A program made the translations under genes and the position numbers. Of a stretch of DNA of 64,000 nt, positions 1 through 64,000 are shown in pieces; within the stretch, counting starts at the first letter, position 1; each line of letters begins with the position of its first letter. Source of the DNA: Balamuthia mandrillaris (Eukaryota); contig JAVKOQ020000024.1 in the NCBI GenBank assembly GCA_031835245.2, positions 186,001 to 250,000 on the forward strand. The letters run 5' to 3'. The notes beneath the pieces were generated by a model. The model ran no database searches. It saw only the letters and a list, made by a program, of their open reading frames with translations, and had not been told where the DNA came from.

Positions 1-315
1 TGGAGCCAGAGGCGAGGACTTGTATGTCCTTTCCACCGACCAAACGTTTAGCGCTTGGAACATTGACAAAGTCGATACTCTCCTTTGCTCCGTTTTCTCT
101 TTCATCCTATTTTCTCACGTTTGTTTTTCTTCCAGTGCGAAGAATTGGTCAAAGTAAAAGATGCAAGAGAAGCTCTCTCAGTGGATTATTACATCGATTG
201 CTACTACCACGCCCCCACTGAAAAGCTGTTGTTGTTCAGCGGCACCAATGCGTACTCTTTCTTCTTCCTTCTTTATCGCTTTTCTTTTTCTTCTCCTTCT
301 CGCTTTATTAATTTC

Positions 316-353
<38 letters not shown>

Positions 354-635
354 TCTCTCCGCAAAAAAAAGCGGACAAGTATCAATCATTGAGGTGACCA
401 GTACGGGAATGGTGCCGTTGCAACGGCTGAGCGGAGGACACACTTCCATCGTTCGATGCTTTGATTGGGACGTGCAGGTTTGTGTCTCTTTCCCTTTGGC
501 CCCTTTTTTTTTTCGTGTTGTCCCCTAGTTTGCTAAAACCTCTTTTCTTTGGTTGTTATATTCACAACGCAGAACCACAACATTGTAACCGGCGGCGAAG
601 ACTCTTGCATCTCCATGTGGACTCTCTCCTCCTAA
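1..635 (+). CDS. WDR89: WD40-repeat protein, WDR89-like (3' partial, spliced)
   Basis: Spliced exons give ...LYVLSTDQTFSAWNIDK/...VDYYIDC.../...GGHTSIVRCFDWDVQ/NHNIVTGGEDSCISMWTLSS* (TAA 633-635). The final repeat resembles the WDR89 C-terminus (GHxxxVRxFxW...xTGGED). Confidence 0.7.
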
Positions 636-907
636 CACACAAAAAAAAGATCATCTCTTTGCGTATTTGATTTTTTACTGGACGTTTGTTTTAAAAAAAA
701 ACAGTAAGATCACAAGTTCCTTTTGTTATTATGACGTGGTAAATTACGTTTTATGGTATATTTAACGTCATACCTTCTTTTTAAGGTTAAAACATGTGTC
801 CGATGACGTAACTTGTATCGTTTTTTGTCGACAAACGAAAATTATTTTTCTTTTTCTTTTTTCTTTTTTTTCAGTTTCACCAACAAAAAAAAAAGAGAGA
901 GAGAAAG

Positions 908-1445
908 ATGGAGTCTGCTGCTGCTGCCGCTTTTGATGTGGAGAAGACCAAGGGTTTCATCGAACAGGTGTGGGATGACAGCATCGTCCCCGCTTTGTGC
1001 GAGTACGTCAAGATCCCCAACCAATCCCCTCTCTTTGATCCCCAGTGGGCCACCAATGGTTACATGGACCAAGGTAAACGCCACGCCCACACACACACAC
1101 ACTGCCCTCACAAGCAACAAGCCTCACTTCTTTGTCTTAAAAAAAACTTTTTCGATTACTTTTTTATTTATATCTTATTATTTTATTTATTTTATCTGAT
1201 TCGAACCCCCTTTTTTTTTTGTGTGTGACACTAGCCATCCAACTGGAAGTGGACTGGGTGAAGAAGCAACAAGTGCCTGGCCTCGAAGTGAAGGTAACAC
1301 CCATCTCTGTTCTATGGACGTATTTTTGTTGGAAAGCTGAAATGCTGCTGCTGCTACCGCGCAGGTTATCACCGCCCCTGAGAGGACGCCCGTCATTGTT
1401 CTCACCGTGGAAGCCACCACTGAAAACAAAGAGTATTCCTCTCTT

Positions 1446-1500
<55 letters not shown>

Positions 1501-3355
1501 CTGTATGGTGCACAGGCTGAAGTGTTCTCTGCTCCTTCTCCTCGCTCTTTTCTTCCATGCTTCTCTGCTTCTCTCTTTCTCAGCTTCTCAGTGCTTCTCT
1601 GCTCCTCTCCTTCTCCGCTCTTTCTCTTCTCTTCTATTCTTGTTGCTTGTTTTCTTACGGAAACTCAAACGTTACACAGGGACACGGTGTTGCTTTACGG
1701 CCATTTGGACAAGCAGCCTCCCTTGACGGAAGGCTGGGAGGCAGGCATTGGCCCTTACACCCCTGTCATCAAGGACGGCAAGCTCTACGGCAGAGGCGGA
1801 GCTGATGACGGCTACGTATGTTTGTCTTTGTTGAGTTTAGCTGTGTGTTTCTTGTTTTCTGTGTTGGTGACTCACCCTATCGTTCTTTTTTCAATCTACA
1901 AGTCCATCTTTGCGGCAGTCACCGCCATCAAGGCTCTCAAAGAACAAGGTGAGAAAATCGGTGGAATGCTTTTCTATGTTAGCGTCCAAGTTGCTCATTC
2001 GTTTCTTTGTTTTTGTGGTTGCGTATTTGCGTAGGAGTTCCTCATTCGAGATGCGTGATCCTTGTGGAGGCCTGCGAGGAGAGCGGCAGCCGAGACCTGC
2101 CCTTCTACATAGAGCAGTTGCGTGACACCATCAAAACGCCCTCTCTCATCATCTGCTTGGACAGTGGCTGTGGCAACTATGATCAAGTGCGTTTCTTCTT
2201 TTACTTTTTCTTTAATTACTAATACGGGTTCTTGTTTTTTATGCTGAGAGCAGTTGTGGCTCACAACATCTCTTCGTGGAGCGGTTGTTGGCACCCTCCA
2301 AGTCAAGGTCTTGACGGAGGGAGTCCACAGCGGAAAGGCCAGCGGTATCGTGCCCTCTTCTTTCCGCATCCTGCGCCACGTGCTCAACCGCCTGGAGGAC
2401 AGCGAGACCGGAAAGATCATTCCAGAGTGCTTCTACTGCCCTATTCCTGAGCAAAGATTGGTTCAGGCCAAAGAGGCGGCTGAGACCTTGGGAGAGGAGC
2501 TTCACACCACTGTATGTCTTAGCTCTTATCTCTCTCTCTCTCTCTCTCTCTGTCTCTGTCTCTCATCGTCTCGTGGCTGAACTCTCTCTTCGCATATCCC
2601 GTTACTCATCTTTTCCCTTTTTTTTGCGTTTCATAACAGTTCCCATGGGCCGGCAAGACCAAACCTGTCACTCATGACCTGACAGAGCTGCTTCTCAATG
2701 AGTGCGTGTTACTCTGAATGTTGAGTTCTTGATCTTTGCTTATTTGTTTCTCATTTATAACTATTTTCAAGGACGTGGCGCCCTCAATTGTCCGTGACTG
2801 GTGTGGCCGGCATGCCCACCCTGGAAGCTGCCGGTACTTTATCTTTTCTATATGTATTCTTTCTGCTCTTTTTTCTTGTCTTTGTTTTATTTTGTCTTTT
2901 GTGGATTTTTTTGTTACTTGCTCTTGTGGGGGCTTTTTCTTGAAGTAGAAACCTTATAAACAACGACAAATAGGCAACGTGTTGCGAACTCACACGGCTG
3001 TAAAGCTCTCTCTACGTATCCCGCCAAACGTGCGTGCCAAGGAAGCCTCTGACAACCTGAAGGCGCTCTTTGAAAAGGATGTTCCTTACGATGCTGAGGT
3101 TTACTTCTTCTTCTCCTTCTACTCCTTCTCTTCTTCTTCTTTCTTGTTGTTCTTCCTTTCTTCTTCTCTCTTCCTTTTTGTTTTATATGTTTAGTTTCAG
3201 GCGCAAACAAAAACATAATAACATGAAAAACTAACAGGTGGCTTTCATTCCGGATAAGTCGGCCACTGGATGGGAGTCTCCCCAAGTGGTAGACTGGCTC
3301 AAAGAGTCTTTGGACAAGAGCTCCAATGCTTTCTTTGGCAAGGGCGCTTGTTGTA

Positions 3356-3403
<48 letters not shown>

Positions 3404-3808
3404 ATCTCATCCCCTTAGGCTTGCATTTCTTTGTTGCTTCTTTTTTCTTTTTTGTTTTATTTTTCTTTCATCAAACACCTAACAAGACCAAGGAGAAGGA
3501 GGCAGCATTCCATTCATGGGCATGCTCGGTGAACTCTTCCCCAAGGCTCAATTCATGATCACAGGTAACCTCTTTACCTCCATTCGGCGCTTTCCTTCGT
3601 TTTTCTTGTTTTGGCTTTTTTTTTGTTCCTCCTCCTCCTCCGATCTGCCACATAAAACTGATGTTGTCCTTCAAAAAACAAAAAAGGTGTGTTGGGTCCC
3701 AACTCCAACGCGCACGGCCCCAACGAGTTCTTGCACATCAAGATGGGCAAAGGCGTCACCTACTGCGTGGCTTCCGTTCTGGCGGACCAAGCCCACCACC
3801 AGGCCTAA
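908..3808 (+). CDS. M20/M25/M40 family metallopeptidase (dipeptidase/DapE-like), multi-exon
   Basis: Motifs IPNQSPLFD, LYGHLDKQPP, GKLYGRGGADDGY, EACEESGS, CLDSGCGNYDQLW, GVHSG, GEGGSIPF and NAHGPNEFLH lie across GT-AG exons. ATG at 908, TAA at 3806-3808. Confidence 0.93.
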
Positions 3809-3816
3809 AATTTCTA

Positions 3817-3873
3817 TCATGACGACACGATTTGGTACCATGACGACCTGAGGTCAGACTCGGGACGACATGA
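3817..3873 (+). promoter_or_regulatory. Three tandem YCRK-GACGAC-VYGA motifs upstream of the RasGEF gene
   Basis: tcatgacgacacga (3817), ccatgacgacctga (3838) and tcgggacgacatga (3860), spaced 21-22 bp apart. Confidence 0.45.
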
Positions 3874-4189
3874 AGTTAATTAATTTTAGAATTGGAGGGA
3901 AATGATTGGCCCGTTTTTGAGTAACGCAACAAATAAAAATATAAAAAAATATATAAAAAAGAAAGAGAAAAATAGTTAGAGGGGCGGGCGGCGGAGTACC
4001 GAAAAGATCGGTAGCGTTGTTCTTTTTTTTTTCTGACTTCCTTTTTTTTTTGTTGATTGCAAAAAAAAAGCATATTAGATTTATTATAGAAGAGGTTCGT
4101 TTTTATCTTAGCTTTTTTTTTGGTGGCTTTATTAAGAAGAAGAGCTAAACAAAACAGAGGGAAAAAAAGGGGGCCGACAAAGAGGTTCG

Positions 4190-6270
4190 ATGGCGGATCA
4201 GAAGCTTCGTGCGGACCGCAGGAAAAGCACGCGGCAAGCACAAAAGGGCACTTTTGACTTTTGGCACAAGCTCGACCGGGAGGCCAGCTCTCGCACCCTC
4301 ATTGCCAACAAAACCGCTCGATTATTCGACACCAGTAAACTTCTCTCTCTCTCTCTCTTCTTTACCGTTTCGTCTTGTTTGCTTTGTTTGTCTTTTCTTT
4401 TCTTTTCTTTTCTTTTCTTTTCTTTTCTTTTCTTTTCTTTTCTTTTCTTTTCTTTTCTTTTCTTTTCTTTTCTTCTCATTTTTCTTTCTTTTCTTATAGA
4501 AAAAGAAACAGAGAAAACGGAAGCCTCGCCTCCGACTCTCAGAAAAAGCTTTTCTCCTTTTGTTCTTCGAAGAGGACCCTCCAAACCTTCTTCCTCTTCC
4601 TCTTACGAAGAGCTCCGCTCTGCAAAGAAGAAAGGTTCCAACAATGGAACGGAAACGCAGAGCAAGCTGCAAAAAGCCCAACAACAAAGAGGAGCAAAGA
4701 ACAAAACCAACAACAACAACAAAAAGAAAAAGACCAACAAAGAGGAAGAGAAGAGCTCAACGCCCAAAAAGAAGCGACGCAAACAAAAGGAGAACGAAGG
4801 AGGGTCCGCTTCCTCCTCCTCTCCGTCTTCATCGCCAATGATCACAACAAAGGGAGAAGTAAGACAGAAACGGAGGAGAAGCGCCGAAATAAGCTCGCTT
4901 CGACCGTTCGGAGCCGAAACGCTGTTCGACAAGGACAAAGAAGAAGAGGCCAAGGAGATCGCAGCCATACGGACCGACTTTTACTCCAGCAACTTTCATC
5001 ACTCCTTGCCCGTCCTCAAGCCCTCGGAGCAACAGCATCCCATTCGCCGGTCCTTGTTGGAGGTGCAGCAGCATTGGAGCCACGTTCGAGCGGAGGAGGA
5101 ATGGAGCCAGAGATGGGTGGAGGAGAAGCGGAAGCGAGCGAATGTTGCTCGTGCGCTGCGGAAGGAGAGGAAGCGGAGAGAGGAGGCGGAGAGGGAGTTG
5201 CTGCTCGCGAGAAAGGAGAACGAAGAGTTGAAGAGTGAAGTGGAACGTTTGCTGGCTCTTCTTCCCTCCTCATCCGGACAAAACGAGGACGAGGATGCCA
5301 ACGAAAAGAGCAAAAGGAAGAAGAAAGCGGGTCCAACGAAAACATCGAGCGTGCCTTCTTCTCCACGCTCCGTTTCTTTGGATGGAGGAACGGGCGCCCC
5401 GTCTCCTCTTGCCATATCAGCAGCGGCCACGTCTTTGTTGACGGTCGCACAACAAGAGAACCTTCGTTCCACGCTCATGCGCCGCGCCTCCATGGGAGAA
5501 GCTCCCAAGAAGCACTTGAAGATGAAGTCATCCGGAACGACGATGGTACCGCCAAAGATGCAGAGAAAAGGATCCAGCCATTCCCTCGCTGTTGCCAACA
5601 AGAAAGCGGGTGTTCAAAAGAACGACTCCTCCTCTCTTCGAACCACCACCAAAGCGGGTCGTTCTCTTTCCTCTTCGACCCCGTCGGAGCTTAATGCGAA
5701 TAACGAGAAGAAGAAGAAGAACAACAACAATAACAACAATAACAACAAGCCGAAGCAGAAGAAGAAAGGATCGAGCAGCGATACGGAAAACAAGTTGCAG
5801 CTCTCACTCGATGTTTCGCTCTTGCCGGAGAGACAAAGAAGAGCGAGCGACAAGACCACGCCGACAACAGCAACCACAACCACCAAGAGAAAGTCCAGTC
5901 TTGAACGATCGTCAAAGACCACGCGAAGAGCGAGCCTTAGCGCTCCTCTGGATCGGTCCGTGTTGGCGGAGCAGGAGGAGGAAGGAAGAGTCAAGGAGGA
6001 GGAGGAAGAGGAGGTGGAGGCGGAAGCGGAAGCGGAGAAGAGCGAGAAGAGCGTTACCGAGGGAGACGAACAAGAAGACACCGAGGAAGATCTCTCTATC
6101 CCGAGCCCGAGGATACAAGAAATAACTGGAGGAAGGATCAGGGTGCCCTCCATGTTCAGCCATGGAAGCAAAGTCTCGCAGTCGTTCATTTTGAGGAAGG
6201 CCGATGATCAGCAGGACGGTGACTCGAGCGATGGCTCTGGTCTGTAGTTTCGCTTCGTTTTTTTTTTTTT

Positions 6271-6312
<42 letters not shown>

Positions 6313-9300
6313 CTAAAAAACCTATAATAGGGTCGGGAAATGGCGATAGGAAGAAGAAGTGGGGAGAGGTCTACAGGCAGAAAAGCAAGGACGACCTCCA
6401 CTTGCTCATCTCCCCTAAACGGTCCAACCGGAGCTCCTCTTTTACCGAAAAGAGCGATGGAGAGGCCAGCTCCGCCTCCTCCACGCCTCGTGCTTCTCTT
6501 GACGAACCTACTCGCTCCTTCAGCGTACGTTCTCTCTCATTGTTTCCTCCTTACTGTTCTTCCTCCTCCTCCTCCTTCTGCTTCTGCGTTCTCCTTCTTG
6601 TTCTTGTTCTTCTTCTCCTTCTCCTTCTCCTTGTTCTTGTTGTTGTTGTTGTTGTTCTTCTTCTTCTTGTTCTTCTTCTTCTTCTTCTTCTTCTTCTTCT
6701 TCTTCTTCTTCTTCTTCTTCTTCTTCTTCTTCTTCTTCTTCTTCTCTTCTCACGCCTTAAACATAGACTCCCTCAACACCGGGCTCCAAAGACAAGAAGC
6801 CCAAGAAGAAATGGAAACGCCGAAACACCGCCCAGAACCTCCACACGGTCCAATCCGAGCGCTCCATGGGTCTTATGGAGGAACGTCTCAGCACGCTCCT
6901 CGAGGCGCGCCCTACCCGCTCCCAACTGGTCAAGCAAAACCTGTTGGAGGGGAGCGTCTTTGGGGTGGCTCTGGAGAACATGATCATCGAGCAGGGAGAG
7001 GAACTTCCTTGGTTCATCAAAGAGTCGGTCAACCTCTTGAAGCGAAAGGTCAAAACGAAGGACCTGTTCATAGCGGAGGAGAACGACCACAAAGAACGGC
7101 AAAAGCTGCTCTCCCTCAAAGAGTCGATCAATGCGGGGAGCAAGAACAGAGAGGAGTTGGAGAGCATCGAGCCAGTTCTGTTGGCGGAGTTATTGAAGTT
7201 GTTCTTGAAAGAACTTCCGGAGCCGCTCATCCCTGCCTCGCTTTATAATCCCTTTATTGACGCTGCCGGTTTGCTCCCTTGTTCTTGTTCTTGTTCTTGT
7301 TCTTGTTCTTGTTCTTGTTCTTGTTCTTCTTCTTCTTCTTCTTCTTCTTCTTCTTCTTCTTCTTCTTCTTCTTGTTCTTCTTCTTCTTCTTCTTCTTCTT
7401 CTTCTTCTTCTCTCGTTTCATTGTTGTTTATGTACGCTTATCTCCATCCTTCCTTCTGTTCCTTCCTTTCGCTCTCTCAGAAATCAAGTTTCATACGTTC
7501 CGAGTGAACGCCCTCCACTCTCTCCTCTTCACGATGCCCAAGCTCAACAGAGACGTTCTTCGCGAGATCACCAGCCTCCTCTCCGAGGTCAGCAAACAGA
7601 AAGCCAACGGCGTTACGACCGGCAAATTGACCCCCGTTTTCGGGCCTCTCCTCCTTCGACCAGAGCAACTAGCCTCTTCCTCTTCGTCTGCTTCTCCGGA
7701 TGTCACCCGCAAGGGCGTTGCTTCCAAAGACGTCTCTTTTGCCTCCAACATCTTAACCATTCCCGACAGCAACAACGACAAAAGTTCAAACAGAGGGTCA
7801 AGCATCTTGGAAGCGTTGCAGCAAGATGACAAGAATACCTCCACAGAAAAAGAGAAGGGCAAGTCGGTCTTCTCGGAGCTCAAAGCGAGAGCGGATGAGA
7901 CGGCCACAAAGAAGAGTGCTGCGGTGGTGCATGAGCTGTTGTTGGAGCACGAGTTGCTGTTCTTCCAGATCGACAAACATATCAAGTTCCAGATGAAAGA
8001 TGGAAAGCTGCTGGTAAAGGCTTGTACTCTGGAGAAGCTGGTGGAAAAGATGGTCGATGAAAATTACCAAGGTTTCTTCCTCCTCGTTCTTGTTCTTGTT
8101 CTTGTTCTTCTTGTTCTTCTTCTTCTTCTTCTTCTTCTTCTTTGTTCTTTCTTCTTGTTCTTCTTCTTCTTCTTGTTGTTCTTCTTCTTCTTCTTCTTGT
8201 TGTTGTTGTTCTTCTTCTTCTTCCTCTTCTCTTCGTTTTACTAACTCTATTGTATAGAGGTTGGATTTGTGGAGATTGTCTTCTTCACACATACCTATTT
8301 CACCACGTCGGTGATCTTGTTGAAAAAACTTATCAGCCTGTACGTTAGCTTCCCTGTTTTCTTGCTTCCGCTGCATTCTCATTCTAATACGCTTCTACCT
8401 TTCTTTACAGTTATAACAAGAACAATACATTGCCCAATCTGGGCAGTCGCAATTGGCAGCACAAACTTCGGATAAGGTTACTATCTGCTTATTATACTCA
8501 TATGTGGTGTATATATTTTTTTAAACTCACACAAACAAACAGAGTATTGACGTTGTTGAAGAATTGGATCGTCACATACTTTTATGAACTCGGCGAGGAC
8601 CAAGAGTTCACAACTTTGTTGCAGGGTTTTGCGGACGTGCGACCCGGCTTGAAGGGCAAGTCTTCCACCATTCTCGAGGAGGAGAGCATCTTTGGCTTTA
8701 TTCGTGTTTACATGGCTTCTCTGGTTCGTTTTTTTTTTTCCTCCTCCGTTCCGTTCTATATCTCTTTTTCTTCTTTAAACTTACAACGACACAATCAACA
8801 GGAACAAAAGAAGCTACAAAAGAAACAAGAGCTGCGTTCCATAAGTTTCTATAAAGGCATTCCAGGAGTAAACATGGAGGCATTACGAGAGAAGAACAGC
8901 AAAAACCAAAGAAAGTCGAAAGGAGGAATAGGGGCAAGCCGACGAGAACGAAAGATGGAGAAGAAGAGAGAAAAAGAGGAGAAGAAGAGGGAGAAGAAGG
9001 AGCGGGAAAGAAAGGAGAAGGAGAAGAAGGAGAAGGAAAGAAAAGAAAAGGAGGAGCAGCAACGGAAAAAGAAAGAACAGTCAGAAGGAAAAGCCTGCCC
9101 CAAAGGGAAAAACGAGAAGGAGGAAAGGGAGGACAAAAATGCGGAAAGCGGAACCGAAACCAAAGAAGACGAACAAAGCGAAAAAGAGAACGAAACGGAG
9201 GAAGGAGAAACGGAAGGAGAAGACAGCCCTTCTCTTCACTCTGAACAAGAAGACCCGACGACAACGCCAACCACATTGACAACAATCTCGCCAACAGGAA

Positions 9301-10388
9301 CAACAATCACCGGTATGAATCACCAACAGTTGGCGGCAGAGAAGTTGGAGTTTCTCTCGCTCAGTGCCCAGGAGCTGGCCCAACAGCTCACCTTGATAGA
9401 TCACGAGCTCTTCAAGGTCGTTCCTTCCAAGGAGTTGGTCAAGAAGCGATTCATGGATGCAGAAACCTCTCCCCATTTTACCGCCTTGGTGAATCGTTTT
9501 AACTTGGTAAAGCTCTTTTCTTTCTCCTTCTTTCTTTCTTTCTTTTCATATTCTTACTTGTTTGGTGCAGACTGGACAATGGGTGGGCACAGAATTGGCC
9601 AAGTATCCAACACCGGCAGAGCGCGCTCAAGTGCTTGCACACTTTATAGAGATCTGTCAGGTTGGTAGCCACTTTCATTCTTTGTTTTGTTATTCATTTG
9701 CTTTGTTTTCTTCTTTCTAAAAACATTTTAAACTGATAAAACAAAAAACAGGAATGCTATGACATGAATAGTTTTAATAGCGTGTTTGCGTTGTTGGCAG
9801 GTCTTAACAATACCGCCATCTCTCGTTTGAAGCAATCGTGGGAGGTACTAATTATAACCATTCCTTTCTTCTCTTTTTTAAAACATTATACTCATCGTTT
9901 GTATTATTTAAAAAACAGAAAATACCAAAGAAAGTGATGAAGAAATACCACAACTTGATGACATTGGTCGACACGGATAAGAACTATCAGACCTATCGTC
10001 AAACTCTTGTCAAGACCAAACCACCCCTTGTTCCTTATCTCGGTACTTTATTCTTTGCTCTTTCTTCTCCTCTCTCTCTCTCTCTCTCTAATATATTCTT
10101 GAATGCTTTGCACTCCTCTCACTTTGCTTCTCAAACACAGCTTTATTCTCAAAGGACCTGTTCAGCGTGGAAGAAGGCAATCCCACCATGTTGGAGGATG
10201 AGATGGTCAACTTTGAGAAGATGCGCATGCTGCACAAGATAGCCCAAGACTTTGCCAGCTACCAGGTGCAATACCCCATTCCGATGGACCCCATGCTGCG
10301 CGCCTACCTCAAAGGCACCGAACCCCTCTCCGAGAAAGAGCTCTACGACATGTCCTATCGTTATGAGCCAAGGGTGACCACTTCCTAG
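4190..10388 (+). CDS. Large RasGEF: low-complexity N-terminus, RPEL motif, RhoGAP-like domain, REM and CDC25 domains
   Basis: Exons join in frame across introns such as 6240-6330 and 6525-6766. RhoGAP hallmarks are VFGVALE, LKLFLKELPEPLIP and VFGPLLLRP. REM hallmarks are VKACTLEKLVEKM and FFTHTYFTT. CDC25 hallmarks are ELAQQLTLIDHELF, FNSVFALLAGL..AISRLKQSW, PPLVPYLA and EEGNP..VNFEKMR. TAG at 10386-10388. Confidence 0.88.
4391..4474 (+). repeat. (TCTTT)n intronic microsatellite
   Basis: Perfect pentamer array in the first intron of the RasGEF gene. Confidence 0.95.
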
Positions 10389-11344
10389 TCCTCTAAACTG
10401 TTTTTTTTAACTCGCTGATGTTTGTTCATTTTTTTTTTTTTGATTTTGTACGATATTAATGGAAAGCAAAGAACAAAATAATTGTTTTGTGTGTTATAAT
10501 TTATAATTTTATTTTATTTTATTTGCGTAATATTTATAGCAGGAGGAAAGAAAGAAGGAAAGAAGAAAAGAAGAACGAGTAAATGCTTTTTTTTTTTAGT
10601 TTGGTAAAAGTAAAAGTACAGATTTTCTGATCGCAAAAAATCCACTGAAACACTTTTAAAAGACGTTGAGTAAAAGAAAGGGGGCGAGAGATGATTTGTG
10701 GAGGAAGAAGATGGCGTGCGATGAAGGAGGATCTTACGGGGAGAGGGAAGGAGGAGGGGGAAGATCCCACATGTAGACGGCAACAAAAGTTTGTTGAACC
10801 GAAATAAATGAATGCTGTGGTGGTGGGGGTAGTGGTTGGCAAACATAAAGAAATAAAAAATGGACATAGAAAGAGTTTAGAAAAAAATGAAGTAAGGGAA
10901 AAAGGAGGAAGGGGTCAAAATTGGGGTTGCCCAAGATCAGAGGTGATAAGGGCCGGAGGGTTGAGCGAACGGGGTAGATGGACGAATAGGGGTGGTTCCA
11001 AAGGCTGGATTCATCCGGAAGAGGCCTGAAGTATTTGATGATGGAGATATGAAGGCATTGGGCGTGTTAAAAAACAAATTTAAAAAAATTGGATCCGCTG
11101 GAAGAAGTGGTGGATTAGATGGGAGTTTGGGCTCTTGAAGGTATTTTTTTTTGTTTTTTTTAATCGCTTATTTTGTGTTTTTTTTTTTGTTTATGTTTTT
11201 CTTTTTTTTCTTTTTTTTGTTTCTTTTTCCTCTTCCTGTTTGTTTTTCATCTCTCTTCCTTTCTTGAAAAGGCGACTGAGAAAAGCAACCGCCAAAGTAG
11301 GGGAGTACACCTCACCTCTTGGGCTTTTTGATTTCCTCCTCAAA

Positions 11345-11443
11345 TCAGAGTCCCGATTCCTGTCCAGGTTCCACTTGGTCACCCGACAAAAACTGAAGTT
11401 GGTACACACTGATGAATGGAACCTACTTGTCAGCGACTGAGGA

Positions 11444-11484
<41 letters not shown>

Positions 11485-12214
11485 GAGGGAGAGAGAGAGA
11501 ATACCTCCAAATGTGCTCCAAACAATCCTCAAAATGAGGTAGCTCATAGCCAGTTAACCGTTGAAGATGGTAGGGCCATGCGGGACGCAGCTGGAGTTGC
11601 CGCCTCGCGGCCGCAAAGGCGGCAGAGGCCACGATGGAGGGGTAGGAGTTGACAAAGTTGTGATCTTTTTATGGAAAAGAGAGAGATCGAAGTATGAATT
11701 AATTAATTAGTTGTTGTTACCTTATTCGTGTTTTATCCGTAAAAGGAAAATACAACGAAAAATAAATCCGTGGACAACGAGACAAGACAAGAGCCAAGAC
11801 GGGAGAGAGAAGAAAAGAAAGTGGAAAAGAAAGTGAGAAAGAGGAAAGGACACGCAAAAAACGTACCATGCAAACAAAAGTCGACAAAGAACTCGGCGTA
11901 CTTGCGTTGGTAGCGCTGCACGAGGTGAACCTTCTCCGAGGGAATGGTACGGTCGTTCATTCGGTCCTCTGAGGGGTCCACCACGTTGCCCTTCTCCAAA
12001 AAGTACTCCAAAAAGTGCCGCGGCGTCAACACCATCAGCTCCCAGTCCAAGATCTGAAGGAGGAGGAGCTCCATCTTGCAGATGAGTTGTTCTGTGTAGG
12101 CGTCATCGCAGCAGCGATTCAGCAAAGTTGGAGAGGGTACGCTTTGTTCTTGTTCTTCCACTTTGGCTGCAACCCACCCAAAAAAAATGAGACAAGAAGA
12201 GAGAGTAAAGAAGA

Positions 12215-12256
<42 letters not shown>

Positions 12257-13527
12257 GAACCAGCAGCAAAAATACAGGCGGCAGCAAGAAGTTGAAGCCG
12301 TGAGGCAGCAAAGTGTTGTCGGGAGATGGCTCTGTCCATGAAAGTGACGGCCATGTGTATGGTGAGGCTCGTGAGGTTGAGAGTCTTATCACCGTTTTCC
12401 GTCATCCACTCGACAAGCACTCCGCGAGCGCGCATATACTCCTCCGAAAAGCTGAGCCGAGCAGCGCGTCGCTCCTTCTCCTGCATCTCATGGTACAATT
12501 CAGCTTTGTCCAGTTGTTCCTCCTCGTTGTTCTCGTAGTTGTGTTGTTGTGGCAGAAAGTGGCTATGGTGGGAATGGTAGAATTGGTTTTGGCTGTGGTG
12601 GTTGTTGTGGTAATGGCTCTGGTTTTGGCTGTGGCTGTGGTTGTATTGGTTAGGGTTGTGGTTGTGTTGGGCGGTGGCGAAAGGTTGGTGGTGATGGCGA
12701 AATCCAAAGTTGCTGCTAGTACTGCTATAGCTGTTACTATTGGTGTCAGTGGAGGACATCATGGCCCAGCCAGGTGCATGCGCCATGGAATCTGTACGGA
12801 AAGCAGAAGCAGAGGAGGCAGCCACGGCGCCACGAAAGTGGTTGCTGTAGTCGTCCTGCCGACCTACCTGCATGACTTCGTAGGCGGAGCGCTCTGCTTC
12901 TTCATCGTAGTCAGCATCTTCTGGCTCTTCTTCATCATCCACTTTGAGTGGAAAGACAGTAGCGGCAAAAGAGAACGTGGAGCGGTAGGGTCGGTCTGTG
13001 ACTTCTTCTTCTTGTACTTGGTCCTCGTCTTCTTCTCCTTCTTGATCTTCCACGCCGGTTTCATGCTCTACAAAACCAGGGGTTTGTTTCCTTACCGCCC
13101 ATTTCCCAGCCATCTCTTCTCTGCCTTCATCGTCCTCGATAGCATGTTGTGTTTCCTCTCCCTCCTCCTCAAAGAAGCTCTCCGCTGTCGTTGCATGGTG
13201 AGTGTGGTGGTTGTTGCTGTGCGAAAGGTCGCCCTGAAAGCTGTTCTCCATCAATCCGCTTTGTCTTACTGTCAATGGGCTCTCGTCTCCTTTGTCCGAC
13301 TGAGCAGCAGGACAACCGCAAGCAGATGAAAGCAGTTGCTGTTGTGGGTTGTGTTGATGTCGTTGCTTGCAAGCACAGGTGGTAGCGGTGGCCCTGCTGT
13401 CGCGGCAGTCGTCGTTGTTGTCGGTGTGAGTGATGTTGTTGCTGTGGACTGTCTGTAGCTGTGGTCGCGCCAGTGGGTAGAAGCTAGCTCCAGAAGCAGA
13501 GGCAGGGTTACTCAGCGTGCATGCCAT
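11345..13527 (-). CDS. Cyclin with long acidic/His-rich N-terminal extension; cyclin J-like
   Basis: Cyclin box RGVLVEWM...TIHMAVTFMDR...LQLLAAACIFAAAKVEE...MELLLLQILDW..TPRHFLEYFL. C-terminal cyclin fold KYAEFFVDFCLHDHNFVNSYPSIVASAAFAAARRQLQLRPAWPYHLQRLTGY. The last-exon acceptor is inferred, with the stop at 11345-11347. Confidence 0.85.
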
Positions 13528-14875
13528 ATATCCTGACGGATGGCGGATGGCAGACTTTAAAGGGGTTGGATGTTATACCCGGTTACGGTGAGTGGAAGAA
13601 GGGATTGGATCGGAATGGGTTGATTAGCGAACAAAGCCAAAGCGTTTTAGTAAAAAAGTTTGGAAAAAAAACTAATTTTAAAAAAGCGTAGTGGGAGTAG
13701 CTTGTGCGTTGACGGAGGGGGAGAGGGATGAATCCCCAACACAAAAAAGTTTCGAAAAAACAAATAAAATACCTTTGGTTGTTGCGGCTGCTACTCCCAG
13801 AAGTTCTGTGCGTGTATTTTTGTCGATGCTACCTCCCCGCCCGATGTGCCACCACCGTTTTGACCTGAGGAGAAAGAGAGAGGGCGTCGCTAAAACTGTC
13901 GGGTCGAAAGAACAAAAAAAAAACACAGCACATGAGCACCAAAAAGAAGAGAGCAGGGCTTTAGAAAACAAAAAGAGAGCAGTAGTAGCCCAGAGAGAAC
14001 AACCAATCCCAGCCGCTACCCCCTCATACAATACCTTTGTCGCAGGGAAAAAAAAAACGTAGCGCAGCGGGCAACGAAAGAGAACAACACACACACACAC
14101 ACGAGAGCGCACCAACCCACCCACACACAAGAGAGAGAGAGAGAGAAGGGAGGGAAAAGAAAAAAGAACACCACACAATACGCTACAAACAAAAAATATA
14201 GAGCAAAACCAAAGAAAAAAAATAAACTTGTGGAGAGGCAATGAAAAAAAAAAAACATGAAGCTGTCCCATAATCCCTTTTGTCGTCCGCTTCCGTAAAT
14301 TTCTATTATTATTTGTTTGTGGAGCCCCAAAAAAATTCGGAGTTTAATCGACCATGGTTTAATATGGATAGGTTTTGCCGTATTAGGCAAATCCGTTCGA
14401 TGATAGCGTTGCAAAAAACAAAAAAAAAAAAAAAAAAAAAAAACCGCTGGTGGGCCACAGCACCGGGATACCAAACCCAAAAAAAAAAGAAAAGGCGAAT
14501 GCGCGTCAGTGTTTGTGGAGGACGCACTCCACACCGCTTTCACGACTTTATTTTCCGATTGTTTTTGAGGATCTCGCGTTTCTTTCTCCCGGGTTTGACG
14601 GAGGCGACCGGGAAGGAAGCATTCTTGCTTTGGAACTCTCGCGCCCATTGCTAGGAGAATAGCGTGACGGGTAGGACCAAAAAAAAAACCCCGTTTCACA
14701 GGTGGAAATTATATATTTTCAATGCAGGTCTACATTTATGTTTTTTTGGCTTGGGTGTGTTTTGTTGGTTACGCATTTTCCTTCCGTGTTGGGCGATCAT
14801 TTGTAACCTTCGTCGCTTCTTCTGCCCATTTTTTTGTGTGCGCATCCTTTTGGTCATTTGTTGCGCCAACGAACG

Positions 14876-16097
14876 TCAAAATAGGCCGGTTTTCCTCAGC
14901 TCGTGCCCAATGAAAATGCTCCTCAATATCTCCTGCATTTCTCTTCGGGAGGCCGTCTTTTGAACGAACGGATGCTTTTTGATGAAAACAAAGAGCAATT
15001 AAGCAGGTCATAAAGGTAAATAAGTTATTTATCCTCTCACGTGCGCGCCACCCAAAGGTAAAAAAGACAAAAACAATAAAAGACCGCGGGGTGACCGCCA
15101 GAGAAAGGAAAAACCAGCTTTTTGTTCTCGCTTACCTCCAAAAGTTCCTTGGTGGTGGCTCTTTCTGTTGGCTCACGAACAATGCAGCGGGACATAAAGT
15201 CCACAAACTCCTGCGACCACTTGGCGGCGTTCAAAAAGCCCGGTAGCTCGCCGACCGCCACGTTGAATAAGCACTTTAAGTAATGAAACGGAAAGAAAGT
15301 GATGCGCAAATACGTGATGTCAGATGGGACAGTGACGAGAAAGAAGAAGAGAGAAGCAGAGAGGCAGAGAACCTTAAGAGCGTTTCTGTCAAACGGTACA
15401 GTCCGGTTTGCGAGTTCCAAGACACAAATGGCAAGACTCCAAATATCGGCCTGTTAATCGCAACAGAACATCAGTGAGGAGAGCACGAGAGAGCAGATAA
15501 GAAAGGTTGCCAATACCGGATAACCATGTGGTTGCTGTAATATCATTTCAGGAGGGATCCAGAACGGTGAGCCAACCATGCTGGTCACTGGCCCTCCGCT
15601 GAGGTCAATGCACAATCCAAAATCAACTGTATTGTCCATGTTATTAGTCAGATGCTTGTGTGCCACAACGAAGAGAAGAGGTAAGAGGTACGAGATATAC
15701 GCACTCAACTTCACTTCCCCGTTAACGCTGAGCATCACCTGCAGACGACGGAGAGAGAGAGAGAGAGAGAGAGAGAGTTGAGCATATTGTATATGTACAG
15801 AAGAAAGGCAACGCACATTTGCACTTTTCAAGTCCCGATGAACAAAGTTGTTTCTATGAAGGTAGTCGATACCTTTGAGCATCTGAACACATATTGTTCC
15901 AACGTGTTAAAAAAAAACATCAACAAAATATTTGGGATGTGCGTTTACCTCTTTCACCAGATAAGCGATATGCTTTTCTTCCATCTCGTATTCCGTGGCT
16001 GCTTCTGCCAACGTACCTCCCTCCATAAACTCCATTATGACCTTTAAGTTGGTTTTTGTTTCGTCGTTAGAAAGCAGAGGGAATGGAGAGAATAGAC

Positions 16098-16144
<47 letters not shown>

Positions 16145-17337
16145 TACCCAAGCTTCTCGTGCACTCGCCATCTCATAAGACCTAAAATATTTGACAATGT
16201 TTGGGTGATCAAACTGACGCAAAAAGTTTATTTCCACCAGGCATTGCCGTTGTTCTTTCTCTGTATTAAAAGGCATCTTCTTGATGGCATACTGCGTGTA
16301 CCATAGATAAAAGATTAGAAAGATGCGCTGGACCCCTCTTCCAGTTCTTTTATGTTGCTTGTTACATTCTTGTCGTTTCTGATCATCCGTCTTTGCTTTC
16401 GTTCTCTCAACGGTTTGCTTCTTTCTTGGAGCAAAAAAGCGACAGAGAAAACGTACTGTCCGTTTGTCTTCGAGAGAGATAGCGGAATAAACTCTACCAA
16501 AGCCCCCACGACCTGCAATTTCATATTTTTTATATAGTGTTTCTGGAGTTCCGGCCGTCAGCAAGTCTCCTGCATGTCGCAGATAGGAGAGGACAGAGTT
16601 TAGAAAGAAGTCCCATGAAAACAATAAATATTAAAAATAAGACTGACACGACAAGAGAGTGTAAGAAGGAGAGAGCGAGAAAGAGACAGAGGCGCTGGAA
16701 AACCAAAACCAAAACCTTACCAGGAGATAAAGATACATCAGTGCGTGGGTCACGTGGTCGATGATCCCCGTTTTTAAACTTGCGAGAAGTGGCAAAACGA
16801 AGGCACTGTAGCAATATATCAAAATGTTCCTTGTAGAGGTCCATCGAAATGCGAGTTTCCTCCAACCGCTTAATAATATCGCTTGGAAGATCCTTGTTGT
16901 GGTTGTTTATTTGGCTAAAGGTAAGCTTGTTGGACAAAGAGAACGAGAGAGAGAAGGCGGTAATTGTTGAAAAAATTAGAACCTCTATAGAGACTGCCTC
17001 TATTACTGGTTTCGAGTTAAAACTATGCCGATACTTTCGGCGCCCTCCTGGTACCTATTTTCTTTTTCTGTCACTAAAACAATAAACACGCGATCAAAAG
17101 GAGAAAGTAAACGAACCTCTTCAAGATATGCCTTAACAACTTTTTTGATGGGCTTGTGGTTGTTTACGATGTCGGCAATTCCCTCCGCGTCAATGTCGGC
17201 ATTACTCTGCAGGAGCAGCAGTACCAAGTCCTTTCGCCCCGTATGCATTGCGGAGTGTAATGGAGAGACTCCAGTCCTGTTTGTAAGCGGTCATATCAGT
17301 AACTCATATCGACGAGAATAAAAGATGCGAAACATAG

Positions 17338-17406
<69 letters not shown>

Positions 17407-17976
17407 GAGGGAGGGGAGGGAGGGAGAGGAGTCAATGGACTTGTCAGTTGTGTTTGGGTTAGCATTGTGGCTCAACAGCAAAGACACCATCTCTACGCAG
17501 TCTGCTTTGACAGCCTTATGCAGGGGCGTCTGTCCCAAGTTGTCTTGGGCATCGATGTTAAAGTCCTTCGTCTCCAGCATCATCTTCACCAGCTTGGGTG
17601 CTCGGTCTGGAGCCACTCCCGAGGAACAAATAAAGTGCAAGGCGGTGGCTCCGGACTTTGTGGTCAAGCTAGGATTGGCTCCTTGCTTCAAGAGGTATTC
17701 TATAACTTTGCTGTGCATATGAGAGCAGGCGCAGTGAAGAGGTGTGCGGTGGTTCGTGTCGAGAGGGTCCAGCTCGGGTTTGGCTTTGAGCAAAGTCTTG
17801 AGGAGCGGCAGGTTGCCCTCAAAGGCAGCCACGTGGAGAGCTGTCTGTTGGAACTGGTCGCGGGCATTAACGTCTAGTGCTCCGGAGCTGAGCTGACGCA
17901 CCACATCCTTCTTGCTGTTGCTCTTGACCAGTTCGTGGAGGAGAAGTGCCTTGCCATCGCGTGATATGCCTGACAT
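14876..17976 (-). CDS. Ankyrin-repeat STE20/PAK-like Ser/Thr kinase
   Basis: N-terminal ankyrin repeats (QTALHVAA, RTPLHCAC, ATALHFIC, QTPLHKAV). Kinase motifs GRGGFGRVY, YAIKKM, VHRDLKSANV, DFG and VGSPFWIPPEMI. Ends HPFV...KTGLF*. Confidence 0.9.
17340..17402. repeat. (GA)n/(TC)n intronic microsatellite
   Basis: Dinucleotide array in an intron of the minus-strand kinase. One of dozens in the window. Confidence 0.95.
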
Positions 17977-18585
17977 CACAGCGGATACACCTTCAGAACC
18001 AAGCTTGGTAAGTTTTGAAAATAAAAAACGAACAGCAAGTTGCTGTCCTTCCCTCACGCTGCGCCTTTGTCGTCTTTTTTTTTTTCCCCAATGCCAGGCT
18101 GGAGCGTCTTCAGATTAGGTGACGATAAGGCCACCATAACAGAGCCAACCGACAAACCGCTTTTTGGTAACGAATGTACGAGAACCGCAAGCTTAGCAGC
18201 TTGCGTTTCTGGAACAACCGTACCTTTTTTTGCGTTTCAATTTTCAAACTCCGAACCGACACATCGCCTTTTATGGAATAGTGGTAATCACAACGACACG
18301 ACGGGTAGAGAAACAGACCTTGTGTCGACCTGAAAAGAATCTGGAGAAGGGCAATACAACGAAAAATATGAGAGAAAAAAAATAAATGGGTGGGGCACAA
18401 GAAAAGGCGAGCAAAGGGATTCGTTCCTTTTGAATTGGAGGCAGTTGGCTATACAAATTTTTTTGTTTGTGTAGTAGTGCTTGTTTTGTAGGAAACAAAA
18501 AATAAAGAAAAAAAAAAGAGGGCGCAGGGCTTCAAAGGAGGATCATTGTGTGCCGCGTGCCGGTTTTTTTTTGTTTGGAGAGGAT

Positions 18586-18919
18586 TTAGGAGAAGTACTC
18601 CTTGCCACCGCCGCCAGAGACAGGCATCTGCACACCAGAATCCTTGGTCGAGACGTACTCGGCGTGAGAGCTCTGGGGGCCAGCAGCAGAGTCTGCAAAA
18701 AAATAATATTTTTGTTAGATGGAAAAGCCCAACAAAATAAAATAATAATAATAGAGGAGGGGAAAAGCTTGAGGGAAAGAAAAGAAATAACAAGGCGAAA
18801 AAACGCGTACTCTTTTGACGGTAGCCGTCACCCACGTTGGTGCTGGCAGGGGCCTCCTTGCCAATGTCCTTCTTGGGGACGTGCTTGTTGGTACCAGGTC
18901 CAGCTAATTGACGGCGCAT
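18586..18919 (-). CDS. Small hypothetical protein, 71 aa, two exons (18919-18811, 18692-18586)
   Basis: A clean GT-AG intron gives MRRQLAGPGTNKHVPKKDIGKEAPASTNVGDGYRQKNSAAGPQSSHAEYVSTKDSGVQMPVSGGGGKEYFS*. The exons are GC-rich with many C/G-ending codons and sit in AT-rich flanks. Confidence 0.65.
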
Positions 18920-19269
18920 TTCGAAAAGGGCTGAGAAGTTTTGTGTGTGTGTGTAGTTGTTTAACAACAAAAGAAGAAAAACAAAAAGGAACGACCAAAA
19001 ACAAAAAAAATGGTGCAATCACCCGAAACCAAAACTAAACTAAAGTGCCATGTCAAGGGTTTCACGATTCATGAAAATTGTTATTTGTCGACAATTCTTC
19101 CTTAAATAGATGTGTTATCCGCCAATCGTTTGATTTTATGTAAAATTGTGTTGTGCAGCATCGCCCAATGGCCTTTCGCCACGTCACCTCTTACGTACAT
19201 TAAGCGCCGCCTAAAAGGTATTACCTCCTTGTTTCTCTTCTTATTTTTGAGTCTCGCTCTTCAGAAATT

Positions 19270-22200
19270 TTACACCAAGCTTGACAGCGGGGTGTCACAC
19301 ATGGTACAATACGGCAGCGATGAGGAGTGGTTACGCGGTGACAACCATGAAAAGGCAGAAGAAAGTTGTTGTTGCTGTGGATGCTCGTCCGTCATAGTCT
19401 CCAGCTTGAGCGCCTTGCGGCTGCAGCCGAAACAATGCCAGCAATCCGGCGTTTCGATCAACAGTAACGAACGTGCACAACGAGCTGTTTGTGTTTTTTG
19501 TTTGAGGAAAGAAAGAGTCCAAGTCAGAATATCTATGTAACGCCACAGCAGAGGACACAGGTCATAGTGGTACCGAGGTTGTGTCCTTTGGCACAGGTCT
19601 CCGAAACGGCGGTTGTCAGCACAATGGGCAACTTACAAAACGGACACTGTTCTCTTGCTATGTGGTGGACTATCACTTGCATCGAAGAACTGGAAGAGGA
19701 TGAGGATGAAGAAGAAATGATGTGTTTCATCTGTTCGATGCACTCGCCATTTTGTTGCTGTTCTTCTGTGTCTCCCGTTGAGAAAACGTTTTCATAGATG
19801 AAAAGAGCTAATGGCCAAAGTTCAGGCAAGACGATGGCATGATTGACTCGAATCCAATCAGCCATCAAGAGCAAAGAAAGAGATTCTTTTGGTTGGGTTG
19901 GTCTTCGTGTTGTTGTGGAATTCTTTTGTTGGTAATGAGAGAATTTCTGTAAGCAGTCGTAGATGTAAAGTTGAACGATCATATGAGCGTTTTGGAAAGA
20001 GTCTTGGCTGCACTTTTGTTTCAAAGGTCCCGGCTAAAGTATCAGAGAAAACAATCGGGTTAGAGAGAAAGAGAAAAAGAGAGAAGAGGAAAAGTGTAAG
20101 AGATAAATTAAGAGAGAAGTATAGGTAAGAAGAAGCTTCTTAGATGTACCATGGGAAAGGAAACAGAAAAGTAAAGAAGGTTAGCAGATTTAAGCCATTT
20201 GGAATGGGTAAGTTTGTCTTCTATTTGTCCAGTTCTGTTGTGACAGGAGCGATAAGGAACAAGACCATATAAAGAAGAGAGATGAAAAAATAATACAAGG
20301 ATAGCCACATACCGTGAGGCAGATGCAAACTGTTCTTGGGCCAACGCAGCCAATCGTGCGTACTGCTCCACCTGCTGAGTCTCGTTTAAATGGTTGATAA
20401 CGTCCCAGAGCACTCTTGGCGGCCGCTTTTCTGTATGGTGTGAATTAAAACACTGGGAAAGTAAAGCAAAAGAAGAAGAAAAGGGAGAGGAAGAGGAAGA
20501 GAAGGAAGAGGAAGAGGAAGAGAAGGAAGAGGAAGAACAAAGAAAAGAACAAGACGCCGGAGAACAAAAGAAGGCGGAGAGGAACAAGAGTGACATACCT
20601 GTTGCTCTAATGAAAGCCGTTTCTACGTCGGTTAAAAAGCCTTCAATGTTGTGGAACGTAAGTTTCCCACCGGGAGACTTTTTGCCGAACATTTGATCCT
20701 TGTCACTTGGGGTCCTTATATTTCACATAGAAGAAGAACAAGAACAAAAAACTGATGAGAACAAATGAAGCGCAAGCAAATAGAACAGCAATGAAACAAC
20801 AGAAAAAGAAGTTTTCACGTACTGAGATGCACAACAGAGATATAGAGCACAGGGAGAGTACGCAAGCCCAAATACGCCGTTACCAGCTTCCTTGATGACT
20901 TTCTTACAGACGACCGATGACTCGATGCTGTGAGTTGGTTCAATGTGCATTGAATCTACAATTTCTTTTCCTTTGACAGAAGACTCTGGTTGGTCGGGCT
21001 TTGTTGGTATTGTCACTTGAGAACACAAAGTGGTGCCATCCATCGCGCAGGTCAAAAGCAAACCAACATCATACTTCCAACATACTCCTTTTGTTGTTGA
21101 TTTCAACATAAAGCTTTCAGAGGAAAAAAAAAAGCAATCGTAACGAGAAAGTAGCACTAGTACCATTCACTAAATCAGCGTGAAGCATTGGAATGTCTAA
21201 TGCTCCTACAATCTTTCCGTCATCATCCAACAGCCGTAGCGACGCTCCAAATGTCTTACTAAATACTAGGCTTGTTCTCCCCTTTGAACGAGAAAGACAA
21301 CATGAGACAATGAAGAACAAAAAACAGAGAATACCGCAGAACAAAGAGAGAATACAAACCTCTTGGACAGCCCAAGATAAGCAGAACACACTTTGTCGAT
21401 CCACAGCATTAATCTCCGTGACCAATGAGAAAGAGCAACGCTGAACGATGCCGTCTTTCCCAGCCATGGGTGTGCCGCTGTTGTGATAAGCATGTGCGAG
21501 CTCGCTTAAATCTGCATGCCAAAGCTTAACACTGCCATCCACCGATGCAGTTAGTAGCCAAGGTTTGTCTTCTGCATGCATTATAAAAAGGAATAAGAAA
21601 AAAGTAGAAAATATAACAGACTAGTATCCAGAAAGAGAGGAGAGAAAGCATACGAGGGTGCCAAGCTAAGGCAGAAATCCACGCAGAGTGAGGGGCAAAA
21701 GAAGCAACCAACTGAAATGGGACATCATCAGGAAACGGTTGTTGCTGAGGCGATTCGAGCGACGGATCTTTTCTGTGAGGAAGATTGTATTGCCAGAAAG
21801 TTACATCTCTTTTGCTTCCTATCGCTAAAAGCGTGCCCTGAACCCCCTCTTGGAATTCAAGTGTAGGAGACCATGCCAATGCTGTTGTTGTTGAGTTTAA
21901 GAAGTGGCAATCAAATAGATGAAAGTAAAATGATAATAAGTAATTTTTTAATACAAAAAAGAAACAAATTCTCCAAAAACACCAAACAATACCACGCAAT
22001 ATAAAACAAACAACAACAAAACAAAAGCGTACCCAAGGCAGACAGTCCCTCTATTCGGTACAAATACTCTTGTTTACTGAGGGTAGACGAAGAAGAAGCG
22101 GATGTTTCTTTGGCCTTTTTGCTTTTCGTGGGGGTGCGTGCTTTTCGTTTCTTTCGCCCACCCCCTTCCTCATCACTGCCGTTATGTTCCTGCATTGCCG

Positions 22201-23036
22201 TTGTATCGGAGAATACGTTGTTCTCGTAATGCTGATGAAGCAAGTCGGAGAGGCACGCCACCTATTTTTGAAAAGGAACATAAGAGAAAGAAGACGAAGA
22301 TCAAGAATACAACGAGGAAAAAGGAGCCTAATAACAAGAAGTGTAGTTGGAGGAAAAGGAGAAAGAGTAGAAAGTACCTCTTTCCACTCTGGAAGGAGCT
22401 TGGTGTGTGGAGGACAATGAACACTCACTCGATAATCCGTTGTTACACTGGCTATTAGATAGCTGCTCGCCATCAAACGGAAGAAGAAAGCACAAAGAGC
22501 GAAGGTAGAGAAGCAAAGAAACAAACAAAAAAAGAAGTTAGCCAACGCGGAAGCAAACAAAGAGCAAGATTGGTGTTGGATTATTGTACCCTCCAGTGAA
22601 GGAACATCCGATGGGAGACAAAGCGCTGGCACGAAAGGCAGGCTTCAAACCTTTGCTTGTCAACGGACCGATATACCATGGAAAGGTTGTTCCTTCTTTT
22701 ATATTAAAAAACAAAAAACTGTTAGAATGGAAGAAACGACAAGAACGAACAATAAGAAGTGGCTACAAAGAGAAGAAAGAAGAAGCACGAAGAAGAAGGA
22801 GAAGAACAAGAAGAAGGACAAGAACAAGAACAAGAACAAGAAGAACAAGAACAAGAAAGAAGAACAAGAAAGAAGAGAGCAACAAAAAGAAGATCAAGAT
22901 GAGCAAGAAAGAAAAGCATCAATGAAGGCACCTTTTGTTTGCGAGAGAGGAGTGCCACCAACTTCTGGGAGCTGTAAACTTGTGGAATGCAGCTTTATGT
23001 AGCTCAATCGTTGAAGCTCAGGCGATTGAAGGTCCT

Positions 23037-23076
<40 letters not shown>

Positions 23077-23370
23077 GAGTAGACAGTTAAAAACAAACAA
23101 TCACCACTAGCTTAAACTTGTTTGTTTCGGTGGAGTGGGACTAACCATGATGTAGATTACTCTCTCGGTAGTGAAGACCAAGGCGTTGGTGTGTTCATCC
23201 CAGGACAAAGCGTTGGGATAGAGAGGACACGATTTGAACTCGTGGCTGCTCTCCTCTTGCATGTGCTGCTGGGGAGGAGAGGGCGCAAAAGGGCGTCCAT
23301 CCGAGCTGCTGCTAGCTCCTCCCATCTCGACCGCGCTCGTCATCGCTGCTTCGCTTTCTTCCATCATCAT
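19270..23370 (-). CDS. GTF3C4: RNA polymerase III transcription factor TFIIIC 90 kDa/delta subunit
   Basis: WD-like N-terminus (PNALSWD, ALAWSP, ISALAWHP, LTASVDGSVKLW, GLAYSP). C-terminal zf-TFIIIC-type finger EQCPFC...TCAKGHNLARCARSL...CWHCFGC...YCTMCD. Confidence 0.8.
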
Positions 23371-23743
23371 TTTTCGTCTCAACGAGCTTCAAACGGCCAA
23401 CTGGGCGAGGGTTCGACTCTAACCGTACACCACTTTATTGATCGGAAACGGACAAAACGCGGGTTCGACCCCAACCCCAGGTTGATATCTTATTTTTTCT
23501 CCATTGCTGGTGCCGCGGGTTCAAAGCGAAGCGCGCGCAAACAAAATTACTAAACAGATGCCAATGGTGGGCTGTGTGTGCAGTCCTGTCGACACAAAAA
23601 ATTCTCCGCTGCGCAAGGCAAGATAGCACAGGGACACTTTTTGCTGCACTTTCGCCCTCACCGTTTCTTTGGTGGCCCCCTGTAAGGGGTTCGAAGCCAG
23701 GTGATAGCAACATTATTTTTTTTTTTTACACACAGCTGAAAAG

Positions 23744-24256
23744 ATGCAGAAAGACCACAGGAAGAAGCTGAGAGAGAGCTCCTCCTCCCCCATCGACACC
23801 CCAACGGCGCACGACGTGCTCCTCGCAGCGAGCTCCACGCACCAAAAGGCGGGCGTTCCAGGCAGGGGCCTCACCGTGCTGGTCTGCGTGGACGCCTCCC
23901 CCAACGCCAAGCGGGCCTTCCAGCGCGCCCTGGAGCTCATCATCAAGAGGCGCAACCCGCACGACAGGCTGTTGATCCTCAACGTCCCGCGCCGCATGAA
24001 GCACGTCAACGTCAAGATGAACGTGCTGGAGGACAGCGAGATCAGGACCCTTAACTACTCCTACCAAAAGGTGGCCGCTCGTCTGGGCAATGACTACAGG
24101 GAGGCAGGCCTGGAGGCTGGTCTGGACCCTGTGCGTTTCTCTCTCGTCTCTCATCTTTCTTATTTGCTGCTTCTCTGCTCTCCTCTGTCCTCTATGCTCT
24201 CTTCTCTCTCCCTCGTTTCTCGTTCTCTTCTCTTTTTTTTTATGGAGCCTTCTCTC

Positions 24257-24294
<38 letters not shown>

Positions 24295-24940
24295 CGTCAG
24301 CTACTCTTTCTGTCCTCATCCCTCATTGCCCTAAGCGTTGCAACAAACAGAAAAAGATAAAGTCTATAGTACCCACGAGCGACTACTCCACAAACTTCAA
24401 GTCTAATGTTAGACAGGAAATTTGCAACCTAGTATGTTCTCTTCTTCCTGTTCTTACTTCTTGTTCTTCTTCATATTCTTCTTGTTCTTCTTCTTGTTCT
24501 TCTTCTTCTTCTTCTTCTTGTTCTTCTTCTTCTTCTTCTCTCTGGCAAATTTCAACTGTGGTTTTTAATGGAATGCTCTTTTTGGTGATTTGTTATCTCA
24601 AAGGCTGAATTCTACGACATTGATCTGCTGGTACTCGGGCGAAGGGGTATAGGTTACGTAAAAAGGTAGGGCTTGCCTTTTTCCATACGCTCTTTCTGTT
24701 TCAACTTTTGTTCTTTCTTCATTCGTTTGTTCTTTTTCAACTTCTGTTCTTTCTTCCTTCTCTTCTTTCTTCATTCGTTCGTGTTAGCTTGTTAAATTGG
24801 GGTGGTGGTTTCTATTCTCATTATGCTTTGCTTGGTAACTCTCTTTTGTAACATTCCAAACCATCTCCAGAAAGATGACCGGCTCGACCACCGAGTATTG
24901 CGTGCGGCACGCTCCGTGCAATGTTCTCGTCGTGAAGTGA
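23744..24940 (+). CDS. Universal stress protein (USP/UspA domain)
   Basis: VLVCVDASPNAKRAFQRAL...VRQEICNLAEFYDIDLLVLGRRGIG...GSTTEYCVRHAPCNVLVVK* (TGA 24938-24940). Confidence 0.92.
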
Positions 24941-25118
24941 GCAGCGCGATACAATAGCGCCCCATCCTTCACTTCACCGTGTCCACCGCATAACAGGCTA
25001 AACGCTCTGGACATCTGTCTCCCCTTTACCATTTCTTTGCGCGATATTAAAAAAATTACATAGTGTACATTCGGAATCGAACCGACGCATCGAATCATGT
25101 TTAGCAAATTTGGTTCTG

Positions 25119-25128
25119 ATGACGTCAT
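25119..25128. promoter_or_regulatory. CRE-like palindrome ATGACGTCAT upstream of the GATA gene
   Basis: Perfect bZIP-type palindrome in AT-rich upstream DNA. A second TGACGTCA lies at 52499-52506 upstream of GBA2. Confidence 0.35.
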
Positions 25129-25487
25129 CTTATTTCCTTATTTATCAAAAACTTTCCTTTTTCCAAAACATTTCATTTAATGCGAATTTTTTTCGGATTT
25201 GACAAAAAAGAAAGAAAAAATTGAAGAAAAGAATAAAAGAAAAAAAAATTGCAGCAGGAAACAAATAAAATAATTACCGAGTTTTCCGCTCTTAGACAAC
25301 CGACCTTCTTCTTCTTGGCCAAAACTTTTTGGTTCGTTTTTCCTTCCTTTCTTTTCTTTTTTTTTTTAAAAAAAAGAGAACACAACACCGATTGTTGTTG
25401 TTAACGAAACCTCCTCCTCTTTTATTTTTTTTGTTGTTCTGTTGTTCTCCGAAGAAAAACAAACAGGCAGCAGCAGCCTTGTGCCAA

Positions 25488-38800: not shown

Positions 38801-40458
38801 TCTTCACTTCTGTTTGTTCTTCATCTCCTGTATTATACGTCTTGCATTGACAGACATATCATTATACATGTAGATTTATCGCAATTGTTGGAAACCATTT
38901 CCACCAGATGAAAAACGACCTGTATTAAACTATAACTTTGCCGCCATCACGTCAACTTCTTCCATGTCGCTAGAGACTGAAGAAAAAGACTTGACATCTG
39001 CAAAAGCACAAATTGATAGGTTGCAAAGCTTTCTTCATGATGTTCTCTCACGAATAGAAGAAGGCAAACGAAAAGGGCTTCACAGAGAAGACTCTTTGTC
39101 TCTTACGCTACTACCTTCTTCATCGGAGCAAAACAGCAACGAAGTACAAAGATCAACTCAGAGCAACCAAACCGAAGAAGATATGGAAGAAGAACAAGAA
39201 GAATTGGGAGCGGAAGGACTAGAGATGGGAGAACAAGAGAAACTCAATACCACGCTATCGACTAGTCCTGAACAGCAGAAAAACGAACGTTTGGCCTTTG
39301 TAGAGTTGCGTATCTCCCTCCCATCCCACTCTCTCCCTCTCCCTTCCTTCCTTCCTCTCCCTCTCTTGTAAGAAAAACCTTAGCGTTTACCTTTCATTTC
39401 ATCAGTCTTTGTAGGACGTTGGCCGATTGGATGAGTTATAGTCTACGTAATGGATTCGATGGGGGTGTGCTTCCTTTTATACACCGTTTACTTCCAGCGT
39501 TGTTTGATATGTACAAAGATAGTGACATGGTAAGCCATTTCTTTTTCTACTCGCTTCTTATTTTTGTTAACCAAACTATTTAATAGGAGCTATCCAATTC
39601 AGCACGGATTGGTCTTGGCTTCATTGCCAATACTGTATTTCCACCACAGTACTTAACTGACGGTATGATTATTTATGCCAGCTAACACGTGTAATAAGAA
39701 ACACTCACTTCTTTCTCTCTCTCACTCCCTGTTGTCATAGTGGTGCAAGTATTGGAAACTATTCTCACACAAAGTGAGATGTGGCGCATTAGGGCGCTTT
39801 GTCTTCCTATTCTACAGTACGTCCTCTTTTTCCCATGTTTCCTCCTTCTTCTCGTTCCTCTCCCTTCCGTCTCCTTCATGCTTCTTCCTGTTCCCTTCTT
39901 CCTGCTTTCTTCTTATTTAAGCTCATAATAACACAAAAAAAAAAAGGGTTGTTGTCTTTCATCACATATTTATTTTGTCAGAAGAAACGTTGCAACGAAT
40001 CATGGACACAACGATCCGCCTTCTCAGTGACTCTCAGCTGGAGGTCAGAGAGTTGGCAAGCACTACGCTAACTGGCATCCTCAAGTTTATCTCCAAAGAT
40101 CACATGCTCTCTCTCAAAGAAACATTCGAAGAGCTCTCCACAACCAATCCATGGTGCAGCAACGCTTCTCAGCTGCTAAGGAGCAGAGCGGCAAGAGGAC
40201 GAGGGGAGGGACAAAAGAGTAGACGACCTCGCACTGTCTCTGGAATGAGCAACGAGAACACCCGCAAATTTTTACAGCGCCATGGAGGAGTGCTTGGTTC
40301 GTTCCCTCTCCTTTTTTTTGGTTGTTAGGAAGCAGCTGATGGTTGTAATGATGTAGGTATGGCGGCTATTGTGAGCGCCTATCCGTACACCATCCCTTCC
40401 TGGATGCCAGAGCTTCTCGTTACCCTTGCCAAAGTACGTATGATAAAGAGAAGAGAAC

Positions 40459-40497
<39 letters not shown>

Positions 40498-40690
40498 TTG
40501 GCTAACGCTAGTTATGTGGACAAAACAGCACGTGGACGATCCGTTGCCGATATCAGCATCCGTGAAGAAGACGTTCCTCAACTTTTGGCGAACGCACCAG
40601 GACGCCTTTCATCTTTTCAAACCGTTGTTCAGCGAAGACCAGCTCTTCACGCTCACTGAGCTGTTGGTTGCTCCAACCTATTTTGCATAA
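31355..40690 (+). CDS. PSME4: Proteasome activator PA200/Blm10, many exons
   Basis: Motifs PWRPFYE, YYHPSNDGPW, TLPGIDANDPHKT, LHWKY, EIVAGLIRGSKHW, DRDPRR, LLSDSQLEVRELASTTL, RHGGVLG, SAYPYTIPSWMP and SVKKTFLNFWRTHQD. C-terminus LLVAPTYFA*. Confidence 0.95.
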
Positions 40691-40857
40691 ACTAGGTTGC
40701 ATGAACCCATATGAGCAAGAAAAACAAAGATTGCTGCAATGGGGTCGCGCCCGTGGGACTCCTTTTTTCATAGTAATTCGCATTAATAAATGTTTCTTTT
40801 CGATCCTTATCCTCTTTTTTTTTTTGCAAACAGAGAGAGAGAACACAAGATAAGAAC

Positions 40858-41821
40858 ATGGAGAAAGACACCCGTGATGCTGGCAGCAAGTCAGCTTCAC
40901 AACTGGACGAGGCGTCTCTGTTTGGGGACGTCGACAGGCATTATACCGAACTCAAAGACTCCATCACAATAGCAATGCAGAAGCTGCAAGAGGAGCGCCA
41001 AAGGCTGCAACAAGAGAGAAGGTCCTTCGAGAAGCTCACAGGGAAGCTCGAGAAGGTGCAGCTCTCTTCGCCCGTGAGACTCAACGTGGGAGGAAAATAC
41101 TTCATGACCAGCCTTGAGACCTTGCAGAAAGACTCCACTTCTTTCTTTGGTGCCATGTTCTCTGGGTCTTGGAAAGCAGAGCTCGGCGAGGACGGTGCTT
41201 ACTTCATCTACAGAGACCCTAAGCACTTTCGAGTCATCCTCAACTATCTCCGTTATGGAGAACTGGTGCCCCCAGCGAAGGAACCTGCTTTGACGGAGCT
41301 CAAGAAGGAAGTGGAGTTCTATCAGCTTTCTGGCTTGCTGGGACAACTGGACAAACGAGCATTTGAGCAGTGCACCTTGGCAAACGAGCATCAGCAACAA
41401 ATGTTGGTGGAATGGGCCAACAGATCAGTTCCACAGCAAGTGCGACAATATAGGGGAAACCATCACCCTCCTCCGCTCCACCCAAGGTTTTGTTTTTGGT
41501 GGCTATGCTGCTGCGTCCTGGCACTCCAATGGTTGGAGACGAGACCCTAAGGCCTGCATCTTCACGCTCAGCAACCCCTACAAGCTCCAACCCACTATGT
41601 TTCGCAATACAGATGCCAACAATATCTATGGAAATAGAAGCTATGGGCCAACTTTCGGAAGAGGGCCTGACATGTCTGTTAGGTCCCAAACCTGCACGTT
41701 CGTTTTTCCTGTCAGTTTTGCAGATCATACAGGCAATGGCGGGGCTGTTTTCGCTGGCTCTTCAACATGCATGCTTGATGAGATAGAAGTGTTTGCTGTG
41801 GATGAAAATGCGGAACAGTAA
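40858..41821 (+). pseudogene. KCTD-type BTB/POZ + TLDc domain gene, intronless, with frameshift/deletion near 41415-41425
   Basis: The BTB domain (VRLNVGGKYFMTSLETL...YFIYRDPKHFRVILNYLR) is in one frame and the TLDc domain (FHSKCD..GETITL...GFVFGGY...YGPTFG...EIEVF) is in another. The usual WxLLYRxSxDG start of TLDc is missing. Confidence 0.65.
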
Positions 41822-42016
41822 ACTGCTTGCGTTATGGTCAAATTCTTCTCTTCGTCCTCCGAGTCCTTTCTTCTGCTTGTCTCTGCAGCTCGCAACCCGA
41901 GAGAGGTGATGAGGGAAGTGAAAAGGAAGAGAGAGAGAGAGAACGGAGTTAAAACCTGTAGTTACTTTCATGTTTGCTTCAAAAAAAAATTAAAAAAACA
42001 ATAGAAAAAGTTGTTG

Positions 42017-42969
42017 TTAATTTGCAGAAGGGCTGGAAGAAGCAGCAGAAGATAGCTTGGCTTGGAGTCTTGTGAGCGCAGCACAAAGAATCCTTTTCTC
42101 ACCTATCCGTACAAGAAGAGCCGCTCTCTTATGAACCACTCTTCCACCGCTTCCTCCTCTTCGTTTGCTTTCTGAAGTGGTGTTGTTGTTAGCGACGTTG
42201 GAAGATAACGCAGCGAATGCTTGCTCATCTTCAGCGAGCGAAGTGCGATAAGGCAATAAGCGATTCTCCAATATCTGAGCGGCCGCTTTGTAGACTTCTT
42301 CCCCGAATACTTGTTCTTCTTCTTCCTCCTCCTCTTCTTGTTCTTCGTCATCACTTTCATCGTCGTCATCTTCTCCGTCATCTTCTTCTTTATCACCATT
42401 TTCTTGTTTTTCTTGTTTTTCCTCACCGTGTTCTTTAACTTCTTCCATCTGTTGAACTTCGGAGGATTGTTGTGGTTGTTGCTGCACTTCTTCTTCGTCA
42501 ATAGCGTCTATTACTTCGCTTTCGAACTCCTTTTTGAGACGTTTCTTGTAGCGTTTCCACTCTTTTTTGTCCATTAGCAGGATGTGAATGACCTGCAAAA
42601 GATGCTGCGGCAGGTAGGGCTTTGTTAATTCATAACCGCTGTTGTCGTGTGTTGTTTCGGTACCATTATAAGTATCAAAAGAAGCAAAGAACAAGAAGAA
42701 CACGAAGAAGAAAGACTGAAACCGCAAGAAAACGTACTCTTCCAACATGTTTTGCTCCTCTAAGAATTCTAGCTTCTTTTTTTGCAGCTTGTTGGCTTTG
42801 TAGCTATCACTCTCACGCAGTGTGGTTAACGTCTCCAACACTAATCTCATAGGAATGGTAACACTATCATAAGGATTGTGCTCCTCCGCGAATCCATACT
42901 TTCGCAGCAGCTCCCCGTTACCCAACGAGCCATAAGTGTTAAACTGTTGTGTTTTTCAAAAACGTAAAT

Positions 42970-43018
<49 letters not shown>

Positions 43019-43139
43019 AAGTACAATTTCAGCACGAGCGGGGACGTTCTTGATAGTTGTCATCGTAAGGGCCTTTTCTTCATGGTAAAGTCGTGCCTGT
43101 GGGTTTCTAAATGAGTACCAAATGAAATAGAAAGACGAT

Positions 43140-43183
<44 letters not shown>

Positions 43184-43753
43184 AAGCAGCAAACATTGTT
43201 GAAGCCTGTTTTGTGATTAAGCATGTCAGCCATTGGCACCATGAATATGTCTCCTTCATCGTTGTTGAAGCTATAAGCCATTACGATGGAACCCATTCGG
43301 AGATAGAGATCAAGAGTCAGCTTTGTCTCATCTAAACGATCGCTCTTCTGTAATTTTCTTATGTTAGCTCAATCGTAAAAGAAAAGCAAGAGAGAGAAAG
43401 AGAGAAACCTGGATAACAGGAAGTATAAAATTGTGATAATCAGCAATGATCTTTTCTTTGCCCAATTGCTCTATTTTCATGTAGGAGAGATAGAATGAGA
43501 GCAAGAGAGAGAGAAGTGAGAGAGAGAACGAGAGAACGAGAGAAGCAGGTAACAAGCGCAGAGCAGAGAGATGATGAAGAGATGAGATTGAAGAACAACT
43601 AAAGGCAAGAAAAACTAGAAAAAACAAACCAAGAGTTTCAGTGCCGATTAGCTCTGCCAAGTCTTCTTCACTCCAAAACAAAGGCGTGGTCAGTTCCTTT
43701 GGCAAAACCGCTGTTTGAGAAAAAATGTGTTATATTTTTTCAAAAGCGAGAGA

Positions 43754-43798
<45 letters not shown>

Positions 43799-44556
43799 CA
43801 AAATCGAACAACGCACTAAAGAAACGAGAAGGAAGAAGAAGAAGCAGCACAAGAAGAAGAACAAGAACAAGAATAAGAACAAGAACAAGAACAAGAACAA
43901 GAACAAGAACAAGAACAAGAACAAGAACAAGAACAAGAACAAGAACAAGAACAAGAACAAGAACAAGAGGAAGAAGAGCAAGAAGCAAGAAGCATGAAGA
44001 ACCAGAACCAGAACGAAAGAAACAAGAAAGAACCGACAAGACAAAGAGAAAAAAGGCAAAGAAAGAAATAACAACAAGCGAGGGCAAGGAAGCAAAAAAA
44101 AACAAATAAACAAACCAAAATAAGGAGCCCAACGGGAGTCCGGCTGCAGCGACTCGTACATCATCGCCAAAATGAGGGCCATCCAGCTGTTCTGCTCTGC
44201 GAGGTCCTTCAGCAGGTCGGCTATTTGGCACGTCTCTGGCGAGAGCAGCGCTTGCCTCGGCACGGAAAATAACACCGTTCCTTTCTATTTTTTTGTTTAA
44301 GAAAGATTTTTTTTCACATTAAAACAAGAAAGAAGAGAATAAAAGAAAAGAGAAAAAGAAAAAAGAAAAGAGATTTTTCGATTGGAAAATAGTTTTTAAC
44401 TGATAATTTTTCGGTGGTGATGACTCCTCTCCCGGTGTCAGCGAAGCGGTGGAAACGGATCTTGGGGTGAAGTCCAAACTGTTGCTCGCCCATCCACCGA
44501 AAGAAGGCCTCCTCTTGCGCCGACATACCGGCTTCCTCCTCTTTTCTCTTCTCCAT
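42017..44556 (-). CDS. SET-domain protein-lysine methyltransferase, SETD6/Rkm4 (Rubisco-LSMT) class
   Basis: Motifs GRGVI, VLFSVPR, SRWAPYF..LP, PLFWSEEDLAELIGT, MAYSF, MVPMADMLNHKTGFNNARL and FNTYGSLGNGELLRKYGF, then a C-terminal LSMT-type substrate-binding region (RIGEKRIL). Confidence 0.85.
43857..43968. repeat. (AAGAAC)n intronic microsatellite
   Basis: Hexamer array in an intron of the SET gene. Confidence 0.95.
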
Positions 44557-44881
44557 CGTTTGTTGTTGTCTTCTTCGCTTTCTTCTACTTTCTTCTTCGA
44601 AATAAATAAAAAAAAAGGTGCGAGAGCCCTGTGTCGACATGATATGGGTTTTCTACCCAATAAAAATTCAAAAAATTCCTATGCTCAAATTTGGTCATCT
44701 GAGATTGTTTTACTGATTGTTTATTGGATACCGCTTTTTTGATTTTAGATTGGATGGCGTGAGTTGCAGCTGCACAGAATTTGCTCATTAGTTGACCATT
44801 TTCTGCTCAATATTAAACTTGCTCATAGGTAAAATACACAACCTATTAGAAAAAGCTAGTGGAGAAGACAAAAAAAAAACG

Positions 44882-45265
44882 ATGTTCAGAGGAAGAAAGA
44901 GCTTGATCGCCCTTCCTCCCCTCTGCCGTTGCCCGCGGCTGGCGACGACGCAGCCCGCAACACCCGCACCTCTTCCCCTTCTTCCTCTTCCTTCGCTGCG
45001 ACGCCGTTACACTGCGGTAGGAAGCGCGGCCTCGAGGGGGGCTTCCGCGGAAGGCACCAAAGCCTACTTTGCCCGTCAGCGGGAGAGGGACGCGCAAAGG
45101 AAAGCAGGGGCGAGCGTGGTGGCCCCCGCCGCTGCTGGCGGATGGACCATCAGCCGTGTGGGCTTTGGGGGCAGTCGTGCGGCGAGTCATAAACAACGGA
45201 GCCATGTTGCATTGTAAACATCTGTTTTTGTTTTGTTGCTCTCTCTCTCTCTCTCTCTCTGTTGC

Positions 45266-45301
<36 letters not shown>

Positions 45302-47171
45302 GCTCTCGCTCTGCTCACTCGCTCTCTGTTTAAAAAAAAAAACAAAGAAAAAAGGCATTGCGATTGGGTTGCAACGTGGTGGAAACGGGTGCGGTGTACG
45401 GAGACGGCGAGTCAGAGCTTCTATTTGGGCAAGTGCTGAGCGAAGCTTTCGAGCAGCAGGAGTTGTCGCGTGACGTTCGTTTCTTTGCTTTCGCCTCTTT
45501 GTTGTTTTCAATTTCTTGTTCTTGTTCTTCTTCTTCTTCTTCTTCCTTCTCTGTCTTTAGTCTTCTTTCTTCATTGTTCTTGTTCTTCTTCTTGTTCTTC
45601 TCCTTCTCTTCTTCTTCTTCTTCTTCTTCTTCTTCTTCTTCTTCTTCTTCTTCTTCTTCTTCTTCTTCTCCTTCTTCGTCTTCTTCGTCTTCTGCTTTCT
45701 TTGTATTACTTCTTGTGTTCTTCTCTGTTTTTACATGTAAACTAAAATGCGCGCTCACATAGCAAGTGGTAGTATTAGGCAAAGCCGGTTTACTCACCAA
45801 ACAAACTTTGGCCCGAATGAAAAAACAAGCTTCAGAGGTATTCCTCTATTTGCTCTTTTCTCTCCTTTTTGTTTTTTCCATTATCATGATTGCTGATGTG
45901 AAAACGGTTAACAGAATGAAACGAGATACAGAGGATTGACAGAAGTATCACCCAACTATGGATTTTGCATGGATCCAATCTTTCTGGAGGAACAACTGAC
46001 AGGATCGTTGCAGCGGCTAGGTTTGGACGCCATAGACGTTTTCTTTCTTCACAACCCAGAGATGTTCCTGGAACGACATCCTGTACGTTTGCTTTTCTTC
46101 TCTATTCACGTTCTCTTTTCTGACGCAAACCGAAGGACCGAGCAGAAGAGTTTTACGGAGAACTATCACATGCGTTTCGTCAATTGGAAAAAGAAGCTAG
46201 CAGAGGTTCGTCTACCCGTCTTCTTTATTCGCCCTCTTCTTCTTTCGCAAGAACTAGTACGAGCTTCCAAACATTAACACCAATACCATTATAGGAAGGA
46301 TTCAATACTATGGCATATCTTCTTCTTCTGGTCTCACTCTCCCTTCAAACTCTCCACAACACATATCGTTGGAACGAGTGTTGGATGTTGCCCAAAGCGT
46401 TGCGTCCGGTCCTCGCCATCACTTTGCCGCTGTACAGTACCCCTTTAATCTTCGCGAGTCTGAAGCACTCTTTCTCAAAAACTGTTGCAACAACACTCTT
46501 TCTGTGGCCGAGTTTGCAAAAGTAAGACATTTTCCTTTACTCCTTCTTTTGTTTCTCTCTCTTTTATTTTGTTTATTACTTGTTAGGACGCCGTCTCACT
46601 CTTTTCCATTCTTTCTGAACAGCAAAAGGAGTTGGTGCGATTCTCACATCGTCCGCTAAACGCTTATGTAAATGGGCAAGTACTACGATTGGTCAGCTTT
46701 CCCACTCATGAAGGTTCCTTTCTTTCTTCCTCTCTTTCTGTGATACCTGTTCCCACACGTTGACTTAGTTGTGAACAAACAGAAAAAGACATGCTTCAAC
46801 TGTTGAAAGAAGCATTTGACTACACCATTCATTTGGAAAGAGAGTATCCTGGTAGTGATCCTGCTATGGACCCTGACAGGAAGCTACCTCCTCCAGAATC
46901 TGTCTTGTGGGGCCATGTATGCATTCTTGCTTCGTTCTTCTTCCTGCTTCCTTATTTCTTCTTTCTTCTTTCTTCTTTCTTCTTACCCATATGAGCAATA
47001 GATATTGGCATCAAACAGAGAGCAGCTCACCTCCATTCATGCGTGGACTGAACTGCTGGAGAACCAAATACTGCCAACCGCCATGCAAGCCTTTGATCAA
47101 ATTAGCAGTGAGCAAAAACATTTTTGGTGGATCTCCAAATACAAAATTGTGCGTTTTATGCTGCTGCTCCT

Positions 47172-47217
<46 letters not shown>

Positions 47218-47761
47218 TCTTCCTTATCTCTGTTATCTCTCTGTTCGCTCTTTCCTCTTTTTTACGAGAAGAACTGACAGTCCCAAATACGGTTGTGAAG
47301 GCCTTCAACCGTCTCATCGAACGATTCACATGGATGTTAGAGGCCAACGCCTCTGCTCGTTCTCTATCTGACACCCAGGTATTTATTTGCTTTCCTTTCC
47401 CTTCCCTTCCTATTCTTATCGCTTCTTCTTGTCTTTTCTTTTCTTTCCTCTTCGTTCTTCTCTTCTTTCTCCTCTTTTTTGTAGAACGTAACAAACCTAA
47501 CACAACAAACCTGTACAGTTGCTCGAAAGAGAATGCAAAGAGTTGTCTTCTCCGCTCTCGCTCCAACAAAAGGCGATGAGCGCGCTGCTCTCCACCGCCT
47601 CCCCGGTCACCCCCGCGGACTGCGTGCTGGTGGGCATGCGCAAGGACGAGTACGTGCGCGAGCTGTTGATGACGCTGCCCGCCACCGTGGAGCCGGTCCA
47701 GGACCAACAGTCCTTGCACCGCCTCTTTGAGGCGTTTAAGCCATCCTCCAAAACGACTTGA
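44882..47761 (+). CDS. Aldo-keto reductase family protein with probable mitochondrial presequence
   Basis: Motifs ISRVGFGG, ALRLGCNVVETGAVYGDGESE, GKAG, QLTGSLQRLGLDAIDVFFLHNPE, GRIQYYGIS, VQYPFNL, HRPL and CVLVGMRKDEYV. The N-terminus is Arg-rich and lacks acidic residues. Confidence 0.85.
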
Positions 47762-47835
47762 ACGAAAAAAAAAGTTCTATTGAAGAGTACAAAAAAAAAA
47801 AGATGATGACAAAGAATAACATGTTTCCTTGCTTT

Positions 47836-48066
47836 TTAGGGGAGATCGGCAAGGCTTCTCTTGGGGGTGGCGTTCTTGCCGGTGCCCAAGGCGCTGGCGC
47901 GCTGCTTGGCGTAGCCTTCGGAGGTGTGAGCGCCCACGCCGGTGCTGTCGTGCGTCGGGGTCCAGACCACTTCCTTCTTGTGCTTGGCGTTGGTCTGCGG
48001 TTGGGCGGCGTCCTGCATCTTCTTCTCGAAGAGGGCGGCCATCTTGCCTGCGCCTTGGTTTGCCAT
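47836..48066 (-). CDS. Small hypothetical protein, 76 aa, single exon
   Basis: ATG-to-TAA ORF MANQGAGKMAALFEKKMQ...KRSLADLP. It is GC-rich with a strong C/G third-position bias, has an A-rich leader and AT-rich flanks. Confidence 0.7.
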   Translation of the reverse strand: MANQGAGKMAALFEKKMQDAAQPQTNAKHKKEVVWTPTHDSTGVGAHTSEGYAKQRASALGTGKNATPKRSLADLP

Positions 48067-48416
48067 CTTTTCTTTTTTTTTTTTGTTTTTGCTTTTCTTC
48101 CTTCTTCTTGTTTTTTACTTTCTTCTTTTGCAATTATTGTTTGAAAAAGCACCAATGGAAAATCAAACAATGGATCATACGCCAATGAAAAATCGAAAAA
48201 GGATCGAAGTTAATTAATGATTGACCAATCGAAAATCAAAAGTAATATTAAATGTCGACTTGATTTTCTGCGAAGCTCTTTCTCTTCGATGAACGGGCGC
48301 GTATAACGAAGAGAGAGAGAGAGACAGAGCCAAACTAAAAAACCATTGTTTTGTCACAGCGCTCTCTCTTCCACGAACAAACCAACCACCACACTATCGA
48401 CCACAAAGAAAACACG

Positions 48417-50705
48417 ATGCAAGCACAAAAAATCATACGTTTGGTCGGGTCTCTCTCTCTCTCTCTCGCTCTTTGGTTACTGCTGACGCTTTTTATAAAC
48501 AGGAACAAGAGAACGGAGTGACGCGCCAAGTGGACGGCGCTTCCTCGCTCGTGTGTTTGGTCGGATGCAAGGACTGTAACTTTACACTTCAAGGCCGATC
48601 CATGAAACTGGTCATCGGTATTATTATCAGTCTCCTTTCTCCTTTGCTCCGGTCCCTCATTCTTCTTCTTCCTTCTTTTAGAGGGATGCGCAAACACAAC
48701 AGTGACCATCGATGGTCCGGTGTTGGTGGGCACCATGGAGGTGATCAACAGCCAAGGCGTCCATGTTCATCTCAACCGACAGGTCCCCACCATCCAGATA
48801 GACAACTGCTCCGAGTGCAGCCTTCACCTCCCTCAGCGAGACAACATTAGAAACGTCTTTGTCTCCAAAGTCACCAAGTTCAGCGTTGTGGAGGAGACTT
48901 CCTCTCGCGTCCATGAACCTCAGTTCACTGAGGGAGAGTACGTCATTTCCTTTTTCTTTGTTTCACTCTTCTTGTCGTTCGTCGTTGCCTCTGCTTCTCC
49001 TTCTTATTCTTGTCTTGCTTCTGCTTGTGCATTCTGACTCCTTTCTTCCCTCTCAGTTGGGAAACGGACCAATACGTCATACGTTTCGAAACAGAGGGCA
49101 GCCTCCTTCTCTGTGACAAGGTCATACGAGAGGGAGCTGGCTATCCCACCACCCAAGCCGAGCACGATCGCGCCGAGGCCAAAGCGGAGTTTCTCAAGTC
49201 TGCGCTTCACAAACTCGTAGACTCTCATTTAGCAGCACGCCCTCCTTCCTCTCCTTCATCGTCGTCTTCTTCTGCGCCTTCGAGACCGCAAGCAAGAAGG
49301 CCGGGACAGCTCATTAGCAATGGAGAAAGAAAGCCTGTGTTTCCTCTTCCTAAACCAAAACAAGTTGCTTCCGAAGAGCCCGAACAACAGAGAGAACAAG
49401 AGCAAGAAACGTTGCAAGCGTCAAACGTTGAACCAGTAGAAGAAGAAAAGCAGAAAGAAGAAGCTAATGGAGAGGGAAGCTCCTCTAGTTTGCTCAACCA
49501 AATCGCAAACTTTAGCATCAACAAGCTGAAACCCACCAAGACAACAGTTCGTCAACAAGTTGCCGTTCTTCCTGAAGAAGGCAACCGTGGTCATCCCAAC
49601 TACGGACACAGCAACAAGGAAGACATCACTGAGTTTTTAGATGACGAGGAAACACTGCAGCAAAAGGTCAAACTGTTAGCTCAGATCTTCAAAAGAAGCA
49701 AATGGCCGGTCATTTATACTGGTGCTGGTGTTTCTACCAGCGCGAAGATTCCTGACTATCGCGGTCCTCAAGGAGCTTGGTTTGTTTCTTCTTCGCCATC
49801 ATCTCTTCCTCTCTATGTCCTTCTCGTTCACTGTACTTACTGTGTAATGGTACCACTGTAGGACACGTTTGGCAGAAGGAAAGGCACCTATAAAAGGAGT
49901 AGAGTTAGAAGCGGCCCAACCAACCCTCTGTCACAACGGTATCAAGAAGCTTGTTGATGACAAGCGTTGCAAGTTCGTGGTTTCCACCAACGTAGATGGC
50001 TTGCATCGCCGCAGCGGTCTAACCACAGAAAACGTACATATTTTCCATACAAGCTGATTGAGCTTCTCCCATTTCACGTGATGGACACAAACTAACCTCT
50101 GCTTCTTTGCACGGAACGAATGCAGTTGTCAGAGTTGCATGGTAATGCATATCTTGAACGATGTTCCAAATGCAAGCAGGAGTACATGAGACCTTTTGAT
50201 TGCACCAAGCAAGGCCAGAGGTTGAATCACATCACCGGTCGTCAGTGTGATGACTGCGGTGGTGACTTGGGTGCGTCTTGATTCTCTCTTTCTTTGAGGT
50301 GTTGCTTGACTAAGTTCTTATTCTTGTAACACTGCAAATAATAATAGTGGATTCCATTATCAACTTTGGAGAAGCGCTCCCTGACGAAGAGTTTGAGAAG
50401 GCACTGCACCACTCTGAAAAGGCGGACCTGACCATCGTGATGGGAAGCAGCATGCGAGTGGAACCAGCTTGCTCGCTCCCGACCAAAACGCTGGACATTG
50501 GCGGCAAATTGATCATTGTCAACCTTCAAAAAACTCCTTGTACGTTCCGCTCTCTCTCTCTCTCTTTCGCCTCTTTTTTCTTCCTCTTTCTCACGCCAAA
50601 AAAAAAACGGTACCTCTCCCAGATGATGACGAAGCCTGGTTGCACATCTATGCGGACTGCGACACGGTGATGCACCACCTGATGCGCCACCTCGGCTATG
50701 AATGA
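48417..50705 (+). CDS. Fusion protein: CAP-C/CARP beta-helix + WH2-like motif + class IV (SIRT6/7-like) sirtuin
   Basis: N-terminal beta-helix repeats (GCKDCNFTL, KLVIEGCANTTVTI, EVINSQGV, VPTIQIDNCSEC). WH2-like LLNQIANFSINKLKPTKT. Sirtuin motifs YTGAGVSTSAKIPDYRGPQG, STNVDGLHRRSG, ELHGN, CxxC...CxxC, IINFGE, GSSMRV and IVNLQKTP. Confidence 0.88.
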
Positions 50706-50857
50706 ATTGGCCAATCCCTTTATTTAATAAAATAAATGTATATAGCGGGTGTCGATCCGACGAATAGTTTTCAAGGAATTTTTCCTGGAAAACAACCTTT
50801 CATAATATTAGATGACCAAATTATTTTTTCCTGGAAAACATAAAAAGAGTAGAAAAA

Positions 50858-52198
50858 ATGATGATGAAACGCGAACCAACGGATGCAGCAGCGCAGCAGC
50901 CGCCCCAACACCCACCCCCTCCTCACCACCTCCACTTTGGCACCGCCTATGAGGAAATAGACGAAGCCCAGCTGTCGCTGCAGGCGTTGCTGCGCGACAT
51001 GCCGTGGAGCCTCCAGTCCAAGCTCAACAAGCTCAACAACGTGTCCACCGCCGAAGATCTGCTGAAGGTCGGGCGAGGCGCGCTGCAGGCCGCCACAGGG
51101 ATGACCAAGGATGAGATAGCCTCCGTGCTGCACCTCGTCAGCGCCCCCTTGGCCCCAACGCCTCGCACAGCCTTGGATTGGATGCTCTCCCCTTCCTCTG
51201 CTTCTTCCACAGACCAAGCGGCAGCCAAGGGTTTACACCAACGACTCTCTACAGGGTGTCCTCGCCTGGACGAGGTGCTGGGCGGCGGCTTTCTCACGCG
51301 ACAGCTCACGGAGATAGCGGGGGAGAGCGGCAGCGGCAAGACTCAGCTCTGCCTCCAGGCGTGCCTGCAGGTGCAAGCCTCCCTGCAGGAAGGCGGGCTG
51401 GCCGGGGCCGCTCTCTACGTGGCCACCGAACCCAACCAAAAGCTCTACACCACCCGCCTGTTGGGCCTGCTGGAGGAGAACCCCAGGTGGCAGCGCAGCC
51501 AGGTCGTCACGCACACCGCAGGGACGGAGGAGGAGGAGGGCGACCCCTTGCAACACGTCATCTTTTATAACTGCAAGAGCTTGGCGCAGCTGTGGCGGCT
51601 GTTGTTGACGGAGCTGGCCTCGCTGATCCCGGCGCGGCACGTGCGCTTGTTGGTCATTGACTCCATTGCGGCGTTGTACAGGGAGGACTTTGGGACGGAC
51701 CAAACGGCGGAACGGGCCAGAGTCCTGTTCTCGCATGCAGCTCTGCTCAAGCAAATCGCGGACAACTTCAACATGGTGGTGCTTGTGGTCAACCAAGTGT
51801 CAGCCTATTTTCCTTCTTCTTCCTCCACTCTTGGAACAACCTCCTTCTTTGATCTCTCCAGTGCTTCGCCATCTTCATCTTCCAAGGTGGTGCCTGCATT
51901 GGGGTTGGCTTGGTCCAATTGTATCAACGTTCGTCTCTTGTGCAGCAAAACCTCACGTTCTGTCTCCTCAACCAGTTCTTGTTCCTCCTCCTCCTCCTCC
52001 TCGTTCAAACGTCCTCGAAGAGCTGCTTCTAAAGAAGCAGATAATAACGAAGAACAGAACCGGCGGAGAAGCGGTGGAGGGCCAGGTGTAGTCAAGCTAC
52101 GGGAGCTTCGAGTGGTGCATGCTCCTCACCTTCCATCTTCTTCTTCGACCTTCTTTACCATCGAGGCACCAGGCGTCAGAGCTTACCTCGCCGCCTGA
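50858..52198 (+). CDS. XRCC3: RAD51 paralog XRCC3, intronless
   Basis: LSTGCPRLDEVLGGG, Walker A GESGSGKTQ, Walker B LLVIDSIAALYR, VVNQV, PALGLAWSNCINVRL and RVVHAPHLP. Confidence 0.88.
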   Translation: MMMKREPTDAAAQQPPQHPPPPHHLHFGTAYEEIDEAQLSLQALLRDMPWSLQSKLNKLNNVSTAEDLLKVGRGALQAATGMTKDEIASVLHLVSAPLAPTPRTALDWMLSPSSASSTDQAAAKGLHQRLSTGCPRLDEVLGGGFLTRQLTEIAGESGSGKTQLCLQACLQVQASLQEGGLAGAALYVATEPNQKLYTTRLLGLLEENPRWQRSQVVTHTAGTEEEEGDPLQHVIFYNCKSLAQLWRLLLTELASLIPARHVRLLVIDSIAALYREDFGTDQTAERARVLFSHAALLKQIADNFNMVVLVVNQVSAYFPSSSSTLGTTSFFDLSSASPSSSSKVVPALGLAWSNCINVRLLCSKTSRSVSSTSSCSSSSSSSFKRPRRAASKEADNNEEQNRRRSGGGPGVVKLRELRVVHAPHLPSSSSTFFTIEAPGVRAYLAA

Positions 52199-52292
52199 CC
52201 AAAACCATTTTGGGGAGGAGGTTCAACAGCAAAACGAAGAAGAAGCAGAAGATAATGTGCAAAACAAAAAAGAAAAAGAAACAACGAAGTTG

Positions 52293-52362
52293 GGGCGCTG
52301 CCCGGAATCGAACCGGGCTCTCCTGCACCAAAGCAAGCATTTTACCACTGAACTACAGCGCC
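52293..52362 (-). tRNA. tRNA-like gene, probably tRNA-Pro(UGG)-derived, with a 6-nt anticodon loop
   Basis: Folds as GGCGCTG TA GTTC AGTGGTA AAAT G CTTGC TTTGGT GCAGG AGAG CCCGG TTCGATT CCGGG CAGCGCC C. It has a 7-bp acceptor stem, intact A and B boxes, a C discriminator and downstream T-runs. Confidence 0.8.
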
Positions 52363-52666
52363 TTGTGTCCCGCCGGCAGGATGGACCGTTACAAGCTTCG
52401 GTGGTGGTAAAATGATTGTCCGCTTTCACCCCCTGTGGACACTTTTCGGCCGCGTCCACGTGGACCGCCCCAAAATATTTTTTCCGTGAAATCTCTGGTG
52501 ACGTCATACCTCTCTCCATCCTCTCTCACGTCTTCACCTTATACCATGACGACATGAAAAATTAGTACGCGCAACCCCACACAACCCCCAAACACAAACC
52601 ACACCCCCCCACCCCCACCCCCCAGCCAAAAAAAATAAAACGAAAAAGAAGAAAGAAGAAAGAAAA

Positions 52667-55600
52667 ATGCTGGAGTGCTTGGTGCAGGTGCAGGAGGACG
52701 ACGAAGGCAACATACCTCATGGAGAAGGGCTGGACGCCATCCTGCCCCCGCCAGGCACCGCCTGGCAGCGCCGTCTTGACAACCCCCTGCAACGCACCCT
52801 CAAGCCTTCCTCCTCCGCCGCCCCCTCGCCCTCCAACCTCCTCAAGGAGGGCCTCTGGAAGAGCCTCCGTCTTTGGAGCCATCAGAGAAGGGTGCAGCAA
52901 GGGGCTGGAGGAGGAGGAGGAGGGGGAGGCCTCCTCTCGGCAGCAGCGGACAAAGGCGTGCCCTTGGGCGGACTGGGCTGTGGCGCCATGACACGCGGCT
53001 GGCGTGGCGATTGGTTCTCCTTCTCTCACTCGCTTCACCCTTGGCTCTCCTCCTCCTCCTCCTCCTCCTCGAATAACACGATCACAGCCAATCAGTTTTC
53101 TGTTTGGTTGAAACGTGTTCCCAAAGCAGCATCAGAGGAAGAAGAAGAGGAAGAAGAAGGCAGTGAAGAAGAACAGAAAGAACGAAGAGCAGAGGCCATG
53201 GTGTTGAACCCGAGGGAGGCGCCGAGGGGGAGCCTGCAGGATTGGAACTGGGGCTTGATCGGGGAGGACAGCTACTACACGGCGTTGTTCCCCAGGGCCT
53301 GGACCATTTATGAGGAGCCCGACGAGGACCTTCGTCTTGTTTGTAGGCAGATCTCTCCTGTACGTCCCTTTTTATTTTTTCCTTTTCTTTTTTCTTTTTT
53401 CTTTTTCGTTTTTTTCTTTTTCTTTTTTTCTTTTTCTTTTTCTTTTTTCTTTTTTTTTTCTTTTTTCTTTTTTTTCTTTTTTCTTTTTCTTTTTTTTTCT
53501 TTTTTCTTTTTTCTTTCTTTTTCGTTTATTTTTTCTTTTCTTTGGCTCTTTTGCGTTTCGAAGAAGCTTTCCTCAACTTTCCGCTTTCAACCCTGCTGAA
53601 ACACAAAATGAATCACAGGTCATTCCACACAACTACAGGGATAGCAGTCTTCCGGTGTCGGTCTTCGTGTGGACCATCACAAACCTGCATTCCAAAGAAG
53701 CAGCGGAGGTCTCTCTCATGTTCACTTTCCAGAATGGCAGCGGCGCTTCTTCTGATGCTGCTGGCGGCCACCTTCATAGAACTTTTCAGATCCCTGTTCC
53801 TTCTTCTTCTGCTTCTTCTTCTTTGTCTGATGGTTTGTTTTTTCTTTTTTCTTTTTCTTTACCCTCCCATCCTACTAGTGCTAACAAACTGCCATAACAA
53901 ATCTCAAAAGACTCGGAAGCACAAACAAAACCATGTAACTTCGAAGGGGTAGAAATGTTGCATCGAACTAACGACGAGGACTGTCCATTGTCCTTCGCCA
54001 TAGCCACAACAACAGGTCCCGACAGACAAGTAAGCTTCTGTCCTTCCTTCGAGACGAACAGCTCCGGCAAAGAACTATGGCAATCCTTCTCTTACAATGG
54101 CACTCTTCCTGAAATGTTCCCTTCTTCCTCTTCGTCTACTGCATCGTTCAACAAATGGACTTCTCCTTCGAAAACGGGAACGACTGTAGGAGGCGCCATT
54201 GCCGTGAAGCTTAAAGTGGAACCTGGCAAGAGCAACGAGATTGTGTTCGCACTAACTTGGGACTCCCCCAACGTTCGTCTCTCCAGAGACTCTGCTCTTC
54301 ACGAACGTTATTACACTCGCTTCACTGGTGCTTTTTCTCCTTCTCCTTTCCCGAACAGAGAGGGAGTAGTTGCATCGATGGCGGTGGAAGCATTAACGGA
54401 ATGGAAAAGTTGGGAGCAACAAATAGAAGCATGGCAGAATCCCGTGTTGAAGGATGAGAATTTGCCTTCTTGGTTCAAGTGCGCCCTATTCAACGAGCTG
54501 TATTACTTAGCGGCTGGTGGTAGTGTGTGGATTTCCTCTTCCTCTTCTTCGCCGTCGCTTTCTTCCTCAGGAAAAGGTGAAGCAAGTAACTTAGAAGAAG
54601 AGAAAAAAGAAAAAGAAAAAGCAACAGGAGAACCACTCGAAGAACGCAGCAAACCGCATCCACCTCTTCAAACCGATGTGGGTCGTTTCTTGTACTTGGA
54701 AGGAGGATTCCAGGAGCGGCTTCCTCTCTACAACACCTACGACTCTCACTTCTACGCCAGTTTTGCTCTCTGCATGTTATGGCCCTCCCTAGAACTCTCT
54801 CTTCAACGCGAAGTAGCCTCTTGGGTCCCACGCGAGCTCAGCCATCTTCCTTTCAAAGCAGTACACGACGGCAAGTTGGTGCAGAAAAGAAAAGTGATGG
54901 GAGCTGTTCCTCATGACATGGGCTCTCCTTCTCTTCAAGGAGGAGAAGAGGCCCCTATAAATGCACACATCATGCACGACACCTCTCGACGCAAAGATCT
55001 CAACTCCAAGTTCGTGCTGCAGGTTTATAGAGACTTTGTCTTCACCGGCGACAAGCTGTTCTTGAGAGAAGTCTGGCCCGCTGTTCGTAACGCATTAGAA
55101 TACCTTCAAGGCCGCTTCGACAAAGATGGAGATGGCATGATCGAGAACGAAGGTGGAGAAGCGGATCAAGGTTATGAAGGGTGGTCGTCGGAAGGCGTTT
55201 CTGCGTACACCGGCGGGCTTTGGTTGGCTGCTTTGGCAGCAGCAACTGCCATCGCTCGAACTCTTTTGGACGAAGAACAAGAAGGAGAAGAACAAGAAGA
55301 ATTGCAGAATCTCGTTCAACACTATCAAGAAAGGTTAGACAAAGCCACTCGCGTCTACGAAGCAAAGCTTTGGAAGGCAGAAGAAAAAGGAGAAGGAGAA
55401 GAAGGAGGGTATTACAGGTTTAACGAGACAAGTTATAACAACGGAGGAGATAGCGTAATGGCGGATCAGATGGCGGGGCAGTGGTATGCTCGCGCTTGTG
55501 GATTGCCGACGTTGTTGCCGCCAGCGCGAGTGCTTGCTGCTTTGAAGACCGTCTACAAGCTCAACGTGTTGGGACACGACAGAGGCAAGCGAGGGGCCAT

Positions 55601-56156
55601 CAACGCCATGCGCCCTGATGGCAGCATCGATACCTCTTGCTCACCGGTTCGTTCTTCTCCCCTTTCTTCTCCCTTCTTTCTCTGCACTTCTTTCGTTCGA
55701 CATCGTCTGATGAAAACCTCCAAAAAAAAAAAGTCATCCGAGGTCTGGCCAGGCGTCTGCTTCGCTCTGTCGGCGTGCATGTTGCAGGAAGGCATGCCGG
55801 AGGAGTGTTTCCGCACGGCCCACGGCACGTACCGCACCATCTACCACGATTGGGGCTTCTGGTTCCAAACGCCAGAGGCCTGGGAATGCGTCGGGCGGGC
55901 GGCGGGATGCCACCGAGCGCTGGCGAGCATGAGAGGTCTCTCCGTGTGGGCCGTTTATTGGGCGTATTTGCTGCGTTGCGCAAGCTTTGATGCCAGGCGC
56001 ATCTACCTTCTCTCCGTGACACCCGGCCAGAACAAGAAGCAGCAGAAGAAGAAGAGGCATGACGACAAAGGAAAAGAAAAAGAACAAGAAAAAGAAAAGC
56101 AAAAGGAAGAGGAAGAGGAAGAAGAAGAGGAAGAGAAAGAAGAACATAATGTATAG
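52667..56156 (+). CDS. GBA2: GH116 non-lysosomal glucosylceramidase-like protein
   Basis: Motifs GVPLGGLGCG, ALFPRAWTIYE, CRQISP|VIPHNYRDSSLPV, LFNELYYL, GRFLYLEG, YNTYD.HFYAS, PHDMG, KDLNSKFVLQVYRD, DGDGMIEN, MADQMAGQWY, SEVW and FQTPEA. Confidence 0.93.
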
Positions 56157-56481
56157 AGCGAAGAAGAGGATGTACAGAGAAGAAAAGGTTGTTTAAACGT
56201 GTAGAAAGCTGTTTTTGTATTTCTTTCGTTTTGTGCTAGAAAGAAATATATTCAACAAGAAGAGTTCATCTATCTTTTTTTTTAAAGGTTGTTTATAAGA
56301 CAAAAAAGAGTTAATACAAACAAAAGCAACAGTAGATAGAAAGGAAAAAAAGAGAACGAACGACAACAGTAGTCGTCGCTGTTGTCTTCAAAAGTAACGT
56401 GACTACTGCCGCCATTTTTTTCTCGCACGGATCGGCAATCCCAGCTGAACAGTTTTGATATTACGGTAATGAACTGTTTTA

Positions 56482-56596
56482 TTACCAAAGTTTAGCACCG
56501 GATTGCTTTAGCTTCACCTCTGTTAAACAAAAAAAAAAGGTCAGGGAGTTGGAAGAGCATGATGCTTAAGAGAATAAAGGAGTAGACCGAAAGAAG

Positions 56597-56641
<45 letters not shown>

Positions 56642-57378
56642 CGCCAAGGAGCAGCAGGGGTCTCAGCAGCACCACCACCGGGAGGAGGTCTGGCCGCAGC
56701 AGGCGAACGCCCCGCAGCAGGACTGGCACCACTGCTAGGCACGCCAACACCACTGAGGGGTCGAGCAGGTGGAGCCGGCTTTGCAGCAACCGCAGGAGCA
56801 GGAGCACCTCCACCAGGCGTAGGCGTCAACGAGTTCCTATTTTCTCTCGGAGGAGGAGACGGGGAGGTCGCAGTCGGGCGAGCAGAGGCAACGGGAGCAG
56901 CCACAGGAGGGGTACGGGTCGGAGGCAATGAGGTACGCGTGCCGGCGGCAGGTGGGGCAGTGGAGGGGGTGGCGGAGACGCTGCCGTCGGCGGGCAGCCT
57001 CTTAAGGATGGCGCGCGTCCTCTTGACAATCTCGTTGAAAGCGGGTCTGCTCTCCGGCTCGTACTGGCAGCAATCAAGGACCAGCTGGTAAAGCTCCTTA
57101 GGGCAGTCGGGGGGGATCAAGGCCTCCAGCTTCTTCGTATCCAGGCTGAATGCCTCCAGGGCAGAGCGTTGCAGCTCCGTGGAGATCTTCTTGCGGGTCA
57201 TAATCTCGCAGAGGACAATGCCGTAGGAGAAGACGTCCACCTTGTTCGTATATTGTTGGCCGAGGATCATCTCGGGGGCCATCCACTCGTCTGTGCCGCA
57301 GAGAGTCATTGGGCGATTCGTCATTGTGCGAGCAAATCTGTGGTTGTTTTTTGATAGAAGAGCATGTCAGAAGAAGCG

Positions 57379-57413
<35 letters not shown>

Positions 57414-57702
57414 CGATGAAACATACCCGAAATCACACACTTTCACTTTCCAGTTGTCATCTAGACAAGAGAGAGGATTTGTAAGCATGAACAGAAATAT
57501 TTAGGAGAAAAGGGACCAAAGCTTAACGCACCAACAAGCAAATTCTTGCTCTTAAGATCTCTGTGAATAACGCTTCGTGAGTGGAGGTAAGCCATAGCGC
57601 AGGCAATATCGTAAGCTATCTTTACACGAAGATACCAACTCATATCGAGGGTTGTGTCCTTCAGAAAACCACCTTTTAAATGACAGGCGTACGATAAGAA
57701 CC

Positions 57703-57756
<54 letters not shown>

Positions 57757-58440
57757 AAAGACAAAGAAGAGAGACAACGCCGAAGGAAAAACAAAGCGGA
57801 GCATTTGAAAAAAGCATACGTAAGTCTCCATGCTTCACGAACTCCGTGATAAGAAGAAGACCGCCGGAGGCCAACTGACAAATGCCGATAAAAGTGACGA
57901 TGTTGGGGTGCCGCATCCCTCTGTTGTACAGACAGACATGGTTAGAAATAACAAAAAAAAAGAAGAGGGAGAAAACGTGAAACGTACTTCATCACGTTGA
58001 CTTCACGTTCAAGGTAACTATTGATAGCAAGTTTTAGATTAGTGTCTCCACCAATTGTTGCAGAGAGAGAGAGAGAGAGAGGAGAGAGAACAGAGGAGGG
58101 GGAGAGAGAGGTATAACAAAATAAATAGAGGAAATGGAAAAGAGAGAGAGAGAGAGAGAGAGAGACGACAGAGGAGAAAGAGAGAGAGAGAGAGAGCGCG
58201 CAGAAGGAATATATTTTTCGTTGGTGTCAAAACGTACAGCAAGGCGTCGGGGTCTTCGTCCAAGTTGCACGAGATCTTCTTGATGGCGACCTCCGTGCCA
58301 AAGTAAGTGCCCTTGTAAACGCAGCCAAAGGAACCTCTGCCTATTTCCTCCTCAATCTCGAGGTCTTCATAGTTGATGTTCCACGCCTCGTCCAAGTTCA
58401 GGATGAGACCCTCCGGAATAAAGCCTTCTTCTCCTTCCAT
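56482..58440 (-). CDS. Tyrosine-kinase-like (TKL) kinase, LISK (LIMK/TESK-like) type, with Pro/Ala-rich tail
   Basis: Motifs IGRGSFGCVY, VAIKKI, RHPNIV, IHRDLKSKNLL, VCDFG, CGTDEWMAPE and DVFSYGIVLCEI. The last exon (56519-56482) gives PWQVKLKQSGAKLW*. Confidence 0.88.
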
Positions 58441-59181
58441 TTGCCGATTTATTTATTCTTTAGTCGACGTCAAAGTTGTTCTATTTTTTTTTCGGGATCA
58501 AAAAAATATAAACAAAAATGAAAAAGTTTTTTGCATTAGTTTTTTTTTGTGTGTGTGTGTGGCGTAGTGGTGGATTAAAAAGTAGGGAAGATGAAGAAAG
58601 GAGGGGAAAGAGAAAAAAAAAACGTACCGTTGGGGGAAAAAAAAAAAACGGATCGCCTCCTGTTGTTGTTGTTGCTATGCTAACCCGAAGAGATGCTCCT
58701 TTCTGTTTGTTGTTTGTTTGCAAAGCGGCCTCCTCGTTGGTGTAGTAGCGTGTTCTGCGCCACCTTTTTTTTTTTGTTTTGTTCTTTGCTCTTCTCTACT
58801 CTCTCTCTCTCCAATAAAGAACAGCTAGCTCTCGCTACTCTTTTTTTTTTTTTTCGTCGTTTGGTCCAAAAGTTCAAAAAAACAACACACACACCAGAGC
58901 GTGCACGAATGAAAAATAATACCACACCCCCAAAGCAAAAAGTGTAAAAATTACATTGTCGACATTTATTGCCGGACCACAAATATTTGTCGTTCGATCG
59001 GAGATTTTACAGGGGGAGGGCCAATAGGAAAACAGATATTTTCGTGACGACGTGAAAATTTAGAAGAGATCGATCGGAAATAAGAACTTCGGGGCAATAA
59101 ATATTAGAATTATCGATGATAAAAATAAAAAATATTCGGATGGAAAGCAAGAGAGAGACACGCGCAGAGCCACGGCGGCGC

Positions 59182-60362
59182 TCAAGCAGAAGTCTTTTTG
59201 GTGTTGCCCTGCTTGTAAAAGTTGACGAGGTACTTGAACCGCTCCACGCACTCCTTCTTGCTCTTGCCAGGCACCGCCGCTGCGATGTTGTCCCAACGTT
59301 GCTTGCCCTCGCTGGCCGGATGCACCTTGAGCGCCTCCTCCAATGCCTTTTGTTGCTCTTGACTCCAAACGCTCTCCTTTTCCTGTATACTCATCGCGTT
59401 CAGAAGGACACGAAACACTAAACATAAAATGAGAATAAAAAAAGGAAGGTACCTTCTTTGCCGTTGTTGCAGCAGCGGCGGTAGCGGGAGAGGCAGACGC
59501 TGCGGCAGGCGCTTTCGTTTGTGCTGGGGAGGAAGCAGCAGCAGGGGAAGCGGCAGCTTTTGAAGATGGAGAAGGAGCAACGGAAGCAGCAGAGCCAGAA
59601 GCGGATGCAGCAGGAACGGGAGCATCCCAACGTACGGAAATGTTGCCATTCATATCCGCCAATGGAGCCACCGATGGCGAAGCAGAAACAGATGGGCCAA
59701 CGGCCGAAGCGAGAGTGGCCACGTCGGTGGCCTCCTTCAACTGCGCCGTCTTCATGATGACCTCCTTCACCGCTCTCTTGTACTTGCTGCCGCTCTTCTC
59801 GTTGATGAATTGCGTGATGAGGCGCCAGCGATTGGAGGTGGCTCCAGGGAACTTAGCCGAACCCTGTGCCAACAGGGAGAGCTCTTCCTCCGTCCATGGA
59901 GGAGTGGCGCTCTTCTGTTGTTGTTGCTTCCGTTGTTGTTGCTCCTGTTGCTCCGTCTCCCGTTCGAGCAGCCGAACTTCTTCTCGATAGGCTGCCTCTG
60001 CTGCGGCTGCTTGTTCAGAGGAAGAAGCATCATTGATAGTCATGGCGGTGCAGAGGGAGCGGAGACGAGGAAGAGAGAGACGAGAGCAGAGAGCCTCAAG
60101 GTCGTTTTCTTCAAAGGAGAAACCGGCTGACTTAACTAACTTACGGAGATTCGTTCGGTACTTGCGGAGAGCCTTGGCTGTTCGTTTGCGTTCTGCTGCG
60201 GCCTGTATTTTTTGGTTCAGTTTAAAAGAATGCCAATACTTAAACAAAAGAAAGATAAGAAAACAAACCTCCTCTGCTTTAGCTTTTTCTTCACGTTCTT
60301 TGCGTTCTTGCTCTTCTCTGGCTTTTCTTGCTTCCTATTTTGAAGCCAAAAGACAAAGTGAG

Positions 60363-60402
<40 letters not shown>

Positions 60403-62327
60403 GACAAAAACGAACGAAACATCGTAAGAAAGAAAATTTGCTACGAACCTCTTCAGCTTGGCGACGAGCAGCTTCATGACGGGCTTCTCTCTCCCGTCGC
60501 TTTTTCTCTTTCAGCTCCTCTTTTTGCCTTTTCACGCGAGGATCTCTTTTATATGCCGTCTCTGTAAATGTAACACAAAGCAAACATTAGATTCTAAACT
60601 TTGGTCCTTGTCTCTTCTGCCCTTTTTCTCACTTCTCATCTGAGGATAGGCTGAATAAACAAAGTGATAACGAACCTACTAGGGTATTGATGCGGACAAC
60701 CTCTTGCTTTTTGCGTTTCGTTCTTTCCTTGAGATTCTGTCTTTCCATCCATCTTTTCTCTTCTCGGGACTCTGCGTCATTCGGATCATACTCGTCCAAA
60801 TAAGAAAAATCGCGCCACGAGTTGAAGTGGAACCAATACTCATAAAATGCTTCCACTTTTTCGAAGGGAGTCTTGTCATCTCCCAACTGAGGAGCATTAC
60901 CATCACTCGCCCATCTGTCAACAAAAGTGAGAATAAGAGCAGAGAGAACAAAGTTAGAAATGAAAGCTAGGCAAAGGAAAAAAAAAGAACAAAAACAAAG
61001 AGGACGAAAGAAATGACGAATAAATATACAGAAGAACAAAGAAGCTAACCTTGAGTTGCGAGCAAAGACAGGACCAAAGAGATCATAGAAATCAGCGGTG
61101 CTAAAGTGAGGTGTGTTGGCAGCGGTAGGAATGGTATCATCAAAGGTAACGTTTTGGGAGTCATAAGCTCTTCGTTTGTTTGGGTCGCTCAATGTCTCGT
61201 ATGCTATTGACAGAAATAGAGTGTTAGTCAAAATAGAGACTGGTGGAAAAATGCATCGGCTCTCCATTCTCTCCTCTTCACGATGCCTTATTTTTTTGTC
61301 TTTGTTTCTTCTCGTCCATGAAAAAAAAAAAAATGGAGTACCTTTAGTGATAGCTTTAAACATAGTGTCATCCTCCGCATCCGGCTCTCCGCTGCCCACT
61401 TTCTTGTCAGGATGATGTGCCAACACCGACTTACGATCTTTCAAAAAAAAAAAAACATACACATGGTGAGTCCACCATTCAGAAGAAAAAACAGAAATGA
61501 AGCAAAAAATAAAGGAGAAGAAGAGAAGAACAGTGAACGAAGAACGATGAAAGGAGAGTGAAGAAAGGACTGAGAAGAAAGAAGACAGCGCGGGAAGAAC
61601 AAAGACAGAAGATGAAGGAAAGAAATAAAGAAGTAAAGCACCATGGATAAAGGAAAGGAGAAACACGAATAACAGAAGAAACAAGGCGACAACAGCTAAC
61701 AGCGAGAAGAGGTCGAGAGAGGAGGGAACAAAGAACGAAACAAAAAAAAACAGCAAGACCACGCAAACAGAACGTACAAGCTTTCTTGATCTCCTCCGCA
61801 GTGGCCAAATAGCCTCTATGAGCAATGCCAAGGATCTCATAATAGTCCTCCGTGACCTGCTGCAGCTTCTTCTTCTTTGCGTTCCTAAACTTGGCGTCCT
61901 CCTTGTCCTCCTCCTGTTGCGCGCCACCGGTGGCGGTCGGCGAAGAAGCGGATCCCTCTTGCTCCTCCCCATTGGGTTCGGCCAAATGAGGGAACATGCT
62001 CCGGTAGAGCCGCTTCTCAAACTCCAGCCCGGCGGGATCCATGCGCAGCTGGTAAATCTCCAACTTGAAAGGTCCCCATCCTAAGCGGGTGAGAGAGAGC
62101 AGAGAGCATAGCAGAGGGAGAGGGAGGCAGCGAACGATCCAAATCAATCGATGAATAACAAAGAATTCTTCCGGGGGAAAAATAGAGAAGAAAGAGAGAG
62201 GGAAAAAAAAGGTACCTGAGAGAGGAGACACTACGGTTCGTTGACCGTCGAAAGAGCTGGGAGGGGCTTCCAGGCACAAGGCAGGGCGCCAAAACTGCCA
62301 TGTCATCCGCTCTACGCGCTGCAGCAT
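59182..62327 (-). CDS. DNAJC2: Zuotin-related J-protein DNAJC2/MPP11 with two SANT domains
   Basis: J-domain DYYEILG...HHPDK...AYETLSDP. Zuotin region FYEYWFHFNSWRDFSYLDEYD...ESREEKRWMERQN and DPRV. SANT repeats WTEEELSLL..KFPG..RW and WSQEQQKALE..RWDNIAAAVPGKSKKECVERFK. Confidence 0.93.
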
Positions 62328-62570
62328 TCCTTTTCTTTTCTTTTCTTTCTTCTTTCTTTCTTTTATTTAATTTGTTCCAATTATTATGAATGTAAATCGA
62401 TAATCAGAAGATAAATTCTACTGGTATGATAATTTTGAAAATGTTGAATTGGATTCGATTATTATTGTCGGCATAAAAGAAAGAAAACGAGCAGACGAAG
62501 AATAAGAAGAGAGAAGGGAAGGAGAGTGGAGTGGAGAGTTTTTTTTTCCCTGTGGTCGGTGTAGGATACA

Positions 62571-62722
62571 ATGAATGTTGGAAGTAATGCAGGTATGAAT
62601 GGTACGTTACTCGAAAGAGAAATCACACTTTATTCTCTTTGTGGTTTTTCTTTCTTTTTCTTTTTTTGAAAACATCAGCCTGATTGATTTCCAAAATAAA
62701 CGATTTGCTTATCTCTCTCTCT

Positions 62723-62756
<34 letters not shown>

Positions 62757-64000
62757 TTGTTTCAACAAAGGAGGAAATGCGGCTACTTCCTCAGCTGCAA
62801 CCACCACAGCCACAACAACGGGTGTGGCCGCTGGATACCCCTACTACCCTGCCTATGACTGGTCCGCCACGGGTTGGAATGCCTACGGCGCCTGGTCAGT
62901 CCCTCTATTCTCTTCTTCTGCTCGTCTTCTCACTGGTGAAACAAACGCATTTGCATCCATACGTACATACCTACAGGGGATCTCCCGTTTCTCCGGACGC
63001 TGCGGCAGCCTACAGCCAATACTATGCTCAATGGGCACCACAGACCGCCGCTGCTTGGACTACCACCACCACGCCTGCCACAACTCACACTACTCCGTGA
63101 GTCCTCCTTATCTCTCTCTCTTCTCTTCATCATCGTTCTCTTCATCTCTTCTCTTCTCTTCTCTTCTCTTCTCTTCTCTTCTCTTCTCTTCTCTTCTCTT
63201 CTCTTCTCTTCTCTTCTCTTCTCTTCTCTTCTCTTCTCTTCTCTTCTCTTCTCTTCTCTTCTCTTCTCTTCTCTTCTCTTCTCTTCTCTTTCTCTTCTCT
63301 TCTCTTCTTCTTCTCTTCTCTTCTCTTCTCTTCTCTTCTCTTCTCTTCTCTTCTCTTCTCTTCTCTTCTCTTCTCTTCTCTTCTCTTCTCTCTCCTTTTT
63401 TTTCTGCTGGTCTTCTCGTTTTTTCTCTCTCTCTCTCGCTCAATTGCTCTCTCATTCTCTCATTTCTTTCCTCTTGCTGGTGGCTTGGTCAATTTTACGT
63501 TTGTTGTTTGGGTTTTCAGTGCTACCACTGCACATACACAACCTGCCGTTGCCACGTATCAGACTGCTGCTTCTTATCAGCAACCGCCATCCACTACCAC
63601 CTCTTCCGTCTCTTCAACAACTGAACTCTACGACCCTTCATGCCCTACGGATACCTCTGCATCCCGTTCGTTATTCCTTCTTGTTGTTATACTTTGTTGC
63701 TTCTTTCGGTAACTCTTGCTTGCTTAACAGCTTCAGCACCAGAATATCTCAGCGCAAGCAAGGTGAGTTTTCAAATGCGTCCCAGCAAGCCCACCCATGC
63801 TCACACGTATACCCCGTAAGTTATTTTATTTTTTTCGTTGTTTTCTTTCTTACTTATGTTTACTGTTTCCCTTCTCCTTTAAGACAATCGTCAGCAACAA
63901 CCACAACGCAACAACCACAACAACAACAGCAGCAAACCACAACAAGTTCCAGCAGCACACAAGGGTGGCCACCCTCTCTCCGAAACTACGTGGAACGGGC
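62571..64000 (+). CDS. LENG8: LENG8/THP3 (SAC3/GANP family)-like protein, 5' partial
   Basis: Tyr/Gln/Thr-rich low-complexity exons splice in frame to GWPPSLRNYVERA at the window edge. This matches the WPxxL/MxxYVER motif of LENG8/Thp3. Confidence 0.6.
63146..63391 (+). repeat. (CTCTT)n intronic microsatellite, ~250 bp
   Basis: Pentamer array in an intron of the LENG8-like gene. Confidence 0.95.

What the first reader, a model, noticed from the sequence alone, without database searches (positions are those of the whole stretch)
6875..7660. RPEL motif joined to a RhoGAP domain lacking the arginine finger, within a RasGEF
Seen: MEERLSTLLEARPTRSQLVKQNLL (6875-6946) fits the RPEL consensus (LxxxLxxRPxxxELxxxNIL) and directly precedes a RhoGAP fold. 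Where GAPs have EG(I/L)(F/Y)R, this protein has KDLFIAEE. Known: in ARHGAP12/32-family proteins an RPEL just before the GAP domain lets G-actin inhibit GAP activity. Inference: the GAP is a pseudo-enzyme or Rac-binding module, and G-actin level may instead gate the CDC25 RasGEF, giving actin-to-Ras/Rap feedback.
Basis: partly seen in the sequence, partly recalled or inferred. Interest (0 to 1): 0.72.

Follow-up and report, generated by a model that had tools for sequence, protein, structure and literature searches.

The report
Actin-sensing motif on amoeba Ras activator
This amoeba gene encodes a Ras-family switch activator carrying a Rho-brake domain that lacks its catalytic arginine, next to a short motif that likely binds free actin, so the cell's pool of unpolymerised actin may feed back on Ras/Rap signalling; related amoeba proteins share the layout.

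Summary
Observation confirmed. The stretch is exons 4-5 of a spliced 13-exon gene (4190-10388, +; 1586 aa, identical to an NCBI protein labelled Balamuthia mandrillaris). Order: RPEL motif, RhoGAP fold, REM, CDC25 RasGEF.

The RPEL keeps the actin-contact positions of MAL RPEL2 (K121 is Leu here) and sits where the ARHGAP12 motif sits. It scores below Pfam's cut-off, as do some Arg-bearing RPEL-GAPs. The GAP has Ile795 at the arginine finger, with no Arg in that loop, and has also lost R323, N391 and V394.

The protein belongs to an Amoebozoa-wide RhoGAP-REM-CDC25 family that includes Dictyostelium GflB/GflD/GefD. In it, 25 of 26 alignable members lack the finger Arg and 9 of 31 keep an RPEL-like motif at the same spot, including a dictyostelid clade with GefD's layout.

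RhoGAP-RasGEF fusions are known; RPEL on them was not found in the searched literature. G-actin binding is likely (~0.65). An effect on GEF output is inferred (~0.5); direct catalytic gating is ~0.2. The highest-scoring relative has a decayed RPEL, so it is dispensable in many lineages.

The parts
4190..10388 (+). Whole coding gene, 13 exons (4190-4334, 4500-6239, 6331-6524, 6767-7268, 7481-8071, 8258-8339, 8411-8476, 8543-8723, 8802-9506, 9571-9660, 9752-9844, 9919-10042, 10141-10388), 1586 aa
   Evidence: All introns GT-AG, one open frame; identical to P0002; spliced contig in run X1 with listed joints or contiguous pieces for most introns
4253..4267 (+). N-terminal FxFW motif (aa 22-26), shared with GflB-like and GefD-like relatives; function unknown
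   Evidence: Regex [FY]W hits in 13 of 26 family members with 200 aa or more upstream of the GAP, one or two likely unrelated; two copies by eye in GflB, supplement Fig S1
5102..5263 (+). Likely coiled coil (aa 250-303) in the low-complexity N-terminal half
   Evidence: By eye from the sequence; not computed
6875..6946 (+). RPEL motif (aa 730-753): L734, L737, L738, R741, P742, R744, L747, L752, L753
   Evidence: Pfam RPEL 16.2-19.7 bits; aligns with ARHGAP12 6gvc; PSSM test; helix-loop-helix in model; contact positions from PMC2583105
6947..7268 (+). RhoGAP fold, first half (aa 754-860); Ile795 at the arginine finger (7070-7072); K837 kept, R323-equivalent is K841
   Evidence: Pfam RhoGAP E 2.6e-10
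7269..7480 (+).
   Evidence: flanking exons contiguous in X1 contig 1
7481..7965 (+). RhoGAP fold, second half (aa 861-1022) with a low-confidence insert at about aa 930-985; N391 and V394 equivalents are K909 and P912; family-conserved I862, H873, S874, L875, R884
   Evidence: Pfam RhoGAP E 9.1e-8
7978..8723 (+). REM (RasGEF_N) domain, aa about 1027-1167, over exons 5-8, directly after the last GAP helix
   Evidence: Pfam RasGEF_N E 1.2e-17 on P0001; model
8868..9320 (+). Lys/Glu-rich low-complexity insert between REM and CDC25
   Evidence: Sequence
9351..10385 (+). CDC25 RasGEF catalytic domain (aa 1351-1586, exons 9-13), hairpin motif intact
   Evidence: Pfam RasGEF E 1.1e-54; best PDB matches 2ije (E 2.4e-37) and Epac2/RapGEF4 (E 3.8e-37)

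Best explanation
The gene encodes an amoebozoan RasGEF of the GflB/GefD type whose RhoGAP fold lacks the catalytic arginine and is preceded by an RPEL motif that likely binds monomeric actin and would thereby tune where or how strongly the GEF activates a Ras/Rap GTPase. Shown: gene structure, domain order, fold, loss of the finger Arg and of three further GTPase-contact residues, and an RPEL at the ARHGAP12 position in four parts of the family tree. Inferred: (1) the GAP is catalytically dead; (2) the RPEL binds G-actin at micromolar affinity (~0.65); (3) the dead GAP fold serves as a spacer or relay between RPEL and REM, so high G-actin holds the GEF off the membrane or in a less active state and actin polymerisation releases it, giving positive actin-to-Ras/Rap feedback. 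The sign is borrowed from ARHGAP12 and MRTF. A localisation or partner-binding effect is more likely than direct control of CDC25 catalysis.
For: RPEL positions match MAL RPEL2 contacts L118/I122/R125/P126/R128/L131/I136/L137 as L734/L738/R741/P742/R744/L747/L752/L753; K121 is Leu737, which keeps only the aliphatic contact; the missing Glu is dispensable for binding (PMC2583105). The PSSM test gives 0 of 300 shuffles. The AF2 model (pLDDT 84, pTM 0.79) shows helix-loop-helix then a GAP fold. Its top Foldseek match is ArhGAP12 bound to G-actin, 6gvc; p50RhoGAP complexes match at Z 23, rmsd 1.8-1.9 A over 185-193 residues. The finger is non-Arg in 25 of 26 aligned family members (10 of 36 did not align there); R323 is kept in 3 of 34 and N391 in 1 of 25. 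The family instead conserves its own positions I862/H873/S874/L875/R884. An RPEL-like window ends 3-4 residues before the GAP in 9 of 31 members, in four parts of the tree. GflB localisation depends on actin and it links Ras and Rac signalling (PMC4865317).
Against: The RPEL is under Pfam's cut-off and scores far below canonical RPEL-GAP motifs (19 against 34-59 in-sample). 22 of 31 family members lack a clear motif there, among them the highest-scoring relative (Luapelamoeba P0018, decayed), the Balamuthia paralogue P0026 and both GlfB_C proteins. The five dictyostelid motifs score only 0.2-4.4, within the range of negative controls (up to 6.0), and have lost the Pro. MAL RPEL3 keeps all contact residues yet binds about tenfold weaker, so motif match does not fix affinity. 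GflB's actin dependence maps to its N-terminal region, not to an RPEL. The CDC25 domain is about 600 residues from the RPEL.
Confidence: 0.5

Rival explanations
1. The RPEL is a relic or structural element inherited with the GAP fold from an ancestral RPEL-RhoGAP. It packs on the fold, binds actin weakly or not at all, and decays freely; the protein is an ordinary GflB/GefD-type GEF.
For: Absent or decayed in 22 of 31 members, including close relatives; the Pro is lost in dictyostelids; sub-threshold Pfam score.
Against: The invariant Arg and the hydrophobic contact pattern survive at the exact spacing in Balamuthia, Pellita, Protostelium, a JGI protein and five dictyostelid-type proteins while the GAP's catalytic face has eroded. 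Arg-bearing RPEL-GAP controls also miss Pfam's cut-off (P0046 13.4 bits, P0072 no hit).
Confidence: 0.27
2. G-actin bound to the RPEL directly and allosterically switches CDC25 exchange activity through the pseudo-GAP and REM.
For: The last GAP helix runs straight into the REM in the family alignment. The model is a defined GAP-REM unit (pTM 0.79). SOS REM alignments start at model residues about 137-142, a weak hint that the family-conserved helix lies against the REM (ranges only).
Against: No coordinates were available to test contacts; the CDC25 domain was not in the model; RPEL-less members keep the same GAP-REM unit.
Confidence: 0.2
3. The pseudo-GAP is mainly a Rac/Rho-binding effector module that couples Rac to Ras/Rap, and G-actin competes with Rac for it, as recalled for ARHGAP12.
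For: GflB 645-1601 binds RacE, Rac1A and RacB. This protein keeps K837 and P916 and has a basic residue at 841. Arg-less OCRL1 binds Rac1-GTP without hydrolysis (PMC8305018).
Against: The canonical binding face (R323, N391, V394) is variable across the family. GflB bound RacE regardless of nucleotide state and the binding was not mapped to the GAP fold.
Confidence: 0.2
4. The domain is still an active GAP, using another arginine or an arginine-independent route.
For: Fold intact (Z 23); K837 and the LKLFLxELPEPL segment are near canonical; gflB-null cells show raised Rac activation.
Against: No Arg in residues 787-803; the Gly before the finger, R323, N391 and V394 are all replaced; human Arg-less RhoGAP domains are described as inactive.
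Confidence: 0.07

Closest known systems
Dictyostelium GflB, GflD, GefD (RhoGAP + RasGEF proteins; PMC4865317, PMC1273635)
   Same: RhoGAP before RasGEF in all three, with a RasGEF_N between them listed for GflB and GefD. GflB has Val at the finger column and two N-terminal FxFW-type motifs, by eye from supplement Fig S1A. GlfB_C-bearing proteins were retrieved with this query and share the degenerate GAP.
   Different: No GlfB_C domain here, so not a GflB orthologue by architecture. GflB has no RPEL before its GAP (by eye). One-to-one orthology is unresolved. The RPEL-bearing dictyostelid clade matches GefD's layout (GAP start to end 603-682 aa against 642), but the GefD sequence was not seen.
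ARHGAP12-type RPEL-RhoGAPs (PDB 6GVC; ARHGAP15 3BYI)
   Same: Single RPEL ending a few residues before the GAP's FG motif; best sequence and structure matches among RhoGAPs.
   Different: Those keep the finger Arg and carry SH3/WW/PH domains (PH recalled); this protein has none of these but a REM-CDC25. In a GAP-domain tree all 44 Arg-bearing GAPs lie apart from the 27 family domains (SH-aLRT 89, quick tree).
MRTF/MAL and Phactr RPEL repeats
   Same: Contact residues and helix-loop-helix.
   Different: One copy instead of tandem repeats; attached to a GEF, not to a transcription cofactor or phosphatase regulator.
Yeast Bem2-type fungal RasGEF + RhoGAP proteins
   Same: Both domain types in one chain (PMC1273635; fungal hits).
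   Different: In the fungal hits the GAP is near the C-terminus and keeps GIYR (P0004, P0006, P0008), with no RPEL.

Membership tests
Catalytically active RhoGAP | RhoGAP fold | tested here: met
   Pfam E 5.5e-24; Z 23.1, rmsd 1.9 A, 191 residues to 1tx4
Catalytically active RhoGAP | Arginine finger (Arg282 p50) | tested here: not met
   Ile795; no Arg in 787-803; sequence alignment only, no residue-level structural overlay was available
Catalytically active RhoGAP | Binding determinants K319, R323, N391, V394, P398 | tested here: not met
   K837 and P916 kept; K841, K909, P912 replace R, N, V (list from PMC8305018; columns mapped by motif spacing)
Catalytically active RhoGAP | Stimulates GTP hydrolysis | not testable with these tools
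   Needs an assay
RPEL motif (PF02755) | Invariant Arg, Pro and hydrophobic actin contacts at RPEL spacing | tested here: met
   R741, P742, L734, L738, L747, L752, L753; PSSM rank 1, 0 of 300 shuffles
RPEL motif (PF02755) | Pfam gathering score 23 | tested here: not met
   16.2 and 19.7 bits. Of 4 Arg-bearing RPEL-GAP controls, 1 passed (35.7, two repeats); the others gave 19.5, 13.4 and no hit
RPEL motif (PF02755) | Binds G-actin | not testable with these tools
   Needs a binding assay
ARHGAP12/32-type RPEL-RhoGAP | RPEL directly before the GAP domain | tested here: met
ARHGAP12/32-type RPEL-RhoGAP | Active GAP with finger Arg, and SH3/WW/PH N-terminal domains | tested here: not met
   Pfam finds only RhoGAP, RasGEF_N and RasGEF on P0001; tree places the domain outside
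GflB/GflD/GefD-type amoebozoan RhoGAP-RasGEF | RhoGAP then REM then CDC25 in one chain | tested here: met
GflB/GflD/GefD-type amoebozoan RhoGAP-RasGEF | Orthology to one named Dictyostelium gene | tested here: inconclusive
   Backbone of the 33-row quick tree is unresolved; the query groups with Luapelamoeba, Pellita and a Balamuthia paralogue (SH-aLRT 98); the named D. discoideum sequences were not in the tree
GflB proper | C-terminal GlfB_C domain | tested here: not met
   Present in P0068 and P0029, absent from P0001
CDC25 RasGEF | REM plus CDC25 domain with intact hairpin motif | tested here: met
CDC25 RasGEF | Exchange activity and Ras versus Rap specificity | not testable with these tools
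   Best PDB scores tie between 2ije and Epac2

The most novel reading that the evidence does not exclude
Amoebozoa have an ancient, undescribed G-actin sensor on their Ras/Rap pathway: an RPEL-RhoGAP module lost catalysis, fused to a CDC25 GEF and now lets free actin switch the GEF. This would supply a molecular link for actin-to-Ras feedback in amoeboid movement and macropinocytosis, testable in Dictyostelium through the GefD-like protein.
Probability: 0.25. Interest if true: 0.85.

Novelty: new variant of a known kind. Interest (0 to 1): 0.55.

Why it matters
Actin feedback on Ras activation is invoked in amoeboid chemotaxis and macropinocytosis (PMC4865317, PMC9630474), and in the papers seen here RPEL motifs regulate only MRTF, Phactr and RhoGAPs. 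An RPEL on a Ras/Rap GEF would be a new output for G-actin sensing. It is directly testable: a 24-residue peptide assay, and a dictyostelid clade that keeps the motif. The family-wide loss of the whole catalytic face also shows that these 'RhoGAP' domains should be treated as pseudo-GAPs.

Tried and rejected
Complex prediction (actin + RPEL-GAP) was not available: the queue was full and nothing was folded, so binding was not modelled; the actin loci and alignment prepared for it went unused.

No whole genome is held, so paralogues could not be counted.

Diring 2019, Liu 2016 and Inaba 2017 are not held. They may already state that GflB's GAP lacks the arginine, or list non-metazoan RPEL architectures; I recall both but could not check.

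Literature searches that showed no RPEL-bearing RasGEF, listings only: 34 papers, 25 listed; 0; 15, 14 listed; uninformative, no listed paper held 'rpel'; 3. Earlier scan findings: none.

ESM Atlas gave only sub-0.9 leads (RhoGAP+RasGEF clusters at 0.84); the second look-up did not complete.

The careful tree did not finish; the quick tree is used, with 3 of 36 rows left out for lack of a domain. The GAP tree used 76 rows, a subsample of the canonical GAPs, with 7 family rows left out for poor GAP coverage and 2 more too short.

Rejected: a base-calling error at the finger codon; a nearby substitute Arg in the loop; reading the Met at 6875 as a start; the NCBI automatic names 'caldesmon' and 'FYN-binding protein', which no domain hit supports. 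Run X2 (share 0.05) laid nothing and is no evidence.

Full report
Gene. The finding lies in a eukaryotic gene on the + strand. Thirteen exons with GT-AG introns give one open frame of 1586 aa from 4190 to 10388. The model is identical to P0002, which NCBI labels Balamuthia mandrillaris; a second record, P0001, differs at 45 alignment columns. A 4962-nt contig of run X1 (RNA is a guess on the record) follows the exons with no other letters in the eight pieces listed and joins 6767-7267 to 7480-8069; raw RNA reads of a second study cover the gene thinly and support the joints at 8474/8541 and 8722/8801. Pfam on P0001 gives RhoGAP 772-920, RasGEF_N 1036-1130 and RasGEF 1355-1530.

RPEL. The motif at 6875-6946 hits Pfam RPEL at 16.2-19.7 bits, below the cut-off of 23. 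Of four Arg-bearing RPEL-GAP controls only one passed that cut-off, so the miss is usual. phmmer against the PDB ranks ARHGAP15 and ARHGAP12 (6gvc) first, with the motif in register. In the MAL RPEL2:actin structure the contacts are L118, K121, I122, R125, P126, R128, L131, I136, L137 (PMC2583105, section 5 and passages read). Counting from the Arg, this protein has L734, L737, L738, R741, P742, R744, L747, L752, L753; only K121 differs. The absent Glu does not matter for binding in that paper. The same paper warns that RPEL3 keeps the contacts and binds an order of magnitude weaker. A PSSM from 39 of 84 Arg-bearing GAP hits scored this window 19.2, the best in the protein (next 6.4), and 0 of 300 shuffles reached it. 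Of 45 control GAPs, 44 scored 6.0 or less and one was a true RPEL missed by my spacing filter. Training motifs scored 34-59 in-sample, and the training set was retrieved with this protein.

Pseudo-GAP. The finger column is Ile795, with no Arg in 787-803. Runs X1, X3 and X4 show no difference at that codon; the only variant listed in the RPEL is a synonymous change in the Pro codon. An AlphaFold2 model of residues 720-1175 from a 43-row alignment has pLDDT 84 and pTM 0.79, with a helix-loop-helix RPEL, a GAP fold interrupted by a low-confidence insert, and the REM. Foldseek's top four matches are chains of ArhGAP12 bound to G-actin. VIA-align gives Z 24.6 (rmsd 3.2, 205 aligned) to ARHGAP15, Z 24.0 (rmsd 5.0, 210) to 6gvc, and Z 23 (rmsd 1.8-1.9, 185-193) to p50RhoGAP complexes; these are tied. 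A review names R282, K319, R323, N391, V394 and P398 as catalytic and binding residues and lists Arg-less human domains as inactive (PMC8305018, passages). Here K and P are kept; the others are I, K, K and P.

Family. A search of 1.84 billion representatives with residues 720-1175 (best 150 listed), gave 36 non-redundant proteins with a GAP-like domain before REM and/or CDC25. Of 20 looked up, those with a species name are Amoebozoa: Luapelamoeba, Pellita, Protostelium, Soliformovum, Thecamoeba, Clastostelium, Vermistella, Cochliopodium, dictyostelids and a second Balamuthia gene; that these are amoebozoans is my own knowledge. Against an HMM of 91 Arg-bearing GAPs, 25 of 26 aligned members lack the finger Arg (the exception, P0039, needs a one-residue shift; 10 did not align there). 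K319 is kept in 13 of 33, R323 in 3 of 34 and N391 in 1 of 25. Comparing 18 family with 18 canonical rows, the catalytic-face columns are lost while I862, H873, S874, L875 and R884 are conserved only in the family. An RPEL-like window ends 3-4 residues before the GAP in 9 of the 31 members with upstream sequence. It is strong in this protein, Pellita, Protostelium and a JGI protein (17-23), and weak in five dictyostelid-type proteins (0.2-4.4; Arg kept, Pro lost; best window of the protein in 4 of 5). Two further Arg-less GAP hits with the family signature also carry it. These fall in four parts of a quick tree whose backbone is unresolved. In a GAP-only tree all 44 Arg-bearing domains lie on one side of a branch (SH-aLRT 89) and the family on the other. 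An ancestral RPEL with repeated loss is the simplest reading, but the trees are unrooted. Against importance: the highest-scoring relative (Luapelamoeba) has a decayed motif and the Balamuthia paralogue has none.

What is known. Dictyostelium has three RhoGAP+RasGEF proteins, GflB, GflD and GefD. GflB 645-1601 binds RacE, Rac1A, RacB and RasG; GflB's localisation needs actin via its N-terminal region (PMC4865317: section 6, passages and supplement read). By eye, the GflB sequence in that supplement has Val at the finger and no RPEL. GefD (668 aa, GAP from residue 27; 642 aa from GAP start to end) matches the RPEL-bearing dictyostelid clade in layout (603-682 aa), and its first 26 residues are where the motif would lie; this is inference, as its sequence was not seen. 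gefD knockouts had no obvious growth phenotype (PMC1273635, passages) but reduced Ras activation is reported (PMC9630474, passages). ARHGAP12 binding G-actin through an RPEL just upstream of its GAP is stated in a bioRxiv passage citing Diring 2019; that actin inhibits the GAP is recalled, since that paper is not held. PMC6304742, PMC10553818 and PMC11696275 were seen as passages only. Searches (listings only) showed no RPEL-bearing RasGEF; most subscription papers are not covered.

Mechanism. Shown: the anatomy, and the erosion of the GAP's working face beside a retained RPEL. Inferred: with no GAP activity left to inhibit, an actin-binding RPEL can only act on localisation, partner binding or the GEF. 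I put G-actin binding at about 0.65, some effect on GEF output at about 0.5, direct gating of catalysis at about 0.2, and a relic motif at about 0.27. Ras or Rap specificity is open.

Verdict. Real, conserved, and a new variant of a known kind: two known modules (RPEL-GAP and RhoGAP-RasGEF) combined, with a dead GAP. Interest 0.55; 0.85 if actin gating of the GEF were shown.

Noticed in passing
window 4253-4267 (+); P0068, P0029, P0095, P0174-P0177, P0003, P0043, P0061: A short N-terminal FxFW(K/H)-type motif recurs in otherwise unalignable N-termini of the family, twice in GflB-like proteins. Candidate docking or actin-binding motif; function unknown.
   Followed up: partly
window 7483-7551 (+): Family-specific conserved patch on the pseudo-GAP (I862, H873, S874, L875, R884), absent from canonical GAPs; partner unknown.
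   Followed up: partly
window 4093-4157 (+): A 5' UTR intron (63 nt) upstream of the start codon, seen in the X1 contig.
   Followed up: no
P0056, P0165: Arg-bearing RhoGAPs with two RPEL repeats that group apart from ARHGAP12-like proteins; origin not looked up; possible active relatives of the family's GAP.
   Followed up: no
P0033, P0057, P0039: Family members with extra domains: C-terminal RGS (P0033 above cut-off, P0057 weak) and PIP5K (P0039).
   Followed up: no
P0026 (second Balamuthia gene): Paralogue with a more broken-up GAP fold, no RPEL and a very long REM-CDC25 insert.
   Followed up: partly
window about 880-3850 (+), 11400-13570 (-), 15000-18114 (-): Neighbouring genes: an M20 peptidase, a cyclin with a long low-complexity N-terminus, and ankyrin repeats next to a protein kinase domain, possibly one gene. 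No link to the finding.
   Followed up: no

What the first reader, a model, noticed from the sequence alone, without database searches (positions are those of the whole stretch)
48417..50705. Sirtuin fused to two actin-monomer-binding-type modules (CAP-C beta-helix and WH2)
Seen: a CARP/CAP-C-like beta-helix, a short Pro-rich stretch, a WH2/beta-thymosin-like motif (LLNQIANFSINKLKPTKT, 49490-49543) and a SIRT6/7-like sirtuin. The end of the N-terminal module, the WH2 motif and the sirtuin start share one exon (~49057-49759), so the fusion does not depend on my splicing. Known: the CAP C-terminal domain and WH2 motifs bind G-actin, lysine-acetylated actin bound to CAP regulates the formin INF2, and SIRT6/7 are normally chromatin enzymes without such domains. 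Inference: an NAD+-dependent deacylase or ADP-ribosyltransferase that targets, or is regulated by, G-actin.
Basis: partly seen in the sequence, partly recalled or inferred. Interest (0 to 1): 0.85.

Follow-up and report, generated by a model that had tools for sequence, protein, structure and literature searches.

The report
Actin-tethered sirtuin of amoeboid protists
An amoeba gene joins a SIRT6/7-type enzyme to a short peptide predicted to grip actin monomers and to a domain related to an actin-recycling protein; the combination recurs in other protists, so it is likely an NAD-dependent enzyme that works at the actin cytoskeleton rather than on chromatin.

Summary
Eight exons (48417-50705) give a 570-aa protein identical to Balamuthia mandrillaris KAL6074483.1; RNA-like contigs splice 3 of its 7 introns. 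It has three parts: a CAP-type beta-helix with an added tail and helix (Pfam CAP_C 53.8 bits against TBCC 16.9; fold Z 17-18 against 10-12), a beta-thymosin/WH2-type motif, and a class IV sirtuin. All three occur together in 14 of the 150 best profile hits, in two domain orders, and the motif in 27. Named carriers of all three are Pelomyxa, Flabellula and the apusozoan Thecamonas. The motif is predicted to dock on actin at the standard WH2 site (ipSAE 0.87, best control 0.00; likeness to solved complexes may explain the pass), ending beside actin K61, a known acetylation site, 11-19 residues before the enzyme. The nucleosome-binding parts of SIRT6/7 are absent. Weaker points: only 2 of 8 mapped CAP actin-contact residues are kept, the CAP tail is extended, and a conserved sirtuin Gln is Thr. 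Likely an actin-monomer-tethered deacylase; substrate unshown. No paper describing it was found.

The parts
48417..50705 (+). Whole gene, 8 exons, 570 aa (Balamuthia mandrillaris KAL6074483.1, annotated only as 'sirtuin-7')
   Evidence: introns 3, 4 and 6 spliced in RNA-like contigs
48417..48937 (+). Exons 1-3: CAP-type (CARP) right-handed beta-helix core, aa ~4-131; family-invariant K44, E67, T84, D88
   Evidence: Pfam CAP_C 53.8 bits; AF2 strands, pLDDT 89-97 in blocks 11-130; VIA Z 17.4-17.9 to CAP; conservation
49064..49237 (+). C-terminal hairpin of the CARP domain, conserved R-E-G-x-G-Y-x-T-T tail (aa 157-165) and a long helix (aa 166-193) that CAP lacks
   Evidence: Q138 22 of 23, R157 21 of 23, G161 23 of 23, T164 23 of 23
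49238..49489 (+). Disordered Ser/Pro-rich, acidic linker, aa 194-277; not conserved
   Evidence: pLDDT under 50 over 201-276; composition; alignment
49490..49564 (+). Beta-thymosin/WH2-type motif, aa 278-302: amphipathic helix (L278, L279, I282, F285), LKPT (290-293), extended strand
   Evidence: family conservation; predicted complex with actin, ipSAE 0.87 against 0.00
49565..49609 (+). Short flexible tether between the motif and the enzyme, aa 303-317
   Evidence: pLDDT under 50 over 295-315; motif-to-GAG distance 66-81 aa, median 69.5, in 22 of 27 proteins that the anchor pattern caught
49610..50705 (+). Class IV (SIRT6/7-like) sirtuin domain, aa ~318-570, over exons 4-8: TGAGVS 49718-49735, STNVDGLH 49983-50006 (Thr416 where SIRT6/7 have Gln), catalytic His436 50138-50140, Zn cysteines 444/447/472/475; no C-terminal tail
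   Evidence: (SIRT6 Z 34.6, rmsd 1.4, 252 aligned)

Best explanation
This is a class IV sirtuin fused behind a thymosin/WH2-type peptide that is predicted to hold an actin monomer, so the enzyme is likely tethered to G-actin and would likely remove acyl groups, using NAD+, from actin lysines or from a protein bound to that actin. Steps: (1, shown) one spliced gene encodes beta-helix, linker, motif and sirtuin. (2, predicted) the motif's helix sits in the cleft between actin subdomains 1 and 3, LKPT crosses D24/D25, and the following strand runs up to the subdomain 2/4 side. (3, inferred) the 11-19 residue tether then holds the enzyme near the pointed-end face, where K50 and K61 lie. (4, inferred) the motif takes the place of the basic nucleosome-binding appendages on which SIRT6 and SIRT7 depend, so the enzyme would be cytoplasmic or go where G-actin goes. 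(5, weakly inferred) the CAP-related domain is an optional second module, probably for dimer formation or partner binding; it may bind ADP-actin but not by CAP's full set of contacts.
For: Motif conserved in 27 of the 150 best hits and at a near-fixed distance before the enzyme in 26 of them; it is also found after the enzyme in P0081, so it is a movable module and not part of the sirtuin fold; weak Pfam Thymosin hits on this motif in 5 of 40 proteins scanned (E 0.0024-0.055). Complex prediction: 0.87, 0.87, 0.86 against best of 3 controls 0.00; runs share at least 63% of contacts; partner pLDDT at least 64; the mark was reached by 51 of 78 solved and 2 of 108 mismatched pairs (eukaryotes 71 of 105 and 2 of 126); contacts reach actin 56-57 and 60-61, next to K62 of the actin used, which is K61 in mammalian numbering. 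K50 and K61 are among the most often reported actin acetylation sites and lie in subdomain 2 (PMC7555357). Catalytic His kept in 38 of 39 labelled family members. SIRT6's arginine-anchor insert and SIRT7's basic N-terminal domain and DNA-binding lysines are absent (alignments; 10.1101/2024.10.10.617549); the sirtuin domain is net acidic, pI 5.8. A second module related to an actin-binding domain joins the same enzyme at either end.
Against: No activity, substrate or location was measured. The complex pass may come from likeness to solved thymosin/WH2-actin structures, peptides were not part of the calibration, and the actin was a metagenomic stand-in, not this organism's. No family member reaches Pfam's WH2 or Thymosin cut-off and this protein's copy is among the weaker ones (16.8 bits; range 10.9-35.8). 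The motif is missing from some relatives that keep the CARP domain (9 of 23 with CARP plus tail among the 150; 3 of these 9 are cut at the N-terminus). Thr replaces the conserved Gln of the xQNxD motif in 36 of 39 labelled members, which may change the chemistry. Only R41 and E48 keep the character of 8 mapped CAP actin contacts. In mammals the actin eraser reported is HDAC6, not a sirtuin. Lysine acetylation of amoebal actin was not established in anything read here.
Confidence: 0.5

Rival explanations
1. G-actin is the regulator, not the substrate: the motif senses the monomer pool and holds the sirtuin in the cytoplasm or switches it, and the enzyme acts on other proteins (histones included) when released.
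For: Everything that supports actin binding fits this equally. The one studied amoebal class IV sirtuin with an added domain, AcSir2 (YEATS), is mainly nuclear (PMC7376869), and two relatives carry both YEATS and the motif (P0026, P0081).
Against: The near-fixed short distance between motif and enzyme suggests a geometric need; a pure retention signal could sit anywhere. Nucleosome-binding parts are absent. No basic run beyond two 4-residue patches inside the enzyme.
Confidence: 0.27
2. Tethered to actin as above, but the reaction is ADP-ribosyl transfer, NAD+ hydrolysis or removal of a long acyl chain rather than deacetylation.
For: Clade-wide Gln-to-Thr change next to the NAD site (36 of 39). 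SIRT6 has weak deacetylase and reported ADP-ribosyltransferase and long-chain deacylase activity (recalled).
Against: The fold is closest to SIRT6 (Z 34.6) and far from the ADP-ribosylating SirTM class (Z 15-16); the catalytic His is kept. No paper on the effect of this Gln was found (2 irrelevant listings).
Confidence: 0.12
3. A CAP-like actin recharging protein with an enzyme attached: CARP dimer plus WH2 exchange ADP for ATP on actin as in CAP, and the sirtuin couples this to NAD+.
For: CARP plus WH2 is the unit that does exchange in CAP (PMC5951797; PMC7543520). K365 and D372 of the primary interface are kept as R41 and E48, and as K/R in 12 of 23 and D/E in 17 of 23 relatives; CAP's E-I-A-G tail appears to align with E158-G-A-G161 (the tail match is by eye).
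Against: N367, Y351, Y353, K347, Q399 and Y418 are not kept here; the tail, which in CAP ends inside actin's nucleotide-sensing region, runs on into 30 more residues; the order is reversed against CAP; the motif also occurs without the CARP domain (12 of 150, some of them fragments).
Confidence: 0.07
4. The motif is a built-in segment of the enzyme (a lid or self-substrate) and has nothing to do with actin.
For: Near-fixed spacing to the enzyme; lysines in the motif could be self-substrates (inference); no Pfam cut-off reached.
Against: AF2 leaves it flanked by disorder and not packed on the enzyme; it occurs far after the enzyme in P0081; the conserved positions are those that contact actin in the predicted complex.
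Confidence: 0.04

Closest known systems
Class IV sirtuins SIRT6 and SIRT7 (PDB 3pki, 9gmr)
   Same: Fold (Z 34.6, rmsd 1.4 over 252 residues to SIRT6), GAG loop, catalytic His, four Zn cysteines, 42-45% identity.
   Different: No arginine-anchor insert, no basic N-terminal nucleosome-binding domain, no C-terminal tail; acidic; Thr for the conserved Gln; carries a WH2-type motif and a CARP domain.
Beta-thymosin / WH2 actin-monomer-binding motifs (Pfam PF01290, PF02205)
   Same: Helix with hydrophobic face, I-x-x-F, then L-K-x-T-x-T; disordered alone; predicted to use the subdomain 1/3 cleft and D24/D25.
   Different: Below both Pfam cut-offs; single copy tied to an enzyme; no polyproline tract in this protein; no predicted second helix capping the pointed end within the 47 residues modelled.
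CARP domain of cyclase-associated protein CAP/Srv2 (Pfam PF08603; PDB 6fm2, 1k8f, 2b0r)
   Same: Beta-helix plus C-terminal hairpin (Z 17.4-17.9); K365 and D372 equivalents kept; partnered with a WH2-type motif.
   Different: N-terminal here; own invariant residues (K44, R157, T164, T165); tail extended by a long helix; most CAP actin contacts changed; no helical folded domain or oligomerisation coil.
Acanthamoeba AcSir2 (SIR2 + YEATS; PMC7376869) and Sir6f (zf-UBP + SIR2; table in PMC7468528)
   Same: Amoebal class IV sirtuins with an added reader or targeting domain; the same enzyme group carries YEATS, zf-UBP, CRIB and kinase partners.
   Different: Neither is described with actin-binding modules; AcSir2 is mainly nuclear.
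HDAC6 acting on CAP-bound acetyl-actin in INF2 control (PMC7555357)
   Same: Possible same reaction: removal of acetyl from actin K50/K61.
   Different: HDAC6 is Zn-dependent and NAD-independent, with no fused WH2 or CARP domain (architecture recalled); the link here is an analogy.

Membership tests
Class IV sirtuin | Sirtuin fold, closest to SIRT6/7 | tested here: met
Class IV sirtuin | GAG loop, NxD, catalytic His, four Zn cysteines | tested here: met
   T354-S359, N417, D419, H436, C444/447/472/475
Class IV sirtuin | Gln of the xQNxD motif | tested here: not met
   Thr416; Thr in 36 of 39 labelled relatives, Gln in 80 of 104 unlabelled sirtuins. The Gln's role in NAD handling is recalled, not from a call.
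Class IV sirtuin | NAD+-dependent deacylase activity | not testable with these tools
   needs an assay
SIRT6/SIRT7 chromatin enzymes | Nucleosome-binding appendages (SIRT6 arginine anchor and C-terminal tail; SIRT7 basic N-terminal domain) | tested here: not met
   two residues between the third and fourth cysteine, protein ends 30 aa after the NLQ motif, linker acidic
Beta-thymosin/WH2 | Amphipathic helix followed by LKKT-like motif | tested here: met
   L278, L279, I282, F285, L290-K-P-T293; column conservation in 22 anchored relatives: I 21, L 21, T 18, T 18 (F was the anchor)
Beta-thymosin/WH2 | Reaches the Pfam WH2 or Thymosin cut-off | tested here: not met
   no hit for P0001; best relative 18 bits against 24.8
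Beta-thymosin/WH2 | Binds G-actin in the subdomain 1/3 cleft | tested here: inconclusive
   predicted: ipSAE 0.87 against best control 0.00, standard site; a model, possibly from likeness to solved complexes; binding not measured
CAP CARP domain | Beta-helix with C-terminal hairpin, Pfam CAP_C above cut-off | tested here: met
   53.8 bits; 19 of 23 full CARP-tail relatives reach the cut-off; Z 17.9 over model 3-153
CAP CARP domain | ADP-actin contact residues (K347, Y351, Y353, K365, N367, D372, Q399, Y418) | tested here: not met
   S23, C27, V29, R41, M43, E48, H77, H96: 2 of 8 kept in kind; D446, F447, E449 could not be mapped reliably
CAP CARP domain | Free C-terminal EIAG tail that enters actin's nucleotide-sensing region | tested here: not met
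   tail-like E158-G161 continues into a strand and a 28-residue helix
CAP CARP domain | Strand-exchanged homodimer | not tested
TBCC/RP2 beta-helix | Best sequence and fold match is TBCC or RP2 | tested here: not met
   Pfam TBCC 16.9 below cut-off; Z 10.1-12.1 against 17.4-17.9 for CAP
TBCC/RP2 beta-helix | Arginine finger for GTPase activation | not tested
   no residue-level alignment to RP2 or TBCC was obtained

The most novel reading that the evidence does not exclude
A dedicated NAD+-dependent eraser of actin lysine acylation: an old protist enzyme family (Amoebozoa plus Apusozoa) that clamps one G-actin with a thymosin-type arm and deacylates K50/K61, linking the cell's NAD+ state directly to the actin monomer pool; its CAP-related domain belongs to an undescribed CAP paralog family that giant viruses also carry as a stand-alone protein.
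Probability: 0.35. Interest if true: 0.87.

Novelty: new variant of a known kind. Interest (0 to 1): 0.68.

Why it matters
The enzymes that write and erase actin lysine acetylation are poorly known: the review read here names only HDAC6 as the likely eraser in one setting and leaves the writer open (PMC7555357). A sirtuin with a built-in G-actin arm names a candidate enzyme, a candidate site (K50/K61) and a clean deletion test, and would tie NAD+ metabolism to amoeboid motility or encystation. It would also move class IV sirtuins beyond chromatin. The databases miss the motif (no Pfam call) and misname at least one member. The CARP-tail domain is a widespread family of unknown function (fungi, Apicomplexa, green algae, giant viruses by Atlas and fold leads).

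Tried and rejected
Word-based homolog searches for the N-terminal half found only the query or nothing (P0164); this is low sensitivity, not absence. The Atlas gave no usable feature hit for the motif. The motif found nothing in PDB by sequence. A scan of viral contigs with the family alignment confirmed no relative (55 pattern matches, none passed tblastn). No listed run is on record as an RNA holder; raw RNA runs X5-X7 were read to 3-5%, gave depth under about 3 over the gene (X7 none) and listed no joint; introns 1, 2, 5 and 7 have no transcript support here, and no DNA-run control for the joints was obtained. The single-sequence model of the CARP domain was poor (pLDDT 54) and its Foldseek hits, CAP first, did not reach E 0.001. 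Repeated independent shuffling of the domain order was considered: the best tree mixes the two orders (6-7 changes) but an AU test does not reject a single split (p 0.431), so it is not claimed. TBCC/RP2 identity and two separate genes were rejected. Three paper searches timed out.

Full report
The gene. The window is intron-rich eukaryotic DNA. Eight exons on the + strand (48417-48443, 48503-48617, 48682-48937, 49057-49779, 49862-50033, 50126-50270, 50348-50539, 50623-50705) with seven GT..AG introns give 570 codons and a stop. The product is letter for letter NCBI KAL6074483.1 of Balamuthia mandrillaris, named only 'sirtuin-7'. Contigs of run X1, whose RNA nature is a guess by the tool, skip introns 3, 4 and 6 at the predicted ends; introns 3 and 4 are the ones that join the beta-helix core to exon 4 and exon 4 to the rest of the enzyme. 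No contig spans the whole gene, the other four introns have no transcript support here, and the three raw RNA runs were too thinly read to list joints. Exon 4 alone holds the end of the first domain, the linker, the motif and the start of the sirtuin in one frame, so the fusion does not rest on splicing.

Anatomy. AlphaFold2 on a 32-row alignment gives mean pLDDT 80.8 and pTM 0.50: a beta-helix with hairpin (about aa 4-165), a helix (166-193), disorder (201-276), a short helix (278-283), disorder (295-315) and the sirtuin. The sirtuin is class IV: SIRT7 E 2e-57, SIRT6 E 5e-55 by sequence; SIRT6 Z 34.6, rmsd 1.4 over 252 residues by fold. NAD loop, N417, D419, His436 and four Zn cysteines are present. 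Three differences matter. The SIRT6 arginine-anchor insert is absent, as are SIRT7's basic N-terminal domain and its DNA-binding lysines and any C-terminal tail (alignments; roles from passages of 10.1101/2024.10.10.617549); the domain is net acidic. And the Gln of the xQNxD motif is Thr, as in 36 of 39 labelled relatives, while 80 of 104 unlabelled sirtuins have Gln; the role of that Gln is recalled, and one paper search for it gave nothing useful.

The beta-helix is CAP-type. Pfam CAP_C scores 53.8 bits against TBCC 16.9; 19 of 23 full-length relatives of this domain pass the CAP_C cut-off and one passes TBCC, at a lower score than its CAP_C. Fold search ranks CAP at Z 17.4-17.9 and TBCC/RP2 at 10.1-12.1. 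But it is not CAP's domain unchanged. Mapped through HMMER alignments to mouse CAP1 (6fm2), eight residues whose mutation weakens or abolishes ADP-actin binding (Table 1 of PMC5951797, seen as passages) read S23, C27, V29, R41, M43, E48, H77, H96: two are kept in kind. Across 23 relatives K365 is K/R in 12, D372 is D/E in 17, Y351 is Y/F in 15, and N367 in none of the four commonest letters. The family has its own near-invariant polar set (K44 23 of 23, E67 22, T84 22, D88 20 plus 3 E, Q138 22, R157 21, G161 23, T164 23, T165 22), and CAP's free C-terminal tail runs on here into a strand and a long helix. Atlas and viral fold leads show the same domain standing alone in fungi, Apicomplexa and giant viruses and fused to TPRs in green algae. 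Its binding to actin is open; I put it near 0.3.

The motif. Pfam does not call it in this protein. A profile of four relatives searched against 1.84 billion representatives gave 23,347 hits at E 0.001, of which the best 150 were listed; this ranking favours proteins like the query, so the counts below are neither a census nor unbiased. Among the 150, 27 carry the motif, 35 a CARP-like domain and 14 all three modules: 9 in the order CARP-motif-sirtuin and 5 in the order motif-sirtuin-CARP; 12 have motif and sirtuin without CARP (some are fragments), 9 have full CARP plus tail without a detected motif, 102 have neither (P0061 and P0093 are mis-ordered in that printout and have the CARP part in front). 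Named carriers: Pelomyxa schiedti, Flabellula baltica and Thecamonas trahens with all three; Mastigamoeba balamuthi and Pyxidicula operculata with CARP and sirtuin; a second Balamuthia gene with motif and sirtuin. Most members are unnamed metagenomic proteins. A motif profile built without either Balamuthia copy scores this one 16.8 bits; 3,120 shuffled proteins reach at most 6.0. The consensus is L-L-x-x-I-x-x-F-(N/D)-K-x-x-L-K-x-T-x-T-x-V, 66-81 residues before the NAD loop in the 22 of 27 proteins that the anchor pattern caught. Five of 40 proteins scanned give weak Pfam Thymosin hits there, none at the cut-off. In P0081 the motif lies far behind the enzyme, so it is a movable unit.

Predicted binding. 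An amoeba-type actin was taken from a metagenomic locus (L028, P0178) as a stand-in. With ATP and residues 270-316, three runs scored ipSAE 0.87, 0.87 and 0.86, the best of three controls 0.00; contacts agree to at least 63%, partner pLDDT at least 64; the mark was reached by 51 of 78 solved and 2 of 108 mismatched pairs, and on eukaryotes by 71 of 105 and 2 of 126. The alignments were not used, peptides are outside the calibration, and the pass may reflect likeness to solved thymosin/WH2 complexes. The pose is the standard one: helix residues 277-285 in the cleft (actin 144-149, 168-169, 345-356), L290-K291 on actin 24-26, and 292-302 running along 27-33; the actin interface list also includes 56-57, 60-61, 94, 205 and 208. 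K62 of this actin (K61 in mammalian numbering) is the next residue after the last contacts. The enzyme's ordered part begins 11-19 residues after residue 302. K50 and K61 in subdomain 2 are among the most often reported acetylation sites and control INF2 with CAP, HDAC6 being the likely eraser (PMC7555357, passages and the whole section on actin acetylation). That the tether places the active site on these lysines is inference; it was not modelled.

History. In the 55-row tree of sirtuin domains (100 of the 155 domains left out; LG+G4) the two orders are mixed (6-7 changes), support is weak (18 of 52 branches starred), and one CARP-motif-sirtuin protein (P0004) sits with Gln-type sirtuins under strong support. 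An AU test does not reject a single split between the two orders (p 0.431), so one rearrangement is enough. Presence in several amoebozoan lineages and an apusozoan suggests an old family, or transfer; this was not resolved.

Mechanism. Most likely (0.5) the motif holds G-actin and presents it, or a protein bound to it, to an NAD+-dependent deacylase. Rivals: actin as regulator of an enzyme with other targets (0.27); other chemistry such as ADP-ribosyl transfer (0.12); a CAP-like recharging protein with an enzyme attached (0.07); no actin link (0.04). The first three share the actin tether, which I put at about 0.85-0.9.

Novelty. Six answered paper searches aimed at the architecture (listings and abstract starts only) showed no description of a sirtuin with WH2, thymosin or CAP_C parts. 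Passages of PMC7376869 (its one supplement has no CAP, WH2 or thymosin), PMC7468528 and PMC10113681 describe Acanthamoeba sirtuins with YEATS or none; in the held, cut part of Table 4 of PMC7468528 none of 13 SIR2 rows carries the CAP_C entry and two rows carry it alone (that InterPro number was recalled). Passages of the CAP review PMC7543520 do not mention sirtuins. Subscription papers and supplements of other papers were not seen. One earlier AI note of this scan (e1-7369209) reports the motif-sirtuin fusion in a foraminifer-like protist; it agrees but is not independent evidence, and I did not check that sequence. The parts are known and the combination appears undescribed: a new variant of a known kind, interest 0.68.

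Noticed in passing
P0130 (NCBI KAL6055358.1; cluster members KAL6060801.1, KAL6060802.1): A second Balamuthia gene is motif plus sirtuin only (297 aa, 43% identical over 296 columns) and is named 'ditrans,polycis-polyprenyl diphosphate synthase' by its source, which Pfam does not support.
   Followed up: partly
P0001 aa 1-192; Atlas and viral fold search: The CARP-tail domain resembles stand-alone 200-280 aa proteins (clusters with Apicomplexa, Mucoromycota or Nucleocytoviricota commonest) and TPR fusions in Chlorophyta; fold hits include proteins of Klosneuvirus, Marseillevirus LCMAC, Medusavirus, Pithovirus LCPAC and Orpheovirus (E 1e-6 to 8e-4). Leads only; no sequences were aligned.
   Followed up: partly
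P0024, P0025, P0039, P0042, P0050, P0056, P0068, P0087, P0129; P0053; P0060; P0026, P0081: The same group of sirtuins carries many other partners: zf-UBP (9 of 33 scanned), a CRIB/PBD Rho-binding motif, an LRR-kinase, YEATS. P0005, P0006 and P0053 have a divergent CARP domain and, by eye, a hydrophobic C-terminal anchor.
   Followed up: partly
P0033 aa 351-370; P0081 aa 539-550; P0006 aa 9-22: WH2-type motifs in other positions: a second one at the C-terminus of P0033 (Pfam WH2 E 0.015), one after YEATS in P0081, and a weak one at the N-terminus of P0006 (9 bits).
   Followed up: partly
window 47839-48066 (-): A 76-aa ORF head to head with the sirtuin gene, 350 bases apart, partly covered by an RNA-like contig at depth 34; no Pfam hit above noise and no PDB hit.
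   Followed up: partly
window 50864-52198 (+): Intronless Rad51-family gene (Pfam Rad51 E 3e-26) starting about 160 bases after the sirtuin stop; no link assumed.
   Followed up: partly
window 52292-52362 (-): tRNA-like gene whose anticodon ARAGORN cannot call; the loop looks one base short, so possibly a pseudogene.
   Followed up: no
L059 513-1889 (+): A metagenomic ORF of 459 aa that begins like ubiquitin and ends like actin (by eye); such fusions are known from some rhizarians (recalled).
   Followed up: no
P0123: One member with all three modules has Tyr in place of the catalytic His and a decayed NAD loop: a likely dead enzyme that keeps the motif and the CARP domain.
   Followed up: no
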